Part shown: piece after piece, positions 1-64,000 of the stretch
Position numbering within the stretch: position 1 is the first letter of the stretch
How the letters are laid out: the number at the start of each line of letters is the position of its first letter
Source of the DNA: Escherichia phage HildyBeyeler
Sequence record: MZ501074
Direction: 5' to 3' (one strand)
DNA: 64,000 bases
The notes under the pieces: model-generated
What the model was told of the DNA's origin: nothing
Seen by the model: only the letters and a program-made list of their open reading frames with translations
The model's database searches: none
Position numbers and translations under genes: made by a program

Positions 1-1220
1 TTAGAGTTATTAACAAAGGCTTTTAATGCCTGTTTTCGACCGTTATTAAAATAATCTTGAATATTACGACTATTATCTTTAGTTGCAATATACTCAGATA
101 AAGCTGGGCGGATCTCCTTCTCTAGCCAACCAAAATCTACACCATCCTCTAACGCTCGGTGATATAGCTTTGGAATAATACGTAGATATACACCATCCTC
201 AGCCTCTTCTAACTCGCTAATGGTTTCTTCTACTTTATCAGAAGCAATCTTTTTGCCTTTAATTTGATCGAGTAAAGAGTAGAATTCCTCTTTAAACTCC
301 CCTCTAGTTGTTTCATAGTCAACCAGATTATTAGGTAAATTTACTTTAGAACCCTTAACAAATACCAGACGTGAAGCACCCTCCGCTTTAAACGGATCAA
401 CTATACCATCAGTAAATAAAGGATCTGCAAAGTAATGGAGCTGTACGGAAGAGTAATAAGCTAAGTCGGCAATATCAAAGCCATACTTTTGTCTACTACT
501 TTCATTGATAGATGTAAATAAGAACTTGATCTGACCCTGTGTAACTTTAACATTAGATTCTAGTATTAAGTGCATTCGGATACCTGGTTTTAGTCCAGCC
601 GAAGACGATGCATGAGCAATAAACCCTGCATCAAGAGGAAACATATCCTCACTAATACTATTCAACATTCTAATAATATGACGCGCCATGCCAACAAGAT
701 CAAACTTGTTACAACCTCCTGTATCTACAATACCATCCACGTCCATTGCAATTATATGACTTGGGTTAGATACATTAAAGTTGTCCTTCTTACGCCGCAC
801 ATTATTTTTAGGTGCAAGACATCGACCTCGTACCGCAACGATATGGGGGTCAGACGTTAAACGTCTCATAAGAGGGAGCATTTCTACTAGGGTTTGAGGA
901 TCAACTTCATCAATTACATCAAACTTGAAGGGCATTGAAGCTGGTTTACCTTCAGGATGCTTTGAGGAAAATCTTTTAGCAAAAAGATAATCTTCTGCTT
1001 TAACTTCTCGCCAATTGCCCGTGGCTAAATCGCGATGAAATCCTGCATGACCTTGTAGGATTGAGAACACAACAATACTCCTGTGTTGGAAATGAAATAA
1101 GTTTTCTTTAGGACTATTCAGAAAGAATAGAACAACTGTTACTGTCAATTTCTCAACAATTAATCGCAAATACTGAAGTGGGGTGGCAACTTCCACTTTC
1201 ACGCTGCGCTGCTGCCTCAT
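1..1220 (-). CDS. hypothetical protein, C-terminal part runs off window start; possible primase/polymerase-like protein
   Basis: Hand translation: ATG at 1220-1218 stays open to position 1 (over 400 codons); absent from ORF track (no stop in window); IIAMDVDG and SAGLKPGIRMH motifs. Confidence 0.5.
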   Translation of the reverse strand, partial: MRQQRSVKVEVATPLQYLRLIVEKLTVTVVLFFLNSPKENLFHFQHRSIVVFSILQGHAGFHRDLATGNWREVKAEDYLFAKRFSSKHPEGKPASMPFKFDVIDEVDPQTLVEMLPLMRRLTSDPHIVAVRGRCLAPKNNVRRKKDNFNVSNPSHIIAMDVDGIVDTGGCNKFDLVGMARHIIRMLNSISEDMFPLDAGFIAHASSSAGLKPGIRMHLILESNVKVTQGQIKFLFTSINESSRQKYGFDIADLAYYSSVQLHYFADPLFTDGIVDPFKAEGASRLVFVKGSKVNLPNNLVDYETTRGEFKEEFYSLLDQIKGKKIASDKVEETISELEEAEDGVYLRIIPKLYHRALEDGVDFGWLEKEIRPALSEYIATKDNSRNIQDYFNNGRKQALKAFVNNS

Positions 1221-1771
1221 TATACCGCACAAATCCTTGAGGATGGCCGCTAAGCCGGATTTGCTCACCTAATGCTTCATATACTAGCTCATACTAGATG
1301 CAATATAACTTACAGAATCACGTCTCGGTAGTTTTTCACTCCTCCCATCTCACTTCACAACCACCTCATACTAGGTTGCTTCGAGGCCTTACCAGGGTTC
1401 CTATGGGACGCAGATCGCTAAGTATTCTATTAACTATTTGTTTAAAAACTAACACGTAACAGTTAAAACAACCCTTAATGGGGCAGCCTAACTGTTCCGT
1501 ATCGCGGATTGTAAACAAGAAAAAACTTTTTCGTAAAGCTCTAGCAACGTACCTTATGCAGCTATTTACGGGTCATCGATTCCTCTCGCCGTAAATCCAT
1601 TGTCAGCTTCACTAAGAAAAATTAGCAAAATCAATTTTTACTAATGTCTCTCAATTCAATATAAATATTATAGCAAGATTTTGAGCATCATGCAAGTAAA
1701 TTTTTAAGGAGAATGCTATCAGTGTCTTTGAGCACAGTGAAAACCGAGCCAAAATGACTCGGTTATGTGGA

Positions 1772-1966
1772 TTAGACACTTAAAATACTTCTAATCTCTT
1801 CTATATACTTATCTACTTTTTTAGCATCTATTTTACTTAGTTTTCCTATATCAAAATCAGGATCAGTCAAATATCTTGCCATAAATTTTACTTGTTTAGC
1901 TGAAAGTTGACCCTTATTCCACTTTTTAATTTTACCATAACATACCCAATATTCTTTATTCATCAT
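1772..1966 (-). CDS. hypothetical small protein
   Basis: ORF track; last gene of compact minus-strand array. Confidence 0.4.
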   Translation of the reverse strand: MMNKEYWVCYGKIKKWNKGQLSAKQVKFMARYLTDPDFDIGKLSKIDAKKVDKYIEEIRSILSV

Positions 1967-2348
1967 TTAGTCCCGAAACATAAATCCCAACACGGTTTAA
2001 TTGTTCTTTGGCTTCTTTGAGAATATCTGGAGTGTACTCCCAAATATCATCTTCCACCTGTAAAAGATGGGGCGAACAACCGTCATCGGGCACACGACAT
2101 ATGGCCAAACCACGTGGATGGAACAAAGAGAAATTTAGTGCAACAATTAAACCCATAGCAGACAACTCATTCCAATCCAATTCCCATTCCCTAGCGTAGC
2201 CTGATAGGAAAACACCAATACAGGGATCGTCTATTTGCTGCTCCGGAAAAGTAAAGGAGGCTTGTCTTACCCCCAACCAACGTTGTAGCAGCTTCTCCGC
2301 ACGCTTCACCAAACTAGGATCAATCTGACGCCAATATACTTGTTCCAT
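1956..2348 (-). CDS. hypothetical protein, paralog of 2358-2786
   Basis: ORF track; shares CIG...MGL(I/V)xALN...LF(H/M)P motifs with neighbour. Confidence 0.55.
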   Translation of the reverse strand: MEQVYWRQIDPSLVKRAEKLLQRWLGVRQASFTFPEQQIDDPCIGVFLSGYAREWELDWNELSAMGLIVALNFSLFHPRGLAICRVPDDGCSPHLLQVEDDIWEYTPDILKEAKEQLNRVGIYVSGLNDE

Positions 2349-2357
2349 TGTGCCACC

Positions 2358-2786
2358 TTAGGCAGTTAAACCAGGAATTTGATAACCAAAACGACGAAGT
2401 TTCTGGATACCATCATTTACTTCTTCCGGTGAGTAAGACCAACCGTAATGTTCATCAACTTGAAAGCCAGGAGATTCACTGGTTTTATAGTTAACAACAA
2501 TACGGTGTTTATTGGGCATAAATAGCTTATAGTTTAATGCAAAAACCAACCCCATTTCATCCAGCTCTTTCCAGCCGACAATCTCTTCCAGACCATCCTC
2601 TACCTGCACAACTAGACCAATACACGGGGCCTCATCAATATCATCTTTAAAAGCAAAGGAGATTTCATTATTTTCACACCATATTTTCAAGGAGTTAATA
2701 GTCTCATTATACAGGCTAGCTGGGAGAGTACGCCAGAAGTTAACCAAAATTGGATTAGCTTCTTTAGAGAATACATTATTGAACAT
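2358..2786 (-). CDS. hypothetical protein, paralog of 1956-2348
   Basis: ORF track; tandem duplicate. Confidence 0.55.
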   Translation of the reverse strand: MFNNVFSKEANPILVNFWRTLPASLYNETINSLKIWCENNEISFAFKDDIDEAPCIGLVVQVEDGLEEIVGWKELDEMGLVFALNYKLFMPNKHRIVVNYKTSESPGFQVDEHYGWSYSPEEVNDGIQKLRRFGYQIPGLTA

Positions 2787-2788
2787 AT

Positions 2789-3295
2789 TTACACCTTAAG
2801 TTGTTGTAGGGCTTTACACATTTCAAGATCTGGACTAAATTCTAGCATATAGCTAACAGCCATTAAATCTTGAAGGTTTATTCCAGTTCTACCGTTGACT
2901 ATAACCGTTGGATACTGGTACATCATAGCACCAGCGTCATCCAGCACACACCAATGTTTGAGCTTATGCTTTTCAACGAAGCGAAGAACAGAATTACCCC
3001 TAGATAGCCCACCACCAGTAAAATCCGTTGTACCAAGAAAACGATCAATAAGATCTAATCTGGTCATAATCTGAACGTTCTCCATCTCATTCCTGACAGA
3101 GAACCATGAAGATACCCCAACAATCATTATTGGAGAAGGACGAATAAAGTCCTGAAAAGCCTTGAGAAGCGGCTTAAAAACCCAGTCACTTCCAAAGAAA
3201 ATCTTTTCATCATCAGGTGCATGATGGTGGGAGATGCTCGAATTAAGCACCCCATCGATGTCTAGAAAAATAATTGGAGTATTACTTATTTCCAT
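2789..3295 (-). CDS. HAD-superfamily phosphatase-like protein
   Basis: N-terminal IIFLDIDGVLN (DxDG HAD motif I). Confidence 0.5.
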   Translation of the reverse strand: MEISNTPIIFLDIDGVLNSSISHHHAPDDEKIFFGSDWVFKPLLKAFQDFIRPSPIMIVGVSSWFSVRNEMENVQIMTRLDLIDRFLGTTDFTGGGLSRGNSVLRFVEKHKLKHWCVLDDAGAMMYQYPTVIVNGRTGINLQDLMAVSYMLEFSPDLEMCKALQQLKV

Positions 3296-3464
3296 TTCTG
3301 TTCCTTTCTAAGAACGTATCATACTCAACCGTATCAACATATATGACACCATAGTCATCGGATTTATAGTCCATTTCCCATAGCTCACATCGATAGCACC
3401 AACTACCATCCGCCCATACAAATATATCATCGGGATGTGTATACACAGATTTAACTATGGACAT
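3282..3464 (-). CDS. hypothetical small protein
   Basis: ORF track; overlaps neighbours by a few nt. Confidence 0.4.
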   Translation of the reverse strand: MSIVKSVYTHPDDIFVWADGSWCYRCELWEMDYKSDDYGVIYVDTVEYDTFLERNRNGNK

Positions 3465-4279
3465 ATTTGTTTTCCCGGCATATAAGGTCTACCCTCTAGA
3501 TGAGCTTCTACACGAGCAATAAAACCAGGATCACTGAAAGCATCTACTGCACCTTTACTCCAGTAAGGAATACCACGATCTTCCAGTTGGTACATATCAC
3601 TACGAGTCATACCTTGATAGCCTGGTTTCGACGCTAGGGCACTATCATAGTAGTTAACTACCATAAGTTTCGCAGCAGTCCGATTAAGAACAGGGAATAG
3701 TTCCCAGTAGAAGTTAATTACTTGGTTAGAGCAACCAACTACAACGATCATATCTTGACTGGTAATACCATCAAAAATATTGTACATTTCTGCGTACGCT
3801 GGAGCATGCTCACCAAAAAAGATTACATTAGGTTTAACCCATTTATAATCATCTGGGTCAATAGAGTTATACCCAACATCAATAACCCGTTTATTACTAC
3901 TATTGTAGCTATCAGCTACAACAACCTCTTTTAAATATCCGTGAATGTGCAGAATATCACTATGTGGAACGCCAGCACGCTCAATAAGGTCATCAACGTT
4001 GGTAGTCAAGTTTACTACTTGACCCGGATATTTCTTATACCATTCACCAATACGCAAGTGTGCAAGATTAGGTTCAACAGTTTCTAACTCTTCACGCCGC
4101 TTGTTGTAAAACATATGGGTTTTATGATAAAAGTTACCACGAAAGGCGTGAATATTACATACTTCTTCTAGATCATAATCATCCCACAGTGCTTTACCAC
4201 TAGCAGTATCGGTACGAAAAGCTCGTACACCACTTTCAACGCTCAAACCTGCACCGCTAATAATAATTAATCTACGCAC
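3455..4279 (-). CDS. Sir2-family NAD-dependent protein (sirtuin-like)
   Basis: GAGLSVESG near N-terminus, TTNVD, HG and VVVGCS motifs in sirtuin order. Confidence 0.65.
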   Translation of the reverse strand: MRRLIIISGAGLSVESGVRAFRTDTASGKALWDDYDLEEVCNIHAFRGNFYHKTHMFYNKRREELETVEPNLAHLRIGEWYKKYPGQVVNLTTNVDDLIERAGVPHSDILHIHGYLKEVVVADSYNSSNKRVIDVGYNSIDPDDYKWVKPNVIFFGEHAPAYAEMYNIFDGITSQDMIVVVGCSNQVINFYWELFPVLNRTAAKLMVVNYYDSALASKPGYQGMTRSDMYQLEDRGIPYWSKGAVDAFSDPGFIARVEAHLEGRPYMPGKQICP

Positions 4280-4473
4280 TATACGATTCCTCGCTTAAAT
4301 CCTTCGATAATATTTCGGAGTAAAATTGCTTCCTCCGGGCGTACCTTCTCTTGCTTAATAAGCATATCCAATCCAGCAATACAACTAGTTACACCAGCAT
4401 TATAACCAGAGTTCCATTGCTCAATGAGCATGTTTTCTAGATTACTTTTTAGATTCTGATTCAAGAAGTCCAT
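4279..4473 (-). CDS. hypothetical protein
   Basis: ORF track; AGGAG 7 nt upstream of ATG. Confidence 0.45.
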   Translation of the reverse strand: MDFLNQNLKSNLENMLIEQWNSGYNAGVTSCIAGLDMLIKQEKVRPEEAILLRNIIEGFKRGIV

Positions 4474-4648
4474 AAAGTTTCTCCTCTAGTCCCATAATAC
4501 GATTTTCATAAGAAGCACGCAACTTTTCAATTGCCAGCGCACGCACTGTAACCTCATTAGAATTAATAGCTAACTGGGCCAGATCTTCTGTTTCCATACG
4601 TCCGTTGTAAATTAAGCGATATTTAAGGTGTTTCACATTCTTGGTCAT
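4442..4648 (-). CDS. hypothetical protein
   Basis: ORF track frame; start moved to internal ATG 4648 preceded by GGAG. Confidence 0.4.
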   Translation of the reverse strand: MTKNVKHLKYRLIYNGRMETEDLAQLAINSNEVTVRALAIEKLRASYENRIMGLEEKLYGLLESESKK

Positions 4649-5021
4649 TATTAAACTCCACTGCAACTGTTTCTAGGTCTTCGTCAAAAAAACTAGAGTA
4701 TGTATCTTTAAGATACTGTTTAATACTCCAAGTAATATCTTCGTATCCATCTGGACTACGTTGGTATACTTTTAACACTCTATTATACACAAATTCAAGA
4801 TTACATTTTACTTCATCTCTGTCTTCATCAAACAAGCAATATGGGTTATATGGCGATACATCTAGATTTGTTTCCACCCAATCACCAATAACGGTGGGGT
4901 ATCCAGCACCATCTATATGAGAGTAATCACCTGTGGCAGCAAAGACAGCCTCAGCAATATCATCCACGCCCAGATGGAAATCACCACATGTAGATTCAAC
5001 TATATAGGGCTTTAATTCCAT
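4623..5021 (-). CDS. hypothetical acidic protein
   Basis: ORF track; immediately downstream of nrdD, no radical-SAM CxxxCxxC so not NrdG. Confidence 0.5.
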   Translation of the reverse strand: MELKPYIVESTCGDFHLGVDDIAEAVFAATGDYSHIDGAGYPTVIGDWVETNLDVSPYNPYCLFDEDRDEVKCNLEFVYNRVLKVYQRSPDGYEDITWSIKQYLKDTYSSFFDEDLETVAVEFNNDQECETP

Positions 5022-5120
5022 ATCTTTCTCCTCTCAAATTTATAAATCTATTATACATAAATTTTTAGCTGAAAGCAAATAAAATAAAAGCCAGGTCGAC
5101 TAGCAACCCGGCTGATTAGC

Positions 5121-6947
5121 TTACTTAAGATTTAAGTGTTTTACTCTACCAAGAACTTCTTTTTGTTTCCCAGAATTGAAAGGCCTACTGCTAGGGGATC
5201 CCAAGTACCCGCAAACCCTACGTGTAACCTCTATTTCTTCAGACCCACAACTCGGACATACAAACCCACGTTCAGAGGCAACAGATTCACCCATATACCC
5301 ACAGTTGAAGCACTCATCAATTGGTATATTAACACCAATATAATGGCTACATTCTAGCCCCTTATCCACCACATACTCAAGAGCTTTGTGGAACTTTTTC
5401 ATTTGAGGTAGTTCCACAAATGATATATTACCACCATTAGCTATTTTGGTAAAATGAGCCTCGTACTCAAATTTAGTATCTGGGGCTACCTTCTCTCTTA
5501 CGTCCAAATGGTGACTATTAGTGAGATAGCCTTTATCTGTTAGCCAAGAATACTCTGGGAATCTACGTTCTAGTAATTTATTAAAACGATTACATAGAGA
5601 CTCACTAGGAGTAGCGTATAAGCTAAATCCAAGATTAGTCTCATTAGCTTTAACTTCGCAACGATTTTTTAGGTGAGTAAGAACTTCTTCTGTAAATTCA
5701 ATACAATCCCTATGGGTTTGTGGTAGACCAAACATTATTTGGCACATCTCATAGACCCCAATGTATCCAAGAGATACAGAAGATCTACCCTCAAAAATAG
5801 GCCATACATACTCTTCCCCATCTAAACGCACACCAAAACCACCGTGCATATAAAGAATAGGGGCTTGTTTAGCCTTAACTTTCTTCAGTCTGTTTAAGAA
5901 GAAGTCATGCGCTTCAAAAGCCTCATCCACATATTTGTCTAGAATATCCCAGAAATCTTCAAAAACCCCATCTGCCTCAGCAGCAACCATAGGTAGATTA
6001 ATAGACACTACACCTAAATTATTGCGCCCTGCAATTTCTCCGGAGGGGATAGCAGATAAAAAGCTACGACAACCCATAGGTGCTTTAAAATCACCAGTAA
6101 CAGCTACAACTTTCTCATAGCTTAAATAGTCCGGGTACATACGGGTAGCAGAACACTCAAGTGCTAGCTGTTTTATATCGTAGTTAGGATCGCCTGGATT
6201 TTTATTTAACCCTTCTTTAACTGAGAATACTAGTTTAGGGAAGATAGGGGTTGACTCAGCAGCACCTAAACCTTTAATACGGTTTTGGAGGATGGCTTTC
6301 TGAATCATCCTTTCCTCCCACTCCTGTCCTAGCCCAAAGCCAAGCGTAACAAAAGGAGTCTGTCCATTAGAGTTAAATAATGAATTAGTTTCATACTCTA
6401 GGGCTTGGAATGCGTCATAACACTCTTTTTCAGTGAGTTCAGTAGCATATACAGCAGCTTTCCTTTCATCCTTGAGCCAACGTAGACCACGACCCAGGTG
6501 CTTATCATAAGACTTTCTGACATAAGGGGCTAAAACCTCATCGATACGATCAATAGAAGTGCCACCATACTGAGCACCAGATACTTGGGCAATAATCTGA
6601 GCAGTGATTGCACATGCAGTAGTTATGGATTTAGGAGTTTCAATATTTGCATTACCAATTTTAGTACCATTCTTCAGCATGCCACCAAGGTCTACTAAAC
6701 AACAGTTAGTGTATCCCTGTGCCCTGTAATCCATATCATGGATGTGTATTTTACCTAGATTATGGGAGTCTAATAGATGTTTAGGTAATTCTTGTGCTAC
6801 TAAATACTTGTTGATTTCTCCAGCTAATAAGTCTCTTTGGGTATGGAACATCTCACTAGGCTTATTAGCATTATTATGTTGTAAGTCCTTATCAGCAGTT
6901 AGAGTGAGCAGGCCTTTGCAATTCTCAATTAATTCATTCTCTGTCAT
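5121..6947 (-). CDS. nrdD: anaerobic ribonucleoside-triphosphate reductase (class III RNR)
   Basis: 608 aa; C-terminal CxxC..CxxC zinc ribbon followed by RVCGY glycyl-radical motif. Confidence 0.9.
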   Translation of the reverse strand: MTENELIENCKGLLTLTADKDLQHNNANKPSEMFHTQRDLLAGEINKYLVAQELPKHLLDSHNLGKIHIHDMDYRAQGYTNCCLVDLGGMLKNGTKIGNANIETPKSITTACAITAQIIAQVSGAQYGGTSIDRIDEVLAPYVRKSYDKHLGRGLRWLKDERKAAVYATELTEKECYDAFQALEYETNSLFNSNGQTPFVTLGFGLGQEWEERMIQKAILQNRIKGLGAAESTPIFPKLVFSVKEGLNKNPGDPNYDIKQLALECSATRMYPDYLSYEKVVAVTGDFKAPMGCRSFLSAIPSGEIAGRNNLGVVSINLPMVAAEADGVFEDFWDILDKYVDEAFEAHDFFLNRLKKVKAKQAPILYMHGGFGVRLDGEEYVWPIFEGRSSVSLGYIGVYEMCQIMFGLPQTHRDCIEFTEEVLTHLKNRCEVKANETNLGFSLYATPSESLCNRFNKLLERRFPEYSWLTDKGYLTNSHHLDVREKVAPDTKFEYEAHFTKIANGGNISFVELPQMKKFHKALEYVVDKGLECSHYIGVNIPIDECFNCGYMGESVASERGFVCPSCGSEEIEVTRRVCGYLGSPSSRPFNSGKQKEVLGRVKHLNLK

Positions 6948-7137
6948 TGATTATTTCCTCAATAAACTTTATAGCTACTTTTGGTTCAATATTGAAGAAT
7001 TCCGTAGCGCCGTCAAAATCTTTGTACTGGCAATTCTGCTCTTTAAAGTAGTTATGGGCTAATTTTTCTATTCGAACTGCACTACTATATTCTCCAATTT
7101 CAAATACTTTAATTTTTTCGGCATTACTCTTCTCCAC
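6934..7137 (-). CDS. hypothetical protein
   Basis: ORF track; first gene of leftward operon. Confidence 0.45.
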   Translation of the reverse strand: MEKSNAEKIKVFEIGEYSSAVRIEKLAHNYFKEQNCQYKDFDGATEFFNIEPKVAIKFIEEIINDRE

Positions 7138-7318
7138 AGAATTTTCACACCTATTATACTAAACATTATCCACTATGTCAATTAAAATTTTCTTTCGCCA
7201 CCTAATACTGTAATATTCCGCGTATAAATAAATGATTATCTAATACCATACATTTCCCGTTAAAAGCAAGCAAATTTTTTATTTAAATGCAATATCATAG
7301 GCTTATTTAAAATTGTAG

Positions 7319-7347
7319 TTGCTTTTTACTGCATATACTGGTATAAT
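7319..7347 (+). promoter_or_regulatory. sigma70-type promoter (TTGCTT-17-TATAAT)
   Basis: Hexamers read directly; upstream A/T tract; precedes phoH. Confidence 0.6.
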
Positions 7348-7423
7348 ATATTTGTAAGTTGATAAACAAGATCTCTTTGTTGATCCTCTGTTAGAAGCGA
7401 AGTACACTATAGGAGTGTTATGT

Positions 7424-8176
7424 ATGGGAAAAGCACGTCAAAAAAGAGAGAACCGCAATGGTTCAAGAAAGCGTGGCAACAAATATGAGAATAACGTAAT
7501 TCAGGCTGATTTTTCTAATGATTACGCTAACCCAGTTGCTAAATCCCTAGTAGGTAAAAACCGAGAGCAAAAATCATATATCAATATGATCAAGAACAAC
7601 ACAGTGACTGTGGGTATCGGTGAGCCAGGTACAGGTAAAACCTTTATCCCGTCTGTTCTTGCAGCTCAGGAACTCGTAGACATTCACTCAGATATTGAGC
7701 AAGTGATCCTCGTACGTCCTAATGAACCTCTAGGTAAGTCTCTTGGTATGCTTCCTGGTGATCTAGCAGAAAAGCTAGAGCCTTGGTTGGAGCCAATAGC
7801 TGATGGTATGAAATGGGCCATCGGTGATCATGCCTATAGGGGATACGTCGAACGTCAGAAAATTAAATTTTTGGCTATCGAACATGCTCGTGGCAGAACT
7901 TTCAACAACTCCTATGTAATTGTCGATGAAGCTCAGAATATTTCCGTTGAGGCAATGATTTGTCTCCTAACTCGTGTAGGACAAGACTGCCGTTTAATTA
8001 TCTGCGGAGATATAGCTCAGAAAGACATTAAAGGTGACTCAGGTCTAGCACTCCTTATGGAAGTCTATGAGAAATACGAAAATGCCCCCTTCTCAATGAT
8101 CGAATTGATTGATAACGTTCGTTCTGCTGAGTCTAAAGCATTCTACGATATTTTTAAAGACATGGGGAAGGTGTAA
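7424..8176 (+). CDS. phoH: PhoH-like ATPase
   Basis: Walker A GEPGTGKTF and VDEAQN; ATG 7424 with AGGAG 8 nt upstream (track start 7415 is GTG). Confidence 0.8.
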   Translation: MGKARQKRENRNGSRKRGNKYENNVIQADFSNDYANPVAKSLVGKNREQKSYINMIKNNTVTVGIGEPGTGKTFIPSVLAAQELVDIHSDIEQVILVRPNEPLGKSLGMLPGDLAEKLEPWLEPIADGMKWAIGDHAYRGYVERQKIKFLAIEHARGRTFNNSYVIVDEAQNISVEAMICLLTRVGQDCRLIICGDIAQKDIKGDSGLALLMEVYEKYENAPFSMIELIDNVRSAESKAFYDIFKDMGKV

Positions 8177-8177
8177 T

Positions 8178-8375
8178 ATGGGAGACGTTGTACATCTACA
8201 CCGAAAAACTAAAATACATCGTACTTCACTGAGTGCTGCTAATATGATTACACGTAAGGAAGGGGAAGAAAGTCCTAAGACTACCCTAGCGTGGAAAATT
8301 GTAACCTCAAATCCAAATCGGCCCTTCAATTATAACGAACTAAGTACCTCAATAGATATTCTGCTGAGAACTTAA
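8178..8375 (+). CDS. hypothetical small protein
   Basis: ATG directly after phoH stop; in frame with track ORF 8109-8375. Confidence 0.3.
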   Translation: MGDVVHLHRKTKIHRTSLSAANMITRKEGEESPKTTLAWKIVTSNPNRPFNYNELSTSIDILLRT

Positions 8376-8519
8376 GTGGCCAAAAACTAGACTGACAACA
8401 CAGAAGGCCTGGGTATGAAAGTACTCGGGCCTTTTCTATCAGAAAATTTTATTTGCCAAATGACTGAGAATAAAGTAAACTATTTCCTAAATCCTGATAA
8501 CTATAAAAAGGAAAGCCAA

Positions 8520-10853
8520 ATGAGCCATCGCATTGAAAAGGTAATTAAACGTGACGGTACTGTAGAAGACTTTGCTCCTGAAAAACTCAATGGTTGGGCA
8601 GAGTATGGTTGCAAAACAGTTGATGTAAGTTGGTCTGCCATTACTATGGCTGCTCAAAAAACTCTGCCTAAAGGGGTTGTAGATTCCGACACTCTGATGG
8701 ATGCGTTAATTAAAGCTGCTGAAAGTCTTATCAAAGATAATCCAGCATACGACGTGCCAGCAAAGGAATTACGTCTTGCGCAGATGCGTAAACGCCTTTA
8801 TGATTCCTTTGAACCACCTTCTCTACGCTTCTTCCACGATCATATGGTTAGTGTAGGTGCATGGGAAGACATGAGTGCATGGATTACCGATGAGCAATTT
8901 GAAGCTCTGAATCAGGTTATCGACCATGATCGTGACCGTCTTTTCACTAGTGGAGGACTGAAACAATTCTTTGATAAGTATTCCCGTCGTAACATAGCCA
9001 CCGGTGAAATTTATGAAACCCCGCAGTTTGCCTACATGGGTATGGCAATGGCGATGCTATCTCAACCTAACTGGACAATTCTCGATGCAATCGACCTATA
9101 CAACGCAATGTCACTCCACAAAATCAACGTTCCTACGCCGCCACTGGTTGGTCTGCGCTCTAGTGATCGTGGATTTGCTAGTTGTTGCCTCGTTGATTCC
9201 ACTGACACATTGGATTCAATCGACACAGCCGAGCACATCGTTTTTAAAATGGTCGCAGCCAGAGCGGGAATCGGGTATCATCTTGAAAGCAGATCAATTG
9301 CTGATCCGGTGCGAAATGGGGCATTCCCGCATTCCGGAAAACTGCCATATTATCGACACATTGACCGCTCAGTAAAGGCCAACACTCAGCAAACTCGTGG
9401 TGGTTCTGCTACAGTGTCTTATCCATACTTTGATCCTGAAATCATTCAGTTGATGCAGGTTAAGCAACAACGTGCTACAGACGAGAATAAAATCGATAAG
9501 ATGGATTATTCTCTGAGCTTCAACAATCTTTTGTTAAAACGTTATCTTAAAAATGAAGATATTACGCTAATGTCATACTTCTATGCTCCGGAAGTTCATG
9601 AAGCGTTTTATAGTGATGACGAGGCTAAATTTGAAGAAATCTATGTGGCAGCGGAGAAACGTGTGGCATCTCTTACAAAGATCGACCACGAAGGAAAAAC
9701 AGTTCCAGCAGCTCCTAAAGTCTCTGCAAAAGAAATCCTAGATACTTGGCTGCGTATCCGAATGGAAACAGGACGTATGTATGCCCACCACATTGGGGAA
9801 TCTAATCGTCACGGTAACTTCCTTGATCCGATCCGTATGACAAACCTTTGTGTTGAAATTACTCAGCCTACACGCCCGTTCCATCATATCACGGAACTGT
9901 ATAAAACGAAAGAGCAGCTTGACCAAATGAAGCCGGAGGATATTGGGGAAGTATCTCTATGTAACTTAGGTGGTGTTGTACTAGGACGCATGGAATCTCT
10001 AGCTGAGTGGGAAAAAACTTGCTACATCCTCCTGAAATTCGTTGATACAATTATTGAAATTCAGGATTATCCGTTCCCAACTATGGAATATACGGCTAAG
10101 AAACGTCGTAATGTTGGTATTGGCCTGATGAACGCAGCAGGTGCAATGGCAGCAGAAGGTCTGGCTTATGAAGGTATTGAAGCCCGTAACTGGATTCACC
10201 GTGAGGCTGAAAAACTGTCTTACTTCCTGCATAAAGCCTCTGTACGCCTAGCTAAAGAACAGGGTGCATGTGAGTGGTTTGATCGTACTAAACCATCTAA
10301 AGGAATTCTGGTAATCGACACATACAAGAAAACTGTTGATGAGCTGGTATCCGTAGGTCTAGAAATGGATTGGGAATCTCTGCGTGCAGATATTCTGAAA
10401 TACGGTATGCGTAACTCTGTTCTGACTGCGCAGATGCCTGGAGAAAGTTCCTCTGTACTATTGGGTGTTACCAACTCAATTGAGCCACCTCGTAGGATTG
10501 TATCTATCAAGGGTAGTGCAGTGAATAAAGTAATTGCAATTGCTCCGGGTGCAACTGATTGGGATACTCTCATGAGCTATAAACTGGCCTATGATATTGA
10601 TCGCACTGAGTGGATCAAATGGAACGCCGTTTACCAAAAATTCTTGAGCCAGTCATCAAGTTTCCAGATGTATTATGATTACTCTAAATTCGAGAATGAA
10701 ATCATTCCTGGCCCAGTAGTAGTTCGTGACTTTATGACTGCGGTTAAGTATGGTATAAAGACCTGGTATTATGCTAACTTTAACACTGCGAATGGTGGAG
10801 GAGCTGGTGAAGAGGCGGCAACAGGTTGTGCATCAGGCGGTTGTCAGTTATAA
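8520..10853 (+). CDS. nrdA: ribonucleotide reductase large subunit (class Ia)
   Basis: ATP-cone KRDGTVEDF, NLCVEI active-site loop, C-terminal CASGGC tail; ATG 8520 has AAGGAAA RBS (track start 8415). Confidence 0.9.
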   Translation: MSHRIEKVIKRDGTVEDFAPEKLNGWAEYGCKTVDVSWSAITMAAQKTLPKGVVDSDTLMDALIKAAESLIKDNPAYDVPAKELRLAQMRKRLYDSFEPPSLRFFHDHMVSVGAWEDMSAWITDEQFEALNQVIDHDRDRLFTSGGLKQFFDKYSRRNIATGEIYETPQFAYMGMAMAMLSQPNWTILDAIDLYNAMSLHKINVPTPPLVGLRSSDRGFASCCLVDSTDTLDSIDTAEHIVFKMVAARAGIGYHLESRSIADPVRNGAFPHSGKLPYYRHIDRSVKANTQQTRGGSATVSYPYFDPEIIQLMQVKQQRATDENKIDKMDYSLSFNNLLLKRYLKNEDITLMSYFYAPEVHEAFYSDDEAKFEEIYVAAEKRVASLTKIDHEGKTVPAAPKVSAKEILDTWLRIRMETGRMYAHHIGESNRHGNFLDPIRMTNLCVEITQPTRPFHHITELYKTKEQLDQMKPEDIGEVSLCNLGGVVLGRMESLAEWEKTCYILLKFVDTIIEIQDYPFPTMEYTAKKRRNVGIGLMNAAGAMAAEGLAYEGIEARNWIHREAEKLSYFLHKASVRLAKEQGACEWFDRTKPSKGILVIDTYKKTVDELVSVGLEMDWESLRADILKYGMRNSVLTAQMPGESSSVLLGVTNSIEPPRRIVSIKGSAVNKVIAIAPGATDWDTLMSYKLAYDIDRTEWIKWNAVYQKFLSQSSSFQMYYDYSKFENEIIPGPVVVRDFMTAVKYGIKTWYYANFNTANGGGAGEEAATGCASGGCQL

Positions 10854-10861
10854 TAAAAACA

Positions 10862-10890
10862 AGGAGATCTTCGGGTCTCCTTTTTCTTTG
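10862..10890 (+). terminator. rho-independent terminator
   Basis: GGAGATCTTCGGGTCTCC hairpin followed by TTTTTCTTT. Confidence 0.6.
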
Positions 10891-10899
10891 AAATTTTAC

Positions 10900-10928
10900 T
10901 TGCTAATCGCTACCAGATTTGCTATAAT
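10900..10928 (+). promoter_or_regulatory. sigma70-type promoter (TTGCTA-17-TATAAT)
   Basis: Hexamers read directly. Confidence 0.6.
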
Positions 10929-10954
10929 ATCTCCATTAGTTAAGGAGATTAGTT

Positions 10955-11470
10955 TTGATAACACAAGATGAATTAAAAAGGATTCTGGAGTATAATCCAG
11001 ATGAAGGAACATTTACTTGGTTAAATAACCAGGAAGTACACAATAAAGTAAGGGGACTACCTGCTGGCTGTTTAAAACCCCACTCAGTAGATCCTAACCG
11101 AAAAGACTTAGTAATACAAATCAAGGGTAAGAAGTATCCCGCACAAAATATTGCTTTCCTGTACATGACAGGAAACTTACCTAAAGTTATGGTTGACCAT
11201 ATAGATGGAGATTCACTAAACTATAAGTGGGCTAATCTAAGAGAAGCAGACTGGCAGTTAAATAGTCAAAATAGAAAAACTAGTAAAAACAATATATTGG
11301 GTACTAAGAATATTCGGAAGAAAGGGTCTGGATTTCAAGTTAGAAAATCCATTAACGGAAAAGAATATGTGAAAACTCTCCCAACTCTAGAAGAGGCGAT
11401 AGAGTATCGAGATTCTTTAATCCTCTCTATAACCAAAGATCCAACACTACTTAGAAACACAGATAAATAG
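10955..11470 (+). CDS. HNH homing endonuclease (free-standing, between nrdA and nrdB)
   Basis: VDHIDGD...N..WANLR HNH motif; TTG start with AAGGAG RBS. Confidence 0.75.
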   Translation: MITQDELKRILEYNPDEGTFTWLNNQEVHNKVRGLPAGCLKPHSVDPNRKDLVIQIKGKKYPAQNIAFLYMTGNLPKVMVDHIDGDSLNYKWANLREADWQLNSQNRKTSKNNILGTKNIRKKGSGFQVRKSINGKEYVKTLPTLEEAIEYRDSLILSITKDPTLLRNTDK

Positions 11471-11478
11471 GAGAACTA

Positions 11479-12624
11479 ATGACAACTTTACTTAACTTAA
11501 ACTGGGATCATACCAATAAAGATCTATTTCTCGGTGATTCTCTTGGTATTGCAGATTATGTACGAGTAGCCCATCCAGAGCTGGAAAGGCTGGCGTTATT
11601 AGCTCGCTCTCAATTCTGGACTGAAACTGAAATCAGTCTGGAAGCAGATAAGAAACAATGGCCTAATCTCCCACGAGAAATTCAGGAAATTACCCTCCTG
11701 AATTTAGCATGGCAGACTCAAACTGATTCCTTTATCAGTCGAGCGCCTGAAGCAGCTATTATGCCACTTGTAAGTCGTCCAGAATTGGAAGGTATGCTAA
11801 AGCAGTGGAGCTACTTCGAAGACCTGCATAGTCGCGCCTATAGCAATATTATTCGTAATGTGCTGACTGATCCAGCAGAATTTATTGATTCTGTAACCAA
11901 AAACCAGGAAGCATTCGCACGCATCGCTGATTCTGTTGAACTGTTCGATGAACTGTATCAGTTAGGTCAGTATTTCCTCGCAGTACGCGATCATCGTGGT
12001 GACAATACATATCCAGAAACTGAGTTCCCTGAAGTTAAACGTGAAACTCAGGCTAAACTATTAGACGCTTACTTTGCGATCTATGGTCTGGAAGCAATGC
12101 AGTTTTACGCATCCTTTGCATGTACTTTTGCTCTAGCAGAGAACGATATTCTGCAAGGTATTGCTAAGAACCTGCAATTAATCGCTAAAGATGAGGCTCT
12201 GCACACCCAGATGTCTAAAGCAATCATCCAGATTATGTTCCAGCAGTTTGACAAAGATCTGGTAGATGAAGCAGTGGCTAAAGCACCAGCACAGCTCCTG
12301 AAAACTCTGAAAACTGAAATTGAATGGGGTCATTTCATTTTCAAAGGTCGTAGTCTGATTGGCTTGAATGCAGAACTTCTAGAAGAATATCTGTACTTTG
12401 TGGGGCGTAATGCATTTATGCACATCGGTGTAGAATGGCCTAGTCATTTACCAGTAATCACTAAGAACCCCATTCCGTGGATCATGAACTGGCTGGATAC
12501 CACTTCTTTACAGCCTGCTCCACAAGAAATCCAGATTGGTGCAGCCTACCGTGTAGGTCAGGTAACTGAGACCTCTACTGATACTCTGAAAGATCTGGGT
12601 AATGAATTTGGAGATTTCTTATGA
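11479..12624 (+). CDS. nrdB: ribonucleotide reductase small subunit
   Basis: 381 aa immediately after nrdA/HNH; ferritin-like E/H-rich helices. Confidence 0.8.
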   Translation: MTTLLNLNWDHTNKDLFLGDSLGIADYVRVAHPELERLALLARSQFWTETEISLEADKKQWPNLPREIQEITLLNLAWQTQTDSFISRAPEAAIMPLVSRPELEGMLKQWSYFEDLHSRAYSNIIRNVLTDPAEFIDSVTKNQEAFARIADSVELFDELYQLGQYFLAVRDHRGDNTYPETEFPEVKRETQAKLLDAYFAIYGLEAMQFYASFACTFALAENDILQGIAKNLQLIAKDEALHTQMSKAIIQIMFQQFDKDLVDEAVAKAPAQLLKTLKTEIEWGHFIFKGRSLIGLNAELLEEYLYFVGRNAFMHIGVEWPSHLPVITKNPIPWIMNWLDTTSLQPAPQEIQIGAAYRVGQVTETSTDTLKDLGNEFGDFL

Positions 12625-13151
12625 TTACAGCAATGTATGCAGTTGGGCCGAATGGAGAGTTCGGCCTCCGAGGTAAACTTCCCTGGGGTTCCTTCAAAGA
12701 AGAGTTAGATGCTTTCTATTCTCAACTGGACGTGTTGAATCCAGATAACATCATCATTGGTGCGGGTACTTATTTAGCACTTCCAGAAGTTGTTAGGCAA
12801 CGTATGATTGGAGAATCCGACCTCTTTATTCGTGCTGACCGACCTCTGGCTGATAGCATCAAAGAAACTTACACTGCCATATCAAGGATAGGTGATACAC
12901 TACCTACTTTCCTAAAAGATCAGCAAACAGTAGTTCTAGGCGGAGCTAATCTTCTCCTAGAAATGTATCAGCATGGGCATATAGAAAGTGCTTTTGTATC
13001 TACAATCTTTAGTGAGCAGAAGCTAGAGGCAGATACATACCTAGATAGTATGATACTGGATTATAACTATGAATCCACTCGATTAGTCTATGCAGTTGGC
13101 GCAAACAGTGATAACAGCCTGCGATTTGTACAGGAATTGGTTACTTATTAA
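12621..13151 (+). CDS. frd: dihydrofolate reductase-like protein
   Basis: 176 aa; GLRGKLPW near N-terminus; positioned between nrdB and thyA. Confidence 0.55.
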   Translation: MITAMYAVGPNGEFGLRGKLPWGSFKEELDAFYSQLDVLNPDNIIIGAGTYLALPEVVRQRMIGESDLFIRADRPLADSIKETYTAISRIGDTLPTFLKDQQTVVLGGANLLLEMYQHGHIESAFVSTIFSEQKLEADTYLDSMILDYNYESTRLVYAVGANSDNSLRFVQELVTY

Positions 13152-13990
13152 TGCAACAATACTTAAAAATTTTGACAGATGTAATTTTACTAGGTGAACC
13201 CCGTAATGACCGTACAGGAACAGGCACAGTTTCAATTTTTGATTCCTATGCTAAGTTCGATCTACGTGAGGGATTCCCTGCCGTAACCACTAAACGTCTA
13301 GCCTGGAAATCAGTAGTAGGAGAACTTTTATGGTTCTTGTCTGGTTCCACAAATCTTCATGATCTACGTGTATTCACATTTGGGCGTGACGAAGGACAGT
13401 GGACCATCTGGACTCCAAATTATGAAGACCAAGCTATAAGTATGGGGTATGATAAGGGTAATCTAGGACCGGTATATGGTAAACAGTGGCGTAACTTTGG
13501 TGGGCGAGATCAGATTCTAGAACTTATTGAAGGACTCAAGAATAATCCTCATGGCCGCAGACATCTAGTTTCTGCATGGAACGTAGCTGAACTTGATAAA
13601 ATGGCATTACCGCCCTGCCACTACGGCTTCCAGTGCTATGTAAGTAACGATGGATACCTAGATCTTAAATGGACACAACGTTCTGTAGATTGTTTCCTCG
13701 GTTTACCCTTCAATATTGCTAGTTATGCTTTATTAACGCATATATTAGCAAAACTGACAGGATTAAAACCTCGTTATCTCATCTTTAGTGGTGGAGATAC
13801 TCATATCTATAATGACCACATGGAACAGGTAGAAGAACAGGTAAAACGCAAGCCACGCCCTCTACCAACTCTAGTAATGCCAGAGTTTGTAGATCTTTAC
13901 GATTTATTAGAAAATAATACGGCAGCTTGGTCCTTCCAGCTTGAAGGATATGATCCGCATCCGGCTCTTAAAGCTAAAATGTCTTCCTAA
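13151..13990 (+). CDS. thyA: thymidylate synthase
   Basis: Active-site LPPCHYGFQCYV motif. Confidence 0.9.
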   Translation: MQQYLKILTDVILLGEPRNDRTGTGTVSIFDSYAKFDLREGFPAVTTKRLAWKSVVGELLWFLSGSTNLHDLRVFTFGRDEGQWTIWTPNYEDQAISMGYDKGNLGPVYGKQWRNFGGRDQILELIEGLKNNPHGRRHLVSAWNVAELDKMALPPCHYGFQCYVSNDGYLDLKWTQRSVDCFLGLPFNIASYALLTHILAKLTGLKPRYLIFSGGDTHIYNDHMEQVEEQVKRKPRPLPTLVMPEFVDLYDLLENNTAAWSFQLEGYDPHPALKAKMSS

Positions 13991-13994
13991 CTCA

Positions 13995-14014
13995 AATAGC
14001 CCTTCGGGGCTATT
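13995..14014 (+). terminator. hairpin terminator
   Basis: AATAGCCCTTCGGGGCTATT palindrome after thyA. Confidence 0.5.
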
Positions 14015-14029
14015 ATATTTAAATTTCAT

Positions 14030-14058
14030 TTGCTTATTTAGTGAAATTTAAATATAAT
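14030..14058 (+). promoter_or_regulatory. sigma70-type promoter
   Basis: TTGCTT-17-TATAAT. Confidence 0.55.
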
Positions 14059-14083
14059 ATATTTTATAAATTGGAGGTATATA

Positions 14084-14365
14084 ATGATTTCAGCCAAAGA
14101 AGCTCAAGAACTTGCAGGATTAACAGAAGTACCCGCATTCCTAAAGTTTATAGAAGAAAAGATTGTAGAAGCTGCTAAGTCTGGAAATACAGAAGTAATT
14201 ATTCGAGATAATCCTTACGCTAGGTGGCTATATAATCCTAGAGAAATGCCAGGAGCAGCTAAATCGGTACTAAAAACCTTATCGGATAAGGGGTATCACC
14301 TCTCACAATACTACCGAGAAGCCGCCTTTGTAGACATGGGTCTTAAAATTAGTTGGGAGGTATAA
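14084..14365 (+). CDS. hypothetical protein
   Basis: ORF track; GGAGG RBS. Confidence 0.5.
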   Translation: MISAKEAQELAGLTEVPAFLKFIEEKIVEAAKSGNTEVIIRDNPYARWLYNPREMPGAAKSVLKTLSDKGYHLSQYYREAAFVDMGLKISWEV

Positions 14366-14841
14366 TGTCGGTTTTCCACATTTACACAGATGGTGCTTGT
14401 AAGTCTAACCCAGGTCCAGGTGCTTGGGGTTTTATTGTCTATAATGATAACGACGATCGTTTAGGTTCTAAATCTGGTTATAATCCTAAAACTACAAATA
14501 ATGAGATGGAACTCACAGCTATTGTAGAAGCTCTACGTTGGTCTGTTAAAAAAGATAATAGACCAATTGCTATCTATACTGATTCTGCTTATTGCAAAAA
14601 TGGCATGGAAAGTTGGATGTTTTCTTGGCAAAGGAAAGGCTGGAAGAAAGCAGATGGTGAAGTTCCCCTTAATCTAGAACTTTGGCAGGAAGCATTTAAA
14701 TTAACACAGCAGTATATCAACTTTCATAATATTAACCCTACTTTTATTAAGGTTAAAGGACATTCTGGTATTAGTGGTAATGAAGCTGTAGACGCCTTAT
14801 GTAACACAGTTATTACTGAGCAAGAACTTGCCGAGATGTGA
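14365..14841 (+). CDS. rnhA: ribonuclease H
   Basis: YTDGAC, MELTA, YTDS and GHSG...NE.D motifs; ATG 14365 with GGGAGG RBS. Confidence 0.8.
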   Translation: MSVFHIYTDGACKSNPGPGAWGFIVYNDNDDRLGSKSGYNPKTTNNEMELTAIVEALRWSVKKDNRPIAIYTDSAYCKNGMESWMFSWQRKGWKKADGEVPLNLELWQEAFKLTQQYINFHNINPTFIKVKGHSGISGNEAVDALCNTVITEQELAEM

Positions 14842-14861
14842 TAAGTAAATTAAAAATTCAA

Positions 14862-14890
14862 TTGCTTAAAGCCCTCTAATTTAGTATAAT
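14862..14890 (+). promoter_or_regulatory. sigma70-type promoter
   Basis: TTGCTT-17-TATAAT. Confidence 0.6.
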
Positions 14891-14917
14891 ATTCGTATTG
14901 AAAGTGAGGAGGGCTTT

Positions 14918-15202
14918 ATGAGAATTTATAACTCAAATTCATTAGGATTTAAACCATTGAGAAAACGTGCACAATCACCTCGTCAAATAAGAAAGGCTAA
15001 TATTGGTGAACCAGAAACACGTCTTCCACCTCCTCCAGAACAACGTTTAGTTTATCTGGACGAAGAATTAGCGGAACGCGAAAGAAAAGCTCAAGAAGAG
15101 ATTAAGCATAAGAAAATGTGTACTGCTCCAGCCTACTCCAAAGGGGCTTATCAATATATCTATACAGCCGAGGAGGCTAAAGATGCGGGGCGTAAAAAAT
15201 GA
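14918..15202 (+). CDS. hypothetical protein
   Basis: ORF track; GAGGAGGG RBS. Confidence 0.45.
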   Translation: MRIYNSNSLGFKPLRKRAQSPRQIRKANIGEPETRLPPPPEQRLVYLDEELAERERKAQEEIKHKKMCTAPAYSKGAYQYIYTAEEAKDAGRKK

Positions 15203-15648
15203 AGATTACTGAATTTAAAGGTACTTATAGTTTTTTATCTAACTTTTATTTATCACCAATTACTTTCGAATATCTAAATGAGATATGGCATGCTGATACT
15301 GTAGAACATGCTTTTCAGGCTATGAAATCCGACCAAAAAGATGATGTAGCTCATGTGCTGCGCTCCCTAAATGCAGGAGTTGCCAAACGTAGAGGACGTA
15401 AATTAACTCTGCGCTCTGACTGGGATAAGGTAAAAGATGATGTAATGTTAGAGCTTTTACGGTTAAAGTTTGCAATCCCTGATTTGAGGGACAAACTGTT
15501 AGCAACAAAAAATGCAACTTTGATCGAAGGAAATACCTGGGGAGATACATACTGGGGTGTTTGCCGAGGCATCGGGGATAATACTTTAGGAGTTCTTTTG
15601 ATGCAGGTAAGGTCTGAAATTAAAAGAAGTTTACAGTTAATAAATTAA
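15199..15648 (+). CDS. NADAR-domain (YbiA-like) protein
   Basis: FLSNFY, EHAFQAMK and WGD..WG motifs typical of NADAR/DUF1768. Confidence 0.55.
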   Translation: MKITEFKGTYSFLSNFYLSPITFEYLNEIWHADTVEHAFQAMKSDQKDDVAHVLRSLNAGVAKRRGRKLTLRSDWDKVKDDVMLELLRLKFAIPDLRDKLLATKNATLIEGNTWGDTYWGVCRGIGDNTLGVLLMQVRSEIKRSLQLIN

Positions 15649-15656
15649 AAATTCAT

Positions 15657-15685
15657 TTGCTAAACGCTTCAAATTCTAGTATAAT
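15657..15685 (+). promoter_or_regulatory. sigma70-type promoter
   Basis: TTGCTA-17-TATAAT. Confidence 0.6.
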
Positions 15686-15723
15686 ATACTTCATAAATTG
15701 ATAAACAAAAAGGAAAATAAATA

Positions 15724-16239
15724 ATGGCTAAGCAGAAAAACGCAAAAACTCAAGCAGCAACTACAGTTAAAACTTTCCCTCAGACTGAGGCTAACCGCAA
15801 AGCTCGTCTGGAACGCCACCTGCGCAAGCATCCTACTGATGCTCAAGCTGCACAGGCACTGAATCGTCCGGCTCCGATTCGTCAAAAGCCGAAGGCTAAG
15901 AATGCTACTCGTTCTGTAACCCGCCTTGTGACCTATGTACAGGGTTATGGCCACAAATCTGTTCCAGTAACACTGAGTTTCAATGCTGGAGCTGAATTGT
16001 TCCCTCGTAATGGCATGGCCATGAAAGATTACGAGAAAGCAGTTAACCAGAAACGCAAGCCAACGGCAGATGTGCTTCGTGACACTCATGGACAGTTTGG
16101 CTCTGTTAAGCCAAATATCTTTGGCGTAGAGTATAGTAAAGATAGTGTTCGTGCTCTGTGTTACGGTGTAGGCATTAAGTTCACTGGTGATTCTGCTCGT
16201 AAATCTGCTAAACCAGCTCGTAAACGTAAAGCGAAGTAA
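15724..16239 (+). CDS. hypothetical basic protein
   Basis: ORF track; promoter and RBS upstream; antisense ORF 15691-16266 rejected. Confidence 0.5.
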   Translation: MAKQKNAKTQAATTVKTFPQTEANRKARLERHLRKHPTDAQAAQALNRPAPIRQKPKAKNATRSVTRLVTYVQGYGHKSVPVTLSFNAGAELFPRNGMAMKDYEKAVNQKRKPTADVLRDTHGQFGSVKPNIFGVEYSKDSVRALCYGVGIKFTGDSARKSAKPARKRKAK

Positions 16240-16280
16240 TAGATAGGAGGGGCGAAAGCCCCTCATATTTTGGAGAAACT

Positions 16281-16517
16281 ATGCGTAATTTTGTAGTAAA
16301 GAATGATTTTAACCGTGCTAGCACCCATAAGTCCGCTAGAGATTATACACGACTTTCTAGTCATGAGGTAATGGATACCTGTTATGAAGAGCTGGAAGAT
16401 AACTGGAATGAATGGCCAGACTTTTCTATGGAAGAAAACTGGGATGTTAGTGAAGATATGCTTCCTGGTTTTAAAGACCCCAAGAAGTGGGAGTCTATTA
16501 AAGAGACAGCTCTTTAA
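16281..16517 (+). CDS. hypothetical acidic protein
   Basis: ORF track. Confidence 0.45.
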   Translation: MRNFVVKNDFNRASTHKSARDYTRLSSHEVMDTCYEELEDNWNEWPDFSMEENWDVSEDMLPGFKDPKKWESIKETAL

Positions 16518-16545
16518 TAGTTTTCTACACAATAAAGGATAAGTT

Positions 16546-17247
16546 ATGAAAGTAAAACCATTTGGTATGCTAGATATTGAATCTCTAGGAACTCCGGGGG
16601 ATTGTGGTACTACTCATATCGCAATGCCTTCTTTCGCTTTTGTGGCTATGCATGGGATTGATAAAGACCCTGACTTAGTATTTGCTACTTTGGATGTGCA
16701 GGATCAGCTTAATTCTGGTGCCAAAGTTACAGCATCTACTCTAGCATTCTGGATGGATCAAGCTAAAAATAGCCCGTCTGCTATTCACATTATGGAAGCT
16801 ATGAAGGAACGTAATCCAAAACTGATTGCCTTCCAAAATGGTAAACATCATTGCACTACTAAATTAGGCTCAAACTATGCTGCCTTCTCTATGGCTCAAA
16901 ATATTATGGAGTTGGCTCTAGGCGAAAATGCTTTGTATTATGGCAATGGCCCAGAGTTTGATATGACTATCTACTCTGCAAACACGTTCCATGCTGGAAC
17001 CAATGAAGAGGTAGTTCCGTGGAAATTCTGGAATTTAGGCAATGTTCGATCTCTTCGTAATCTCTGGATGCAAGCGGGTTATAGTTACAAAGATCTAGAG
17101 GCTGAAGGTATTAGCTGGGCAAAAGCTAAAATGGAGAAGATGGACACCATTCGTTATGGGATCTATCCGGTTAAGCACGACCCAGCATTCGATGCCCTAG
17201 TTGAGGGCTATTGTGTTGCAGCTATGATCGAAAAAATGAAAATTTGA
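16546..17247 (+). CDS. DEDDh-type 3-5 exonuclease-like protein
   Basis: LDIESLG (exo I) and KHDPAFDA (exo III) motifs. Confidence 0.5.
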   Translation: MKVKPFGMLDIESLGTPGDCGTTHIAMPSFAFVAMHGIDKDPDLVFATLDVQDQLNSGAKVTASTLAFWMDQAKNSPSAIHIMEAMKERNPKLIAFQNGKHHCTTKLGSNYAAFSMAQNIMELALGENALYYGNGPEFDMTIYSANTFHAGTNEEVVPWKFWNLGNVRSLRNLWMQAGYSYKDLEAEGISWAKAKMEKMDTIRYGIYPVKHDPAFDALVEGYCVAAMIEKMKI

Positions 17248-17248
17248 T

Positions 17249-17277
17249 TTGCTTCCGGCTCCAAAATTCTGTATAAT
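17249..17277 (+). promoter_or_regulatory. sigma70-type promoter
   Basis: TTGCTT-17-TATAAT. Confidence 0.6.
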
Positions 17278-17318
17278 ATATTTATAAATTTGAGAAAACA
17301 ATAAAAGGAAAAACAAAT

Positions 17319-17501
17319 ATGCCAGTATCTAAAAATGTTCGTAAAAATGGTAAGAAAGCTACTCGTAATCTGGGTATCCGTCGTATGGCCGAACGTCAAT
17401 CAGGTGTCCAGAAAATCTTTGATCTGTTAAATCGTGCTAATCCTAAAATTGATAACAGTAATGATACTGTTCTGCGCACTCTGCTGGCAATTGGTCTGTA
17501 A
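17319..17501 (+). CDS. hypothetical small basic protein
   Basis: ORF track; AAGGAAA RBS. Confidence 0.4.
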   Translation: MPVSKNVRKNGKKATRNLGIRRMAERQSGVQKIFDLLNRANPKIDNSNDTVLRTLLAIGL

Positions 17502-17554
17502 TAGATCAAATTTAAACAAATTCAAATCTCAAACTTCATATAAGGAAGCAAATA

Positions 17555-18193
17555 ATGACTACTCGTATTTCTAAAACTCGCGCTCTGGCAACTATCAAAT
17601 CTCTGGAAGCTAAAATCCGTAAAGCTGCTGAACAGCAGGTTCTGATCGCTGTTGGTGAAGGTAAGGATAAAAATAAGGTTGTAGTTGGCGCTGCAATCGA
17701 AGTAGACGATCTGTCCGCCCGTATTAAGGCAGATTTCCAATCTCTCCTGGATATGATGTCCCAGCGTGATCGTATCAAAGCTGCTCTGATTAAGAGCAAT
17801 GCGGAAACAATCGTTGAGATTGGCTCTCGTAAGATGACTGTTGCGGAAGCAATTGAAGCTAAGCGTTCTATGGAACTTAAAGCCCAACTGCTGGCTAACA
17901 TGCGTAAGCAGTTCCAAGCCGCTACGGCTAAGTTTAATACGCAGAAAGCACAGTTTGATGCTAAATATGAGCGTTTGCAGGATAGCATGGCTACCCGCGA
18001 TAAGAAAACTTCCGAAGATGAAGTTAAAATGCAGCTCAACCTGCTGGAACTCAAGAATACTCCATTCTTGATTGATCCGCTGGAACTGGAGAAGCTGATT
18101 AAGCAGCATGACGAGGAATACCAGGACTTTGCAACAAATGTTGACTTTGTTCTGTCCGAGTCTAACGCCTCTACCTTCATTGAAGTAGAGTAA
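17555..18193 (+). CDS. hypothetical coiled-coil protein
   Basis: ORF track; AAGGAAG RBS; overlapping minus ORFs rejected. Confidence 0.5.
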   Translation: MTTRISKTRALATIKSLEAKIRKAAEQQVLIAVGEGKDKNKVVVGAAIEVDDLSARIKADFQSLLDMMSQRDRIKAALIKSNAETIVEIGSRKMTVAEAIEAKRSMELKAQLLANMRKQFQAATAKFNTQKAQFDAKYERLQDSMATRDKKTSEDEVKMQLNLLELKNTPFLIDPLELEKLIKQHDEEYQDFATNVDFVLSESNASTFIEVE

Positions 18194-18576
18194 TAATTTA
18201 AAAGCTAGTAAATCGGTAGACGAAAGCCCAAGCATCTTACCTCGCAGCAGCGGTTGAAATACGAGGTTAAATAAGACCGCTGACCATACTATAAAGTATA
18301 ATCTATTGGAGATTATGTTTATTACATCAGACATTTAATCTGACACGTAAAAACAAAGCGTCGTTGATATTACCGACACAACTTCAAAGATCAACATTTA
18401 AGTATGAAAGCTGAAAAGTTTAAAGAACTCAAACTTCTAAACTTCTAAAGCTAAAAGATGCAAAGTATTCGTTGATGATTCAAACCCTAGATCAAAGGTA
18501 CATGGCTCATAAGATATGGCCTGTGGCGCCTCTAGGCTGTTTATCGGTTTACTAGTTTCACAATTTAAAAATGTAT

Positions 18577-18605
18577 TTGCTAATTTATTAAGTTATCTGT
18601 ATAAT
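18577..18605 (+). promoter_or_regulatory. sigma70-type promoter
   Basis: TTGCTA-17-TATAAT. Confidence 0.6.
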
Positions 18606-18635
18606 ATATTTTTAAATTGATGAAACGAGGCTATT

Positions 18636-19457
18636 ATGGGTAAATTACAAAAACAAATACTACCATATATAGATTATATCCGAGAAATTATAGAGTATAA
18701 TCCCTATACTGGTAAATTATTCTATAAGCCTAATAAATATAAGAATAAAACTTGGCATACTTTATATGCTGGGAGAGAAATATGTAGTAAGAACTCTGAT
18801 GGGTACATCAGAGTTAGTTTGCTCTTAGATAATAAACCCACAATTATTTATGGACACCGAATAGCGTGGCTCCTTCACTATGGGGAGGAACCACCTGCTA
18901 TGATTGATCATATAAATACTATACCGTGGGATAATAGAATTATTAACCTAAGAGAGACAAATTTTAAGTTAAACAGACTTAATACTAACAAAACGGTAGG
19001 TGTAGAGCTGCTGCCAGAAGGATTTGTGTACAGCATTACATTAGGTGAAAAGTTTTTTGTATCCCCCGGCTTCCCCACTTTCGAACAAGCTAAAGTGGAA
19101 AGAGAAAAACTAGTAAATGGTTTATGTAATGCAGAAATTGGGAAGCAGACCAATATTCTAATAGACGATGTTAGAGATTTACCTGAAATGTCCATTATTT
19201 GTCGTACAGTTATAGGTGCGCTGGAACTATCAGATGTGTTTAGTTTCACAGGATCCTATTTATTTATGGACTCAGATTTAGGAGATTCAGAGGTACAAGG
19301 AAAAGATTTATTAGATCATATACTATTATTAGGTCAAAGACCCCTAAAAGTGATTCTAGTAACATCTAATCCTGTTGACGCAGAGTACATGAGAGGTACT
19401 CTTACGTCTTATGGATACCGAGAAAATCCCAATAGATTAGAATATGATCTATTTTAA
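18636..19457 (+). CDS. HNH homing endonuclease
   Basis: GHRIAWLLHYGEEPPAMIDHIN...NLRETN HNH signature. Confidence 0.7.
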   Translation: MGKLQKQILPYIDYIREIIEYNPYTGKLFYKPNKYKNKTWHTLYAGREICSKNSDGYIRVSLLLDNKPTIIYGHRIAWLLHYGEEPPAMIDHINTIPWDNRIINLRETNFKLNRLNTNKTVGVELLPEGFVYSITLGEKFFVSPGFPTFEQAKVEREKLVNGLCNAEIGKQTNILIDDVRDLPEMSIICRTVIGALELSDVFSFTGSYLFMDSDLGDSEVQGKDLLDHILLLGQRPLKVILVTSNPVDAEYMRGTLTSYGYRENPNRLEYDLF

Positions 19458-19469
19458 GGAGTAAAAAGA

Positions 19470-19919
19470 ATGAAGGCAGCTTTGCTTTTAGTAGCTGCCC
19501 TTACCTTCAGCTTCAATAGTCATGCGACCTACGACTCAAAGCAGATTGATTGCATTGCAAAAAATATCTACTTCGAAGCACGAGGTGAGGGCATAAAGGG
19601 AATGACGGCGATTGCACACGTTACTAAAAACCGTGTTAACTCTGGTACTTTTCCTGATTCTTACTGTAAAGTAGTATATCAGTCTAACCAGTTCTCTTGG
19701 GTATCTAAGAGACCAAAAGTTGATAAAACTGATGAGGCTTGGAAAACCGCCAAGAATTTAGCTAGAGTGATATACTACGTTGATTCACCACAAGATCCTA
19801 CACATGGAGCGTTATACTTCCATAGTGGTAAAGATAAACCGCGCTGGACAAAGAAGTTTAAGAAAACAACTAAGATTGAGGGACATACATTTTATAAGCC
19901 TGTTGTCACTAAAACTTAA
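19470..19919 (+). CDS. secreted SleB/CwlJ-like cell-wall hydrolase
   Basis: Signal peptide then NIYFEARGE...AIAHVTKNR...CKVVYQSNQFSW motif. Confidence 0.5.
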   Translation: MKAALLLVAALTFSFNSHATYDSKQIDCIAKNIYFEARGEGIKGMTAIAHVTKNRVNSGTFPDSYCKVVYQSNQFSWVSKRPKVDKTDEAWKTAKNLARVIYYVDSPQDPTHGALYFHSGKDKPRWTKKFKKTTKIEGHTFYKPVVTKT

Positions 19920-19927
19920 AAATTTAT

Positions 19928-19956
19928 TTGCTTAAATACTTAAACTTCTGTATAAT
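19928..19956 (+). promoter_or_regulatory. sigma70-type promoter
   Basis: TTGCTT-17-TATAAT. Confidence 0.6.
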
Positions 19957-19987
19957 ACTTTCATAAATTAATGAGAGGAAGCGAAAT

Positions 19988-20158
19988 ATGAAAAACTTGA
20001 TCGTCATTGGTGTTAACACTCGCGGTATTCGTACTACGAAAACTGTTAAAACTTCTAACGTTGCTGAGATCACTACGAACCCTAAAAAGTTTGATTTCGC
20101 CAAAGTCTCAGCAGTTATGACAGAACAATCTTTTAACCAAGCGTTAGGAATGAAATAA
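19988..20158 (+). CDS. hypothetical small protein (56 aa)
   Basis: Not in ORF track (under 60 aa); GAGAGGAAG RBS; stop overlaps next ATG as TAATG. Confidence 0.45.
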   Translation: MKNLIVIGVNTRGIRTTKTVKTSNVAEITTNPKKFDFAKVSAVMTEQSFNQALGMK

Positions 20159-20601
20159 TGGGAGAGAATATTTTAGATGTTTTGCGTAGAGCTTTGCAGG
20201 ATTCTAAGTTTAATGGTTCTGATAAAGAAGTCGCTAAAAGCTATCAGACCATAATCGGGGATCTTCAGCGTATTGATAAAGATTTCATCACTTCTGAACA
20301 ATTTGTGTCTTATCTCAAAGCTCAACTAAAAAGCATTAACCAGATGAAAGCTAAACTTCATGGTCAAGATCTTGATAGTTATAGCTTGCAGTCCGCTCAG
20401 TATGAATACATTCTAAATAAGTGGTTGCAGGAGTATCTGCCTCCTCAGTTATCTGATACTGAGATTCGTAAATACTTTGCAGAATTAGTTAAGCTAAACC
20501 CTGGAATTACAAAAGGTATGCTGATGAAAGCGATTAAGGAAGAATTTCCTGGGCGTTATGATGGTGGTACTGCTGCTCAGATTGCTGGCGAATTTAATTA
20601 A
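20158..20601 (+). CDS. hypothetical protein
   Basis: ORF track. Confidence 0.5.
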   Translation: MGENILDVLRRALQDSKFNGSDKEVAKSYQTIIGDLQRIDKDFITSEQFVSYLKAQLKSINQMKAKLHGQDLDSYSLQSAQYEYILNKWLQEYLPPQLSDTEIRKYFAELVKLNPGITKGMLMKAIKEEFPGRYDGGTAAQIAGEFN

Positions 20602-20609
20602 AAATTTAT

Positions 20610-20638
20610 TTGCTAAATGCCTATAAATTCTGTATAAT
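20610..20638 (+). promoter_or_regulatory. sigma70-type promoter
   Basis: TTGCTA-17-TATAAT; drives ORF-free region. Confidence 0.55.
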
Positions 20639-20861
20639 ATATTAATAAATTAGAGAACAGCGGGCCGATTACGCTGAGTGCAGAATCCAAACCGGAGTGC
20701 ATTGAATAGAGTCGGTGGGTTAGTTGTAAAACTAGTACACAGTGGGCGGCAATCCCGGTTAGTGGCTAGAACGTGTAAAATGGGGCGTCTGAAACCTCTC
20801 CCCTAAACTCTTCTCTAGTTTATAAATAGTGGGGTGTGGAAATCACTTATGTAGTAACACT

Positions 20862-20933
20862 GCCGATCTAGTATAAACGGTATTATCAAGCCGTAACTGG
20901 TGGAAGATGTAGGTTCGAATCCTACGATCGGTA
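20862..20933 (+). ncRNA. tRNA-like element (acceptor plus canonical T-arm, poor anticodon arm)
   Basis: GCCGATC/GATCGGT acceptor pairing and GTAGG-TTCGAAT-CCTAC T-arm. Confidence 0.3.
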
Positions 20934-21434
20934 AGAACTGGATAACTGGTGCTTTTAACGTAAAAGCTTCCGAGGTTAGTTGCGCACTGCCTAAACCACG
21001 CGGTAGTTGGTTCCAGACTAACCAACCAGTCTGCTGAATAGTTTTATTACGATTTAACTATGTCCAGGCTAAAGAAGAACTTTAGAAGGTATTCTAGGTG
21101 GTGAAGTTTTTCCTCCATATCGGAGTAGTTTTTCAAGCTACCAACAAAGTGGGAAATGCTGACATGAGAGATGTCACTAATGGTGCACAATAGCACAGGT
21201 AATTCGCGATAACTCCTGTTGAGTAGCAGCAAAAGGCGGGAAGTCATGACCCCAAGCCTAACCGAGTCCTCAATATACCGCAGGACATAACCACTAAGTC
21301 ACCCTGACTTAAACTGGAAAATAATAGACGTTACTGTATTTTGTCTTGAAATACTTAATGAGTGAGACTTATGACTCTCCCGGTATCGTCTGTATTTTTA
21401 AGAGTTTTTACGAGAGTTCTTAAAAATACTTAAA

Positions 21435-21509
21435 CGGGGTGTAGTCTAAGGGAGAGGCAGGAGTCTTCTAAATTCCTTTATGCAGGTTCGAATCCTGTCA
21501 CCTCGGCCA
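21435..21509 (+). tRNA. tRNA-Arg (anticodon TCT)
   Basis: Hand-folded cloverleaf; 7-bp acceptor, loop CTTCTAA, T-loop TTCGAAT, encoded CCA. Confidence 0.7.
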
Positions 21510-21543
21510 ATTTTATTAACTGTAACTAAAACAAAGGAAATAT

Positions 21544-22491
21544 ATGTTTAATACTAAAAATATGAAAGAACTGACTTCTGAGCAAAAAGTAATTCGCACT
21601 ATTAAACGTTGGGGTATTGGTTCTGTAGTTGGTTTAGCAGGTTTAATCCTAGCTTTTAATTCATATACTATTGTTTCTGATGGTACAGTTAAAACCCAAA
21701 CATTTCTGGGTAAAGTAGATCCTAACCCAGTATTACCTGGTTTCCATCTTGTAAACCCATTTGCATCTTTCGATACTTTTAGTACAAAAGATATTGCTGT
21801 AAAATTAGATAAACTTCAGGTTCCTAGCCAGGATAAGTTTAAATCCACTGTTGACCTGACTGTTATGTTGCAGTTTGATGGTTCTAAGGCACCGATCAAC
21901 CGTATTAATGCAGGTACTCAGGATCAGGCGTTAGACAAATATGTTACTGAAAAATTACTGTCTACCATCCGTGAGTTTGGTAAGTCTGTACCTAAAGCAC
22001 AAGATTTGTTTGATGCTAAAATTCAAGCACAATTACAAACTGCAATTCAACAGGAAGTTGAAGAGTATGCACGCCCTTATGGTTACACAGTTAAGCAAGT
22101 GTTCCTTCAGGATATTACATTGCCACCGGTAATTATGGAACAGGTACAGAATACCAAAGTTCGTGAAGAACAAGTTAATGCTGCGAAAGCTGAATTGGCT
22201 CGTGTTGAACAAGAAGCACAGCAGAAGGTTAAACAAGCAGAAGCAGATCGTGAAGCTCGTAACAACCAAGCTATTGCAAACGAACGTGATGCAGATGCTA
22301 AACTGTATGCAGCTAAGAAAGAAGCCGAAGCTAACGCCGCTCTGCAACGTACTATTACTCCTGAGATGATTCGCTGGAAACAACTAGAAGTTGAAATGAC
22401 TCGTGCTCAGAAGTATCAAGGTGGTGTGCCTCAGACTGTAGTAGGTACTGGTTACGATGGTCAAATGATCATGGATATGCGTAACAAGTAA
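21544..22491 (+). CDS. SPFH/Band-7 (prohibitin-like) membrane protein
   Basis: N-terminal TM helix, Band-7-like core, long A/E/Q-rich coiled coil. Confidence 0.6.
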   Translation: MFNTKNMKELTSEQKVIRTIKRWGIGSVVGLAGLILAFNSYTIVSDGTVKTQTFLGKVDPNPVLPGFHLVNPFASFDTFSTKDIAVKLDKLQVPSQDKFKSTVDLTVMLQFDGSKAPINRINAGTQDQALDKYVTEKLLSTIREFGKSVPKAQDLFDAKIQAQLQTAIQQEVEEYARPYGYTVKQVFLQDITLPPVIMEQVQNTKVREEQVNAAKAELARVEQEAQQKVKQAEADREARNNQAIANERDADAKLYAAKKEAEANAALQRTITPEMIRWKQLEVEMTRAQKYQGGVPQTVVGTGYDGQMIMDMRNK

Positions 22492-22515
22492 TAGTTACAC
22501 GTAATCTTCGAAGTA

Positions 22516-22556
22516 AGCCCTGTGTTCCCTGGAGAGCGCAGGGCTTTTCTGTTTTA
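22516..22556 (+). terminator. rho-independent terminator
   Basis: AGCCCTG...CAGGGCT stem followed by TTTTCTGTTTT. Confidence 0.65.
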
Positions 22557-22717
22557 AGGTAGAGGATAAGTGTGTCTCTTTGGTCACTCAGCTATGACAA
22601 ATACTTTACACTATATCACATTGAAAATCAAGTGGGGATAACAATTTTGGGGTCTATCCACTTACCTGCTACCCTTAAGCATCCTGTTATTTTCCTCTAA
22701 AAAGTTAAAAAATTCAA

Positions 22718-22746
22718 TTGCTTGAATGCTAAATTCTCTGTATAAT
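22718..22746 (+). promoter_or_regulatory. sigma70-type promoter
   Basis: TTGCTT-17-TATAAT. Confidence 0.6.
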
Positions 22747-22778
22747 ATACTTATAAATTTGAGAGAGAGGAATCTAGT

Positions 22779-23297
22779 ATGACTGTTGATGAACTAACAG
22801 AACATCTCTTATCTAGAGGGTTTGATACAGATAAGTATCATTGCTGGTTAAGTCCGGAAGGATGGCTAACAGTCCCGTTGTATGACTTCTCTGGGATGTT
22901 GAGAGGCTATCAGACTTATAATCCTTCTGCTCCAAAAGGTCATGGTAAGTGCCCCTTTGAAGCTAAATATTTTACTTATTCAACTACACAGTGTGTATGG
23001 GGATTAGAAACTCTCAATGGAGATGAAAAAGTAGTATTGATTGCTGAATCTGTATTTAAGGCAGTTGCGTTACATAACGCTGGTTATCCAGCCCTGGCAA
23101 TGTTGGGTTCTTCCCCCGGAAAAGCATTGTTAAAGCAATTGAAATTATTACCTTTTAAATTGGTAGCTGTCGGAGATAATGATCCTGCGGGTGAAAAATT
23201 TGCTAGAAAATTAAACGGCTTTGTTTCTCCTGTAGATGTAGATGAGATGTCTACCGAAAACTTGAAAAATTTTCTTGCTATGAAGCTAAATTTCTAA
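22779..23297 (+). CDS. Toprim-domain protein
   Basis: VVLIAES (Glu) and VGDNDPAGE (DxD) Toprim motifs. Confidence 0.45.
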   Translation: MTVDELTEHLLSRGFDTDKYHCWLSPEGWLTVPLYDFSGMLRGYQTYNPSAPKGHGKCPFEAKYFTYSTTQCVWGLETLNGDEKVVLIAESVFKAVALHNAGYPALAMLGSSPGKALLKQLKLLPFKLVAVGDNDPAGEKFARKLNGFVSPVDVDEMSTENLKNFLAMKLNF

Positions 23298-23303
23298 TAT
23301 AAT
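23275..23303 (+). promoter_or_regulatory. sigma70-type promoter embedded in 3-prime end of CDS
   Basis: TTGCTA-17-TATAAT directly upstream of tRNA-Ser. Confidence 0.5.
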
Positions 23304-23317
23304 ATATTTATAAATTC

Positions 23318-23406
23318 GGAAGAATAGCATAACGGTATTGCAGCAGATTGCTAATCTGTCGGTTTGAAATATAGCCTTGTGGGTTCGATTCCCACTTCTT
23401 CCGCCA
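23318..23406 (+). tRNA. tRNA-Ser (anticodon GCT), class II
   Basis: GGAAGAA/TTCTTCC acceptor, loop TTGCTAA, long variable arm, T-loop TTCGATT, CCA. Confidence 0.7.
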
Positions 23407-23412
23407 AATTCT

Positions 23413-23490
23413 GGTTCTCAAGCTCATATGGTATGAGCACCCAGCTCATAACTGGAAGGTACGTAGGTTCGAATCCTCGGGGAGCCACCA
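23413..23490 (+). tRNA. tRNA with CAT anticodon (Met or Ile2)
   Basis: Acceptor with two GU pairs, D-arm GCTC/GAGC, loop CTCATAA, CCA. Confidence 0.5.
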
Positions 23491-23509
23491 AATTAAATAA
23501 GGACAACTA

Positions 23510-23698
23510 ATGGAATTATTCATAGTTTCTGTTAAATTTGCACAAGATAGAGAACGTTCGGATGAGTTTAAACAAGGGTACAGACTAGTAAAGGCTACAT
23601 CTGAACTCCATGCTATGGACAAAGTAGTAGACTATATGTATAATGTAGAAGATGTTTACTACGTCAATGCTTTAGAAGCCTCAAAAGTAATTGACTAA
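23510..23698 (+). CDS. hypothetical small protein
   Basis: ORF track; AAGGA RBS. Confidence 0.4.
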   Translation: MELFIVSVKFAQDRERSDEFKQGYRLVKATSELHAMDKVVDYMYNVEDVYYVNALEASKVID

Positions 23699-23707
23699 GG
23701 AGACTAT

Positions 23708-23893
23708 ATGTCTAAGTTTCAAGAACTCAAGCAAGAGCTAGAAGAATGTGCCTGCCCTGAGTGTAGAGGAATTGGTGAAAGTTCTGATGCAGAAGCAGTG
23801 GATACTTTTTGCAATATCTGGGTTTGCCCAAATTGCAAGGGTACAGGTATTAATCCTAACTGTGGTATTTCTCTAGATATTGAAAGAGGATAA
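23708..23893 (+). CDS. small zinc-finger protein with two DnaJ-type CxxCxGxG motifs
   Basis: CPECRGIG and CPNCKGTG in 61 aa. Confidence 0.45.
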   Translation: MSKFQELKQELEECACPECRGIGESSDAEAVDTFCNIWVCPNCKGTGINPNCGISLDIERG

Positions 23894-23993
23894 TACCTGT
23901 GAAACTAAAAGATTATTATATTGGTTGGTTTGTGGGACTAGTAGTAGGATTTTCACTAGGCTATAATATGTATCAACTAATAAACTGATTACA

Positions 23994-24070
23994 TGGGGGT
24001 GTAATCGAATTGGCATAGGTACTGTACTTAAAATTCAGGTTTTGTGGGTTCGAATCCCACCACCCCTACC
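23994..24070 (+). tRNA. tRNA, anticodon read as TAA (Leu-like) but class I architecture
   Basis: Acceptor GGGGGTG/CACCCCT, T-arm GTGGG-TTCGAAT-CCCAC, CCA; loop CTTAAAA. Confidence 0.45.
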
Positions 24071-24246
24071 AAATTAAGGAAATAAGATGTATAGACATCC
24101 ACCTCCGCCAACACGTCGTTCTAGAGAAGTTATTCTCATGGAATTGACGAAAAACTTCAAGGCAACCCTTGAGGATAGAGACTTAGGTACAGATGAAGAC
24201 GTTGATTTTATCTGTAAACTATTAAAAATGAAACTGGAGAAGCAAC

Positions 24247-24453
24247 ATGGCTAATCCTGAAATTACCATGCAACGACTCATGACTAAAGGTATGATATCC
24301 GAGGCAGGCATTGAACAAGAAGTAAAAAGTTATTACGAACAGATTAAGGGTATTATAGACTCTGCTAAAAACACAGGAGAAAAAGAACACGGTGCAGCAA
24401 TTATGGCTATAACTCTTATTAGTCTAGACTTGGCAGAAGAATCTGGAGTTTAG
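24247..24453 (+). CDS. hypothetical protein
   Basis: ORF track. Confidence 0.4.
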   Translation: MANPEITMQRLMTKGMISEAGIEQEVKSYYEQIKGIIDSAKNTGEKEHGAAIMAITLISLDLAEESGV

Positions 24454-24543
24454 CTCCTCCAAACAGAATTTTTAAAAATGTACTTGCCTTTTGCTTTAAA
24501 TTTCTGGTATAATAGTTATATAAATTGATGAAGGAGTTAACGA

Positions 24544-24819
24544 ATGCAAAATCGTGTTATAGCAACTGGTATTGAAAGTGCAATCTGTAAATCCTGGGAA
24601 GGCTGGGAAGGTGAGATTGAATGGCTTTATTTCTACGATGTAGAACTTCTGCCGGAAATTAAAGCTAAATGTGTTGAAGCTGGCATGGCTCCAGATGCAA
24701 AAGCTGATATTGATATTTCAATGTCTGAACTTAAAGGTCGTGTAGTTACCGTTAGTAATGAGGGCGAAGAAGTTTTTGAACTTCCGTTCTCCTTAGCTGT
24801 CACTCCTAAGTTCGACTAA
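24544..24819 (+). CDS. hypothetical protein
   Basis: ORF track; AAGGAG RBS. Confidence 0.45.
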   Translation: MQNRVIATGIESAICKSWEGWEGEIEWLYFYDVELLPEIKAKCVEAGMAPDAKADIDISMSELKGRVVTVSNEGEEVFELPFSLAVTPKFD

Positions 24820-24828
24820 CTAATACAG

Positions 24829-24866
24829 CACTGAGCAAGTCCTTTAAAATTTGACTTGCTCAGTGC
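24829..24866 (+). terminator. perfect 14-bp hairpin overlapping next promoter
   Basis: GCACTGAGCAAGTC...GACTTGCTCAGTGC; downstream TTGCTC-17-TATAAT. Confidence 0.5.
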
Positions 24867-25018
24867 CTTAAAACTTGGTATAATAGTTATCTAATTTGGA
24901 AAGTTCTTTTTAAGGTAGTTCTTACTTTAGCAGAGTAAACTTTCGGCAGATGGTGGCAGCCACTTTACCGATATTCCATAGTCAGTGCCGCAAACACTGG
25001 CTACCTTAAAGAGAATTT

Positions 25019-25106
25019 GGGCGTTTATTCCGTAAGTGGTAGCGGAGGGGATTGTAAATCCCTGGTCATTGCGACTCGAGTGGTTCGACTCCATTAACGC
25101 CCACCA
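25019..25106 (+). tRNA. tRNA-Tyr (anticodon GTA), class II
   Basis: GGGCGTT/AACGCCC acceptor, loop TTGTAAA, long variable arm, CCA. Confidence 0.65.
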
Positions 25107-25114
25107 AATTTAAT

Positions 25115-25189
25115 GCACCTATCGTCTAATGGCTAGGACATCAGGATTTCAATCTGAGAATCGGAGTTCAATTCTCCGTGGGTGTACCA
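25115..25189 (+). tRNA. tRNA-Glu (anticodon TTC)
   Basis: Loop ATTTCAA, T-arm CGGAG-TTCAATT-CTCCG, CCA. Confidence 0.6.
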
Positions 25190-25198
25190 ATTTCTGCA

Positions 25199-25274
25199 TT
25201 CCTAGAGTGTTACTGGACAGCATGTCGGTCTCCAAAACCGTACGGTCTAGGTTCGAGTCCTAGTAGGTTTGCCA
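25199..25274 (+). tRNA. possible tRNA-Trp (CCA anticodon loop CTCCAAA); acceptor pairing unresolved
   Basis: T-arm CTAGG-TTCGAGT-CCTAG and 3-prime GCCA; 5-prime acceptor not found by hand. Confidence 0.3.
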
Positions 25275-25280
25275 AAATTT

Positions 25281-25355
25281 GCACCTTTAGCTGAGATGGA
25301 TTAGCGCTTGCCTGAAGAGCTTGAGAGGTTGGATCGTTACCAACGGGGTGCACCA
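25281..25355 (+). tRNA. tRNA, anticodon uncertain (GAA or CTG)
   Basis: GCACCTT/GGGGTGC acceptor, unusual T-loop ATCGTTA, CCA. Confidence 0.45.
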
Positions 25356-25372
25356 AATTGAAGGAGCTGCTG

Positions 25373-25645
25373 ATGCATCCTGAAAACTTCTTTATTTACT
25401 GCGCGGATAAGTCGCTGAAACGTAGAATTAACAAAGTCTATCATTATCGTGCTAGTCAACAGCCTTATGTATACGCTTTTGACGGTGATCACATTCCACT
25501 AGAACAATTATCTTGTGATTACATGATATTGAAGAACTTTGACGAGACGAAGATCTCAAGCGTTTATAATCGACAGAATCCATTAACGTGGAAATATAAG
25601 AAGAAAAAGAAAGGCATCAAATTCTTAAAAAATATAGTTGCTTAG
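25373..25645 (+). CDS. hypothetical protein
   Basis: ATG 25373 with AAGGAG RBS (track start 25358 is TTG). Confidence 0.4.
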   Translation: MHPENFFIYCADKSLKRRINKVYHYRASQQPYVYAFDGDHIPLEQLSCDYMILKNFDETKISSVYNRQNPLTWKYKKKKKGIKFLKNIVA

Positions 25646-25666
25646 TTTCCAAAAGTTCTGTATAAT
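25638..25666 (+). promoter_or_regulatory. sigma70-type promoter
   Basis: TTGCTT-17-TATAAT. Confidence 0.6.
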
Positions 25667-25714
25667 AATTACATAAATTGAACTGGAGAAGCAACATGAT
25701 AGAACAAGATAAAT

Positions 25715-25790
25715 CGACCGTTGGCTGAATGGCTTAGGCGAAGGATTGCAAATCCTTTTTATGTGAGTTCAAATCTCATGCGGTCGTCCA
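25715..25790 (+). tRNA. tRNA-Cys (anticodon GCA)
   Basis: CGACCGT/GCGGTCG acceptor, anticodon stem AAGGA/TCCTT, loop TTGCAAA, CCA. Confidence 0.7.
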
Positions 25791-25792
25791 AT

Positions 25793-25933
25793 TTGCTGAA
25801 AGAATTGTTAAATCAATTCAGGCACGCGTAGGAACACTGTCTCCGTAATTGAAAGATGAGGCACGGTTTGGAGAGGTATGCCGCTACACGCTACGGTGCT
25901 AACTCCGTCTAGGTGAAAATCCTAGTCAGCAAT
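25793..25933 (+). ncRNA. 141-nt tRNA-like structured RNA candidate
   Basis: Perfect 7-bp terminal pairing TTGCTGA/TCAGCAA, 6-bp hairpin GAATTG/CAATTC, T-arm-like CTAGG-TGAAAAT-CCTAG. Confidence 0.35.
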
Positions 25934-25942
25934 GTAAATTTA

Positions 25943-26028
25943 GGGTCGTTGGCTGAACGGTTTAAGCGCCGGACTGTTAATCCGTATCCGCAAGGATAAA
26001 GTAGGTTCAACTCCTACACGGCCCGCCA
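25943..26028 (+). tRNA. class II tRNA, anticodon loop reads GTT (identity uncertain)
   Basis: GGGTCGT/ACGGCCC acceptor, variable-arm hairpin TATCC-GCAA-GGATA, T-loop TTCAACT, CCA. Confidence 0.5.
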
Positions 26029-26130
26029 AATTCTGTGTAGAGTTAAGTAAACCGGTAGCCAACCAGCTATCATTGCTGACATCGAATTCAGCCACAGATA
26101 CCATTTTCATTAATAACTAAGGAAACAAGC

Positions 26131-26316
26131 ATGTCCAAGAATGTGATTGCGCAGCTAGAAGTTCATCGTGATAGCACTATCAACAATATTAAGTGCCGAC
26201 AAAAAGATATTGAAGCTCAAAAGGCTGATCTTTTAATGAGTATTCGAGAGCTTAATGTACGAAAAGAGTTTCTTAAAGAACTTAATGCAGCTATTGAAAA
26301 ACTCAAAGCTGAGTAA
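26131..26316 (+). CDS. hypothetical small protein
   Basis: ORF track; AAGGAAA RBS. Confidence 0.4.
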   Translation: MSKNVIAQLEVHRDSTINNIKCRQKDIEAQKADLLMSIRELNVRKEFLKELNAAIEKLKAE

Positions 26317-26325
26317 ATGAATTAT

Positions 26326-26402
26326 GCGACCGGGGCTGGCTTGGTAATGGTACTCCCCTGTCACGGGAGGGAATGTGGGTTCAAATCCCATCGGTCGCGC
26401 CA
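26326..26402 (+). tRNA. tRNA-Asp (anticodon GTC)
   Basis: GCGACCG/CGGTCGC acceptor, stem CTCCC/GGGAG, loop CTGTCAC, CCA. Confidence 0.7.
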
Positions 26403-26419
26403 GATAAGGTAGGTTAGCT

Positions 26420-26578
26420 ATGGAACGTAGGGAGTTTACTCCAGAAGAGATAGAGCAGATAAAAGAATCTGCTATGAAAAATGCTAGAATATCTCTGTCA
26501 CTGGAAGGTATCATTATTAGTGATGTAAACTTTGAAAAAATCAAAGCCATAGCTGATGAACTGGAAAAAGTAATTTAA
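26420..26578 (+). CDS. hypothetical small protein (52 aa)
   Basis: Not in ORF track; AAGGTAGG RBS; fills gap between two tRNAs. Confidence 0.35.
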   Translation: MERREFTPEEIEQIKESAMKNARISLSLEGIIISDVNFEKIKAIADELEKVI

Positions 26579-26579
26579 T

Positions 26580-26655
26580 ACATCCATAGCTCAATGGTTA
26601 GAGCTACCGCCTCTTAAGCGGAGGGTTCTAGGTTCAAGTCCTAGTGGGTGTACCA
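26580..26655 (+). tRNA. tRNA-Lys (anticodon CTT)
   Basis: D-arm GCTC-AATGGTTA-GAGC, loop CTCTTAA, T-loop TTCAAGT, CCA. Confidence 0.6.
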
Positions 26656-26685
26656 AACAAACTAAACTAGCACGAGAAATATGCT

Positions 26686-27033
26686 ATGATTAATGCTAAA
26701 GAAGAATTGTTACTTGCCCTAAAGAATACTAATTCTGAAGTTAAGTGTATTAAGATAGAATTCGGTTATTATGGGGACAAAGAAGTTTTGGTATTACCCA
26801 TAGGTTACACAGAAAAAGATATTGAAGATTTTCTAAATAATCTAGACTTTAAATATGATTCTGGTTTCGGTGGACAATTGCTTTATGGTAACGTATGGTT
26901 TACTGATGGAACTTGGTTAGAACGTGGTGAATATGATGGTTCTGAATGGTGGGAATATAAGACTACACCAGCAATTCCAGAGGAATGCCGAACAATTAAT
27001 GGTGAAGTAGATCGTACTTTACTATTAAATTAA
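26686..27033 (+). CDS. hypothetical protein
   Basis: ORF track. Confidence 0.45.
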   Translation: MINAKEELLLALKNTNSEVKCIKIEFGYYGDKEVLVLPIGYTEKDIEDFLNNLDFKYDSGFGGQLLYGNVWFTDGTWLERGEYDGSEWWEYKTTPAIPEECRTINGEVDRTLLLN

Positions 27034-27155
27034 CAAAATCTCAGTGCAGAACACGGAGCTAGCAATTCGGAAATGCTGACTCATGATAAGCTGCCTATGT
27101 ACTTGCGAAGCGGTCGTGTCCAAGACTCGGACTCTTGCACTGAAAACAATCAAAC

Positions 27156-27276
27156 ATTCTAGCGTGGTTGATGGGGAAACCAGCTTGGCTAGGGCAGAAG
27201 CTCGTTCGATTCGAGTGAAAGAATGGTTCTCGTAAGTCCGCACAAGTGATAACAGGTTCGAGTCCTGTCTAGAATG
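27156..27276 (+). ncRNA. 121-nt tRNA-like structured RNA candidate
   Basis: Perfect 7-bp terminal pairing ATTCTAG/CTAGAAT, T-arm ACAGG-TTCGAGT-CCTGT, internal TTCGATT loop. Confidence 0.35.
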
Positions 27277-27425
27277 ACACTATAAAGTTTACTTATTATG
27301 TAGGTTCCGATAGACCGGCGGGTCTATTCTGGCATTTAAGAGAGGTCTCGCAAACTTCTTTGTCAGCCGTGGGGTTGATAGCCCCCAGGTGGCCTACACA
27401 ATAAGTAAATTTATGAAAAATGTAG

Positions 27426-27454
27426 TTGCTATTTAGCTTAATTCTCTGTATAAT
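27426..27454 (+). promoter_or_regulatory. sigma70-type promoter
   Basis: TTGCTA-17-TATAAT. Confidence 0.6.
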
Positions 27455-27486
27455 ATATTCTATAAAGTGAAGAGAAGGAAAGCAAA

Positions 27487-28062
27487 ATGGAAGGATTTAA
27501 ACCAATACCCGAGTATCCAGAATACTTAGTATCTGAGAAGGGAGAAATATACTCCACTATCAGTAATAAATATTTAAAACCTACCATAAACGGGAGCGGC
27601 TATTACCACTTTGCAGTACGTGAAGATACTAATGAGTATAGATGGCTTCTGCTGCACAGAGTTATATGCAGGGTTTATGGTAATCTCCCCTCTTTAGATA
27701 GTGAAATGGAAGTAGATCATAATGATTGTAATAGGCTTAATATACTCCCTAGTAATTTAGTTGCCAGAGAGAAGAAAGATCATTACGATAAAACTACACT
27801 GGAGAGAGGAAAAACTATAGGGGGCACTAGATGTATAGTCTGTAATAAGAGGATACACTCTGGTCGAGAATACTGCATAAATTGCAGTCCAGTTAAACAG
27901 ACTAAATCCCCAGAGATTACCGCAGAACAGATAGAATATTGGGTATCAAAGTATTCCTGGACTAGAGCTGCAAAAGAGTTAAATTTATCTGATAATGGTC
28001 TACGAAAACGGTATACTAAATTAACAGGTAAATCCCCAAAAGAAATTAAAAAATCAGGGTAA
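27487..28062 (+). CDS. HNH endonuclease inside tRNA cluster
   Basis: EVDHNDCNRLN...N HNH motif plus C-terminal Cys cluster; 3-prime end overlaps tRNA-Pro. Confidence 0.6.
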   Translation: MEGFKPIPEYPEYLVSEKGEIYSTISNKYLKPTINGSGYYHFAVREDTNEYRWLLLHRVICRVYGNLPSLDSEMEVDHNDCNRLNILPSNLVAREKKDHYDKTTLERGKTIGGTRCIVCNKRIHSGREYCINCSPVKQTKSPEITAEQIEYWVSKYSWTRAAKELNLSDNGLRKRYTKLTGKSPKEIKKSG

Positions 28063-28132
28063 GGGCGATAAGGTACGCCACCTCGTTTGGGGCGAGGAAA
28101 TCTTTAGAGTTCGAATCTCTATACCCTGACCA
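28055..28132 (+). tRNA. tRNA-Pro (anticodon TGG)
   Basis: D-stem GGCG/CGCC, stem CCTCG/CGAGG, loop TTTGGGG, CCA. Confidence 0.65.
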
Positions 28133-28138
28133 AACAAT

Positions 28139-28214
28139 TGCGGGTGGGAGGCATAGAGTTCTTCTTAGTCTCATAAGCTAAGTAAGTCCAGGGCAGTACT
28201 GGAACCCGCTACCA
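28139..28214 (+). tRNA. tRNA with CAT anticodon, atypical (1-72 mismatch, non-standard T-loop)
   Basis: Loop CTCATAA; T-arm TCCAG-GGCAGTA-CTGGA; CCA encoded. Confidence 0.4.
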
Positions 28215-28232
28215 ATTTCAAGAAAAACGCAG

Positions 28233-28261
28233 TTGCTTAATGCTTAATTTCTTGTTATAAT
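28233..28261 (+). promoter_or_regulatory. sigma70-type promoter
   Basis: TTGCTT-17-TATAAT; no ORF for 330 bp downstream. Confidence 0.6.
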
Positions 28262-28264
28262 ATT

Positions 28265-28597
28265 TATATAAATTGATGCGAAAATAGCTGCCTAGATACC
28301 AGGTGTATGACGTCTACACTAGCAGAGCTACCGAAAAAGAGATCCCCAGGATAAACGTCGTAGCAAAATTAGTCTGGTATCCATCAATTTAGTTCACTAA
28401 GGTATTAGCTCGACCTAGGACTGGCTGCCAAAAAGCACGATCCCTACGATTCGGGAGAAGTTCTAGATTAGTCCACTAGATTCAGCGGCAACTGAATAGT
28501 GTATTGGGTTTGCGAGATGACGCAGTTCCTTCCGCTCGAAGCGAAGGTGCTGTAGTTACGCCGAGCTAATAGCCTTAGTAAACTAGAAGGAATATCT
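28265..28597 (+). ncRNA. candidate promoter-driven non-coding RNA region
   Basis: ORF-free (longest ORF 15 codons), several imperfect hairpins, no tRNA T-loop. Confidence 0.35.
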
Positions 28598-28861
28598 ATG
28601 TTTGATCTGAAAGATATGGCTAAAAAGTTAATGTCGCAACGCTATCAACAAAGAACACTCCATAAACGAGTTTCCGATATGAAAAAACGTTGCAATAATG
28701 CTAAATATTATAATAGTCTTAATAAACTATCTGATGCAGATCTTGTTAAAACTGAAGCAATATATAATCACTTAGCAGTAGAGTATGATATAGTGAATAA
28801 AGATATTGCTAGGCTAGAAGCTCAGATTGTAGCAACTGTACTTGACATGTACAGGGAATAA
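28598..28861 (+). CDS. hypothetical protein
   Basis: ORF track; GAAGGAA RBS. Confidence 0.45.
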   Translation: MFDLKDMAKKLMSQRYQQRTLHKRVSDMKKRCNNAKYYNSLNKLSDADLVKTEAIYNHLAVEYDIVNKDIARLEAQIVATVLDMYRE

Positions 28862-28872
28862 ATAAAGAATTT

Positions 28873-28951
28873 GGGGGATGGGTCTGCTGGGAGTGGACAC
28901 CTCGCTTGCACCGAGGACATCAGAACGATTCGAATTCGTTATCCTCCACCA
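28873..28951 (+). tRNA. tRNA-Ala (anticodon TGC)
   Basis: GGGGGAT/ATCCTCC acceptor, stem CCTCG/CGAGG, loop CTTGCAC, CCA. Confidence 0.65.
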
Positions 28952-28956
28952 AATAC

Positions 28957-29033
28957 GCGTGATTGATGGAATTGGCATACATACCGTCCTTAGAAGTCGG
29001 GTTTTGAGGGTTCGAATCCCTTGTCACGCACCA
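28957..29033 (+). tRNA. tRNA, anticodon read as TAG (Leu-like) but class I architecture
   Basis: GCGTGAT/GTCACGC acceptor, loop CTTAGAA, T-arm GAGGG-TTCGAAT-CCCTT, CCA. Confidence 0.45.
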
Positions 29034-29157
29034 AATTTGATGGTCAGAGTAAATTAAACCTACTATCTCGGTTGAGCTGTTTTAATGGGTTCGAATCCCA
29101 GCGAGGCGTAACTGCCTGGTGTGATAGAGGCATCATTCCACTAATATTGGAAAACTA

Positions 29158-29388
29158 ATGAAACGAAAATTAAAAAAATCTTATATAATTAAGATAAATA
29201 AGCTAAGAAGTAGGGCAAAAGGATGGCCACTTCGGATATTAATTGCGGATAACCATATTAGATACCATGCGGAACAACGTCATTATAAACAGTGGGAGTC
29301 ATACTGCCGCTCAAAAGCAGGTCGTTTAGATGGATCTTATGAGTTTCTATTTGGTAAGAAGCCTACTAGAGTAGCTTTAGGTAATTAA
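29158..29388 (+). CDS. hypothetical basic protein
   Basis: ORF track. Confidence 0.4.
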   Translation: MKRKLKKSYIIKINKLRSRAKGWPLRILIADNHIRYHAEQRHYKQWESYCRSKAGRLDGSYEFLFGKKPTRVALGN

Positions 29389-29393
29389 TACTT

Positions 29394-29484
29394 GGAAGAG
29401 CAAATCGAATTGGCGACGAAAACCGCTTGGAAAGTGGCTGACCGGTAAAACGGCTTGAGAGTTCAAATCTCTCCTCTTCCGCCA
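29394..29484 (+). tRNA. tRNA-Ser (anticodon GGA), class II
   Basis: Perfect GGAAGAG/CTCTTCC acceptor, loop TTGGAAA, long variable arm, CCA. Confidence 0.65.
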
Positions 29485-29496
29485 AACAATTTATAT

Positions 29497-29591
29497 GGTA
29501 GGTCAATCCAACGGCTGGCGCTGGACTCCGACTTGAAATCGGTTGATCGTAGTGATACGGTGTAAGGGTTCGATCCCCTTACCTACCTCCA
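29497..29591 (+). tRNA. tRNA-Ser (anticodon TGA), class II
   Basis: Perfect GGTAGGT/ACCTACC acceptor, loop CTTGAAA, long variable arm, CCA. Confidence 0.65.
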
Positions 29592-29957
29592 AATCTTGAA
29601 GTATGCCGGAATCGGTAGACGGGGCTGCCTAAAAGGTTTATAGGGAACATCCACTCCCTGCAACATACCTCATAAAGCGGCTGAGATAAATGGTCTATCT
29701 CGTGAAGGTTCAAGTCCTTCTGCTTCTTGATACATCTATGGCTCAAAGTGTAACGGTGCTATTTGATGCTCTTGGTAAGACTTCCCCGACATGCGTTCGG
29801 GAGTAAGCTGCTAAGACTAGAGTAGAAGAGTTTCTGAGAGCCGCCACAATTGAAAATTCGTACTCGTCTTGAGCTGCGTGCAATAGGAGATAACTTGATT
29901 AGTATTCTAGAACATGCTAATTGAGGATGGTTTCGCTAACCCTGCGAGTTTTCAATT

Positions 29958-30034
29958 GTGGCTATATCATAATTGGTTAATGATCCTGATTGTGAATCAG
30001 GCCTATGTGGATTCGAATTCCACTAGCCACCCCA
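29958..30034 (+). tRNA. tRNA-His (anticodon GTG)
   Basis: Perfect GTGGCTA/TAGCCAC acceptor, stem CCTGA/TCAGG, loop TTGTGAA, CCA. Confidence 0.7.
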
Positions 30035-30059
30035 AATTAACTTAAATAGGAAATAAAAT

Positions 30060-30257
30060 ATGGCTGATTTCTGCAAACAATGCTCCATTGATATGTGGGG
30101 CAGAGATACTGGTGATCTTTCTGGTTTGATTACAGAAGCCGAAGTCAAAGAAGGTTATGGTGCAGTTGTGGTTTGCGAAGGATGCGGAGTTATTCGAGTA
30201 GATCATGAAGGCAAACGTTTAGAAGAACCGGAAAATTTAGGAGAAACAAATGAGTAA
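30060..30257 (+). CDS. hypothetical small zinc-ribbon protein
   Basis: CxxC...CxxC spacing; GGAAA RBS. Confidence 0.4.
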   Translation: MADFCKQCSIDMWGRDTGDLSGLITEAEVKEGYGAVVVCEGCGVIRVDHEGKRLEEPENLGETNE

Positions 30258-30486
30258 TGCTTTAATTAGTGAAATTATGTTAACACGTCTTGCAGAACTG
30301 CAAACTCTTCGAGATGAATCTCAGAATAACTTATCCTACCATAAACAGATGGTAGATACTCTTACTACTCGTATTGAAACTTACGAGCGTGATATTGCAG
30401 CATTACAAGCTCTTTTCTCCGTATCAGCACCAGATACGTTAGAACAGCCTGCTGTATCTCAGCCAGTAGAGACAGCATCTAGTTAA
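30250..30486 (+). CDS. hypothetical protein
   Basis: ORF track; translationally coupled to upstream ORF. Confidence 0.4.
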   Translation: MSNALISEIMLTRLAELQTLRDESQNNLSYHKQMVDTLTTRIETYERDIAALQALFSVSAPDTLEQPAVSQPVETASS

Positions 30487-30495
30487 TAGCATTTT

Positions 30496-30571
30496 TGGAG
30501 TGTAGATCAATTGGCAGATCGTCGGCCTCTGACTCCGAAGGTTCCTGGTTCGATCCCAGGCACTCCAGCCA
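30496..30571 (+). tRNA. tRNA-Gln (anticodon CTG)
   Basis: TGGAGTG/CACTCCA acceptor, D-stem GATC/GATC, loop CTCTGAC, CCA. Confidence 0.6.
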
Positions 30572-30577
30572 AATAAT

Positions 30578-30653
30578 TGGAGAGTAGTGTAACGGTTAGC
30601 ACAACGGCCTTTGACTCCGTTAATGGTAGGTTCGATTCCTCCTTCTCCAGCCA
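30578..30653 (+). tRNA. tRNA-Gln (anticodon TTG)
   Basis: TGGAGAG/TTCTCCA acceptor, loop CTTTGAC, T-loop TTCGATT, CCA. Confidence 0.6.
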
Positions 30654-30660
30654 AAATAAT

Positions 30661-30735
30661 GCGTGATTAGTTCAGTGGCTAGAACAACTGGCTTCCAACC
30701 AGTAGACACGAGTTCGACTCTCGTATCCCGCACCA
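30661..30735 (+). tRNA. tRNA-Gly (anticodon TCC)
   Basis: D-arm GTTC-AGTGGCTA-GAAC, stem ACTGG/CCAGT, loop CTTCCAA, CCA. Confidence 0.7.
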
Positions 30736-30749
30736 AATAAGGAATCTCT

Positions 30750-31001
30750 ATGCACGTTTTTGAGTTTCGTAATAAAAGTACCAATAAACGAGTTATTGTT
30801 ATTGGGGAAACATATCGAGCATATGAACAAACTGACGGCTCTGTTATCTTGAATGATGAGAAAGGGGGTTTTAGCTTTTATCCAGAAGAACCTTATGAAG
30901 AGTTTCGAAAACAATTTAACCTAGACTGGAGAAAGCATTTAAACACTGTTGCTTCATCTGTAGTACTGCCAACTACCAGTACTGTACTATCTAATGGCTG
31001 A
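30750..31001 (+). CDS. hypothetical protein
   Basis: ORF track; AAGGAA RBS. Confidence 0.4.
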   Translation: MHVFEFRNKSTNKRVIVIGETYRAYEQTDGSVILNDEKGGFSFYPEEPYEEFRKQFNLDWRKHLNTVASSVVLPTTSTVLSNG

Positions 31002-31158
31002 TAACCTAAAAGTCAAGATCGACAAACAAAAGAAACGTGTAGAAGTAGAGATTGGTGAAGAACGTGTAGCCTTCACCTTTGAATTTCTACAACAAATGGC
31101 AATGACAGTTATGACTGATAAGTCTCCTGTTATTGAAAAAGAAATCCCGTTGAAATAA
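30994..31158 (+). CDS. hypothetical small protein (54 aa)
   Basis: Not in ORF track; ATG overlaps upstream stop (ATGGCTGA); followed by hairpin. Confidence 0.3.
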   Translation: MADNLKVKIDKQKKRVEVEIGEERVAFTFEFLQQMAMTVMTDKSPVIEKEIPLK

Positions 31159-31166
31159 CGGGTTCT

Positions 31167-31253
31167 GCTGGGTTGGCAGAATGGTTGAATGCACCTGATT
31201 TGTAATCAGGAGGAGTAATCCCGTTGCAGGTTCGAATCCTGTGCCCAGCACCA
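31167..31253 (+). tRNA. tRNA with 15-nt variable region, anticodon loop reads TGT (identity uncertain)
   Basis: GCTGGGT/GCCCAGC acceptor, perfect stem CCTGA/TCAGG, loop TTTGTAA, CCA. Confidence 0.5.
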
Positions 31254-31267
31254 ATTTAAGGACTATT

Positions 31268-31435
31268 ATGTTTAAACTGTTAGTAGTTATCTGGTATAGT
31301 CAATCAAATAGAGCGAATACCTCCCACGTTATAGACTTTACTACTAAAAATGAAGCTGAAAAAGCATATGCTAATTTAATAGAACGCAATAAAGAATCTC
31401 GTAGTATAGTTTATGAAGTGACTAAACTTTATTAA
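31268..31435 (+). CDS. hypothetical small protein
   Basis: ATG 31268 after tRNA; AAGGAC RBS. Confidence 0.35.
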   Translation: MFKLLVVIWYSQSNRANTSHVIDFTTKNEAEKAYANLIERNKESRSIVYEVTKLY

Positions 31436-31443
31436 AAATTCAT

Positions 31444-31472
31444 TTGCTTTCCCTCTTATTTATTGTTATAAT
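31444..31472 (+). promoter_or_regulatory. sigma70-type promoter
   Basis: TTGCTT-17-TATAAT. Confidence 0.6.
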
Positions 31473-31502
31473 ATTTATATAAATTAATGAGAGGGAAACC
31501 AA

Positions 31503-31793
31503 ATGAAACGTTATCTTTCTGTTATGTTCCAAACCGGCGGCCAAAGATACACCTATGAATTTCCACCTTCCTGGAAAATCAGGGAAGGTGATCAAATAGT
31601 TGTGTTGACACCGCGTGAAGAATATAAAGTAGTGACGGTTAAACAAGTATTTCCAAAAGATCATGAACCAGCTATAGGCATCCGATATAAGATGATTCAT
31701 GGCGTGGTTCGTCAAGTACCACGAACTGAGGTAGAAGTAGATAATACTGGAGAAACTAAATTCCATTATACTTCTTACTTAGACAGTGTGTGA
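31503..31793 (+). CDS. hypothetical protein
   Basis: ORF track; GAGAGGGAAA RBS. Confidence 0.45.
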   Translation: MKRYLSVMFQTGGQRYTYEFPPSWKIREGDQIVVLTPREEYKVVTVKQVFPKDHEPAIGIRYKMIHGVVRQVPRTEVEVDNTGETKFHYTSYLDSV

Positions 31794-31807
31794 TGTAAAT
31801 ATTTTAA

Positions 31808-31884
31808 TGCTTCGGTAGCTTAGCGATCTAAAGCACTCGGCTGATAACCGAGAGATCAGGGGTTTAAATCCCTCCCGGAGTACC
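31808..31884 (+). tRNA. tRNA-Ile (anticodon GAT)
   Basis: D-stem GCTT/AAGC, perfect stem CTCGG/CCGAG, loop CTGATAA, CCA. Confidence 0.65.
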
Positions 31885-31981
31885 AAATCTAGGAATTAAG
31901 ACTATGCGTCCAGGAAAGTTTAAAAAAGCTAGTTGGTCTAAAGAGTACAAAGAATACTTACTTAGCCTAGTAAAACGTAAT

Positions 31982-32057
31982 AGTTAGTTGGCAGAGTGGT
32001 TATGCGCCTCCTTCATACGGAGCGACTACAGTGGTTCAAATCCACTACTAACTACCA
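31982..32057 (+). tRNA. tRNA with CAT anticodon (Met or Ile2)
   Basis: Perfect AGTTAGT/ACTAACT acceptor, loop TTCATAC, T-arm AGTGG-TTCAAAT-CCACT, CCA. Confidence 0.6.
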
Positions 32058-32070
32058 AACAGGAGATCTA

Positions 32071-32439
32071 ATGAAAGCGTATCAAAATCTTAAATCTGGC
32101 GTAATTAATATTGTTCATAATAATCAGATTATTCAACTGTACTCTAAAGATGGTGAACTTAAACAAAAGGTTCTAGTTGAAGATCTAGATGGTATCACAC
32201 CTCATTTTGACCCAGAATCCTTTCGTGAAGTCAAAGTGGAAGTCGCCCCTCAAATTGAAGGTGGTCAACACCTAAATGTCAATGTGTTAAGTCGTGATCA
32301 GCTTTTGGATGCGCAGAAACATCCTGAAAAATACCCTCAATTAACTATCCGTGTTTCAGGGTACGCTGTGCGTTTTAACGCACTGACGCGTGAACAGCAG
32401 AACGACGTTATTAGTCGTACATTTACTCAGGCGATGTAA
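32071..32439 (+). CDS. grcA: autonomous glycyl-radical cofactor (GrcA/YfiD-like)
   Basis: C-terminus [11 protein letters not shown]...[20 protein letters not shown] matches the PFL/YfiD glycyl-radical signature; ATG 32071 after AGGAG. Confidence 0.8.
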
Positions 32440-32520
32440 TGGGGCTTGGATACGGTTTCTACGAACTACGTAAGGTAGTCGAGCAAACTCCATTTATCTC
32501 CCAAGTTTTAGGAGAAATGT

Positions 32521-32835
32521 GTGGATCGAGCATTAAGACGTCATCACCGGCAACGTGTAAAGAACAACCGCAAGAAGTATTGGACAGTCTTCCCACATGA
32601 AGAAAGCCCTAAACGGTTAGGTATTATCACTACTACTCCTTGTATCTGTTCTTGTTGGATGTGCGGGAACCCTCGCAAACACTTTAAGAATAGTAAAGCA
32701 GGGATGAAAACCTCGGAGATTAGGAAAATGGAAGCAATGATTACGGATATTTCAAATGATGAATTTGATGGCTTCGTAGGATTCGGGGAAGATATTAGCT
32801 CGGACTGTTTCGAAGATGAGCTCCCAGGTCTATGA
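32521..32835 (+). CDS. hypothetical protein
   Basis: ORF track (GTG start after AGGAG). Confidence 0.4.
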   Translation: MDRALRRHHRQRVKNNRKKYWTVFPHEESPKRLGIITTTPCICSCWMCGNPRKHFKNSKAGMKTSEIRKMEAMITDISNDEFDGFVGFGEDISSDCFEDELPGL

Positions 32836-32843
32836 TTAATAAC

Positions 32844-32881
32844 AAACCCCAGCTATTGAATAAGTAGTCTGGGGTTTTTCT
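32844..32881 (+). terminator. rho-independent terminator
   Basis: AAACCCCAG...CTGGGGTTT stem followed by TTCTG. Confidence 0.6.
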
Positions 32882-32956
32882 GTATACAGGTAGATAATTT
32901 ATGTATAATAAAATTCATCCACATTAGGTTAATTCAAAAGACTTAATGGAGGTAAT

Positions 32957-33304
32957 ATGAGCCGTACTTATCGTAGACAAACTGGTGATCAGTGGTGGAA
33001 GTCTAAAGCTAATTACACCCAGGGATATACTTTCCTCAAAGCAAGTGACTACTACATTCGTGTTACTTATGCTAAATCCTGGGATGAGGTAGAACAGGAA
33101 ATGGAAGAAGCAACCATTCGTAATGAGAAAAAGGATGGTTATAGCTGGAATTCTGTTAGTAAGAATGTTAAGTGGCATTCTAATAAAATGGTTCGTCAAG
33201 GAAATCGTCAAGAACTCCACCGCGTGATGAAAGACCCAGAAAATTACGACTATAATCGCGATCATGACATGCGTAAGCGTGGGTTACGGTGGTGCTATGA
33301 CTAA
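32957..33304 (+). CDS. hypothetical protein
   Basis: ORF track; GGAGG RBS. Confidence 0.45.
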   Translation: MSRTYRRQTGDQWWKSKANYTQGYTFLKASDYYIRVTYAKSWDEVEQEMEEATIRNEKKDGYSWNSVSKNVKWHSNKMVRQGNRQELHRVMKDPENYDYNRDHDMRKRGLRWCYD

Positions 33305-33321
33305 ATTCTGAAATAATTCAT

Positions 33322-33350
33322 TTGCTAAACCTCTCTTTTCTTGCTATAAT
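33322..33350 (+). promoter_or_regulatory. sigma70-type promoter
   Basis: TTGCTA-17-TATAAT. Confidence 0.6.
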
Positions 33351-33380
33351 ATATTTATAAATTGATGAGAGAGGTTTGAA

Positions 33381-33662
33381 ATGAAAACTCGTCTAGACTG
33401 TGCTGTTCATGTTCTTGAACATGATGTTGTGGGAACCTGTATGTCTTATCACGAAGCAGGTCGTTTAATTAAAGAACGTGTGGCAGATGTATGTGGGTTG
33501 AAGATTACTGCTGAGGAAGCTGATGATCTTCTAGACCAGGCACTGGGGAAAACAGAAATATTCCTCTGCGATTCCTGCTCCTGGTGGTGTGAAGCTCACG
33601 AACATTCCTTCAACGATTATGATGTATGCCGTGACTGTAATGAGGGGGACCATGATGAATAA
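33381..33662 (+). CDS. hypothetical Cys-rich protein
   Basis: ORF track; C-terminal CDSCSWWC...CRDC cluster. Confidence 0.45.
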   Translation: MKTRLDCAVHVLEHDVVGTCMSYHEAGRLIKERVADVCGLKITAEEADDLLDQALGKTEIFLCDSCSWWCEAHEHSFNDYDVCRDCNEGDHDE

Positions 33663-33954
33663 GTTTATTGTTGCACTGATGGTTTCAGCAGTTAGTTTCG
33701 GTTCTCTAGCATCTACCAAAGTTTTTATGAAAAACGGTAATGTTAGGGTACAACAGAATGGTATTATTACCGAGTATGGTAAAGTGCGTGATATTAAAGA
33801 ACGTAATGGCAAAGTAGAAATATATACTAATAAAAACTTCTCTACTCCAGCCGTTACTGTTAGCAAACGCGGTGAAATAACCACTCAACGTACTAATAGC
33901 TCTAGTTCTTTTACTTGTCGTTATGATTGCGACTTTGAAGGTGAAGATGAATAA
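33652..33954 (+). CDS. hypothetical secreted protein
   Basis: Start moved to ATG 33652 (MMNKFIVALMVSAVSFGSLAS signal peptide). Confidence 0.45.
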   Translation: MMNKFIVALMVSAVSFGSLASTKVFMKNGNVRVQQNGIITEYGKVRDIKERNGKVEIYTNKNFSTPAVTVSKRGEITTQRTNSSSSFTCRYDCDFEGEDE

Positions 33955-34297
33955 TTTAGATCCTAGAATTAAATTTGCAATTACAGAAATCCAAGATCAA
34001 ATTGATGAAGACTTCACTGTTTGGTCAAGGTCCGGTAACGGGGAATACTGCCAGCTTTATAGCATGAAAATGGGTATCTCAATTGAGCTTAATATCAACT
34101 CTGAAGGTAGAGTAGAAGCCCAACCCATGTTCAGTGTTCCAGGCTTCTCTGGATTTGTTGCAGGTATGAAATTGTGTCTACCAAATAACCATCTTCATCG
34201 AGTTATTTGTCAACTAGAGACTATTAAACACTTCTTGCCAGAAGGTAATATTAATGACTACTACCATGAAGTTGTAGCAGCTCATATGATGAAATAA
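33947..34297 (+). CDS. hypothetical protein
   Basis: In-frame ATG 33947 after GGTGA RBS; track ORF 33923-34297. Confidence 0.4.
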   Translation: MNNLDPRIKFAITEIQDQIDEDFTVWSRSGNGEYCQLYSMKMGISIELNINSEGRVEAQPMFSVPGFSGFVAGMKLCLPNNHLHRVICQLETIKHFLPEGNINDYYHEVVAAHMMK

Positions 34298-34319
34298 TGC
34301 AAACGTCGGAGAGAAGAAC

Positions 34320-34616
34320 GTGAAAAGACTAAACATCAACAGCACAGTGCAGATTCCAGCAACTAAGGATATTTTAACCTTCCTACGGAGTGAAAACGCT
34401 CAGTTTTGGCATGATCATGTTGTAAAGAACGGTAGTACTCCAGATGTAGTTGCCTTTGCTAAAAAACGTATCGAGGAGTACAAAGATCCAGAGATTAAAG
34501 ATGGTATGATTACTATGCAGTTGTGGGTAGCTATGCAAACCTTTGGCCCCACCATGTGTTTAGGAAATACTCCATTATTTACAAATATTTTAATTAATGA
34601 AAAGGATTTGAAATGA
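34320..34616 (+). CDS. hypothetical protein
   Basis: ORF track. Confidence 0.45.
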   Translation: MKRLNINSTVQIPATKDILTFLRSENAQFWHDHVVKNGSTPDVVAFAKKRIEEYKDPEIKDGMITMQLWVAMQTFGPTMCLGNTPLFTNILINEKDLK

Positions 34617-34897
34617 TTGTTTCTCCATTTGCTCTTTGGTTCGTCATTGGGTCTATAGTTGCTATTTATAGTCTAATAGATGATTTATTCATCTCCAAGA
34701 ATAAAGATGTGTTCTTATATGTTGCACACAAAACACGCCCATCAGACCTAGCACCTCTTGATGATAAAACGCTACTAAGATGTGCTAGAGCTGCAATATT
34801 TATTATGGATATTCTGCTAGGACCAGCATCTGTATTTTTCTATTACCGAAAAACTCGTAATATGAAAAAATTTAAAGCAGAAATGCAGAATAACTAA
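34613..34897 (+). CDS. hypothetical membrane protein
   Basis: ORF track; two hydrophobic segments; ATGA overlap. Confidence 0.45.
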   Translation: MIVSPFALWFVIGSIVAIYSLIDDLFISKNKDVFLYVAHKTRPSDLAPLDDKTLLRCARAAIFIMDILLGPASVFFYYRKTRNMKKFKAEMQNN

Positions 34898-35007
34898 AGA
34901 ACTCGCGTAGGACCGAGTTGCGTCACCTGCAACTGTTACGGATAAGGGAGTCGTGCCCCTTAGTGCGGTAAGTGGTGAGTTGGTCGCTGACCCTAACTGG
35001 AGATGAT

Positions 35008-35352
35008 ATGACTATATTACTAATTCTTGTTACTACCTGGTTTTTAATCGGTGCTGGATATGCAATAGCTATTATTAGACATTTGGATGAACATTCTGCT
35101 GAATGGTTTGTTAAATATCTACGTATAGACAACAAGGATCACGAGTTTAAAGATGAAAAGCAGAAAAAAGCAGTTGAAGAAATGACAGGCGAAGAATGTT
35201 TATTCTATATGCGTGCAATAGGATTCTTAGGATTATTTAGTGCTGGCCCACTAGGTTTTACCATAGCTCCTTATAAAGAAACAGTAGACGATATTAAGTT
35301 ATGGAGAAATGCAGGGGTACTACGCAAAGCTAGAGAAACTAATATTACATAA
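35008..35352 (+). CDS. hypothetical membrane protein
   Basis: ATG 35008 after GGAG; N-terminal TM helix. Confidence 0.45.
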   Translation: MTILLILVTTWFLIGAGYAIAIIRHLDEHSAEWFVKYLRIDNKDHEFKDEKQKKAVEEMTGEECLFYMRAIGFLGLFSAGPLGFTIAPYKETVDDIKLWRNAGVLRKARETNIT

Positions 35353-35446
35353 GATTGACACTAAGTCAGCTTACTAGCAAAAGCAAATAATGACAAAGCC
35401 CAGCCTGCACTTTTGCAACTGGGCTATTTTTATAATAAAATTTTAG

Positions 35447-35475
35447 TTGCTTAGATGCCCAAACTTTTGTATAAT
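35447..35475 (+). promoter_or_regulatory. sigma70-type promoter
   Basis: TTGCTT-17-TATAAT. Confidence 0.6.
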
Positions 35476-35506
35476 ATGTTTATAGATTGAGGCAAGAGGA
35501 TTAAAT

Positions 35507-36187
35507 ATGAGGATTATTTCTAAGTTCGCCGATGTGTATGATCTGCAGAACAGTTTGTTTGACCCAGATCGTGTGTGGGAACGTAAAACTGAAGAGCTAA
35601 CAATAAAAGCCCCAGATGATGACAACTATACGATCATGCAAGAACGTAGGATTGCTCGTATTGAGGGAAAGATTGGTTACTTTAAAATTTTGCCTTTCTT
35701 CCTAGCTGGGGAGATTTACTGGTTATACCACATTGATGTACTGGATACCCAAGTAAAAACCTTCAGTTTGGACGAGGCGTTAGAAATTTTGGAGGAGAAG
35801 GGATGGTCAACAGGGTTTTCTTTGCTAGACATAAATAGGGGGAAGCCAAAAGAGTCTATCTTAGCATGGCAAGAAGAAGTTACCCCCAAAGCTAAAGAAG
35901 CCTTAACTGAGTTAAGAGTACCCTTAGCAATTCTAGACTCAGTAGTTCCAAATGATAAAGATAACAATAAATACTTCAAGGTTATAACTAATCCACGCCT
36001 ACACCTATCAGGAATACCGTGGCAGAGTGTGGAACCTAACTTATATCGACTGCACCAAAGAATCGAGCAGTATATTTGGGGTGTACTAGGAACTGGTGAG
36101 CCTGATATGATTACTGTGTCAGATAAAGACCGCCTAGCAGCACATGGATTTGATACGGTTACGTCATTCAGGAATATGAAAAGATGA
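35507..36187 (+). CDS. hypothetical protein
   Basis: ORF track; AAGAGGA RBS. Confidence 0.5.
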   Translation: MRIISKFADVYDLQNSLFDPDRVWERKTEELTIKAPDDDNYTIMQERRIARIEGKIGYFKILPFFLAGEIYWLYHIDVLDTQVKTFSLDEALEILEEKGWSTGFSLLDINRGKPKESILAWQEEVTPKAKEALTELRVPLAILDSVVPNDKDNNKYFKVITNPRLHLSGIPWQSVEPNLYRLHQRIEQYIWGVLGTGEPDMITVSDKDRLAAHGFDTVTSFRNMKR

Positions 36188-36627
36188 TAAAAAACTTTAT
36201 TAGTTCTCTATGGCAAGGTAAATGGTATATCCTGGGAGCAGGTCTAGCGATAGGCATCGGATTCGGTGCTTATCACTTAGTAGATAAAGTGGAGACTTTA
36301 GCAGGAGATCTTGCGGTAGCTACTAAAAAGATTTCTTCCCTAGAAACTTCCCTCAATAAGGTGAAAGCTGAAAGCGAACTTCGTGAGACTAGAATGAATC
36401 AGTATTTCACAATGAATAATATTTCGCAAGCAGATCTAGACAAAAAGATTAAGCAGTTAGATAAAGCTCTTAGTCGCCAAGATATTATAGCTGCAAAGCC
36501 TGGATTGGTAACATTAATTGCTAAAAAGCAGAGTAAAGAATTTGAGGAGAGATTAGCATGTCTTTCTGGAAGTGTGGAATACTGCTCGCAGCCGCAATCA
36601 CAATCACAGGCTGTGCACAAGAAATAA
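36184..36627 (+). CDS. i-spanin-like protein (N-terminal TM plus coiled coil)
   Basis: ILGAGLAIGIGFGAY TM helix then coiled coil; overlaps downstream lipoprotein gene. Confidence 0.4.
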   Translation: MIKNFISSLWQGKWYILGAGLAIGIGFGAYHLVDKVETLAGDLAVATKKISSLETSLNKVKAESELRETRMNQYFTMNNISQADLDKKIKQLDKALSRQDIIAAKPGLVTLIAKKQSKEFEERLACLSGSVEYCSQPQSQSQAVHKK

Positions 36628-36911
36628 AGCCAGAGCCCTCTCATGAGCTACCAACAGCTCACGTAGATTGGCCTAAAGGACTTCAACCTTGTAGCTTTGA
36701 CTTTAAGTTTGAAAAGAAAGTAGCTACAAATGGAGAAGAGGGCGTAGTAGTTGTTGTACCATATAAAGATTGGAATATGTTGGCAAAATGCCGTGAGGCA
36801 GAATATTCCTTTATTTCACGACTGACTAGTATGGTTTGCTTCTATCGCCAAGATTTACAAGAAAAACGTTGCTTAATTTACTATCCACCCATTAACAGTA
36901 GGAAAGATTAA
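36558..36911 (+). CDS. o-spanin-like lipoprotein
   Basis: Signal peptide with lipobox ITGC; start embedded in 3-prime end of 36184-36627. Confidence 0.4.
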   Translation: MSFWKCGILLAAAITITGCAQEIKPEPSHELPTAHVDWPKGLQPCSFDFKFEKKVATNGEEGVVVVVPYKDWNMLAKCREAEYSFISRLTSMVCFYRQDLQEKRCLIYYPPINSRKD

Positions 36912-37663
36912 TGTCAGTATTAGTAGGTTTACATGGCGAGGCAGGTGCAGGAAAAGATACCGTTGCAAAATTAATTATCGATTGGTGTAATGACACGTAT
37001 CCAACGTGTTTACCACGTCGTTACAGTTTTGCTAAACCAGTTTATGAGCTTGCATCCGTAATCCTCGGGGTAACTCCAGAGTTTCTAGGAGAGCGCAGGG
37101 GAAAAGAAATTGACCAATGGTTTACGGTCACACAATCTCAATTGGAGCGAGCTAGAGACGTATGGTTTAAATATGGTATCGATAAGTTTGAAGACTTCTC
37201 GTACGTTTGGCCGATTTTTGAGGAAAAATATCTTAATCCTCAACAACTTATCTCAGAGAATAAAGAAGACGGACTTTATAGTTTATTTATTTCTCCGAGA
37301 AAAATGTTACAGCTCGTAGGAACAGAGCTAGGAAGGCAGCTGGTACATGAACGCATTTGGCTCATAATTCTGGAGCAATCCATCGCTAAAGACGACCCAG
37401 ATGTCGCCGTAATAACAGATGTGAGATTCCCCAATGAAGGAGAGTTACTCAGAGAAACGAACCATTTAGATATGGATTCTTTACTAATAAATGTAGTGCC
37501 CGCTGAGCAGAAGTTCACTATTAAATCAGATCATCCATCTGAAAGTGGTATTCCTACAAAATATATCACTCACGAATTAGTTAATAAATTCGATGGTATC
37601 AATAACCTTAAACTAGAAGTGTATAACTTCTGTGACTTAGAGCTAGAACCACTAGTTGGATAA
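36911..37663 (+). CDS. deoxynucleoside monophosphate kinase-like P-loop kinase
   Basis: GLHGEAGAGKDT P-loop at N-terminus; 250 aa. Confidence 0.5.
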   Translation: MSVLVGLHGEAGAGKDTVAKLIIDWCNDTYPTCLPRRYSFAKPVYELASVILGVTPEFLGERRGKEIDQWFTVTQSQLERARDVWFKYGIDKFEDFSYVWPIFEEKYLNPQQLISENKEDGLYSLFISPRKMLQLVGTELGRQLVHERIWLIILEQSIAKDDPDVAVITDVRFPNEGELLRETNHLDMDSLLINVVPAEQKFTIKSDHPSESGIPTKYITHELVNKFDGINNLKLEVYNFCDLELEPLVG

Positions 37664-37675
37664 TCAAGGATTGCT

Positions 37676-38269
37676 ATGGCTAATAAAAAAGAAGAAAAGA
37701 CTAACCTGTTTCACTCCATTCGCCAATCTAACGAGTATACCTTTTTCTTTGATGAAGAACTTGGTCCGCCTGATGAATACCGTGATTTATCAATGGTACT
37801 TATGCAGGCAAATGAGGACGACGAAATTAATCTGATGATTAATGGCCCTGGTGGCTATGTTGATACCGCTGCACAGTTATCTAACTTAATTGCCAATTGC
37901 CGTGGAACAGTTATAGGACATCTGATTGGTCCTAGTGCTTCTGCTTATTGCACAATTTTCCTATCCTGTCATAGATGGGTAGTACATCCACATGCTACGC
38001 TAATGGGACACACGTTCTCTGGCGGATTCTGTGAGAAAGGTCAAGAAATCAAGAAAGCCTATGAATCTTACAACAAGTTTGTAGAAGATATGATGCTAGA
38101 TGTCTACTATCCGTTCTTCTCAATAGATGAAATCGACGAGATGGTAAAAGACAACAAAAATATCTATCTAGATAGCAAGGAAATTCATAAGCGTATTGAA
38201 ATCTTGGCAAAATATCGATCTGAGCAATATAATAAAGCCCAGTTACCTCAATCCTGGGGGCACAACTAA
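37676..38269 (+). CDS. ClpP-family serine peptidase-like protein
   Basis: INGPGGYV, GPSASAY (Ser) and HPHATLMGH (His) in ClpP order. Confidence 0.45.
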   Translation: MANKKEEKTNLFHSIRQSNEYTFFFDEELGPPDEYRDLSMVLMQANEDDEINLMINGPGGYVDTAAQLSNLIANCRGTVIGHLIGPSASAYCTIFLSCHRWVVHPHATLMGHTFSGGFCEKGQEIKKAYESYNKFVEDMMLDVYYPFFSIDEIDEMVKDNKNIYLDSKEIHKRIEILAKYRSEQYNKAQLPQSWGHN

Positions 38270-38285
38270 GAGTAAGTAGTTTTAA

Positions 38286-38316
38286 GCCAGGGTTTAACGA
38301 CCCTGGCCTTTCTTTT
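38286..38316 (+). terminator. rho-independent terminator
   Basis: GCCAGGGT...ACCCTGGC stem followed by CTTTCTTTT. Confidence 0.65.
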
Positions 38317-38378
38317 ATCTAAAATTCTTCTTGACAACGACATAATTTTGTGCTCCAAGTGTAACGTTTAAAAACCAA

Positions 38379-38407
38379 TTGAAATTTTCCTCCAAAATTA
38401 GTATAAT
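38379..38407 (+). promoter_or_regulatory. sigma70-type promoter
   Basis: TTGAAA-17-TATAAT; also TTGACA at 38329. Confidence 0.55.
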
Positions 38408-38432
38408 GGTACTGGTTAGAGGAGGTTACAAA

Positions 38433-39089
38433 TTGGAAAAGTTCTTACAATTATTAACAGTACTGCTCCAAGAAGCGAAAGACCCAGCATCGCTTCTTAA
38501 ACGTCTGCTAACTATCTTAGTTGCTGTCATTATTTTCTTATTTGTTAGTAATACTAGTGAGGTGATGTCATTCTTAAAGACTTTCTCCACGTCTGCGGTT
38601 CTACAGGATGTTCAAACTCAAAGGATAAGTAATTTTCCTAACGTAGCTAGAGAAAAGAGCATGGTGCTTTTTTCCCAAACGGGTGCGGATGCTGTTTTTG
38701 TAGTCAAGTATAAACCCGATGCCATTAATGATTATTCTAACATTATTGCATGGGAAAGCAATGCGCAATTAGATAGGGCTGACTTGGCTGATAAAGCGGT
38801 AAATAAGACGTCTGAGCTATATAGACGTCACTTAGACGGCTTTAACTACGCATCGGATTTAAGTGTAAAAGTAAATAAATACATGGGGTTAAATATACCT
38901 GCGTTTAAGAACGTTACTTTTAATTACATATACACTTGTCCGTATTTCAATCTAAACAATATCTATGCTGGATATATTGGTATTGCTTGGAAAGATAATC
39001 CTGTAGATACAGCTGATTCTGAACAGTTCAAGGAATATTTAGCAAAGCTCTGTTCCCCACAACAGAGATCTTTAGGTAGGTCAATATGA
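38433..39089 (+). CDS. holin-like membrane protein
   Basis: TTG 38433 after GAGGAGG (218 codons); TM segment; immediately upstream of endolysin with ATGA overlap. Confidence 0.5.
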   Translation: MEKFLQLLTVLLQEAKDPASLLKRLLTILVAVIIFLFVSNTSEVMSFLKTFSTSAVLQDVQTQRISNFPNVAREKSMVLFSQTGADAVFVVKYKPDAINDYSNIIAWESNAQLDRADLADKAVNKTSELYRRHLDGFNYASDLSVKVNKYMGLNIPAFKNVTFNYIYTCPYFNLNNIYAGYIGIAWKDNPVDTADSEQFKEYLAKLCSPQQRSLGRSI

Positions 39090-39499
39090 GTTTTAAATTT
39101 AGTAAAAGAAGTTTAGATAGATTAAAGGGTGTTCATCCAGATTTAGTAAAAGTAACTCATAGAGCTTTAGAATTAAGCCCATATGATTTTACTATTACAG
39201 AAGGATTACGTTCCTTAGAACAAAGCGCCCAAAATATTAAGAATGGAACCTCGTTTTTAAAAGACCCGAGCAAGTCAAAACACGTACAAGGGCTGGCTGT
39301 TGACTTTGCTCCTCTTAAAAATGGGGAGATTGATTGGAATGATTTAGAATCATTCAAATTAGTGGCAGATGCCTTCTTTAAGGCAGCAGAAGAGCTAGGA
39401 GTAAAGATTAGATGGGGTGGTGATTGGAACCAGAACGGAAGTTATAAGGATGAAATCCAACGTGGTACTTTTGATGGCCCACATATAGAATTGATTTAA
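39086..39499 (+). CDS. lys: endolysin, L-alanyl-D-glutamate peptidase (M15-type)
   Basis: 137 aa; SKSKHVQGLAVDFAP...GGDWN...DGPHIEL zinc-peptidase motifs. Confidence 0.85.
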   Translation: MSFKFSKRSLDRLKGVHPDLVKVTHRALELSPYDFTITEGLRSLEQSAQNIKNGTSFLKDPSKSKHVQGLAVDFAPLKNGEIDWNDLESFKLVADAFFKAAEELGVKIRWGGDWNQNGSYKDEIQRGTFDGPHIELI

Positions 39500-39508
39500 G
39501 TAAAATAC

Positions 39509-39531
39509 GGCGGGAATACTCCCGCCTTTTT
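39509..39531 (+). terminator. rho-independent terminator
   Basis: GGCGGGA-ATAC-TCCCGCC followed by TTTTT. Confidence 0.7.
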
Positions 39532-39574
39532 AGGCAAAGGGGGCTTTAATAACTTTTGAAGATAGGAGAAAGCC

Positions 39575-39991
39575 ATGTTTGCAGAACTATTCACTACGAT
39601 GCTGCTAGGTATCTGGAAAATAAGTCTAGTAGTATTCGTTTTAATAATAGTCTTTACTATCCTTGCACTAACTACCAGAAATATCTTATTAATAAAGATT
39701 ACTCATGGACTAGAGTATATAATTATGGGTTCATTCGGCGTTTGTAAATGCAATTGCCATAGAGATACGAAATATTGTTGGTTATGGATGGAACTAGAGA
39801 ATCCTATATCCATAGCTTTGGCTGTTTCATTCGGTATGATTCTTATGGCCCTTACTCTAGCATTAATACCTTTGATGTTAGCTGGGGGAGTTACAGCGTA
39901 TTTCACCCTTTTATCCCCGATACTTATGTACTCAATTTACCCAATAACTATGTATCTAGTTAGGAAAAGATTTATACATGCAGTAGATTAA
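39575..39991 (+). CDS. hypothetical multi-pass membrane protein
   Basis: ORF track; AGGAGAAAG RBS; several hydrophobic helices. Confidence 0.45.
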   Translation: MFAELFTTMLLGIWKISLVVFVLIIVFTILALTTRNILLIKITHGLEYIIMGSFGVCKCNCHRDTKYCWLWMELENPISIALAVSFGMILMALTLALIPLMLAGGVTAYFTLLSPILMYSIYPITMYLVRKRFIHAVD

Positions 39992-40004
39992 GATAAAAAA
40001 GTAG

Positions 40005-40033
40005 TTGACTTTTAGCCCTAGTTATTATATAAT
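40005..40033 (+). promoter_or_regulatory. sigma70-type promoter
   Basis: TTGACT-17-TATAAT. Confidence 0.6.
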
Positions 40034-40066
40034 ATATACATAAATTAGTTAAGAGAGGTATATATT

Positions 40067-40474
40067 ATGTCTGATCGTTTCTATACTCAAATGGCGGAAC
40101 ATTATAACATGGCTCCATATGAGTTGAACATCGCATTACGTGACCTCGATTCACCAGAGCGTAAAAAACTTGAGAAGAAGGCAGGAACTACTATGTCTAA
40201 AGGCAAAAAGTTAACTCGTCTTGATCTTAATAAAATTTTAACTGAACTTTTGGGTACTGATATTGAAGGTGCTAAATTACCGCTTCTTGTACTAGAGACT
40301 ATGATTAAAAAGGTCAAAAATAAAGAATATAAGAAGGTAGAAGTCCCAGAAGGCAGATTAAAGGCTCCTTATCAGGAAGCATTAACCGAGTGTTTGGGTG
40401 TAAATCTTGATCTGAGCACCGCAACCGTAAAAACTATGAAAAACTTCTTAGAGGCCATTAATAACTATGAGTAA
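40067..40474 (+). CDS. hypothetical protein
   Basis: ORF track; GAGAGG RBS. Confidence 0.45.
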   Translation: MSDRFYTQMAEHYNMAPYELNIALRDLDSPERKKLEKKAGTTMSKGKKLTRLDLNKILTELLGTDIEGAKLPLLVLETMIKKVKNKEYKKVEVPEGRLKAPYQEALTECLGVNLDLSTATVKTMKNFLEAINNYE

Positions 40475-40757
40475 ATTAGTATATCTATTAAAAGGTTCCA
40501 CGTGTCGTCCTTGTGCTCTTTTCGAGCCAGTATTTGATAAAGTAGTCAATGAGTATAATTTGGAAGTCCATAAAGAGACTGATAATACAGAATTAATGCA
40601 GAAATTTGGCGTACGCCAAGTTCCTGTAGTAGTTCTGGCGGATCGCTTACCTAATGGTCGAGTAGAAGCTAATCATATTTTGATTGGACGTCAGCTTCGT
40701 AAAGAAACTATGCACGAAGCTATTAAAAATTTCCTGGATGATAATCCAGAAGGTTAA
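40467..40757 (+). CDS. thioredoxin/glutaredoxin-like protein
   Basis: CRPC CxxC motif in thioredoxin-fold context (VPVVVL). Confidence 0.5.
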   Translation: MSKLVYLLKGSTCRPCALFEPVFDKVVNEYNLEVHKETDNTELMQKFGVRQVPVVVLADRLPNGRVEANHILIGRQLRKETMHEAIKNFLDDNPEG

Positions 40758-40763
40758 TAAACC

Positions 40764-40796
40764 AAGCCTGATCTTAGCGGATCAGGCTTTTATTTT
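40764..40796 (+). terminator. rho-independent terminator
   Basis: AGCCTGAT...ATCAGGCT stem followed by TTTTATTTT. Confidence 0.65.
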
Positions 40797-40798
40797 AC

Positions 40799-40827
40799 TT
40801 GCTTTTTGCTAAAAATTTTGGTATAAT
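40799..40827 (+). promoter_or_regulatory. sigma70-type promoter
   Basis: TTGCTT-17-TATAAT. Confidence 0.55.
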
Positions 40828-40884
40828 ACTTATATAAATTGATAAGAAGGCTATCTACGCACTACAAAAAATAGGAGTATTCCA

Positions 40885-41262
40885 ATGAACTATGCATATC
40901 TAATTATTAATAATAACGTAGTTTGTGGTACTCGCGCTGTTGAGATGGGTATTACAGAAGAAGAGTATAAGTCACTTCCAGAAAAGGAACAACAATATTA
41001 TGTTGAAGAAGCTGCTTGGGAGTATGCTGAGGTTTATCCCGAACAACGTGAAGATCGCGTTACTATTGTTGTTTCTTTGGGGCTGGTTGGCTGTGATACC
41101 GAAGTTGATACAGACCTAGAGACTTTAGAGGAGTGGGAAGAGTTAGATATTTCAGCTAAAAACTCCTTAATCCGTGAAGCCTTTTGGGAAGCTGTAGATT
41201 GCCACGTAGTATTTGAGCCTAATGATGAAGAGGCTGAAAAACATACTAACCATTGGAGATAA
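40885..41262 (+). CDS. hypothetical acidic protein
   Basis: ORF track; GGAG RBS. Confidence 0.45.
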   Translation: MNYAYLIINNNVVCGTRAVEMGITEEEYKSLPEKEQQYYVEEAAWEYAEVYPEQREDRVTIVVSLGLVGCDTEVDTDLETLEEWEELDISAKNSLIREAFWEAVDCHVVFEPNDEEAEKHTNHWR

Positions 41263-41266
41263 TTAA

Positions 41267-41512
41267 ATGTTAGCAGAGCGAGCAAAACGTTTAGCTAGGG
41301 TTAATAGAGCTGCTCTTCTCAAGAGCAGGAAGAAATCATATAAGTATGTTAAAAGACGGATTATAGCTTCTGTAGAGGCTGGAGGTTCTTATGTGCAGTT
41401 TAACCGTGACGAAATTAGTTATGAAGCTATAAAAGCCCTCAATAAAGATGGTTATACTCTCAAACTATCTAATGAGTATGGCACAACTATTTTAACTGTT
41501 ATTTGGGAATAA
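41267..41512 (+). CDS. hypothetical protein
   Basis: ORF track. Confidence 0.4.
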   Translation: MLAERAKRLARVNRAALLKSRKKSYKYVKRRIIASVEAGGSYVQFNRDEISYEAIKALNKDGYTLKLSNEYGTTILTVIWE

Positions 41513-42366
41513 TTATGAAAAAAGAATTTAATGTACATAAAACTCTAGTAGTGCCAGATGATGCCAACTTGTTTTTCGTTGGTGATATTCATGGGTGCAA
41601 CGATTTGCTAGAAGATGCACTACAATTAGCTGGCTATAACGGCAAGAAAGATTGCGTTGTATGCGTAGGGGATTTAATTGACCGAGGCACGCAGAACCTA
41701 CAAGTTTTAGCCAAATTCCTGTATAATCCACGCTTTATCAGTGTCCGTGGTAATCATGACCAATTTATGATTGTGGGAGATTGGGCTAACTGGATGTATA
41801 ACGGTGGTATGTGGGCTATGAATGAACTAGATGCAGATACCATTAAAAATATTGCCGAAGACATGGCTGAAAAAATGCCAGTATTCCTAACTGTTAAACA
41901 TCGTGGCAAGAAGTATGGTGTTGTTCACGGTGCGGTTCCCTACAGGCATAAAGGGGATAATAACATATCTAAAATCCCAAATTGGGACACTCTTATTCTG
42001 GAGGCAGAGCAGGCCAAAGGGCTTGATTTAGCAGATATTATAGACGATGCTCTATGGGATAGGGATGTGATCCAAGATGTATTTTCCCATATGTCTGAGG
42101 ATGCTGACCACCCGTATTTTCAAAGATATGCTGGACTTCCAGAAAACTTAATTAATCACATTCCTAAGGTAGAAGGAGTAGAATTCGTATTTCACGGGCA
42201 TACTGGAGTTCCTTACCCAATATTATATAAGAACCGTGTCTATCTTGATACTGGCGGTGTTTTCAACGGGCAGTTGACGGTTGCGCAGGTTAATGATGAA
42301 ACTGGCAAAATCACCACATTTACCACAGACAAAAATGATAGCTGCGGTGTACAGAGGGTTCTTTAA
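41503..42366 (+). CDS. Ser/Thr protein phosphatase (calcineurin-like metallophosphoesterase)
   Basis: GDIHG, GDLIDRG and GNHD motifs in order. Confidence 0.7.
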   Translation: MGIIMKKEFNVHKTLVVPDDANLFFVGDIHGCNDLLEDALQLAGYNGKKDCVVCVGDLIDRGTQNLQVLAKFLYNPRFISVRGNHDQFMIVGDWANWMYNGGMWAMNELDADTIKNIAEDMAEKMPVFLTVKHRGKKYGVVHGAVPYRHKGDNNISKIPNWDTLILEAEQAKGLDLADIIDDALWDRDVIQDVFSHMSEDADHPYFQRYAGLPENLINHIPKVEGVEFVFHGHTGVPYPILYKNRVYLDTGGVFNGQLTVAQVNDETGKITTFTTDKNDSCGVQRVL

Positions 42367-42653
42367 TGAATGATAGAATGAAAGAAGTACAAGAAGAGTT
42401 ACGAGCAATGCGTATTGATGCCCTTCGTTGGAGGGCATTAGTTAATGCTTTCGTAAAAGGAGATACCGGAGTAATATATTCTGGAATAGCAGTCAATTTT
42501 TGTTTTAATTCTCCTGCTGAAATAGAGATAGAAACAAGGCTTACTACCTTCCTTAATGAGGTAGACCTTAAGGAAGGAGAGACTCCCGAGGAGTTTAAAA
42601 CTAGAGTATTAACTACCTGGGTTGATAATTTAATACAAAAAAGGAGTAAGTGA
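42366..42653 (+). CDS. hypothetical protein
   Basis: ORF track; ATGA overlap. Confidence 0.4.
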   Translation: MNDRMKEVQEELRAMRIDALRWRALVNAFVKGDTGVIYSGIAVNFCFNSPAEIEIETRLTTFLNEVDLKEGETPEEFKTRVLTTWVDNLIQKRSK

Positions 42654-43243
42654 TGAGGGTTAAATTCTGGTCAGACTTGCACTTAGACCACCCTGGAGCA
42701 CTACGTTTCCGTCCGTGGTTTAAGAACATGAAAGAGCACGATGAGTATATTCTAGATACTTTGTCCAAGCATATTGGTAAACGAACAAAACTTATTTTGC
42801 TAGGAGATATTGCAGTAGGTCGTGAAGGTCTGGCCAAATTAAAGTCGGTTATCCACAATGTCCCTAATCAACTCATTATGGGTAATCATGATGCGGAGCG
42901 TCAAGGACTGAGTATTAGGGACTTAGCGGAAGTTTATGACGATATTCAAGCTCTAGGCAAACAGACTGGAGGTGGCAAAAAGTTTTGGCTATCTCATTGC
43001 CCTTTGCACCCCAATGAGCTTCGGGGCAAATTAAATATTCACGGACACGTACATGCTACTTCTATACGTGACCCTCGTTACATCAATGTCTCATTTGAAA
43101 TGAGCAAAACTCCTATTCCTCTAGAAGATATTGTATCAGGTAAGTTTACTAGCTATGATAGAGTAGTTAATTGTACTACTGGCGAAGTATTACAAATAGG
43201 GGAAGATGTAGCTGCTGTATTACGTGGCGATATAAATGTCTAA
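42650..43243 (+). CDS. metallophosphoesterase
   Basis: SDLHLD, GD, GNHD and HGHVH motifs. Confidence 0.6.
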   Translation: MMRVKFWSDLHLDHPGALRFRPWFKNMKEHDEYILDTLSKHIGKRTKLILLGDIAVGREGLAKLKSVIHNVPNQLIMGNHDAERQGLSIRDLAEVYDDIQALGKQTGGGKKFWLSHCPLHPNELRGKLNIHGHVHATSIRDPRYINVSFEMSKTPIPLEDIVSGKFTSYDRVVNCTTGEVLQIGEDVAAVLRGDINV

Positions 43244-43351
43244 GTATATAGCTGGGGCTATAATTAAACGAGTCATACAAGCAGTAGCAATACTTATAAT
43301 CATTTGTATTGCTATTGGTACAGGACTAGGCATTTTAATTAAAAGTTTTAT

Positions 43352-43380
43352 TTGCTAAAATGCCTAAGTTTCTGTATAAT
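43352..43380 (+). promoter_or_regulatory. sigma70-type promoter
   Basis: TTGCTA-17-TATAAT. Confidence 0.6.
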
Positions 43381-43410
43381 TACTTTATAAATTGATGAGA
43401 GGGAAACAAA

Positions 43411-43842
43411 ATGAACAAAGTAGATAAAGCTCTAGTTTTTGCAGCAGCAGATAAGTTTGAACAAGTTAAAGCTACTTTCCGAACCCTGTTCCAGTCTTAC
43501 GTTCAGGATAAGTCTAATCCTATTTCTGAACGCTTGATGGTTTGGGAGTGTCATGCTTGCAATGCCTTGCTAATTGCTGATTACCGTAGTGATATAGATA
43601 AAGATCTTTGTGAAATCCTTATCCCCGAGGAAGCAGAACGTTATCAGTTAATCTCTTTTCAAGATTTAGCAGAACAGATCATCCCTGATGATCTTTGGGA
43701 CAAGTATTATGGTGATCCTGAAGACGAAGGAATGACTCCAGAAGCATGTATTGAACTGATCTGCAAAGATCATCCTGAAATTGCAGAAAAATTTGAGAAA
43801 GTTTTTGTTTCTGAGTTCTCCGGTGTTGTTAACGATTGGTAA
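43411..43842 (+). CDS. hypothetical protein
   Basis: ORF track; GAGAGGGAAA RBS. Confidence 0.45.
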   Translation: MNKVDKALVFAAADKFEQVKATFRTLFQSYVQDKSNPISERLMVWECHACNALLIADYRSDIDKDLCEILIPEEAERYQLISFQDLAEQIIPDDLWDKYYGDPEDEGMTPEACIELICKDHPEIAEKFEKVFVSEFSGVVNDW

Positions 43843-43859
43843 GTAATTAAAAAATTCAG

Positions 43860-43888
43860 TTGCTTCAAGCCTTAAAATTCTGTATAAT
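43860..43888 (+). promoter_or_regulatory. sigma70-type promoter
   Basis: TTGCTT-17-TATAAT. Confidence 0.6.
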
Positions 43889-43920
43889 AAGTTCATAAAT
43901 TAATGAGAGAGGAAATTCTA

Positions 43921-44199
43921 ATGGAAAACATGACTAAAGACTTCGACGCCTCTAACCTTACCAAGACTGAAATGGCCAATGTATTAGCAATTCTCCTCGA
44001 CATGCAAGGATTTGAGGGGCAACTGATGAAAATGTCTATTCCGGCGATGAAGAAGATGTATGATTCTCTTAACAAGAACGCCATGGCCTTTAACTTAGCA
44101 AAACAAGAGGCACGCTTTGCTAAGGAGCACCAAGCAGTGGCAGAACGCCGAGCAGCTAGCTTTGAGCGTGAAGTTAAGCAATTAAAGAAAAAATGCTAA
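43921..44199 (+). CDS. hypothetical protein
   Basis: ATG 43921 after GAGAGAGG (track start 43903 lies in promoter-proximal sequence). Confidence 0.45.
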   Translation: MENMTKDFDASNLTKTEMANVLAILLDMQGFEGQLMKMSIPAMKKMYDSLNKNAMAFNLAKQEARFAKEHQAVAERRAASFEREVKQLKKKC

Positions 44200-44729
44200 C
44201 ACAAGAAAGATTAAAAGAGCTATTTGAATACCGCCCGGAAACGGGCGAGTTTATTAGATTAGTAAGTATAGGTAATCAAAAAGCTGGTAGTACTGCTGGC
44301 TGTCTAAGAAAGACTGGGTATATAGAAATAAGAGTAGATAAAGTAGGCTACAAAGCACATCGACTAGCCTTCCTCTATATGGAAGGTTATATTCCCGAAG
44401 TAATAGACCACGTAAATCGTATACGGAGTGATAATAGGTGGGCTAACCTTAGAGAATCTAATAACCAAGAAAATTCTAGAAATAGAACAGCAAGGAGCAA
44501 ATCATGGTATTTGGGAATCTTTTGGCATAAACAAAAGCAAAAATGGGAAGTAAGGGTTGTAGATTCGTACAAAAAGTTAGTGCATGGTGGGTATTTTGAT
44601 TTTCTAGATCTAGAATTAGCGGTTCAAAGAGCTAATGAACTACGTTTAGAACTACATGGGCCTAACGCTGTTATAGAAACTTTTGATCATACAAAACCCT
44701 TACCTACTTTAGAGGAATTAAATAAATGA
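44193..44729 (+). CDS. HNH homing endonuclease
   Basis: HRLAFLYMEGYIPEVIDHVN...NRWANLRESN HNH signature. Confidence 0.65.
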   Translation: MLTQERLKELFEYRPETGEFIRLVSIGNQKAGSTAGCLRKTGYIEIRVDKVGYKAHRLAFLYMEGYIPEVIDHVNRIRSDNRWANLRESNNQENSRNRTARSKSWYLGIFWHKQKQKWEVRVVDSYKKLVHGGYFDFLDLELAVQRANELRLELHGPNAVIETFDHTKPLPTLEELNK

Positions 44730-45007
44730 TTACAGAAATTCTTATTGGGTTACTAGTTCTTACTACACTAGTAGCGATTGGCGGAGTTATTGGGATTGTG
44801 AATGCACGAAAAAACATGGAAAATATGCTCATTACTAATGATGGGCTACACCACCGCTTGCTAGAGCAAGAGCAGGATATTGAACTAGCACAGAGACGCT
44901 CAGATATTCTTAAAGAAAAATTAAATAATATAGAAGCAATAGTTGGGAATAATAAATTACCTGCTAAAGTAATGCGTACACAGATAATTACGGAGATTAA
45001 AAAATGA
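44726..45007 (+). CDS. hypothetical membrane protein
   Basis: ORF track; N-terminal TM helix. Confidence 0.4.
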   Translation: MITEILIGLLVLTTLVAIGGVIGIVNARKNMENMLITNDGLHHRLLEQEQDIELAQRRSDILKEKLNNIEAIVGNNKLPAKVMRTQIITEIKK

Positions 45008-45246
45008 TGTTTATTCTAGCGTTTTATTTGATTGTGGTAGGAGTTCTGGTTACTAAGTACCATACATGGGCACCAAAGAATGTAGCTAAGGTAGCACTAT
45101 TTGTTATCCCAGTTCCACTTATTATACTTTCTATGTTACTGGTGATGTTAATCGGTAAAGTGACGAAGACCGATATTAAGCGCATTGCTGACGAATTGCA
45201 ACAGTCCTGTGATATGATTGAGGATATTATTAAAGATGAAACTTAA
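45004..45246 (+). CDS. hypothetical membrane protein
   Basis: ORF track; two TM helices. Confidence 0.4.
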   Translation: MMFILAFYLIVVGVLVTKYHTWAPKNVAKVALFVIPVPLIILSMLLVMLIGKVTKTDIKRIADELQQSCDMIEDIIKDET

Positions 45247-45562
45247 TTTCAATGAGTTAAATACCTTGCATGAGCTGTTACAGTTTGTAAATAATAATAT
45301 TAGTATTCCAGCTGACACACTAGAAGTTCTCACGGTAATCGAGAAAAAGGTAGGAATTGAAATTGAGGACTCTTGGAAACCACTTTCTGTATTAACGCCA
45401 CTCAATATGAAAGTGATTGTTAAAAATATCAATACCGGAGAAGAACGTGAGATGGTTCGTACAGAACTGGCTGATAGTTACTCTCCAACGTCTGTAGTGA
45501 TGCAACATGATGGTGTTTCTGAAGTTCTACAGACAGCTAATTACGTATGGCGTCTCCCATGA
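45236..45562 (+). CDS. hypothetical protein
   Basis: In-frame ATG 45236; track ORF 45218-45562. Confidence 0.4.
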   Translation: MKLNFNELNTLHELLQFVNNNISIPADTLEVLTVIEKKVGIEIEDSWKPLSVLTPLNMKVIVKNINTGEEREMVRTELADSYSPTSVVMQHDGVSEVLQTANYVWRLP

Positions 45563-45661
45563 TTGATCTAGTACCAATTACTGCGGGACTAATAGCACTA
45601 TTAGTGCTCGCAGTTTTCATTATTGTGGAGCAGGCCAAAGTAATAAGGAGACTTAAAAACA

Positions 45662-45862
45662 ATGATAAAACGTCTTGTTTATCAGACACCAAAGATTGTA
45701 ACTGAGTATTTTGTATTACTGCCTCAAATTGTATTTCTAACAGCATTATTTAATATACTTTTTCGACATCTAGGAATAACAGAAAATATATTCTATACTT
45801 CTGGGTTACTTCCTTTTATGTACGAAGGCATCATTATGGCGATTAACGGGGTTCGTAAATGA
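45662..45862 (+). CDS. hypothetical membrane protein
   Basis: ORF track; AAGGAG RBS. Confidence 0.4.
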   Translation: MIKRLVYQTPKIVTEYFVLLPQIVFLTALFNILFRHLGITENIFYTSGLLPFMYEGIIMAINGVRK

Positions 45863-46326
45863 CAGCGCTACAACAACTACAGAATTACTGGTTTGATAAC
45901 CAATTTAACGATCTTTTCATCCAGTTGTTTGTCGAAACGAACGGACGCTTCAACTACCGATTCTTTAATAAGTTTCATGAAACAAAATTCTCACATACAG
46001 AAATTAATGCAGCGATCCAAGACCTAACTGGTTCTAAAGTAATTCAATATCGCGAAGTAGACTTTACACCAGATTGTTTTGGGTTTGAATTGTTTAAGAA
46101 AGCATATAAGTTTGGTAAGTTTGAAGATGCTCGTCAATGGGTTCACGATTTTTGGTATAACACCGATATTGTTCCTAGTCGCGTGCTGATTCTTAACTGG
46201 ATTGCTAAGCAACATCCACCTAAAATGCAATCATCCTTCTTACCGACTGCCACAGGAAACCTCTACCATGACAGAAAAGAAGAATCCATTATTGGAGCAG
46301 ATGAAGGAGTGGGAGAGCAATATTGA
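45859..46326 (+). CDS. hypothetical protein
   Basis: ORF track; ATGA overlap. Confidence 0.45.
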   Translation: MTALQQLQNYWFDNQFNDLFIQLFVETNGRFNYRFFNKFHETKFSHTEINAAIQDLTGSKVIQYREVDFTPDCFGFELFKKAYKFGKFEDARQWVHDFWYNTDIVPSRVLILNWIAKQHPPKMQSSFLPTATGNLYHDRKEESIIGADEGVGEQY

Positions 46327-46639
46327 ATCTGGTCTAATAGACGGTGAAGATATTGTTAATTCCATGTTAGAAGTAACAGTAGATAATATTAATCCTATTT
46401 TGGAGGGAGAAACCTCAGATCTTATAGGACTCTCTAGCACATTTGATTCTTTGGCTAAATTAGCTTTAGACGATGAAGAGATAACCAAAGAAGATCTCGC
46501 TACAGCTATGAATATGGCTATTAATGCTTACATCGGTAAACGTACTGATGAACTTGGTAAACAGATCAAAAAGCGTGATGCTACGCTAGGTCTTATGGAA
46601 ACGGCCACTATGTTACGAAGTGGTAAACAACTTCATTAA
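46268..46639 (+). CDS. hypothetical acidic protein
   Basis: In-frame ATG 46268 after AGGAAA; track ORF 46202-46639. Confidence 0.4.
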   Translation: MTEKKNPLLEQMKEWESNIESGLIDGEDIVNSMLEVTVDNINPILEGETSDLIGLSSTFDSLAKLALDDEEITKEDLATAMNMAINAYIGKRTDELGKQIKKRDATLGLMETATMLRSGKQLH

Positions 46640-46695
46640 TTTTAGGGGGCCAGGGCTTAACTGTTCTGGCCTTTTATGTTTTCAAGGAAATTCAA

Positions 46696-46899
46696 ATGCA
46701 AGTATATGTCCTTACTAGAGATATAAATGAGTATAATCAGGATGGTGAGTATTTTGTAAAAGTATTCGCTGAAAAGCCAAGTAAACAACAATTATTAGAT
46801 GTTGGAGTACCGGAAGACCAGGCTAAGTGTTTATTACAGGATAAAGAGTTTACTGGAGATGCTTACGAATGTTTCCACCTTAGCTGTGAGACTATTTAG
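46696..46899 (+). CDS. hypothetical small protein
   Basis: ORF track. Confidence 0.4.
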   Translation: MQVYVLTRDINEYNQDGEYFVKVFAEKPSKQQLLDVGVPEDQAKCLLQDKEFTGDAYECFHLSCETI

Positions 46900-46900
46900 T

Positions 46901-47347
46901 ATGAGAGAAAAAGTAAATGAATTATTAATCGAGGAAGCTAACAACTTTCCAATAAATAGGTTCGTCAAATCAGATGGGTCTATTAATAGAACTAAGATTA
47001 AGCAGCTACACCCCGACTTCCAGCAAGAAGCGCTAAACCTTATCTTTATCAAGAAAGCCATTGCAGCTCACGGGGCTTTCTTTGGGTATGAGCGTGTAAA
47101 TTATAAAACAATGCAGCAGCAAGTCGAGATCTATTGTCCAGACCATGATGGTTATTACTGGCAAACTGCTAGATCTCATTTAGAAGGGCATGGATGTCGA
47201 CTGTGCGCACACAAGGTTGTGCAGCGTGTCACGGATTATGGAACTTATACCGTACCAGCATGTTACCATAAATTTGTAATTGACGATAATCACATAGTTT
47301 GGTATAATAAGTTTTCAAAGTTAAGAATGGAGATAAGTAGTGAGTAG
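46901..47347 (+). CDS. hypothetical protein with CxxH...CxxC zinc-binding-like motif
   Basis: ATG 46901 directly after upstream stop; CPDHDGYYW...HGCRLCAH. Confidence 0.45.
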   Translation: MREKVNELLIEEANNFPINRFVKSDGSINRTKIKQLHPDFQQEALNLIFIKKAIAAHGAFFGYERVNYKTMQQQVEIYCPDHDGYYWQTARSHLEGHGCRLCAHKVVQRVTDYGTYTVPACYHKFVIDDNHIVWYNKFSKLRMEISSE

Positions 47348-47630
47348 CTATATTGTATGGTCAAACCCACTAGCAGCACTTAGTAACAAACTATTTAAAA
47401 CAACGTGGGGGTATAATGAAATAGACTTAGGTAGTCACCCAATACCAAACAAACATCCCTTAGTTCCAGAGCTGTATAGGGTAGTGATAAATGGCGCGGA
47501 GTATTTGGTTGATAAATTTGACAGAAAACGTTTACTAGAGGGTATCTACGATAATTCTACATCAATAAATGAATTAGTAGAACATGCCCAAATATATGAT
47601 AAAAGCTGGATGTTAATATGGAGATCATAG
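47340..47630 (+). CDS. hypothetical protein
   Basis: ORF track. Confidence 0.4.
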   Translation: MSSYIVWSNPLAALSNKLFKTTWGYNEIDLGSHPIPNKHPLVPELYRVVINGAEYLVDKFDRKRLLEGIYDNSTSINELVEHAQIYDKSWMLIWRS

Positions 47631-47842
47631 TAATTATTTTAGCAGTTATGTTGTTTATTGTAACATTTGTATCATTTGCTATTATGCGCAGAGCTAGAGA
47701 ACTAGCGGAAGATATAACAAAATTACGTGGTGAGTTGGCTGCCCTTAAACTACAGCGCGAGGCTTTAAAGTTATTTGTGGTTCAAGTAGCGTGGAGCATA
47801 CAACAGAAGACTTCATCACGTATCTCAAACATTACATGGTAA
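47618..47842 (+). CDS. hypothetical membrane protein
   Basis: ORF track; TM helix. Confidence 0.35.
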   Translation: MEIIVIILAVMLFIVTFVSFAIMRRARELAEDITKLRGELAALKLQREALKLFVVQVAWSIQQKTSSRISNITW

Positions 47843-47849
47843 TTAAATA

Positions 47850-48035
47850 ATGGAAACTCTTTTTCTTTTAATGCTTGTAGGTTCCCTGCTAGTCATATTA
47901 GCACTTCTACTAATCTGCAATATTCTTAATAATAAGAATTTAGAGTTAAAGTGTGAGAACCAAATCCTTAATCGTGAACTTAAACAATATAATCTAGCAG
48001 CTCATAAACTGCTAGACAAACTGGAGAATAAATAA
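47850..48035 (+). CDS. hypothetical membrane protein
   Basis: ORF track; TM helix. Confidence 0.35.
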   Translation: METLFLLMLVGSLLVILALLLICNILNNKNLELKCENQILNRELKQYNLAAHKLLDKLENK

Positions 48036-48643
48036 TGTTTACACAACAACCTATTCAAGTAGTACCAGATCATGAACTGAATACATGGGATTATAGCTTT
48101 AAAGATTTAACTGCTACTGTACAATTCAAATCTATGAAGCTAACCTTTGCACACACTAATATTAAAGCATGTAAAGATTTTGAAGGTAGGCTCAACAACG
48201 CTCGTAAGATTTTTGGTACGGCTCGGATTCCAGCTGATAACCTTATTAACGCATTAATAGATGCGGGCTATAAACTCGTGAAGGCTGAGGTGAACCGCCC
48301 TAGTACTCCAGTAACTGTTAGTGATCCGTGGCAGTCAGGGCCAATTATAAGGTGGAACAGTCCTAAAATAACGTCGGATTTGCACAATGTTCCATGCGGT
48401 GGTGCGCTGTCGTCTAATCAGTCCTATCGAGTTGGGGAAGATTATGGGCCTTCTGCACAGTTGAAACATACTCAAGAAGCTTTTGAATCTGACATGAAAA
48501 GCGTAGCACCTGCAGATGCTGGAGTTTCTAGGAGTTCTGTTTGTACTATTCATTTTAATAATCCTAGTAAACATGGAAGTCTAGAAGATGCTATTATGGG
48601 GGCGTTGGGAGCTGCTCTTAATGAAGATAAGAGAGGTAATTAA
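48035..48643 (+). CDS. hypothetical protein
   Basis: ORF track; ATGA overlaps. Confidence 0.45.
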   Translation: MFTQQPIQVVPDHELNTWDYSFKDLTATVQFKSMKLTFAHTNIKACKDFEGRLNNARKIFGTARIPADNLINALIDAGYKLVKAEVNRPSTPVTVSDPWQSGPIIRWNSPKITSDLHNVPCGGALSSNQSYRVGEDYGPSAQLKHTQEAFESDMKSVAPADAGVSRSSVCTIHFNNPSKHGSLEDAIMGALGAALNEDKRGN

Positions 48644-49368
48644 TGAGTATTAAAAAGAATTTAGCAGAGATTATTAAATTAGCTAGAGCTTGTAATGGAA
48701 AATGTGTTTCTCAACTTAATGAACTAGAGGCACATGCAGTAGCGTTTTGTGCAGAGTTTTATCCTGCATATATTAACGCTAGTGGACAGCCGAAATATAA
48801 TAAAGATGCAGAAGAAGTTACGTTAGCTCCTTCGTATATTAGTATACGTCGTCTGATTCAAACTGTTGACCCTAATATTAAAGGATTTTCAGCAGATTCA
48901 TTCCATGTTTTTGCGGATAAAGAACTCCCACATTTTAAAGAAGGAAGTGCAAAGACAGCCCTAGAATGTTATCCTAATATTTTGATGATTCCACCTAAGC
49001 AATGTAAGTATGATCATCTTCCTAGACTTACAAAGAAAGTAGAACCACCTTATTCTTCTCTATCTGAATTAAAGCTAGGAATTGTATCTACACTTGCGCA
49101 GGTTCATCTAAGTATAGTTGACGACTCAACAACATCTAATCCAGTCTTAGATGCTGCACATTATGAAATTTTACGTGACCCTGAACAGGCTAGAAAAGTT
49201 GCGAAGTCTGTTAAGTTTGACATCTCAACAATTCTTGATACGATGCAAGATACGAGACCTAGAGGAAGTGTAGATTATTCTGCGCTAAATTCCGAGTCAT
49301 CTTACCTAGCAACATTCCTTTTCATGGCATCGAAGGGAATCATACTCAAAGTCAATCACGATGTATAA
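48643..49368 (+). CDS. hypothetical protein
   Basis: ORF track; last gene before repeat region. Confidence 0.45.
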   Translation: MSIKKNLAEIIKLARACNGKCVSQLNELEAHAVAFCAEFYPAYINASGQPKYNKDAEEVTLAPSYISIRRLIQTVDPNIKGFSADSFHVFADKELPHFKEGSAKTALECYPNILMIPPKQCKYDHLPRLTKKVEPPYSSLSELKLGIVSTLAQVHLSIVDDSTTSNPVLDAAHYEILRDPEQARKVAKSVKFDISTILDTMQDTRPRGSVDYSALNSESSYLATFLFMASKGIILKVNHDV

Positions 49369-49385
49369 ACGTTAACAAAATCTTC

Positions 49386-49414
49386 TTGACATTATTTGAG
49401 CTGTATGTTATAAT
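49386..49414 (+). promoter_or_regulatory. consensus sigma70 promoter TTGACA-17-TATAAT
   Basis: Both hexamers perfect, 17-bp spacer; no ORF downstream. Confidence 0.7.
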
Positions 49415-49767
49415 AATCTCATAGATTAAAAACATCAACTTGTTTTTACCTCTAGGCCGTAGATTTACATCATTCCTCGTAGGAAAACACTTGATGACGG
49501 TTCTGTTCGCAGGTTCTCGTCAATTGTTCTTCCTCCCCGAGACTCAGGAGGATGTATCAAATCGCACGCGCCTAGAGGGGCTAACTCTCATGAAATGGGG
49601 GTATATTAACTTTTAAATAACTGATAAATATTTAAAGGCAATATCTGTGTTCAAGATGATACACCTGTTGCCGCTCATCTGCTAGGATGGCACAACACTT
49701 TCTTCTAGACTCCTAAGTTTCTAGGAAATTGATAAGCACAAATTCTAGAGATCGCACAAAAATATTC

Positions 49768-50546
49768 ATCGGATTTGCACATATTCTAGGAAATTGATAA
49801 GTACAAAAATATTCATCGGATTTGCACATATTCTAGGGCAGTTTCTCTCAAACGTTACACATACTAGGCGGTTAATATAGGGCGGTTATAGGGAGGGCGG
49901 TTATTTCTAGGAGACATTTTTTGAAAACACATTTCTGGATTTTACTGTCGGATTTGCACACTGCATTTCTAGAAATTTATGGTCGGATTTGCACAAACGC
50001 CTAAGTTTTTAGGAACATATAATCTCTTGAAAATGGCAGCATTATTTCGGGCCGAAGGCCCATGATTGCCTGAGTTTTTAGAGCCACAGGAATTTTCACT
50101 TGTCAAGCTATTTTGCCCCATTTTGCTAATAAAATTTTACTTTTTCTGCACCTATCTCAAATTTCCCCAAATTATCTCAACTCTTCCCCAAAACCCCGCA
50201 AATCAGGTGCTCCGCACCAATCCTGCGCCCACACCATTCTAGCCTCCCAAATTTCTCTCGCTCTCTCATCTTCTCCTCAAACCTATACAATCACACACCC
50301 TCTCATCGAAGTCACAAAAATTTCATCGGATTCGCACAAATAAACCCATGTCGGATTTGCACATATTCTAGCTAATTCCACAGGATTGATGCGCAGCATC
50401 GGATTGCTGGAGTTTTTGGGAAAATTCGTCGTCGGATTCGCACATCACAAAAGTTTTTAGGGTCGGATTTGCACACTACCAAAAATTGTCGGATTCGCAC
50501 ATACACGCCCGCACGTAACACCCGTGGAGCAATGTCGGATTTGCAC
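49768..50546 (+). repeat. ten direct copies of 13-bp iteron TCGGATT(T/C)GCACA
   Basis: Copies start at 49768, 49815, 49947, 49982, 50325, 50350, 50431, 50462, 50488, 50534, all same orientation. Confidence 0.85.
49866..49902 (+). repeat. three direct copies of GGCGGTTA at 14-15 bp spacing
   Basis: Copies at 49866, 49880, 49895. Confidence 0.7.
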
Positions 50547-50575
50547 AAAAGCGCAGGGCAATTGCCCTGCGACTT

Positions 50576-50800
50576 TGAATGAGAATCATTATCATTTAAG
50601 AAGTGGAATGCAAATGATAATTATTCTCATTTAAGAAGTGGAATGATTCTCATTTAATAAGTGGAATGCAAATGATAATTATTCTCATTTAAGAAGTGGA
50701 ATGAGAACTATTCAAGAAGTGAAACGATTCTCATTAAAGAAGCGAAACGATTCTCATCCTAGAAAGGGAATGCAAATGATAATGATTCTCATTTAAAAAC
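50576..50800 (+). repeat. tandem array of about 24-bp units (GATTCTCATTTAAGAAGTGGAATG and variants)
   Basis: About eight degenerate contiguous units read directly. Confidence 0.8.
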
Positions 50801-50822
50801 GGAAGTGAGAAACACTGTTATT

Positions 50823-50936
50823 TAAGTTATCCACAGACTTATTAACAGCACGATTTGACTTGACAGAATCCTAGCCATTTTGAGGCGTTATCCACAGACT
50901 TATCCACAGCTTATTCTACTGTATAAATATACAGTA
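50823..50936 (+). promoter_or_regulatory. left inverted repeat with three perfect DnaA boxes and 20-bp palindrome
   Basis: TTATCCACA at 50827, 50888, 50900; TACTGTATAAATATACAGTA at 50917-50936. Confidence 0.8.
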
Positions 50937-51191
50937 TTCCTACGCAGTGAATAATTCTAATATAGGCCTAAAACGTCCTGAATCGCATTCTAGCGCGTTT
51001 TATTTTGGCGGGGATACTAAAACAAGGGCAAAACTGGAGGAGGCTTAGAAATTAGTTAGCTCGCTAACGATCACACAAGGCGACACGTAACACCCTAATC
51101 ATTAGCAGGCTAACCATCGCGGGCGCGGTCAAATGAGAATCATTCTCATTTGAGGATTGGGGGCACTTCCTGATAATTGCCCCCGTGATTA

Positions 51192-51386
51192 TTAGTCCGG
51201 TAATTGATGCGTGATCTTCTCCTCTTCCCCGTAGGAATCGACTAAATGCTGATAATAACCATCATGATCATAAATGACTTTATCATATTCGCCCAGCTCG
51301 ACCGCTTGCCGGTTTTCCGGAGTATCGGGCACATAAAAAACGTCAACCATTGTGGTAGTTTTGGTCACAATAATTTTATCGCTCAT
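51192..51386 (-). CDS. hypothetical protein
   Basis: ORF track; last gene of leftward operon. Confidence 0.4.
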   Translation of the reverse strand: MSDKIIVTKTTTMVDVFYVPDTPENRQAVELGEYDKVIYDHDGYYQHLVDSYGEEEKITHQLPD

Positions 51387-51401
51387 AATAACGCCCCGTT
51401 A

Positions 51402-51683
51402 TTAGTTGACTATCTCAAAGATAGCGTTCTCAAGTGTCGCCCTTAGGATCCCATCGCGCCCTACTACGGAATACTTGAGATCAGGTATTTTGTAACGCTC
51501 AATTGCTTTGAGTAATTGATCTTTTTGGGCTTTATATTTTTGCCCTTCTCGCGCTATCGTGTCGCCTTCGGCTTTAATGCAAATCAGTGTAACCATAATA
51601 ATCCCCCTAGTAAATATATTTTTGCCAATAGCGGCGAACGTTATCGCCACCAGCGGAATCATTAGCTGCCTTACTATTACCAA
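51402..51683 (-). CDS. hypothetical protein (start uncertain)
   Basis: ORF track; possible internal start at MVTLICIK. Confidence 0.4.
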   Translation of the reverse strand: MVIVRQLMIPLVAITFAAIGKNIFTRGIIMVTLICIKAEGDTIAREGQKYKAQKDQLLKAIERYKIPDLKYSVVGRDGILRATLENAIFEIVN

Positions 51684-51707
51684 CGAAAATATATAATCTC
51701 ATTAGTA

Positions 51708-51869
51708 TTATTTTCCCCGCATTAATTTATACATAACTAACATCCCGCAAAACTGACCTAAGATAGTGCAGACAACAAGGGATAACACAATATTGCCTAT
51801 GGTGTTATAAGTAACCACACCAACAATAAGGGATAATGCATACCCTAGCAGGGCAATATAAACAGCCAT
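51708..51869 (-). CDS. hypothetical mini membrane protein (53 aa)
   Basis: Hand translation MAVYIALLGYALSLIVGVV...; not in ORF track. Confidence 0.35.
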   Translation of the reverse strand: MAVYIALLGYALSLIVGVVTYNTIGNIVLSLVVCTILGQFCGMLVMYKLMRGK

Positions 51870-51878
51870 ATTATTTAC

Positions 51879-52214
51879 CTATTTTCGAAACGCTGTTTCA
51901 ATACTATCAGCCGTGGATTGAATATACGCGCCTTTCATTATCAGGCGCTCGGTGCATACTTTGCGAAAAATATTAATAAAATCATCTTCATTTTCTGCGA
52001 TTAACGCCTCCCCCATGACCTGAATATCACACGATGCAAAGGTCAAAAATTGAAACGCTAGTTCACGGGCGACGACCGCATTAATTTTATAATGCGCCTT
52101 TCCATCGTAAATATTAACAACGCCCTTATATTCAGGCGAAAGCTGATTTAAGTAGTTTGCTAATAATCCCGGGCGGCAATTAGTAACAAAGCGATTCCCT
52201 TCATAAATTACCAT
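51879..52214 (-). CDS. hypothetical protein
   Basis: ATG 52214 (MVIYEGNRF) preceded by GGGAGG; track ORF 51879-52229. Confidence 0.45.
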   Translation of the reverse strand: MVIYEGNRFVTNCRPGLLANYLNQLSPEYKGVVNIYDGKAHYKINAVVARELAFQFLTFASCDIQVMGEALIAENEDDFINIFRKVCTERLIMKGAYIQSTADSIETAFRK

Positions 52215-52215
52215 T

Positions 52216-52341
52216 TTATAACCTCCCAATCAGATAGCCAGATAAAAGCATAAAAATCCCCAGCGAACTAGGGTCATTCTTAAACAAGGTGGCGGTAAAA
52301 CCGCCAACCATTGCAAGGATAACAACAATAACGCTTTTCAT
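52216..52341 (-). CDS. hypothetical mini membrane protein (41 aa)
   Basis: Hand translation MKSVIVVILAMVGGFTATLF...; ATGA-coupled to upstream gene; not in ORF track. Confidence 0.35.
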   Translation of the reverse strand: MKSVIVVILAMVGGFTATLFKNDPSSLGIFMLLSGYLIGRL

Positions 52342-52550
52342 AGTACCCCACGAAACGCAGCGTAAAAGGTGGCAAAGTGTCTAACCGTTTCAGCTATCAC
52401 GTTGCCGCGCTTATCGAATTTTTTCTCGGTAACACGAAAGGCGTTTTTATTCCGTGCTACATATTCGATTTTACAATCTTCCCGCTCGAACGTGTTAACG
52501 TCCACCAGCTTAAAGCCTTTGGAACGAGCAAGGGAAACATTACGAATCAT
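52338..52550 (-). CDS. hypothetical protein
   Basis: ORF track. Confidence 0.4.
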   Translation of the reverse strand: MIRNVSLARSKGFKLVDVNTFEREDCKIEYVARNKNAFRVTEKKFDKRGNVIAETVRHFATFYAAFRGVL

Positions 52551-52552
52551 TT

Positions 52553-52741
52553 TTATTCTCCTTTACTATTCATGCAGCCCAGCAGATAAGAAAATACAGC
52601 GACACCCGCGCCAATAATAACCATAGGTTTAGTATTTGCTAAACTGCAATAAGAATCCTGAATACCATAAGCGGTGGCGAAAAGAGTCAAAATAGCGCCC
52701 AAGATACCTGCTAAAAAAGCCCGAAAAATAACCATTTTCAT
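52553..52741 (-). CDS. hypothetical two-helix membrane protein
   Basis: ORF track; two hydrophobic stretches. Confidence 0.4.
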   Translation of the reverse strand: MKMVIFRAFLAGILGAILTLFATAYGIQDSYCSLANTKPMVIIGAGVAVFSYLLGCMNSKGE

Positions 52742-52781
52742 TCTCCTAGTTAGTGGGGCGAAAGTAGCGCCCCGTTATTAC

Positions 52782-53012
52782 TTACATTAAAACGATTTTG
52801 GCGGCTTGTTTTTTGGTGCAATGTTCTGCTTTCAGGGTATCCAGCAAAAAGCCCGCCGTTTGCTGATCGATTTGATCATTATCATAAAGCGCCTGAATGG
52901 TAGTGTAAGTTTTAGCAATGCCGTATTCTTGCACCATTTCTTGAATGATCCAGCGATTTGATACCCAGCCTTTTCCAGTGAAAAGATGACTAGCAGAAGA
53001 ATAAGCAACCAT
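52782..53012 (-). CDS. hypothetical protein
   Basis: ORF track. Confidence 0.4.
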   Translation of the reverse strand: MVAYSSASHLFTGKGWVSNRWIIQEMVQEYGIAKTYTTIQALYDNDQIDQQTAGFLLDTLKAEHCTKKQAAKIVLM

Positions 53013-53130
53013 TATAAGCCTCCAAAATTTTTTGGGAAATTTTCAACCGTCCTCAAACGGTGTAAGGGCATTATAACAAAAAGGCCGCCATAATCGGCGA
53101 CCTTTACAAAACTTTACATTAGATTATTTA

Positions 53131-54123
53131 TTACTCGTTTTCGGTGTTAGTGGTAAAAGTAGAAATATCGATACCTTTTACCATTTCATCAATCATCTCA
53201 GCGATGTTAAAACTTTGCACCATTTCCAACATTGCCGCTTCCATAGCCGCTCCTGCTACCGCTTTCGCTTTCTGGTTATTCGGGGCGTACTGGTCAACCG
53301 CTACACTCAGCAGGTTAGCGATCACTACTCGACCGATCGGCGTATCAATATAGCCTTTAATCATAAATGGCGCTTTTTTAGCCGCTACTTTCGTGATTTG
53401 AGTTAGTGCAATTTTACCCGCTTCCAGTTTTGCAGCATTTACAACAGCGGATTTATTAGCGGCAACGATGTTAGCGATCTTAGTCATGGTATTTTTTCCT
53501 TTGTTTTCAGTGGTTTGAGTGTTAACGCTTTGAGTGTTAGAATTTACAGCATGTTTTTCTATATTGTCAATAGGCTGATCTTCATCTTTCCAGAAAGAAA
53601 AGCCCGCGCTTTCTATATCCCCATCGTATACGTATGGGTATACTTCCGACGGTAGCAAAAAATTGCCATCATCATCAAAGGCCATTACAGCCGCCAGACG
53701 ATACCCGTCACCGATTGACCGATTCCAGCCAACTGATAAATAACGCCAAAATGAATCAAGAAAGTTTTCAACGTCATAAAGATCCTTATCATAAGGCTCA
53801 TAATTTTCTATTGAAAAAACTTCTAAGCCCGCCCCAGCATCATAGGCTTTTACTGTGCTACCTTTTACGATTATGAAATCAGTGTCCGGCCCCCTACTAG
53901 TAAGCAGGTGATTATCCCTATTATATAAGATAATAGTTGCCCCTTGCTTATATAATGGTAGAAAACTACTCATATCATAGGCGTCGAAATCATCAAAAAA
54001 ATTCTGGTGAATATCTTCGGCCTTGTTAACAAAGTGCTTAATGCTGGTTGTTCTGCTACCGTCCAGCAGGTTGCGCAGCGCACCTTTTAAGACGGTTGCG
54101 TTATCTGGTTTATATAGCCTCAT
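53131..54123 (-). CDS. hypothetical two-domain protein (330 aa)
   Basis: ORF track; acidic N-terminal domain, N/T/Q-rich linker, A/K-rich C-terminal domain; no motif recognised. Confidence 0.55.
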   Translation of the reverse strand: MRLYKPDNATVLKGALRNLLDGSRTTSIKHFVNKAEDIHQNFFDDFDAYDMSSFLPLYKQGATIILYNRDNHLLTSRGPDTDFIIVKGSTVKAYDAGAGLEVFSIENYEPYDKDLYDVENFLDSFWRYLSVGWNRSIGDGYRLAAVMAFDDDGNFLLPSEVYPYVYDGDIESAGFSFWKDEDQPIDNIEKHAVNSNTQSVNTQTTENKGKNTMTKIANIVAANKSAVVNAAKLEAGKIALTQITKVAAKKAPFMIKGYIDTPIGRVVIANLLSVAVDQYAPNNQKAKAVAGAAMEAAMLEMVQSFNIAEMIDEMVKGIDISTFTTNTENE

Positions 54124-54389
54124 TTGTTGGCCTCCCTCGTTAATCGGTGAGTGAATGATAAAGGCAATTTTCTAGCATAGGCAAATATTATTTTACCTTT
54201 TTATTTTCCTTGCCTAGCGCCTAGTTTTATGCTAACCGCGCAGCGGTACAGTAAAGAGCAAAACACGGTGAAGCCACCAGGCCGACGCGTTGAGGCTTTA
54301 CTTTAATATTACCCCACTGCGTTTAGCTCGTTAGAAAGCGATTTAGGCCGCTTAAAATTGATTGCAGTTGTTAACACTACCTTTTTACC

Positions 54390-54497
54390 CTGTATATTTA
54401 TACAGTAGGATAACCTGTGGATAAGTCTGTGGATAAGCCCTTATATCGCCGCCTATTGTGTCAAATCATTTTGTGCTGTGATTAAGTCTGTGGATAA
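54390..54497 (-). promoter_or_regulatory. right inverted repeat with three DnaA boxes (reverse orientation) and palindrome
   Basis: TGTGGATAA at 54416, 54428, 54489; CTGTATATTTATACAG at 54390-54405; mirrors 50823-50936. Confidence 0.8.
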
Positions 54498-54538
54498 CTT
54501 AAATGATAGTTTTTCTCACTTAGGCCGATAGTTTCTTA

Positions 54539-54580
54539 TAGTGATTATTTTTATAGTGATTATTTTTATAGTTATTATTT
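54539..54580 (+). repeat. tandem 15-bp AT-rich repeats (ATAGTGATTATTTTT)
   Basis: Two perfect units plus one degenerate, read directly. Confidence 0.6.
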
Positions 54581-55247
54581 CTCATTAATTTATATGTATA
54601 TTATATAATATGAAATAGTTAGTTGGCTAATGAGATTTTACGGGATTAGTAGTCTGCTAATGGTTCAGGCTGTTACAATCCACCAGCACGATTATCATTC
54701 TAGTAATTATTAGTCTGCTATCTTTCTAATACACAACAACAAATAAAAGTCAATTAATTAATTTTATAAAATAACTCATTTAGTCTTGATTTTTAAAAGT
54801 CAATACCTTTTACAACTATTTTTCAATTTTGCTTTTATTAAATATTTGTTAAGTCGAAAATAAGCCGCCTAAAACGCCCTAGAAAGCGGTAAAATTTTCA
54901 GGTATCCCATCATAAGGGGATAGCCCGTTTATCGTCACCTGATGGATTCTAGAAAAATCAAGTAGGGCAAGGCAAATATAAGTGAAAAAATTACTTGCCT
55001 ATCTGCTATGTTTTGTGGTATCCGCGCGCCCGTTTCCTTTAAACTTGGGCAATCGCCGGACACCTTGCTTTCTTTACATTTCTTTACAAAAATAAGGTTG
55101 CGCCATTTTTGGTATTTGCTATTATTTACCTCGTAGGGCGGCAATGACGAACTACACGGCGGGAAGTTTACCGCCGCGCTCTTTAAAAATTGGGTATATC
55201 TTAAAGTCTATCGGCGGCAAACTTATACATTATAAGGAATCGCAGAT

Positions 55248-55451
55248 ATGAAACAAACTTTATTGATCACTGGCAAGCCAGCTAAAAAACTGGATGGCAA
55301 TACTAGAAAGCTGTTGACAGTAGCGCAAAGATCAGTAAAATATCGATTTAAGCAGTACAAGAAAGGCCGCCAGCAAGGTCTAGAAATGATCTGGCGAAAT
55401 ATTATGATCGACCTAAAGGAAAATCATAAAAAACTGCAAAAAATTGTTTGA
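55248..55451 (+). CDS. hypothetical basic protein
   Basis: ORF track; AAGGAA RBS. Confidence 0.4.
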   Translation: MKQTLLITGKPAKKLDGNTRKLLTVAQRSVKYRFKQYKKGRQQGLEMIWRNIMIDLKENHKKLQKIV

Positions 55452-55679
55452 CAACCTAGCCGATAGGCTTTAAGATGTACCCAGTTCGATAAGAGCGATA
55501 ACTTGATACAATTTGACGGCCGGTACTTGCCATAATGTGCCCCGCCCCCTAACTGGGATATAGCGGCCCGCGTGGAGTTCTTTAAATTGATTATATTGGC
55601 AAGCGGATTTTTTCTTATTACCTGCTAGAAAGTAGCAGGTAATGCGGAACAATCCACTAAATAAACTGGAGTTTATACT

Positions 55680-55931
55680 ATGCAAAACATTACTAATGCG
55701 CCGAAAGTTGGTCAATCCGTTTTTATCCCTTTCGTTACTAAAACGGACGAGGCAACCGGAAAGGCCGAACGCATCAAAGGCGCGGCGCTTATGCCGTTTG
55801 ATGTGATTGATGCGGTATACGCTGAAACGGAACAGAGTAACAACGGGAAAACCGTTTTTAGCGTTCGCGTTAAATCCGGCGACGTTGTAAAGGTTGCCCA
55901 GCGTAACGAAAAATGGGAAGCTGTAGCGTAA
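55680..55931 (+). CDS. hypothetical protein
   Basis: ORF track; followed by CCCCCAG...CGGGGGG hairpin. Confidence 0.45.
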   Translation: MQNITNAPKVGQSVFIPFVTKTDEATGKAERIKGAALMPFDVIDAVYAETEQSNNGKTVFSVRVKSGDVVKVAQRNEKWEAVA

Positions 55932-56034
55932 TATAGTGTTAACTTTATATTCCCCCAGTAGTTCGGGGGGAATATAACGATTAACATTATGTTAATCATT
56001 TAATCCCTTAAATTAAATCGATAGGAGCTATATC

Positions 56035-56451
56035 ATGACTAACGTTAAAGCCGAAAAATCCGCAAAATTTGCTTGGAATGAAGAAAACACCCAGCAGGCG
56101 GTTACTATGTATCAGCAGTTAATTAATGAAAACGGATTAGATTTTGCAAATAGCGACGGTTTAAAAGAGATTGCGAAAGCAGTTGGCGCGGCTTCTCCCG
56201 TGTCCGTTCGGTCAAAATTGACCAGCGCGAAAGCCTATCAAAAAAGCGATAAGCCGCGCAAAGTTGGCGGCGGCAGTTCAATCCGCAAAGCGCATTACGT
56301 GCGCGTTATTGCAAAACATGCCATCGATTCCGGCATTATCAAGGACGCCGATGATCTGGCATCACTGGAAAGCGCAAAATTAGAAACGTTGGACGTCGTG
56401 GCGCAGATGTTAGGCGTTGCCGATGAAGTAAAACAAGCCGCAGGCGAATAA
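56035..56451 (+). CDS. hypothetical protein
   Basis: ORF track; GGAG RBS. Confidence 0.45.
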   Translation: MTNVKAEKSAKFAWNEENTQQAVTMYQQLINENGLDFANSDGLKEIAKAVGAASPVSVRSKLTSAKAYQKSDKPRKVGGGSSIRKAHYVRVIAKHAIDSGIIKDADDLASLESAKLETLDVVAQMLGVADEVKQAAGE

Positions 56452-56540
56452 TAGTTATATCTTGCCCCTTCTAGCGAGGGGGCAATAATATAACTGTTTA
56501 GCGATAGTTATTTTCTTCCCCTAAATCAGGAGTTTTAAAA

Positions 56541-56738
56541 ATGATCTTTTACCCTACTGAATCGCTCATTCTAGGATTATTTATTATGGCGGCCTCATTA
56601 TTGTTTGCTTATTTCCAAAATGATCTGGATTCGTATTATTTTAAGCGCAAAGCTAAATTAGCAAAGCGGTTGGGCTTACTTTGCTTAATTGCCGCCGTTG
56701 CTTGTGGTGTTAGTTCTAGCCTGATGCCGATTAGTTAA
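56541..56738 (+). CDS. hypothetical membrane protein
   Basis: ORF track; two TM helices; hairpin ATAACGCC...GGCGTTAT downstream. Confidence 0.4.
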   Translation: MIFYPTESLILGLFIMAASLLFAYFQNDLDSYYFKRKAKLAKRLGLLCLIAAVACGVSSSLMPIS

Positions 56739-56835
56739 ATATCGCAAGTTATAACGCCTATTATTTAAGGCGTTATATCTGGCAATATTGCCAATAACAA
56801 ACGTTTTTTAATCCCTTTAATGGAGTTTTATTATT

Positions 56836-58506
56836 ATGGTTATTTCCGCAGAAAAACAAACCCAGATCCTCAACCTTGCCGCTGATTTCAATTTCTATGG
56901 TAAACGTCTGCGCGCTACTAAGCTGGAAGTTTGTGACGATATTTCAAAAGCTGTTTATGATACGCCGAAACATTCCACCGCTATTTGTGACTGGTTGGAA
57001 GCAAATAAACCAGCGAAACCGAAAGCGGCGAAAGTAGCAAAAGCCATAAAAAACGATGACCGCCCTGAAGCCGCTGGAGTTATTTCTAGCACGGTGGAGC
57101 AATGGGAAGTAAAACAAGGCAAACGCTTTATCATTACATCGATTCAGAATAATACTTTCCCGCATAAAAACTTTTTGGCCGCGCTTGAACAATATGCCCA
57201 ATTTATTGGAGCTGATTTGCTGGTTAGCAAGTATATTTATAATAAAAACGGTTTTCAAAATGGGGAAGGGGCAGACGGAATCAAATATGATTCTGCATTT
57301 GACAAATATATTTGCAGCAAAAACGTGTTTTTAAATAACCGCCGCTTTGCTTTCATGGCTGAAATTAATGTTTTGCCAACCGCAGATTATCCGCTATCTG
57401 GATTTGCTGAAACTGCAACCGCGCTTAATCTGGAAGGTCTGGCAATTGGTCACGCTAAAATCACCGCCGAAAGCGTGCCAGCTTTAAAAGGTGAAGTAGT
57501 GCGCCGCATGTATTCAACCGGAACGGCAACGCTAAAAAATTACATTCAGCAGAAGGCAGGGCAAAAAGCGGAAGCGTTACATAATTTTGGTGCGCTGATT
57601 GTCGAGTTCGACGAGGACGGAGAATTTTTTGTTCGCCAGCTTGAAACGATGGACGAAAGCGGCGTTTTTTACGATTTGAATATTTGCGCCACTCCCACCG
57701 GATGCTATGAAACAACGGGGCACGTTTTAGGTTTACAGTATGGTGACATCCACGCTGAAAAATTAGATGAAGAGTGCGCCGCTGCATCATGGGGGCATGG
57801 TGATACCTATGGGCTTGTGGATATTCTCAAACCAAAATATCAATTCGTCCATGACGTGCATGATTTTACATCACGCAACCATCACAACCGCGCCTCCGGT
57901 GTATTCCTAGCAAAACAGTACGCCGCCGGACGTGATAAGGTTCTGGATGATCTTATCGATACGGGGCGCGTACTGGAAGCAATGGAGCGTGATTTCTCTC
58001 AAACAATCATTGTTGAATCGAATCACGATCTGGCGTTATCCCGCTGGCTTGATGATCGTAATGCTAACATTAAAGACGACCCAGCAAACGCGGAACTATA
58101 TCACCGCCTGAATGCCGCGATTTACGGAGCTATCGCAGAAAAAGACGAAACCTTCAACGTGCTTGATTATGCGTTGCGCAAGGTTGCAGGTTGCGAGTTT
58201 AACGCCATTTTCCTAACGACTGACCAATCTTTCAAGATTGCAGGCATTGAATGCGGCGTACACGGTCACAATGGCATTAACGGGAGTCGTGGCAATCCTA
58301 AACAGTTTAAGAAATTGGGCAAATTAAACACGGGGCATACTCATACGGCAAGCATTTACGGCGGTGTATATACCGCTGGCGTTGCTGGTAGTCTGGACAT
58401 GGGTTACAACGTTGGCGCGTCAAGCTGGACGCAAACGCATATTATTACCTATGTAAACGGTCAGCGCACTTTGATTGACTTTAAGAATGGTAAATTTTTC
58501 GCATAA
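56836..58506 (+). CDS. A1: A1-like pre-early protein, metallophosphoesterase-type nuclease
   Basis: 556 aa; GDIH, ESNHD and GVHGHNG phosphoesterase motifs; size and context recalled to match T5 A1. Confidence 0.5.
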   Translation: MVISAEKQTQILNLAADFNFYGKRLRATKLEVCDDISKAVYDTPKHSTAICDWLEANKPAKPKAAKVAKAIKNDDRPEAAGVISSTVEQWEVKQGKRFIITSIQNNTFPHKNFLAALEQYAQFIGADLLVSKYIYNKNGFQNGEGADGIKYDSAFDKYICSKNVFLNNRRFAFMAEINVLPTADYPLSGFAETATALNLEGLAIGHAKITAESVPALKGEVVRRMYSTGTATLKNYIQQKAGQKAEALHNFGALIVEFDEDGEFFVRQLETMDESGVFYDLNICATPTGCYETTGHVLGLQYGDIHAEKLDEECAAASWGHGDTYGLVDILKPKYQFVHDVHDFTSRNHHNRASGVFLAKQYAAGRDKVLDDLIDTGRVLEAMERDFSQTIIVESNHDLALSRWLDDRNANIKDDPANAELYHRLNAAIYGAIAEKDETFNVLDYALRKVAGCEFNAIFLTTDQSFKIAGIECGVHGHNGINGSRGNPKQFKKLGKLNTGHTHTASIYGGVYTAGVAGSLDMGYNVGASSWTQTHIITYVNGQRTLIDFKNGKFFA

Positions 58507-58561
58507 TTAAATTATTCCCTAGCGGCTTGAAATATAGCCGCTATTACAGGAGCCACAAAAA

Positions 58562-58852
58562 ATGAAAATTAATTTACCTAGCAATGAATTTTCCCCTAAA
58601 ACTTCTTTACTAGATGATATTTCTTATCAAGATGCTTATATAAATGAGGAAGTATATCGCGCTTGTTCTGACCTCCTAGAATATCCCGATTATCCAATCT
58701 ATAAAGGTGATTTCATTATACCCGTTTATAATGGTGTGCTAGTAGTAGGCAAAGCTGGGGTTATTGTTATAGATAGTTGTACATTGTCACAAGAAACGTT
58801 TAAAGTGCCACTAGAGTTAACTAATTATTCTCCTAGTATTACAGTACAATAA
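58562..58852 (+). CDS. hypothetical protein
   Basis: ORF track. Confidence 0.4.
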   Translation: MKINLPSNEFSPKTSLLDDISYQDAYINEEVYRACSDLLEYPDYPIYKGDFIIPVYNGVLVVGKAGVIVIDSCTLSQETFKVPLELTNYSPSITVQ

Positions 58853-58889
58853 ATTAAGTCCCTTATTAAACTAATTGGAGTTTATAAAT

Positions 58890-59282
58890 ATGAAAAAGCA
58901 AAATATCCCATTCGATCGCGCTCAGTCTTCTATCGTTCTGGTTTATTCTAATGGTGCGCGGTATCACGTCGAGGCCGGTCACGTTGTCGATGACTTAATC
59001 GAGTTTAATGACGTTTTGCAGGTTACTACTTTCGCCTATACCACGGGCAAGCTATCCAGCCGCATCAAGGCGAAAGGCGTTCACATTGACACGATGAAAC
59101 AAGAAACCATCATTATTGACGCGGTAAAATCCGGCCTAGCCTTTGCAGTTGTCGCGCCTTGCCCCGCTTGCCTTGATGATCAGCTAATGAGCGCAAAAGT
59201 ATTTACTTGTGCGGGGATTCGTTCCGATGTATCAGGTGAAGATATTAGTTTTATCGCTGATGCGCTGGCTTATGGTCTTTGA
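58890..59282 (+). CDS. A2-like pre-early protein (about 15 kDa)
   Basis: ATG 58890 after GGAG; position between A1-like and dmp-like genes. Confidence 0.35.
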   Translation: MKKQNIPFDRAQSSIVLVYSNGARYHVEAGHVVDDLIEFNDVLQVTTFAYTTGKLSSRIKAKGVHIDTMKQETIIIDAVKSGLAFAVVAPCPACLDDQLMSAKVFTCAGIRSDVSGEDISFIADALAYGL

Positions 59283-59320
59283 TAGTTGATTTATTATTGC
59301 CCGCTGATAAATAGCGGGCA

Positions 59321-60097
59321 ATGCTGGATAAACTAAATCCCTTTAATGGAGAACGTAACAAAATGAATCAAGTTAAAACGAATATTACCCGTAATTTCCC
59401 GCATGTTTCCCGCGTCATGATCTGGGATCTGGATGGCACTATCGTTAACTCATTCCATCGCGTAGCGCCTTGCTTTGATAGTGATGGTAATCTAGATCTG
59501 AATAAGTATAAAAATGAAGCGTGCAAACATGATTTAATAATGCAAGATACTTTATTGCCGCTTGTTACATATATGCGCCAATGCATGAATGACGCAAATA
59601 CTTTAAACATTATTTGTACCGCTCGACTGATGAGCAAGTCGGACTATTATTATTTGCGCAAACAAGGCTTGCGAGGGCGTGGGAATAGCAATATCCGTGT
59701 ATTTTCCCGCGATACACTGCATAAGTATTTTGAAGCTGATAAAGTTAGCGAAATATACCACAGTAAGGACGCAGTTTATAAAAGCCACTACTTTGAGTTA
59801 TTTAAGCAGTTATATCCGAACGCTGATTTCACGATGATAGACGATCATAAAGGTGTGCTAGCAGCGGCGGCATCATACGGATTTAAAACGTTGGACGCGC
59901 AAGCCGTTAACGATATTCTATCAATCGGTGTTACATTGATAGGCGAAACCTTTATCGACGAATCTCTTGAGGATGATAATGATTATCAGTTCCTAGTCGA
60001 TCGCTTGCAATTATGTTGGGAAAGTATGACCGAGGAAGAACGCGCAGAATATAGTTGCAGCCCGCAACAATATATCGAGAAACTAAAAGTTGCATAG
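59321..60097 (+). CDS. dmp: HAD-superfamily 5-prime deoxyribonucleotidase-like protein
   Basis: MIWDLDGTIVNS HAD motif I; 258 aa; pre-early context. Confidence 0.55.
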   Translation: MLDKLNPFNGERNKMNQVKTNITRNFPHVSRVMIWDLDGTIVNSFHRVAPCFDSDGNLDLNKYKNEACKHDLIMQDTLLPLVTYMRQCMNDANTLNIICTARLMSKSDYYYLRKQGLRGRGNSNIRVFSRDTLHKYFEADKVSEIYHSKDAVYKSHYFELFKQLYPNADFTMIDDHKGVLAAAASYGFKTLDAQAVNDILSIGVTLIGETFIDESLEDDNDYQFLVDRLQLCWESMTEEERAEYSCSPQQYIEKLKVA

Positions 60098-60103
60098 TAA
60101 TTA

Positions 60104-60140
60104 AAGTTGATATTGTTTCACCTTGCAATTAAAATGGTTG
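60104..60140. terminator. bidirectional terminator, perfect 14-bp hairpin
   Basis: GTTTCACCTTGCAA-TTAAAATGG-TTGCAAGGTGAAAC between convergent genes. Confidence 0.7.
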
Positions 60141-60272
60141 CAAGGTGAAACAGTTAGCATGATAATAGTAACGGGGGTGGCGGTTAGCAGACTAAGTATT
60201 TTCGCCCAGCCCACTGCACCCACCCACGCGTACGTAATCCAAAGAATTTGGCAAAAGTCATTTTAGCGCTAA

Positions 60273-60812
60273 TTACCTGTTTAATTGGGCAACGTCTGGT
60301 ATACTTCCTTTGAACATCTCCTGTATTGCAAAGTCACCATGAAATGTCCTTCTTAGTAAATTTGCATAATTTACGGCATCTTCTAATTCGCTATAGGGAA
60401 AGTACTTAGTAGTGCCCCTTATCAGCCCCTGTTTATCGTGTAATCTTACCATCCACTTCTGAAGTTCTTTATGCCATGTAACATTTAGATAGCCTGATGA
60501 TGCTCTTGAGATTCTGCCATTATGATTATTCTCTGTAATTGAAGCCTCTCTTAAATTTGACCATCTATTATTTAGTTTATTCCTATCTATGTGGTCTACA
60601 CATTCCTCTGGCCATCTATTCTCCATAATAACAAAAGCTACTTGATGTGCATAAGCTTTAAACCCTCGATACTTGAGCTGCCTATATCCCCTATTTAAAG
60701 TACCTGCTTCTTTACCCTTACGATTGCCGCTTTTCCAGGTAAAAACTCCAGTTTCGGGGTCATAAGCAAATACTTCTTGTATTTCCTGTATATTTAGATT
60801 ATTCTTCACCAT
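60273..60812 (-). CDS. HNH homing endonuclease
   Basis: HQVAFVIMENRWPEECVDHIDRN...NRWSNLREAS HNH signature. Confidence 0.65.
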   Translation of the reverse strand: MVKNNLNIQEIQEVFAYDPETGVFTWKSGNRKGKEAGTLNRGYRQLKYRGFKAYAHQVAFVIMENRWPEECVDHIDRNKLNNRWSNLREASITENNHNGRISRASSGYLNVTWHKELQKWMVRLHDKQGLIRGTTKYFPYSELEDAVNYANLLRRTFHGDFAIQEMFKGSIPDVAQLNR

Positions 60813-60854
60813 GAACCTCCATGTGTAATCTTATGAAATTTGGCAAAAGTCAAA

Positions 60855-61100
60855 TTAGTGCATAGAAGGGTCATCAAACCTGTGTTCTGGTCTAAACTCA
60901 CGGAATCTCTTCCGCGACGCCCGAGAACCATCATTCCACTCCCGTTCAAACTCCGCACGTTTCTCATCGAACTTCCGCTCCCTTTCCGCAATCTCCCGCG
61001 ATACTTCCGCAATATATTTACGATGCCTGTCGATAGCCGCAGTCATCCCGAAAACTCCCGCAAGTACCCCGATAATAAAAGCAATTATAATACTAAACAT
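60855..61100 (-). CDS. mini membrane protein (array member a)
   Basis: ORF track; N-terminal TM IIIAFIIGVLAGVFG then charged tail. Confidence 0.45.
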   Translation of the reverse strand: MFSIIIAFIIGVLAGVFGMTAAIDRHRKYIAEVSREIAERERKFDEKRAEFEREWNDGSRASRKRFREFRPEHRFDDPSMH

Positions 61101-61287
61101 CTAATTCCCTCTCAATTTGCAGAATACGGGTGCTACCACAACGTTGCAGTAGTACTAGCTTTTCTAGAGCAACTTGTTGTTGTTTTACTTGAGCTTCTAG
61201 AGTTTTTAGGCGAACATACGCGTTATAAGAAACAATGAAAGTTGCCCAGACTAGTATTACTATTAGTGTAGCTACTATTTCCATCAT
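61093..61287 (-). CDS. mini membrane protein (array member b)
   Basis: ORF track; TM helix then coiled coil. Confidence 0.45.
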   Translation of the reverse strand: MMEIVATLIVILVWATFIVSYNAYVRLKTLEAQVKQQQVALEKLVLLQRCGSTRILQIERELDV

Positions 61288-61391
61288 TTACGCTTCTCCG
61301 TTAATAAGGTTTCAATTCTAGCTAAGTGATTATCTAAAATACATTGCCCGATAATCACAATCCCTAGTAGTGCAATAATTACCCATTCCAT
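61284..61391 (-). CDS. mini membrane protein (array member c, 35 aa)
   Basis: Hand translation MEWVIIALLGIVIIG...RIETLLTEKRK; ATGA/TAATG coupling; not in ORF track. Confidence 0.4.
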   Translation of the reverse strand: MEWVIIALLGIVIIGQCILDNHLARIETLLTEKRK

Positions 61392-61546
61392 TATTTACGC
61401 TCCTCTAATAAAGTTTCAATTCTAGATAATCTATTGCTCAACTGCATTAATTTAACCTCTACTTGGGTTACAGAGGTATCTATTACACGTAAGCCTACAA
61501 AGAGAAGTATTAGTAAGACGAATATGCCAATAATTACCCATTCCAT
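61391..61546 (-). CDS. mini membrane protein (array member d, paralog of c)
   Basis: Start MEWVIIGIFVLL at internal ATG of track ORF; C-terminus RIETLLEERK. Confidence 0.45.
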   Translation of the reverse strand: MEWVIIGIFVLLILLFVGLRVIDTSVTQVEVKLMQLSNRLSRIETLLEERK

Positions 61547-61683
61547 TAAATCCACCCCGCCATAGCTGCTAACCAAAAACCTACGAAAATAAAGAATAGA
61601 ATAGTTCCGAATCCAAAGCTATTAATCCAGCTATCGTACACTTCCCCACGTCTACTTTTTCTTCTGTTTGACATATCTTTCAT
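61546..61683 (-). CDS. mini membrane protein (array member e, C-terminal TM)
   Basis: Hand translation MKDMSNRRKSRRGEV...TILFFIFVGFWLAAMAGWI; TAATG coupling to d; not in ORF track. Confidence 0.4.
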   Translation of the reverse strand: MKDMSNRRKSRRGEVYDSWINSFGFGTILFFIFVGFWLAAMAGWI

Positions 61684-61850
61684 GCTCCTATAAGTGCGGT
61701 ATTTGAAATATTCTATAACTTGTGCACAACCAACCGTGCCTATGAACTCCTAGAAGGACTTCTACTTTTCCTACCTAGTGGTTTCTGCCAGTACACCATC
61801 CGAGAAATAAAAAATTTAGTTTACTTGGATGTCTTTTTGCTTTATACTAA

Positions 61851-62117
61851 TTACAGGTAGTTAGATTGCTCTAGTTTAAATTTACAATCACCGTATTTAA
61901 GATCAAACTGACTGAGATCCCACCACCCAAACTTAGTACGGAGCTGTACTACTGGAAAGCGATCTCCCTTAATACGAACTTTTTGAACCTTGAGGCCGTA
62001 ATGCTCCTCCCCAGCACCGCCAAAAGATTTTACAAATCCCGTACAAAATGGTTTGGGAGCAGGTGCACAACCAGATAACATAGCTGCGGCAACTAGTGCA
62101 ATTACAAACTTTTTCAT
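61851..62117 (-). CDS. llp: Llp-like lipoprotein (candidate receptor-blocking superinfection exclusion protein)
   Basis: Signal peptide with lipobox LSGC; divergent from receptor-binding-protein gene as in T5. Confidence 0.5.
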   Translation of the reverse strand: MKKFVIALVAAAMLSGCAPAPKPFCTGFVKSFGGAGEEHYGLKVQKVRIKGDRFPVVQLRTKFGWWDLSQFDLKYGDCKFKLEQSNYL

Positions 62118-62202
62118 ATTTATCTCTCCATTTCTAATTTATGAATCTATTATAGCAAAATAGAGGGATGAAAGCAAATACATTTTTATAATAGGAGATT
62201 AT

Positions 62203-63990
62203 ATGGGTTTTTTCGCTGGAAAATATAGTGATGGTAAAACTGTATTATCACTAAACAAGGTGAATGGGGGGGATATTAATGCTCACAAAACTCCTAACGC
62301 CAATACTATATTTCATTCTGACATGCCATTTGTTCTAGTTGAGAGTACGTATGAGAGTGCGTTAAGTAGTGCTGGTAATGGGTTCTTTGTATGTCAAATG
62401 CCTTCTGATATAGCTAATTTAAAGAGCAACGACCCTGGTAGAGTTATACTAACCGCTGTTGAGATAAACGGTACACATAGAGCTTTTCTTAATGGTACTC
62501 AATCCCAGGTTGGGCAGTTCTCAGCATTTTTCGAGGATTTTGCTAGTGGTAGGGCTGGTGCTGAATTATCTGTAACATCTGCTTTTGCGATCGGTGATAG
62601 TTTAGCACACGGTACTTATACTTATAACTCTGGTTTAGGCCATGAGGAATCTATTGCTCGACAAGGTTCTGGGGGCAGTTTACTACAGGCCTCTGGGTTC
62701 CTGATCTATAGACCTGGTGGTGTTTCTGCTGGTGAAGCCATTTCCAGAGCCTGGAATCTTATGGGTTTTCCAGCGGGTGTCTCTACTGTTCCTTTAGATA
62801 GTAATCACGCAGATTATTGGGAGCCTAACTGGCAGGCACCTATTGGGTCTGCTGGTAGAGGTCACAATTGGTTTTATGTTTGTAACTCCAATATTCGTGG
62901 CTTTGCAGGTAAGAAAGGTGTATTACCAAATAACGTAAACGTTATTTATAAATCCCCCGCATACCCAGAAAAAATCTATGTTTGTAGAGGTTCTACCTCT
63001 AACTTAGCGAATCAAAGTGCTAAAAAAATGATTGTACAAGATAATTTTAATGTAACTCCAACTAAGGTTATTTGGTACGTATTGAATCTTAAGTACTCTA
63101 ATGGGGGTATGAGTGTTGCTAGTAATCCCTTTACTGGATCCGATATTCATATAAGTCCATCTAACTTTACTATAAAAGGTGTTAGTCTTCCAAACACTAG
63201 CTACAAATTCATTAATCAGAATGCTTTTGGTAATTTAGCGTCTAGACCTGATATGGAGTATGTTGGTAATAACGCTGCGTATACCGGAGTTTTTGGTGAT
63301 AATACTGCAAGATGTGAAATTGTAGGTTCTAATAAAGGCTCTTTATGGTCTCCAGTAGATTATGGTGGTTCTAAGTCTCAGATAAGTATTTACAAATTCT
63401 CTGCTGGTAAGCAATGGTATGTTAATTCCAACAATAATACTATAGGTAATGAGCATGGAGTTGTTTGGGGACCCTCTTCAGTACCTTTACGATTACTACC
63501 AAATAACGTAGCCAGTACTTATATAGGTGATGACATAAACCCTTCTTACCCGGGTACAGGTAACAAGTATGTAGCCTTATCCACAGTAAGTCTTGGACTA
63601 CCAAATGCAAACTCTACAGTAATCCTAACTACTGAAGTAGTTGCTGGAAATCTTAATACTGCTGGAATGCCTGTGCGTACTTACAGTGGTAGCGCTTGGC
63701 AGGTACAAGGTAGACGTAAACAAAGTTACACAGCTGGTGATGGCATATTCCATCAAATATTAACTTTACCACCCAACCATCTAGTACCATTCCATACTAC
63801 AGCTTCCTATAGCTATGCACAAACTCAGGCTAGTAGGCCTGATGATTTAACATTTACTAGAAATGGGTTTATTTATACTATTAAAAATTTGGGTAACGGT
63901 AACGTTGAGTTGGGTGTAGTTATACATGCTGCGGAAGCGGCAGCTGTTTTCTTACCAAGACTACGTGTAACAGTTCAACGCCTTACCTAA
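62203..63990 (+). CDS. receptor-binding tail protein candidate (pb5/Oad-like)
   Basis: 595 aa Gly/Asn/Ser-rich protein adjacent and divergent to llp-like gene; AGGAG RBS; no sequence motif recognised. Confidence 0.4.
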   Translation: MGFFAGKYSDGKTVLSLNKVNGGDINAHKTPNANTIFHSDMPFVLVESTYESALSSAGNGFFVCQMPSDIANLKSNDPGRVILTAVEINGTHRAFLNGTQSQVGQFSAFFEDFASGRAGAELSVTSAFAIGDSLAHGTYTYNSGLGHEESIARQGSGGSLLQASGFLIYRPGGVSAGEAISRAWNLMGFPAGVSTVPLDSNHADYWEPNWQAPIGSAGRGHNWFYVCNSNIRGFAGKKGVLPNNVNVIYKSPAYPEKIYVCRGSTSNLANQSAKKMIVQDNFNVTPTKVIWYVLNLKYSNGGMSVASNPFTGSDIHISPSNFTIKGVSLPNTSYKFINQNAFGNLASRPDMEYVGNNAAYTGVFGDNTARCEIVGSNKGSLWSPVDYGGSKSQISIYKFSAGKQWYVNSNNNTIGNEHGVVWGPSSVPLRLLPNNVASTYIGDDINPSYPGTGNKYVALSTVSLGLPNANSTVILTTEVVAGNLNTAGMPVRTYSGSAWQVQGRRKQSYTAGDGIFHQILTLPPNHLVPFHTTASYSYAQTQASRPDDLTFTRNGFIYTIKNLGNGNVELGVVIHAAEAAAVFLPRLRVTVQRLT

Positions 63991-64000
63991 AGGAGGAAAT

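What the first reader, a model, noticed from the sequence alone, without database searches (positions are those of the whole stretch)
25793..25933. 141-nt tRNA-like element with perfect 7-bp terminal pairing but no canonical cloverleaf
Directly after tRNA-Cys, TTGCTGA (25793) pairs perfectly with TCAGCAA (25926). The element has a 6-bp hairpin GAATTG/CAATTC and a T-arm-like CTAGG-TGAAAAT-CCTAG. It is too long for a tRNA and too short for a group I intron, so it may be a stable small RNA of unknown function.
Basis: partly seen in the sequence, partly recalled or inferred. Interest (0 to 1): 0.55.

Follow-up and report, generated by a model that had tools for sequence, protein, structure and literature searches.

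The report
Conserved tRNA-like RNA in T5-like phages
Between two tRNA genes of this T5-like phage lies an unannotated 141-base gene for a folded, tRNA-shaped RNA that has a three-branched domain where the anticodon loop should be; it is a new member of the decades-old, still unexplained class of tRNA-like "stable RNAs" of phages T5 and T4.

Summary

The window is a T5-like phage, 100% identical over a 551-bp stretch around the element to Salmonella phage Tennessee. The element sits in the tRNA operon, 2 nt after tRNA-Cys and 9 nt before tRNA-Asn.

Relatives show a real structured RNA. It occurs in about 211 T5-like records and in about 7 Klebsiella Mydovirus (Vequintavirinae) records, always 2-5 nt after the end of a tRNA gene. 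Across four lineages, 98% of cells pair and 15 of 38 pairs carry compensatory double changes; 0 of 500 shuffles reach this.

The consensus fold is a cloverleaf-like four-way junction: a 7-bp acceptor-like stem, a D-like hairpin, a 5-bp T-like arm, and a 10-bp helix at the anticodon-stem position. That helix ends in a three-way junction holding an invariant 19-mer.

It is not a tRNA, tmRNA or any Rfam family, has no encoded CCA, and has no sequence similarity to T5 RNA1/2/3 or T4 rnaC. T5 and BF23 carry a T5orf172 ORF at this site instead, which plausibly explains why it was never described.

Most likely it is an RNase P-processed tRNA-mimic RNA. Its function is unknown, and I regard it as a new member of a known kind.

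The parts
25618..25692 (+). Promoter P14b homologue that would drive the tRNA-Cys / element / tRNA-Asn transcript.
   Evidence: 74 of 75 bases identical to the promoter P14b annotated in the phage 5 tRNA-region record AJ604531. The simple sigma-70 consensus scan did not call it. No + strand terminator-like site lies between it and tRNA-Asn.
25715..25790 (+). tRNA-Cys(GCA) with an encoded CCA; the upstream neighbour.
   Evidence: ARAGORN and Rfam tRNA at 48.5 bits. The element starts 2 nt after its CCA.
25793..25799 (+). P1 5' strand, TTGCTGA (acceptor-like stem, 7 bp).
   Evidence: Pairs with 25926-25932. Four of the 7 pairs show compensatory double changes: G-C to A-U in the Enterobacter, Yersinia and Klebsiella T5-likes, and three pairs changed in Mydovirus, where the stem is TTGTCTA/TAGACAA.
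25802..25819 (+). P2, a D-like hairpin: GAATTG, TTAAAT, CAATTC. It follows a 2-nt AA linker.
   Evidence: Five of 6 pairs have double changes and 100% of cells are paired. The loop lacks the G18-G19 of tRNAs.
25821..25831 (+). P3 5' strand, GGCAC-G-CGTAG; the helix at the anticodon-stem position, with G25826 bulged.
   Evidence: Pairs with 25891-25900. Two outer pairs covary (C-G to G-C, A-U to U-G in Mydovirus), while the inner 5 bp are invariant. It is predicted in the MFE of the Mydovirus and KPP2018 copies and by RNAalifold on two alignments. Its pair probability in the window copy alone is about 0.3.
25838..25863 (+). Px hairpin inside P3: TGTCTC, a 14-nt loop, GAGGCA.
   Evidence: GCCAC/GTGGC in the Enterobacter, Yersinia and Klebsiella copies and TCCCC/GGGGA in Mydovirus. 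Three pairs have double changes, and G-U to A-U and G-U to G-C switches occur within the Tequintavirus-type copies.
25864..25883 (+). Py hairpin: CGGT, a 12-nt purine-rich loop TTGGAGAGGTAT, GCCG.
   Evidence: The stem is invariant in all 13 sequences, so there is no covariation evidence for or against it. The loop varies at four positions, five counting KPP2018. The helix is therefore inferred.
25878..25896 (+). Invariant 19-mer ATGCCGCTACACGCTACGG, which contains the direct repeat CGCTAC-A-CGCTAC. It spans the Py 3' strand, junction J (CTACACG, 25884-25890) and the start of the P3 3' strand.
   Evidence: Identical in every T5-like and Mydovirus copy recovered.
25891..25900 (+). P3 3' strand, CTACG-GTGCT.
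   Evidence: See the P3 5' strand.
25901..25908 (+). 8-nt variable-region-like linker, AACTCCGT.
   Evidence: Unpaired in the consensus. A possible 4-bp pseudoknot with the Py loop (GGAG:CTCC) has one compensatory change and one broken pair, which is inconclusive.
25909..25925 (+). P4, a T-like arm: CTAGG, TGAAAAT, CCTAG.
   Evidence: A 5-bp stem and 7-nt loop flush with P1. There is one compensatory change, A-U to U-A, in Mydovirus. The loop keeps U54, A58 and the G53-C61 pair but has G55 and A56 in place of Psi55 and C56.
25926..25933 (+). P1 3' strand TCAGCAA plus the discriminator-like T25933; no CCA follows (the next bases are GTAAATTTA).
   Evidence: Twenty-two of the 23 tRNA genes listed from this window (21 ARAGORN plus 2 Rfam-only) encode CCA; the exception is the doubtful 20861-20934 call. 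The element does not encode CCA in any lineage.
25943..26028 (+). tRNA-Asn(GTT), 86 nt; the downstream neighbour. RNase P cleavage at its 5' end would leave a 9-nt trailer on the element.
   Evidence: ARAGORN and Rfam at 54.7 bits.

Best explanation
25793-25933 (+) is a gene for a tRNA-shaped non-coding RNA of about 141 nt.

Production (inferred). It is co-transcribed with tRNA-Cys and tRNA-Asn from the early promoter P14b and cut out by the host tRNA-processing machinery. RNase P would cut at the 5' end of the acceptor-like stem. The 3' end would form after RNase P or RNase E cleavage of the AU-rich trailer, followed by exonucleolytic trimming.

Structure (shown by covariation). The top half is tRNA-like: a 7-bp acceptor-like stem stacked on a 5-bp T-like arm, plus a D-like hairpin. 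These are the features RNase P recognises in a tRNA, and such a compact fold would be expected to favour stability. The anticodon loop is replaced by a conserved three-way junction (P3, Px, Py and an invariant 19-mer). I take this to be the functional surface.

Function (inferred, not shown). It cannot decode, because it has no anticodon loop. It is unlikely to be aminoacylated, because it has no encoded CCA and no recognisable identity set. My best guess is that it acts in trans as a tRNA mimic that binds a host or phage factor. The most attractive candidate is a tRNA-directed defence or processing protein, since this part of T5-like genomes is an experimentally defined anti-defence island. 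It is an accessory, exchangeable module, not an essential gene.
For: Genomic setting
- The window is a T5-like phage. The element lies in the + strand tRNA array and no ORF of 40 aa or more crosses it.
- In five different array contexts it always begins 2-5 nt after the end of a tRNA gene: after Cys in the window, after a tRNA in Enterobacter KKP_3711, after Asn in Yersinia phiR2-01 and Klebsiella Roth37, and between two Ser genes in Mydovirus.

Structure and selection
- 98% of cells are paired and 15 of 38 pairs have double changes; 0 of 500 shuffles reach this, and slid controls give 25-45% paired.
- RNAalifold gives the same fold on the unfitted alignment A4.
- G-U pairs in P1, P3, Px and Py would become A-C mismatches in a transcript of the other strand, so the + strand is the RNA strand.
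- Within the Tequintavirus-type copies there are 14 polymorphic sites: 8 unpaired and 6 in stems. Five of the 6 stem changes keep the pair.
- The element is 79% identical between the window and Mydovirus, more than any of 14 shared isoacceptor tRNAs (54-78%). It is also the best BLAST hit between the two tRNA regions.

Resemblance to known phage RNAs
- The architecture matches the annotated tRNA-like stable RNAs of T5. The MFE folds of RNA2 and RNA1 also show an acceptor stem, a D-like hairpin, a long expanded arm and a T arm.
- An acceptor-plus-T-arm scan of the window recovers the element and RNA2 together, besides two missed tRNA-Ser genes and a few overlaps with tRNA genes.

Context
- The tRNA region of the T5-like phage SP15, which carries the element (H67), is an 'anti-defence island' whose tRNA-Tyr counters retron Ec78 (10.1101/2023.03.15.532788).
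Against: - Expression, ends and stability were not measured. RNase P processing is inferred from shape and position only.
- Only four independent lineages exist, so covariation rests on few events. Py and the inner half of P3 are invariant and therefore unproven.
- In the window copy alone the cloverleaf costs 2.4 kcal/mol more than the MFE, and P3 has a pair probability of about 0.3.
- The T loop lacks Psi55 and C56 and the D loop lacks GG, so a tRNA-like elbow is not assured.
- The element is dispensable. T5, BF23 and about 84 records carry a T5orf172 ORF in its place, and NR01 keeps only its 3' 85 nt.
- Nothing links it to any defence system. In the SP15 fragment screen, only the fragments with tRNA-Tyr, ORF71/72 and Rad gave phenotypes.
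Confidence: 0.6

Rival explanations
1. A decaying tRNA pseudogene: a former tRNA gene whose anticodon loop was disrupted by an insertion and which is drifting without function.
For: - tRNA-like frame, but loss of the tRNA hallmarks U8, G18-G19, U33, Psi55-C56 and CCA.
- It is dispensable and replaced in T5 and BF23. A truncated relic exists in NR01.
- Neither ARAGORN nor Rfam calls it.
Against: - Compensatory changes maintain every testable helix, including Px inside the 'insert'.
- A 19-mer is invariant across two phage families.
- It is more conserved than any shared tRNA.
- Polymorphisms avoid breaking pairs.
- About 211 T5-like copies are 95-100% identical in length, with no frame decay.
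Confidence: 0.08
2. An intron-containing tRNA gene. The 63-70 nt between the two strands of the 5-bp outer P3 helix would be spliced out to give a functional tRNA, for example a CUA suppressor or a GUA tRNA.
For: - With its threshold lowered to 90%, ARAGORN -i reports the window copy as a 78-nt tRNA(CUA) with a 63-nt intron.
- The outer P3 helix is 5 bp, like an anticodon stem.
Against: - The proposed loop CGCUACG lacks U33 and a purine at position 37. For the Mydovirus copy ARAGORN returns a different, incompatible solution.
- 63 nt is far below the size of a group I intron, and no Rfam intron or ribozyme family matches even at E up to 10.
- There is no bulge-helix-bulge motif, only a single bulged G.
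- There is no CCA, unlike every co-resident bona fide tRNA.
- No splicing system for such inserts is known in enterobacteria (established knowledge).
Confidence: 0.03
3. A cis-acting processing or spacer element. The tRNA-like fold would exist only to direct RNase P or RNase E cuts that separate neighbouring tRNAs or stabilise the polycistronic precursor, and the excised RNA would have no function of its own.
For: - It is always embedded flush in tRNA arrays.
- tRNA-like punctuation elements are known in other systems, for example plant mitochondrial t-elements (PMC1920247, listed; title and abstract only).
Against: - Its neighbours are themselves tRNAs with their own RNase P sites. Elsewhere in the same window adjacent tRNAs are separated by only 5-8 nt, so no extra punctuation is needed.
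- Strong conservation of the internal three-way junction and the 19-mer has no role in punctuation.
- The downstream context differs between lineages: a tRNA, or an ORF about 100 nt away.
Confidence: 0.12
4. A translated mini-ORF or tmRNA-like hybrid. The purine-rich Py loop (GGAGAGG) followed by ATG at 25878 would start a 12-codon frame ending at the TGA in the T-like loop.
For: The frame is open in both lineages: MPLHATVLTPSR* in the window and MPLHATGLTLSW* in Mydovirus (read from the sequences).
Against: - The Shine-Dalgarno to ATG spacing is only 1-4 nt.
- The ATG and the following CCG lie within the Py hairpin: TG is in the loop next to the stem and G25880 to G25883 form its 3' strand.
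- Of four codon differences, three are non-synonymous, and at least two of them lie in stems whose partner bases changed too (GTG to GGC in P3, AGG to TGG in P4).
- A 12-codon open frame is expected by chance about 56% of the time (my arithmetic).
- ARAGORN's tmRNA search is negative and there is no G3:U70 pair.
Confidence: 0.02
5. A DNA-level signal, such as a homing-endonuclease target or recombination site, rather than an RNA.
For: - The site is a swap point. A T5orf172/MUG113 (GIY-YIG-like) ORF occupies it in T5 and BF23, and T5 retains only a short stretch of about 10 nt resembling the element's first bases.
- The invariant 19-mer could be a recognition site.
Against: - A DNA site does not explain compensatory changes in five helices or the strand-specific G-U pairs.
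- The same element is conserved in Mydovirus; whether Mydovirus has a T5orf172 gene nearby was not examined.
Confidence: 0.05

Closest known systems
Phage T5, BF23 and phage 5 'tRNA-like RNAs with unknown functions': RNA1 (144 nt), RNA2 (125 nt) and RNA3 (73 nt), annotated in NC_005859, NC_042564 and AJ604531.
   Same: - Same genome region, strand and operon type; flush with tRNA genes.
- An acceptor-like terminal stem plus a T arm, with a long expanded arm in place of a normal anticodon arm.
- Function unknown.
- Homologues of all of them coexist with the element in this window.
   Different: - No detectable sequence similarity, and model R1 finds nothing in T5.
- T5 RNA2 has a canonical TTCGAAT T loop (TTCGAGT in the window's homologue), whereas the element has TGAAAAT.
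- The element is absent from T5 and BF23, so, unlike the RNAs those records annotate as stable, it was never seen as a labelled RNA.
- No shared match longer than 18 nt was found for RNA1, RNA2 or the other T5 stable RNAs in Mydovirus.
Phage T4 species 1 RNA (rnaC, 139 nt) and species 2 RNA (rnaD).
   Same: - A small RNA of about 140 nt encoded at the end of a phage tRNA cluster, with a tRNA-like T arm and terminal pairing.
- Function still unknown (PMC9697503).
   Different: - Not alignable and not hit by R1.
- rnaC has a canonical GGTTCGAATCC T arm.
- Different phage family.
Canonical tRNA (Rfam RF00005).
   Same: - A 7-bp acceptor stem, a 2-nt linker, a D-position hairpin, a 1-nt linker, a 5-bp helix at the anticodon-stem position, a variable region, and a 5-bp T stem with a 7-nt loop stacked on the acceptor stem.
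- G53-C61 and U54...A58 are retained.
   Different: - About 63 extra nt replace the anticodon loop.
- No U8, G18-G19, U33, Psi55-C56 or encoded CCA; the D stem is 6 bp.
- No score with RF00005 or ARAGORN.
tmRNA tRNA-like domain; YrlA and other bacterial Y-RNA tRNA-like modules; mascRNA.
   Same: An acceptor/T-arm tRNA mimic combined with a non-tRNA functional domain. tmRNA and mascRNA are processed by RNase P (PMC3985003, abstract; established knowledge).
   Different: - No Rfam match to any of these families at E up to 10.
- No G3:U70 pair and no tag ORF context.
- No Ro-binding helix.

Membership tests
tRNA (RF00005) | Recognised by the tRNA covariance model or ARAGORN. | tested here: not met
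   No call at default settings. No RF00005 hit even at E up to 10 in four lineages.
tRNA (RF00005) | 7-bp acceptor stem coaxial with a 5-bp T stem and a 7-nt T loop. | tested here: met
   P1 is 25793-25799 with 25926-25932. P4 is 25909-25925, with no gap before P1. Both covary.
tRNA (RF00005) | 7-nt anticodon loop with U33 and a purine at position 37. | tested here: not met
   The loop is replaced by about 70 nt (25826-25895). The only ARAGORN 'intron' solution has G33 and C37.
tRNA (RF00005) | Conserved tertiary nucleotides U8, G18-G19 and T54-Psi55-C56. | tested here: not met
   A at position 8, D loop TTAAAT, T loop TGAAAAT. These are conserved in relatives.
tRNA (RF00005) | 3' CCA, encoded here by all co-resident bona fide tRNAs. 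| tested here: not met
   Twenty-two of the 23 tRNA genes listed from the window end in CCA. The element is followed by GTA, ATA or ACA in every lineage.
T5-type tRNA-like stable RNAs (RNA1/RNA2/RNA3) | Encoded in the T5-type tRNA gene region, co-oriented and flush with tRNA genes. | tested here: met
T5-type tRNA-like stable RNAs (RNA1/RNA2/RNA3) | tRNA-like terminal stem and T arm with an enlarged body. | tested here: met
   MFE folds of RNA1 and RNA2 compared with the element's consensus. A shared acceptor-plus-T-arm scan also recovers them.
T5-type tRNA-like stable RNAs (RNA1/RNA2/RNA3) | Sequence homology to RNA1, RNA2 or RNA3. | tested here: not met
   blastn-short finds only chance matches of 7-10 nt. 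R1 has no hit in the T5 region L005.
T5-type tRNA-like stable RNAs (RNA1/RNA2/RNA3) | Accumulates as a discrete stable RNA in infected cells. | not testable with these tools
   There are no expression data. T5 and BF23, the phages whose stable RNAs were characterised, lack the element.
T4 species 1 RNA (rnaC) | Sequence or structure homology to rnaC. | tested here: not met
   The alignment is meaningless, with 49% mean column identity across four sequences. R1 has no hit in L010.
tmRNA | tRNA-Ala-like domain (G3:U70) plus a tag reading frame, detectable by ARAGORN or Rfam. | tested here: not met
   ARAGORN's tmRNA mode is negative, including with a relaxed threshold. Pair 3:70 is G-C or A-U. 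There is no Rfam tmRNA hit.
tRNA gene with a group I intron | An intron of about 200 nt or more with the group I catalytic core. | tested here: not met
   The insert is 63-70 nt and there is no Rfam intron hit at E up to 10.

The most novel reading that the evidence does not exclude
The RNA is a tRNA-mimic counter-defence factor. Host tRNA-processing enzymes would mature and stabilise it through its tRNA-like top half. The conserved three-way-junction domain would then trap or mis-direct a tRNA-directed host immune nuclease or sensor. Candidates are anticodon nucleases of the PrrC/RloC type, PARIS AriB, or retron/Septu PtuAB-type enzymes. This would make it an RNA-only member of the T5-family anti-defence island that has spread between siphoviruses (Markadamsvirinae) and myoviruses (Mydovirus).
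Probability: 0.15. Interest if true: 0.8.

Novelty: new member of a known kind. Interest (0 to 1): 0.5.

Why it matters
tRNA-like 'stable RNAs' were found in phage tRNA clusters decades ago (T4 species 1 and 2; T5 RNA1, RNA2 and RNA3) and still have no known function.

This element adds a family with unusually good comparative evidence.
- It is shared by two unrelated phage families.
- It is more conserved than their tRNAs.
- It has clear covariation.
- It is naturally present or absent among near-identical T5-like phages: carriers such as SP15, IrisVonRoten and phage 5, against T5 and BF23 with a T5orf172 ORF at the site.

That natural knock-out and knock-in series, inside a region already shown to be an anti-defence island, makes function directly testable.

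On the practical side, the element is missing from Rfam. In none of the 60 GenBank records sampled is it annotated as an RNA gene; a few of them place hypothetical-protein CDSs under the match, and Klebsiella phage BIS47 annotates a 222-nt 'DNA ligase' CDS across it.

Tried and rejected
Searches for known families
- Rfam at gathering threshold and at E up to 10, on the window and on four other lineages: only tRNAs.
- ARAGORN for tRNA, tmRNA and intron modes: nothing at default settings. The relaxed 'intron' call is inconsistent between lineages.

Homology to known phage RNAs
- T5 RNA1, 2, 3, I, III, IV and 2H, and T4 rnaC and rnaD: none.

Wider relatives
- Four IMG/VR pattern scans, one metagenome scan and one GTDB genome scan.
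- These found only T5-like and Mydovirus copies plus chance or coding matches, which I inspected and discarded.

Host homologue or long antisense target
- E. coli genomes and PLSDB plasmids: no match.

Paralogues
- None in the window.

Structure alternatives
- A pseudoknot between the Py loop and the variable region has one compensatory and one broken pair, so it is inconclusive.
- A systematic scan for other conserved helices found nothing with covariation beyond P1-P4 and Px.

Other ideas rejected by reading the sequence
- A hammerhead-like reading of GATGAG...: the core is absent.
- An 8-nt complementarity to 5S rRNA, recalled from memory and judged chance level by my own arithmetic; no tool was run on this.
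- Interdigitated double T-loops (UGAAA in both the Px and P4 loops): noted, but geometrically doubtful and untestable here.

Literature
- Five full-text searches found no description of this RNA.
Full report
**1. What is at the coordinates**

The window is a T5-like phage. A 551-bp stretch around the finding is 100% identical to Salmonella phage Tennessee and about 96% identical to many Tequintavirus and Epseptimavirus genomes.

Bases 20.8-32 kb carry a + strand array of 21 ARAGORN tRNAs plus two more found only by Rfam.

- TTGCTGA at 25793-25799 pairs with TCAGCAA at 25926-25932.
- GAATTG pairs with CAATTC at 25802-25819.
- CTAGG-TGAAAAT-CCTAG is at 25909-25925, directly abutting the 3' strand of the terminal stem.

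The element starts 2 nt after the CCA of tRNA-Cys and ends 9 nt before tRNA-Asn. No ORF of 40 aa or more crosses it, and no + strand terminator-like site lies between the two tRNAs.

On its own the sequence is only marginally special. The MFE z-score is -2.0 and 7 of 200 shuffles fold as well. By my arithmetic, a 7-bp inverted repeat at this spacing is common by chance in 64 kb.

**2. Relatives**

BLAST finds the element in 218 phage records.
- About 211 are T5-like Markadamsvirinae, at 95-100% identity in Salmonella and Escherichia phages.
- The Enterobacter, Yersinia and Klebsiella T5-likes are at 88-90%.
- Unexpectedly, a handful of Klebsiella myoviruses of the genus Mydovirus (Vequintavirinae) carry it at about 75% identity, between tRNA-Ser(GCU) and tRNA-Ser(UGA).

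In each of five different array contexts the element begins 2-5 nt after the end of a tRNA gene.

It is 79% identical between the window and Mydovirus, more than any of 14 shared isoacceptor tRNAs (54-78%). It is also the strongest BLAST match between the two tRNA regions.

I found nothing beyond these two groups.
- Four IMG/VR pattern scans, one metagenome scan and one GTDB genome scan gave only the same groups or chance and coding matches (inspected).
- E. coli genomes and plasmids gave no match.

**3. Structure**

The alignments show compensatory changes in every helix that varies. I numbered the element so that position p is window base 25792+p, and built covariance model R1 on a proposed structure.

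On the resulting 13-sequence alignment:
- 98% of cells form standard pairs, against 25-45% when partners are slid by 1-3 columns.
- 15 of 38 pairs have changes on both sides.
- 0 of 500 shuffles reach the observed covariation.

By helix, the pairs with double changes are:

| Helix | Pairs with double changes |
|---|---|
| P1 | 4 of 7 |
| P2 | 5 of 6 |
| P3 | 2 of 10 (the inner five pairs are invariant) |
| Px | 3 of 6 |
| Py | 0 of 4 (invariant) |
| P4 | 1 of 5 |

That alignment was fitted to the model, so I checked independently. RNAalifold on the sequence-only MAFFT alignment A4 predicts the same architecture. The single-sequence MFEs of the Mydovirus and KPP2018 copies also contain P3. In the window copy alone the cloverleaf is 2.4 kcal/mol above the MFE.

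Polymorphism within the Tequintavirus-type copies gives 14 variable sites. Eight are unpaired and six are in stems, and five of the six stem changes keep the pair through G-U to A-U or G-U to G-C switches. Several G-U pairs make the fold specific to the + strand.

The fold is a cloverleaf-like four-way junction. In order:
- a 7-bp acceptor-like stem;
- a 2-nt linker, AA;
- a 6-bp D-like hairpin;
- one nucleotide;
- a 10-bp helix (5 + 5 bp with a bulged G) at the anticodon-stem position;
- an 8-nt variable region;
- a 5-bp T-like arm with a 7-nt loop;
- one discriminator-like U.

The 10-bp helix does not close a 7-nt loop. It opens into a three-way junction made of hairpin Px, hairpin Py with a purine-rich loop, and the junction CUACACG. 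This region holds a 19-mer, ATGCCGCTACACGCTACGG, that is invariant in all copies.

A possible pseudoknot between the Py loop and the variable region has one compensatory and one broken pair, so it remains open.

**4. What it is not**

- Not a tRNA. There is no RF00005 or ARAGORN call. It lacks U8, G18-G19, U33 and Psi55-C56. It has no encoded CCA, although 22 of the 23 tRNA genes listed from the window, all but the doubtful 20861-20934 call, encode one.
- Not an intron-containing tRNA. ARAGORN at a lowered threshold proposes a CUA tRNA with a 63-nt intron for the window copy. The proposed loop has G33 and C37, and the Mydovirus copy yields an incompatible solution. The insert is also far too short for a group I intron.
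- Not a tmRNA.
- Not any Rfam family at E up to 10.
- Not homologous to T5 RNA1, 2, 3, I, III, IV or 2H, or to T4 rnaC and rnaD.
- Very unlikely to be protein-coding. A 12-codon frame from the ATG in the 19-mer is open in both lineages. Its Shine-Dalgarno spacing is only 1-4 nt, it starts inside a hairpin, and most of its differences are non-synonymous changes, at least two of them in stems whose partner bases changed too.

**5. Why nobody annotated it**

The expert-annotated tRNA regions of T5 and BF23 list eight 'stable RNAs with unknown functions', including the tRNA-like RNA1, RNA2 and RNA3. Both phages carry ORF T5.069 (trn 2.8), the founding T5orf172/MUG113 GIY-YIG-like protein, between tRNA-Cys and tRNA-Asn. 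About 84 records share that arrangement, and T5 keeps only a short stretch of about 10 nt resembling the element's first bases.

The sister record for Salmonella phage 5 does contain the element, but the interval is left blank. None of the 60 sampled records annotates an RNA gene there. A few place a hypothetical-protein CDS under the match, and BIS47 annotates a 222-nt 'DNA ligase' CDS across it. NR01 retains only the 3' 85 nt.

The element is therefore an accessory, exchangeable module. The two classically studied phages happen to lack it.

**6. How it most likely works**

Shown here: a conserved, strand-specific, tRNA-shaped fold embedded in a tRNA operon. It lies downstream of a promoter that is 74/75 identical to the annotated P14b.

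Inferred from established tRNA-processing knowledge: RNase P recognises the coaxial acceptor/T-arm helix and would cut at 25792/25793. The AU-rich 3' trailer would be removed after RNase P or RNase E cleavage and exonuclease trimming. This would release an RNA of about 141 nt, stable like T5 RNA2 and RNA1, whose predicted folds have the same layout.

It has no anticodon loop, no encoded CCA and no recognisable identity set. I therefore expect a trans-acting tRNA mimic whose conserved three-way junction and 19-mer bind a partner.

The T5-family tRNA region is an experimentally defined anti-defence island, and SP15, the phage used in that work, carries the element. A tRNA-directed defence or processing factor is thus the most attractive target. 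This step is speculation, and I put it at about 0.15.

The closest known relatives in kind, T4 RNAC and RNAD, were still called RNAs 'of yet unknown functions' in 2022 (PMC9697503).

**7. Verdict**

- It is a new, un-catalogued family within a known kind: phage tRNA-like stable RNAs.
- Interest is moderate. The comparative support is strong, natural presence/absence variants exist, and the anti-defence context makes an old open question testable. There is, however, no evidence yet for what the RNA does.

Noticed in passing
window 29394-29484 and 29501-29591 (+): Two class-II tRNA-Ser genes (anticodons GGA and TGA, counterparts of T5 Ser2 and Ser1) are missed by ARAGORN at default settings and by Rfam at gathering threshold. 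They appear only in an acceptor-plus-T-arm scan and with ARAGORN -ps90.
   Followed up: partly
window 26031-26103, 27155-27279, 27298-27400, 28403-28574, 29595-29739, 29740-29846, 29851-29956 (+): These are homologues, at 85-100% identity, of all seven small T5 'stable RNAs with unknown functions': RNA3, RNA2, RNAIV, RNA2H, RNA1, RNAI and RNAIII. None has an Rfam family.
   Followed up: partly
window 25943-26028 (+); L003 2944-3028: tRNA-Asn(GTT) is 86 nt with a long extra arm (class-II-like). T5 has a 78-nt tRNA-Asn, while the Mydovirus tRNA-Asn is also 85 nt.
   Followed up: no
window 20861-20934 (+): ARAGORN calls a 'tRNA-Ser(ACT)' here, at only 39 bits with Rfam. It lacks CCA and lies where the T5 and phage 5 records annotate the 720-785-nt 'RNAX' upstream of tRNA-Arg. 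RNAX may therefore contain a tRNA-like module.
   Followed up: no
L005 6007-6525 (T5.069) and L048 6749-7267 (BF23 trn 2.8): In T5 and BF23 the slot between tRNA-Cys and tRNA-Asn holds the founding T5orf172/MUG113 (GIY-YIG-like) ORF instead of the RNA element. It overlaps the start of a different tRNA-Asn allele. This looks like a nuclease-associated cassette swap.
   Followed up: partly
L020 924-1100 (Salmonella phage NR01, minus strand of the locus): Only the 3' 85 nt of the element survive. The 5' part and tRNA-Cys are replaced by a promoter-like TTGCCT...TATAAT and a 12-codon ORF with a good ribosome-binding site that runs into the relic.
   Followed up: partly
L004 2538-2759 (Klebsiella phage BIS47) and L008 292-435 (Roth37): Public records place short CDSs across or into the element, including a 222-nt 'DNA ligase' on the opposite strand. 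These are almost certainly annotation artefacts.
   Followed up: no
L003 inter-tRNA gaps such as 335-539, 2250-2410 and 3113-3698: The Mydovirus tRNA array has several ORF-free gaps of 115-590 nt. ARAGORN reports an odd tRNA with a 2-base anticodon at 1593-1662. More unannotated tRNA-like RNAs may lie there.
   Followed up: no

What the first reader, a model, noticed from the sequence alone, without database searches (positions are those of the whole stretch)
27156..27276. Second long tRNA-like element (121 nt) in a 450-bp ORF-free gap
ATTCTAG (27156) pairs perfectly with CTAGAAT (27269), next to a canonical T-arm ACAGG-TTCGAGT-CCTGT, a D-arm-like TGGTT-GATGGGGA-AACCA hairpin and an internal TTCGATT loop. 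Two such elements (with 25793-25933) are unlikely by chance. The flanking 27034-27155 and 27277-27420 also contain strong hairpins.
Basis: partly seen in the sequence, partly recalled or inferred. Interest (0 to 1): 0.55.

Follow-up and report, generated by a model that had tools for sequence, protein, structure and literature searches.

The report
Anticodon-less tRNA mimic of T5-like phages
The flagged element is real: it is the counterpart of phage T5's little-known "RNA2", a tRNA-shaped RNA whose anticodon loop is replaced by a conserved 48-base folded module, and it belongs to an undescribed RNA family found in many large phages whose function is still unknown.

Summary
Observation confirmed. 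Window 27156-27279 (+) has a 7-bp acceptor stem, D-arm, 5-bp anticodon-position stem and canonical T-arm. The window is a T5-like phage, and the element is the ortholog (region 97% identical) of T5 rna2, annotated in NC_005859 as "tRNA-like stable RNA with unknown functions".

New here: it belongs to a family found across Demerecviridae, Acinetobacter T4-likes and uncultured phage contigs up to 363 kb. About 37 distinct members were collected. In each, a ~48-nt module replaces the anticodon after loop position 35: GGGY/RUCC helix, A/GUAA internal loop, a second T-loop hairpin, a GG-containing strand, and an invariant GCA.

Covariation supports all seven helices (93% of cells paired vs 59% in shuffles). 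A model built without any T5-like sequence finds the window copy at 112 bits; the best ordinary tRNA scores 37.

It is not a tRNA, an intron-bearing tRNA, tmRNA, YrlA or T4 rnaC/D, and Rfam 15 has no family for it. Only 3 of 37 members encode CCA, versus 249 of 259 neighbouring tRNAs, so it is probably not charged.

Most likely it is a tRNA-framed, non-decoding mimic matured by tRNA-processing enzymes. The partner of its second "elbow" is unknown.

The parts
27156..27162 (+). Acceptor-stem 5' strand (AUUCUAG)
   Evidence: Pairs perfectly with 27269-27275. All 7 pairs show compensatory changes across the family.
27165..27182 (+). D-arm: stem UGGU(U)/(A)ACCA, loop GAUGGGGA containing the G18-G19-like GG
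   Evidence: All 4 D-stem pairs covary. GG is conserved in the family consensus.
27183..27187 (+). Anticodon-position stem, 5' strand (GCUUG); pairs with 27243-27247 (CAAGU)
   Evidence: All 5 pairs covary. Rfam's tRNA model aligns the equivalent stem as the anticodon stem in relatives.
27188..27191 (+). 5' junction (GCUA): the first four nucleotides of the former 7-nt loop
   Evidence: The 5' junction is 4 nt in 29 of 37 members. The two junctions sum to 7 nt in 24 of 37.
27192..27239 (+). 48-nt module replacing the anticodon. P1 GGGC 27192-95 / GUCC 27236-39. A 27196 opposite GUAA 27232-35. P2 GA 27197-98 / UC 27230-31. Second T-loop hairpin: stem 27200-04 / 27212-16, loop UUCGAUU 27205-11. 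Linker 27217-29 with conserved GG at 27225-26.
   Evidence: Covariation in P1 (4th pair), P2 and the hairpin, seen both in a MAFFT/RNAalifold alignment and in model-fitted alignments. The T-loop signature positions are conserved. The third P1 pair is an invariant G-U, which fixes the strand as +.
27240..27242 (+). Invariant 3' junction GCA
   Evidence: GCA in all members. Partly built in by the search patterns, but also present in the copies found by BLAST alone.
27243..27251 (+). Anticodon-position stem 3' strand (CAAGU), then the 4-nt variable loop (GAUA)
27252..27268 (+). Canonical T-arm ACAGG-UUCGAGU-CCUGU
   Evidence: 4 of the 5 pairs covary and the GGUUCRAnnCC consensus holds.
27269..27279 (+). 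Acceptor-stem 3' strand CUAGAAU, discriminator G27276, then ACA (no encoded CCA)
   Evidence: The T5 rna2 annotation ends at the equivalent of 27279. CCA is encoded in 3 of 37 members versus 249 of 259 neighbouring tRNAs.
27034..27154 (+). Upstream neighbour in the same gap: structured stretch closed by CAGUGCA/UGCACUG. Not part of the RNA2 unit.
   Evidence: Fold z = -1.4. Present only in a subset of T5-likes. Not annotated in T5.
27286..27412 (+). Downstream neighbour: ortholog of T5 rnaIV (about 27298-27400) inside a 17-bp closing stem
   Evidence: Alignment to T5. Fold z = -5.7, with 0 of 200 shuffles folding as well.
27426..27454 (+). Promoter (TTGCTA-17-TATAAT) of the next transcription unit, corresponding to T5 promoter P13a. 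It marks the downstream end of the unit that contains the RNA.
   Evidence: Best promoter-like site in the scan, 10 of 12 matches. T5 annotation plus alignment.

Best explanation
Window 27156-27279 (+) is the ortholog of bacteriophage T5 rna2. It belongs to a phage-restricted family of tRNA-framed, anticodon-less RNAs.

Shown here: the RNA folds as a complete tRNA cloverleaf. After position 35 of the former anticodon loop sits a conserved ~48-nt module. The module is an interrupted 11-13-bp hairpin capped by a genuine T-loop, with a GG-bearing strand, a GUAA bulge and an invariant GCA.

Inferred:
1. It is co-transcribed with the neighbouring tRNAs and cut out by the tRNA-processing machinery (RNase P at the 5' end, nucleases at the 3' end). 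The tRNA frame therefore serves as a natural scaffold for processing and stability.
2. It is neither aminoacylated nor used in decoding.
3. The module's T-loop and GG strand form a second tRNA-like 'elbow'. The RNA acts in trans as a tRNA mimic (decoy or adaptor) for a factor that reads tRNA shape or the T-loop corner. That factor could be from the host or the phage.
4. The role is accessory and probably conflict-related, not essential.

My probabilities for each layer:
- identity and structure: about 0.95
- tRNA-type maturation: about 0.8
- not charged or decoding: about 0.75
- trans-acting mimic working through the second elbow: about 0.4

The overall confidence given (0.55) is for the whole statement taken together.
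For: Identity: the region is 97% identical to T5, and rna2 and rnaIV map onto it.

Family:
- BLAST reaches Pectobacterium and Klebsiella T5-likes and T4-like Acinetobacter phage 133.
- All loci from the first module-anchored viral scan share the architecture, including contigs of 204-363 kb (further members).
- The leave-clade-out model R3 scores the window copy at 112.1 bits versus 36.7 or less for tRNAs.

Structure:
- 93.3% of cells pair, versus 59.1% in shuffles and 31-48% with slid partners. The covariation score is 0.79 versus 0.17. All 7 helices show double changes (repeated without T5-likes).
- A model-independent MAFFT/RNAalifold run gives the same core helices.

tRNA frame:
- Ordinary tRNAs match the family models when the module is skipped.
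- Rfam's tRNA model scores 3 relatives above its gathering score, with only the anticodon loop replaced by 51-59 nt.
- The body without the module is 65-78 nt (mostly 65-73); the window body is 72 nt.

Second elbow: the inner hairpin keeps the G-C closing pair and the loop positions U, U, C, R, A as strictly as the true T-arm, and a GG follows.

Processing context:
- 27 of 34 members have tRNAs within 1.5 kb, always on the same strand, and often only 4-9 nt away.
- In the window there is no terminator-like site on the + strand between the upstream tRNA and the next promoter.

Not charged:
- CCA is encoded in 3 of 37 members versus 249 of 259 neighbouring tRNAs.
- The discriminator and acceptor sequence are unconstrained.
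- The terminal stem extends to 9-15 bp in some members.

Accessory role: T5Mos carries a viable 30661-38625 deletion, and T5 tRNA-region deletions are described as non-essential (PMC11464382). This assumes the paper's coordinates use NC_005859 numbering, in which the deletion covers rna2.

Phage-restricted: only 2 of 73 pattern hits in bacterial genomes are real, and both lie in phage-style tRNA arrays on MAG contigs of 330 and 167 kb.
Against: - No expression, end-mapping, modification or binding data were available. 'Stable RNA' rests on a GenBank note whose primary papers I could not read.
- The single-sequence fold is not exceptional (z = -0.94).
- The GG-to-T-loop docking is inferred from motif conservation only. 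The return strand from the GG to P2 is short (1-3 nt), which may be sterically tight.
- No partner was identified. All-vs-all ORF clustering found no protein shared across member loci. The YqeY lead did not generalise.
- The Klebsiella-phage copies do encode U-CCA, so charging in some lineages is not excluded. The host CCA-adding enzyme could also act on the others.
- The invariance of GGG and GUAAnUCCGCA is partly imposed by the text patterns used to collect members.
- Two of the three covariation counts use alignments fitted to the model.
Confidence: 0.55

Rival explanations
1. It is an intron-containing tRNA gene. The 48-nt module is removed after transcription, leaving a functional decoding tRNA.
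For: The module sits at a fixed point in what would be a 7-nt loop: 4 nt, then the module, then 3 nt, summing to 7 in 24 of 37 members. Rfam's tRNA model accepts three relatives as tRNA with a long insertion. The bodies are tRNA-sized.
Against: - The loop left after removal (nCnn-GCA) has mostly C, not the universal U, at position 33, and C rather than a purine at position 37. Its last three bases are fixed as GCA whatever the phage.
- The junction sum is 6, 8 or 9 in 13 of 37 members.
- 34 of 37 members lack the CCA that 96% of neighbouring tRNAs encode, and some have 11-15-bp terminal stems.
- The module is 45-57 nt, far below a self-splicing group I intron, and no intron family is hit in Rfam at E<=10.
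- The module is more conserved than the body in 96% of pairs, the opposite of what is expected for an intron.
- T5 annotates the full 125 nt as the RNA.
Confidence: 0.06
2. It is a decayed tRNA relic or mere processing punctuation. It gives RNase P and RNase E entry points in the polycistronic early transcript but has no function of its own.
For: The T5-type body is degenerate: it lacks U8 and gets no Rfam tRNA hit even at E<=10. The region is dispensable in the laboratory. It lies between an ORF and another structured RNA at the end of a transcription unit.
Against: A relic would not keep a 48-nt module with compensatory changes and a perfect T-loop signature across Demerecviridae, T4-like Acinetobacter phages and jumbo-phage contigs. 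Processing needs only the tRNA frame, not the module, yet the module is the better conserved part.
Confidence: 0.1
3. It is a chargeable, ribosome-acting tRNA-like RNA (functionally tmRNA-like). After CCA addition it is aminoacylated and enters ribosomes without decoding.
For: It has a full L-shape frame. The Klebsiella-phage copies encode U-CCA. The host CCA-adding enzyme and RNase BN could mature CCA-less ends (own knowledge from T4 tRNA biology).
Against: - CCA is encoded in only 3 of 37 members although the same phages encode it for 249 of 259 tRNAs.
- No conserved identity element: the 1-72 and 3-70 pairs and the discriminator all vary, G3-U70 occurs in 4 sequences, and the window has U3-A70.
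- Terminal stems of 11-15 bp in several members bury the 3' end.
- ARAGORN finds no tmRNA, and there is no tag reading frame.
Confidence: 0.08
4. It is the RNA subunit or substrate of a phage tRNA-metabolism protein, specifically the YqeY/GatB-tail-like protein (window ORF 20158-20601, T5.081), possibly as part of an RNA-repair module.
For: A Pfam YqeY protein (E 1e-16 to 3e-18) lies 200-470 nt upstream on the same strand in the members that sit outside tRNA arrays (L140, L049/L297, L242). The window and T5 encode a YqeY-like ORF at the head of the tRNA cluster. The GatB tail domain contacts the tRNA D-loop corner (own knowledge). In BcepSauron, YqeY follows an RtcB ligase.
Against: The adjacency is confined to one related lineage (their YqeY proteins are 42-48% identical). 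In the window the two genes are 6.5 kb apart. No family member lies within 8 kb of YqeY in SCTP-2, PA5oct, phi92 or BcepSauron. YqeY is common in tRNA-rich phages generally, so co-occurrence may only reflect shared gene islands.
Confidence: 0.1
5. The module is itself a nested acceptor/T-arm minihelix that RNase P (or another tRNA enzyme) cleaves at the junction before GGG. This would yield a nicked two-piece RNA, for example a bait or substrate for RNA ligases.
For: P1 + P2 + the inner stem stack to about 11-13 bp under a T-loop, the length RNase P measures. The module starts with G and is followed by GCA, which resembles RCCA (the RNase P rules are own knowledge).
Against: This is purely geometric reasoning. 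The stem is interrupted by a 4-nt and a ~12-nt bulge, and GCA is internal, not a free 3' end. T5 annotates a single 125-nt RNA.
Confidence: 0.05

Closest known systems
Bacteriophage T5 rna2 (T5s06, NC_005859 32959-33083, 'tRNA-like stable RNA with unknown functions')
   Same: Orthologous. Same position downstream of the 115-aa ORF (T5.067) and upstream of rnaIV and promoter P13a. The surrounding 470 nt are 97% identical, and the ends agree within 1 nt.
   Different: A handful of substitutions only. The T5 record gives no structure, family or function. Almost no other phage record annotates it; many place spurious CDSs over it.
Canonical tRNA (Rfam RF00005)
   Same: 7-bp acceptor stem, D-arm with GG, 5-bp anticodon stem, 4-5-nt variable loop, T-arm GGUUCRAnnCC. 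It is embedded in tRNA arrays on the same strand. Three relatives pass Rfam's gathering score.
   Different: No anticodon loop: a 48-nt module sits in its place. There would be no U33 or R37 even if the module were removed. No encoded CCA. The window copy is missed by ARAGORN and by RF00005 even at E<=10.
Engineered 'tRNA scaffolds' (an RNA of interest inserted in place of the anticodon loop for stable expression in E. coli; Ponchon & Dardel 2007, own knowledge)
   Same: The same design logic: the tRNA frame provides processing and nuclease resistance, and the payload replaces the anticodon loop.
   Different: This one is natural, phage-encoded and evolutionarily conserved, and its payload is itself a T-loop module.
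YrlA / bacterial Y RNA-like tRNA mimics (Rfam RF02553; Chen et al. 2014, PMC4201824)
   Same: A modular non-coding RNA containing a tRNA-like T-loop/D-loop domain, not used in decoding, and also found in some phages.
   Different: The topology is permuted: in YrlA the termini form the Ro-binding stem. The best Rfam YrlA score is 23.8 bits against a gathering score of 69, and there is no hit on the window. No Ro/Rsr partner was seen among shared neighbours.
tmRNA tRNA-like domain
   Same: A tRNA-like RNA without an anticodon that is matured like a tRNA.
   Different: RNA2 keeps a D-stem and an anticodon-position stem. It has no G3-U70, no encoded CCA, no pseudoknots and no tag reading frame. 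ARAGORN calls no tmRNA.
Phage T4 species 1 and 2 RNAs (rnaC, rnaD)
   Same: Small stable RNAs of unknown function encoded inside a phage tRNA cluster, with tRNA-like 3' parts.
   Different: No homology. The family model gives rnaC 13.7 bits (E 0.48) and does not hit rnaD, and neither contains the module.
T-loop-based tRNA-elbow readers and mimics (T-box stem I, RNase P S-domain, ribosomal L1 stalk; own knowledge)
   Same: They use the T-loop motif as a structural and recognition unit.
   Different: Those are interdigitated T-loops that bind an elbow. Here a hairpin T-loop plus a GG strand appears to imitate an elbow. No sequence or family relationship was tested.

Membership tests
T5 rna2-type phage tRNA-like RNA (the family defined here) | Orthology with the annotated T5 rna2 (synteny plus sequence) | tested here: met
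   97% identity over 470 nt. rna2 maps to window 27155-27279, flanked by the T5.067 homolog, rnaIV and P13a.
T5 rna2-type phage tRNA-like RNA (the family defined here) | Matches a structure-and-sequence model built without any T5-like member | tested here: met
   R3 (29 non-Demerecviridae members) scores 112.1 bits, E 6e-26, full length, all pairs standard. tRNAs score 36.7 bits or less.
T5 rna2-type phage tRNA-like RNA (the family defined here) | Accumulates as a discrete stable RNA in infected cells | not testable with these tools
   Only the GenBank note 'stable RNA'. No transcriptome data were found.
tRNA (Rfam RF00005) | Cloverleaf helices maintained by covariation | tested here: met
   Acceptor 7/7, D-stem 4/4, anticodon-position stem 5/5 and T-arm 4/5 pairs show double changes.
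tRNA (Rfam RF00005) | 7-nt anticodon loop with U33, an anticodon and a purine at 37 | tested here: not met
   The loop is replaced by 4 nt + a 45-57-nt module + GCA. Even with the module removed, position 33 is mostly C and position 37 is C.
tRNA (Rfam RF00005) | Reaches the curated gathering score or is called by tRNA finders | tested here: not met
   The window copy gets no RF00005 hit at gathering or at E<=10, and ARAGORN makes no call. Three relatives with canonical bodies do pass (45.9-50.6 bits).
tRNA (Rfam RF00005) | 3' CCA end and aminoacylation | tested here: inconclusive
   CCA is encoded in 3 of 37 members versus 249 of 259 neighbouring tRNAs; the window has G-ACA. Post-transcriptional CCA addition and charging cannot be tested here.
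Intron-containing tRNA (group I or bulge-helix-bulge type) | Removing the insert restores a canonical anticodon loop | tested here: not met
   The hypothetical loop nCnnGCA lacks U33 and R37, and the junction sum differs from 7 in 13 of 37 members.
Intron-containing tRNA (group I or bulge-helix-bulge type) | The insert has a self-splicing core or a splicing-endonuclease motif | tested here: not met
   The module is 45-57 nt. No intron family is hit in Rfam at E<=10. The helices found are P1/P2 and a T-loop hairpin, not a bulge-helix-bulge.
tmRNA | tRNA-like domain with G3-U70 and CCA, plus a tag reading frame and pseudoknots | tested here: not met
   ARAGORN finds no tmRNA in the window. The window has U3-A70 and no CCA. 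At 124 nt there is no room for a tag ORF.
YrlA / Y RNA-like (Rfam RF02553) | Reaches the family's gathering score | tested here: not met
   No hit on the window at E<=10. The best score among 12 member loci is 23.8 bits against a gathering score of 69.
YrlA / Y RNA-like (Rfam RF02553) | Encoded next to a Ro60/Rsr ortholog | not tested
   No protein family is shared across member loci by blastp clustering, but Rsr was not searched for specifically.
T4 rnaC / rnaD stable RNAs | Sequence or structure homology to T4 species 1 or 2 RNA | tested here: not met
   On the T4 locus L007, rnaC scores 13.7 bits (E 0.48) with R1 and has no hit above tRNA level with R2. No module motif is present in the sequence.
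T-loop structural motif (inner hairpin 27200-27216) | G-C closing pair and loop positions U1, U2, C3, R4, A5 | tested here: met
   In the non-redundant set: closing G 100% / C 93%; U 93%, U 100%, C 93%, G/A 93%, A 97%. The stem covaries.
T-loop structural motif (inner hairpin 27200-27216) | A distal purine (GG) docks into the loop to form an elbow | not testable with these tools
   GG is conserved at 87-90% in the following strand. Docking needs probing or a solved structure.

The most novel reading that the evidence does not exclude
The RNA2 family is a widespread phage weapon or hijacking tool made of RNA. It would be a two-elbowed, uncleavable, unchargeable tRNA look-alike that binds a conserved bacterial reader of tRNA shape and titrates, blocks or re-targets it. 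Candidate readers are a tRNA-directed immune nuclease, RNase P, or the ribosomal E-site/L1 stalk. That would make it the first RNA-only, tRNA-mimicking counter-defence or takeover factor, shared by T5-like, T4-like and jumbo phages.
Probability: 0.2. Interest if true: 0.85.

Novelty: new variant of a known kind. Interest (0 to 1): 0.62.

Why it matters
T5's "stable RNAs of unknown function" have sat in the reference annotation for about two decades without explanation.

This analysis shows that one of them is not a T5 curiosity. It is the founding member of a structured RNA family that is absent from Rfam 15 and unannotated in hundreds of phage genomes, some of which carry spurious protein calls over it. 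The family spans phages from 100 kb to over 360 kb.

The analysis gives it a testable architecture: a tRNA frame, a fixed insertion point, and a second T-loop "elbow". It also narrows the possible roles to an RNA that is not decoding, probably not charged, and dispensable in the laboratory.

Phage tRNA islands have recently been shown to counter tRNA-cleaving immunity (PARIS, retron Eco7, Septu), so a conserved non-decoding tRNA mimic in the same islands is an obvious candidate for a new RNA-based layer of that conflict.

On the practical side, the family models would correct annotation, and the RNA is a natural precedent for tRNA-scaffold RNA expression.

Tried and rejected
1. Loose text patterns. 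GTAANTCCGCA..GGTTC in viral contigs gave 114 matches, of which only one (L140) was real. The module-anchored pattern in bacterial genomes gave 73 hits, close to my chance estimate, and only 2 were real by the model. Most of the metagenome hits were also chance.
2. Homology to T4 rnaC/rnaD: rejected.
3. A cellular origin: rejected for lack of any convincing chromosomal copy.
4. YqeY as an obligate partner: adjacency holds in one lineage only, and no family member lies near YqeY in four other phages.
5. A universally co-occurring protein: none found by all-vs-all blastp of 1,304 ORFs from 34 loci.
6. A recent origin of each body from a specific tRNA isotype: bodies are only generically tRNA-like (0.65-0.78 identity to any tRNA), with no consistent isotype.
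7. The linker UGAAAG as a codon-like 'specifier' for tRNA-Glu: dropped because the linker is not conserved across the family.
8. By-eye resemblances of CGUAAnUCCGCA to tmRNA PK1 or the 23S GTPase-centre RNA, and of A/GUAA to a kink-turn or UAA/GAN motif: recalled from memory only. The architectures do not match and nothing was tested, so none is claimed.
9. Divergent paralogs: the long low-scoring model hits turned out to be class-II tRNAs or other insert-bearing tRNA-like RNAs, not family members.
10. Literature: eight full-text searches found no description of the family. The original T5 RNA papers are not in the library.
Full report
**Observation.** ATTCTAG (27156-27162) is perfectly complementary to CTAGAAT (27269-27275). 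The hairpin ACAGG-TTCGAGT-CCTGT (27252-27268) abuts that 3' strand exactly as a T-arm abuts an acceptor stem. TGGTT-GATGGGGA-AACCA (27165-27182) follows two bases after the 5' strand, like a D-arm. An internal TTCGATT loop lies at 27205-27211. ARAGORN finds 21 tRNAs on the + strand between 20861 and 32057 but does not call this element. Rfam 15 gives no hit on it at the gathering threshold or at E<=10. The single-sequence fold reproduces the cloverleaf-like frame but is not thermodynamically unusual (z = -0.94). The downstream flank 27280-27420 is unusual (z = -5.7) and the upstream flank 27034-27154 is not (z = -1.4).

**What the window is, and what the element is called.** The 27000-27480 stretch matches 419 phage records by megablast. 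The best is Salmonella phage Tennessee at 98.8%, and all matches are T5-like. The T5 reference NC_005859 annotates two RNAs and a promoter directly downstream of the 115-aa ORF T5.067, which is window ORF 26686-27033:
- misc_RNA rna2 (T5s06, 32959-33083), noted as "tRNA-like stable RNA with unknown functions";
- rnaIV;
- promoter P13a.

The window and T5 are 97% identical over this stretch. rna2 maps to window 27155-27279 and rnaIV to about 27298-27400. So the flagged element is the ortholog of an already annotated but uncharacterised T5 RNA. In most other records the stretch is unannotated or carries CDS calls such as "hypothetical protein" or "excisionase".

**A much wider family.**
- Sensitive BLAST showed the 27155-27278 core in more distant Demerecviridae: Pectobacterium DU_PP_V and the Klebsiella Sugarlandvirus group. 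Its inner part also matched the T4-like Acinetobacter phage 133, in a gap between tRNA-Gly and tRNA-Cys.
- A pattern anchored on two conserved blocks (TTCGATTC...CGTAANTCCGCA) returned 42 viral loci. All showed the same architecture, including contigs of 204, 311, 359 and 364 kb.
- A whole-module pattern added members from viral and metagenome collections.
- Looser patterns and the huge collections gave mainly chance hits, as estimated beforehand, so every candidate was checked by eye or by model.
- In one-genome-per-species bacterial contigs, only 2 of 73 pattern hits were real. Both sit in phage-style tRNA arrays on MAG contigs of 330 and 167 kb. I found no evidence for cellular copies.
- Cultured carriers include phages of Escherichia, Salmonella, Klebsiella, Pectobacterium, Proteus, Providencia and Acinetobacter.

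**Structure.**
- A plain MAFFT alignment of 25 members folded with RNAalifold already gave compensatory changes in the stem at the anticodon-stem position, in a GGGY/RUCC helix, in a two-pair continuation, in the inner hairpin and in the T-arm.
- I built a covariance model from nine T5-like and Klebsiella-phage copies with a hand-set structure. It recovered all members at 34-150 bits. It also hit ordinary tRNAs at 13-36 bits by skipping the insert, which shows that the frame is a tRNA body.
- On the resulting 39-row alignment, 93.3% of cells form standard pairs, versus 59.1% in column shuffles and 31-48% when partners are slid. The covariation score is 0.789 versus 0.174. All seven helices contain pairs changed on both sides.
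- Because that alignment is fitted to the model, I repeated the count on 29 members with no Demerecviridae and got the same result: 92.2% versus 58.0%, and 0.812 versus 0.176.
- I then used those 29 to build a leave-clade-out model. It finds window 27156-27279 at 112.1 bits (E about 6e-26) with every pair standard, while the best tRNA in the window scores 36.7 bits.
- A broader model separates members (67-124 bits) from tRNAs (41 bits or less), with one copy per locus.
- The third pair of the GGGY/RUCC helix is an invariant G-U. It would be A-C on the other strand, so the RNA is on the + strand.

**Anatomy.** In window coordinates:
- acceptor stem 27156-62 / 27269-75;
- CG 27163-64;
- D-arm 27165-82;
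- five-pair stem 27183-87 / 27243-47;
- junction GCUA 27188-91;
- module 27192-27239;
- junction GCA 27240-42;
- variable loop GAUA 27248-51;
- T-arm 27252-68;
- discriminator G 27276, then ACA.

The module consists of:
- P1 (GGGC / GUCC);
- a single A opposite GUAA;
- P2 (GA / UC);
- a hairpin GCUCG-UUCGAUU-CGAGU;
- a 13-nt strand GAAAGAAUGGUUC.

Across a non-redundant set of members, the hairpin keeps the G-C closing pair and the loop positions U, U, C, purine, A as strictly as the real T-arm. The GG in the following strand is 87-90% conserved. The linker before it (UGAAAG in T5) is variable.

The 5' junction is 4 nt in 29 of 37 members, and the 3' junction is GCA (plus one extra base in 7). 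The two junctions sum to 7 nt in 24 of 37. So the module sits after position 35 of what was once a 7-nt anticodon loop. The module is 45-57 nt (mode 48). The body without it is 65-78 nt, and 72 nt in the window.

Rfam's own tRNA model scores three relatives with canonical bodies at 45.9-50.6 bits, against a gathering score of 29. It aligns every arm normally and replaces only the anticodon loop by 51-59 nt.

**What it is not.**
- It is not a decoding tRNA: it has no anticodon loop.
- It is not a spliceable tRNA. After removal of the module the loop would read nCnn-GCA, with C rather than U at position 33, C rather than a purine at 37, and three bases fixed regardless of phage. The insert is also far too small for a self-splicing intron.
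- It is not tmRNA, YrlA (23.8 bits against a gathering score of 69) or a relative of T4 rnaC/rnaD.
The 25793-25933 element is a separate RNA conserved in 218 T5-like records, and the family models do not hit it.

**Context and likely biogenesis.** 27 of 34 member loci have tRNAs within 1.5 kb, always on the same strand. In a dozen the neighbouring tRNA is only 4-9 nt away, which is the spacing of tRNAs in polycistronic arrays. In the window, the element lies 501 nt after tRNA-Lys, behind the T5.067 homolog. No terminator-like site intervenes on the + strand. It is followed by rnaIV and then the strongest promoter-like site of the region (27426-27454), which is the T5 P13a equivalent. From established tRNA biology, I infer co-transcription with the tRNAs and excision by RNase P and 3' nucleases. 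This was not tested.

**Charging.** Neighbouring tRNAs in the same loci end in an encoded CCA in 249 of 259 cases. Family members do so in 3 of 37; the window has G-ACA. The discriminator is A, U, C or G in 13, 9, 8 and 7 members. The first and third acceptor pairs vary freely. In several members the terminal helix continues to 9-15 bp. This argues against aminoacylation as the conserved function, although the Klebsiella-phage copies (U-CCA) and host CCA addition leave a door open.

**Dispensability.** The PARIS study reports that T5Mos is viable with a deletion of 30661-38625, and that T5 variants with deletions in the tRNA region are non-essential (PMC11464382). If those coordinates follow NC_005859, rna2 lies inside the deletion. 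That fits an accessory role.

**Search for a partner.**
- Clustering 1,304 ORFs from 34 loci found no protein shared across the family.
- One lead emerged. In the members outside tRNA arrays (L140, L049/L297, L242), a YqeY-family protein (Pfam PF09424) lies 200-470 nt upstream on the same strand. The window also encodes a YqeY-like ORF at 20158-20601, the homolog of T5.081 "tRNA amidotransferase".
- YqeY-like genes occur in 121 phage records of many kinds.
- No family member lies within 8 kb of YqeY in SCTP-2, PA5oct, phi92 or BcepSauron.
- The association is therefore lineage-specific and unproven.

**Mechanism.** The best-supported reading is a natural "tRNA scaffold". The frame supplies maturation and stability. 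The payload is a T-loop hairpin plus a GG strand that probably closes into a second tRNA-like elbow on an extended anticodon arm. Such an RNA cannot decode and is probably not charged, yet it would still look like a tRNA to proteins or RNAs that read tRNA shape or the T-loop corner. I therefore favour a trans-acting mimic (decoy or adaptor) with an accessory, possibly conflict-related role. The specific partner remains unknown. The rivals are an intron-bearing tRNA, a relic or processing punctuation, a chargeable ribosome-acting RNA, a YqeY ribonucleoprotein, and a nested RNase P substrate. Each is listed with its evidence and the result that would refute it.

**Novelty and limits.** The window element itself is known as an annotation (T5 rna2). 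I could not find the following in Rfam 15 or in the searchable literature: the family, its breadth, the fixed insertion point, the second T-loop module, and the CCA contrast.

Limits:
- Members were collected largely with text patterns that require GGG and GUAAnUCCGCA, so the invariance of those blocks is partly circular. Only the BLAST-found copies are independent of the patterns.
- Two of the three covariation counts use model-fitted alignments.
- No expression, end-mapping, modification or binding data exist here.

Noticed in passing
It has tRNA-like ends (UUGCUGA/UCAGCAA, and a T-arm-like CUAGG-UGAAAAU-CCUAG). It is conserved in 218 T5-like phage records and almost never annotated. It is absent at this spot in T5, where CDS T5.069 lies instead. 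The RNA2 family models do not hit it, so it is a different RNA.
   Followed up: partly
window 27286-27412 (+): Ortholog of T5 rnaIV ('stable RNA with unknown functions'). It has a 17-bp closing stem enclosing three hairpins, one of them T-arm-like (UGGGG-UUGAUAG-CCCCA). The fold z-score is -5.7. It directly precedes the next promoter, so it may also protect or terminate the 3' end of the transcript.
   Followed up: partly
window 27034-27154 (+): Structured stretch closed by CAGUGCA/UGCACUG, with a hairpin GUCC-AAGACUC-GGAC next to the 3' strand. It is not annotated in T5, is present only in a subset of T5-likes, and is not significant on its own (z = -1.4).
   Followed up: partly
window 27025-27243 (-) and 27083-27235 (+); L001 2526-2744: Small mechanical ORFs overlap the RNA gene. 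Several GenBank records annotate them as 'hypothetical protein' or 'excisionase'. These are probably spurious protein calls over a non-coding RNA.
   Followed up: no
window 20158-20601 (+): A 147-aa YqeY/GatB-tail-like ORF (homolog of T5.081 'tRNA amidotransferase') sits at the head of the tRNA cluster. YqeY-like genes occur in 121 phage records. In BcepSauron the gene follows an RtcB 'tRNA splicing ligase' and precedes an endonuclease and a phosphoesterase.
   Followed up: partly
window 29497-29591 (+): A 95-nt class-II tRNA-like sequence ending in CCA, with anticodon loop CUUGAAA (UGA, serine). ARAGORN does not call it and Rfam does not list it at the gathering threshold. It is seen only as a weak hit of the family models.
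   Followed up: no
L242 4524-4661 (-); L140 8968-9097 (+); L041 8798-8913 (+): Other tRNA bodies carrying large, different inserts at the anticodon position (116-138 nt in total; the L140 copy ends in ACCA). tRNA-framed RNAs seem to recur in these phage tRNA islands.
   Followed up: no
L291 347-414 (-): A 68-nt tRNA-like sequence lacking the whole anticodon arm (Rfam tRNA 42.4 bits, with 17 model positions replaced by 13 nt). It lies about 30 nt from the family member at 447-570.
   Followed up: no
L317 1109-1226 and flanks; L047, L050, L369: In some jumbo-phage members the terminal helix continues well beyond 7 bp: 15 bp in L317 and 11 bp in L047/L050/L369. This suggests different end processing (for example RNase III) in those lineages.
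   Followed up: no
window 26131-26316 (+): The 61-aa ORF between tRNA-Asn and tRNA-Asp matches Pfam DUF7337 (E 2e-31), a family of unknown function embedded in the tRNA cluster.
   Followed up: no
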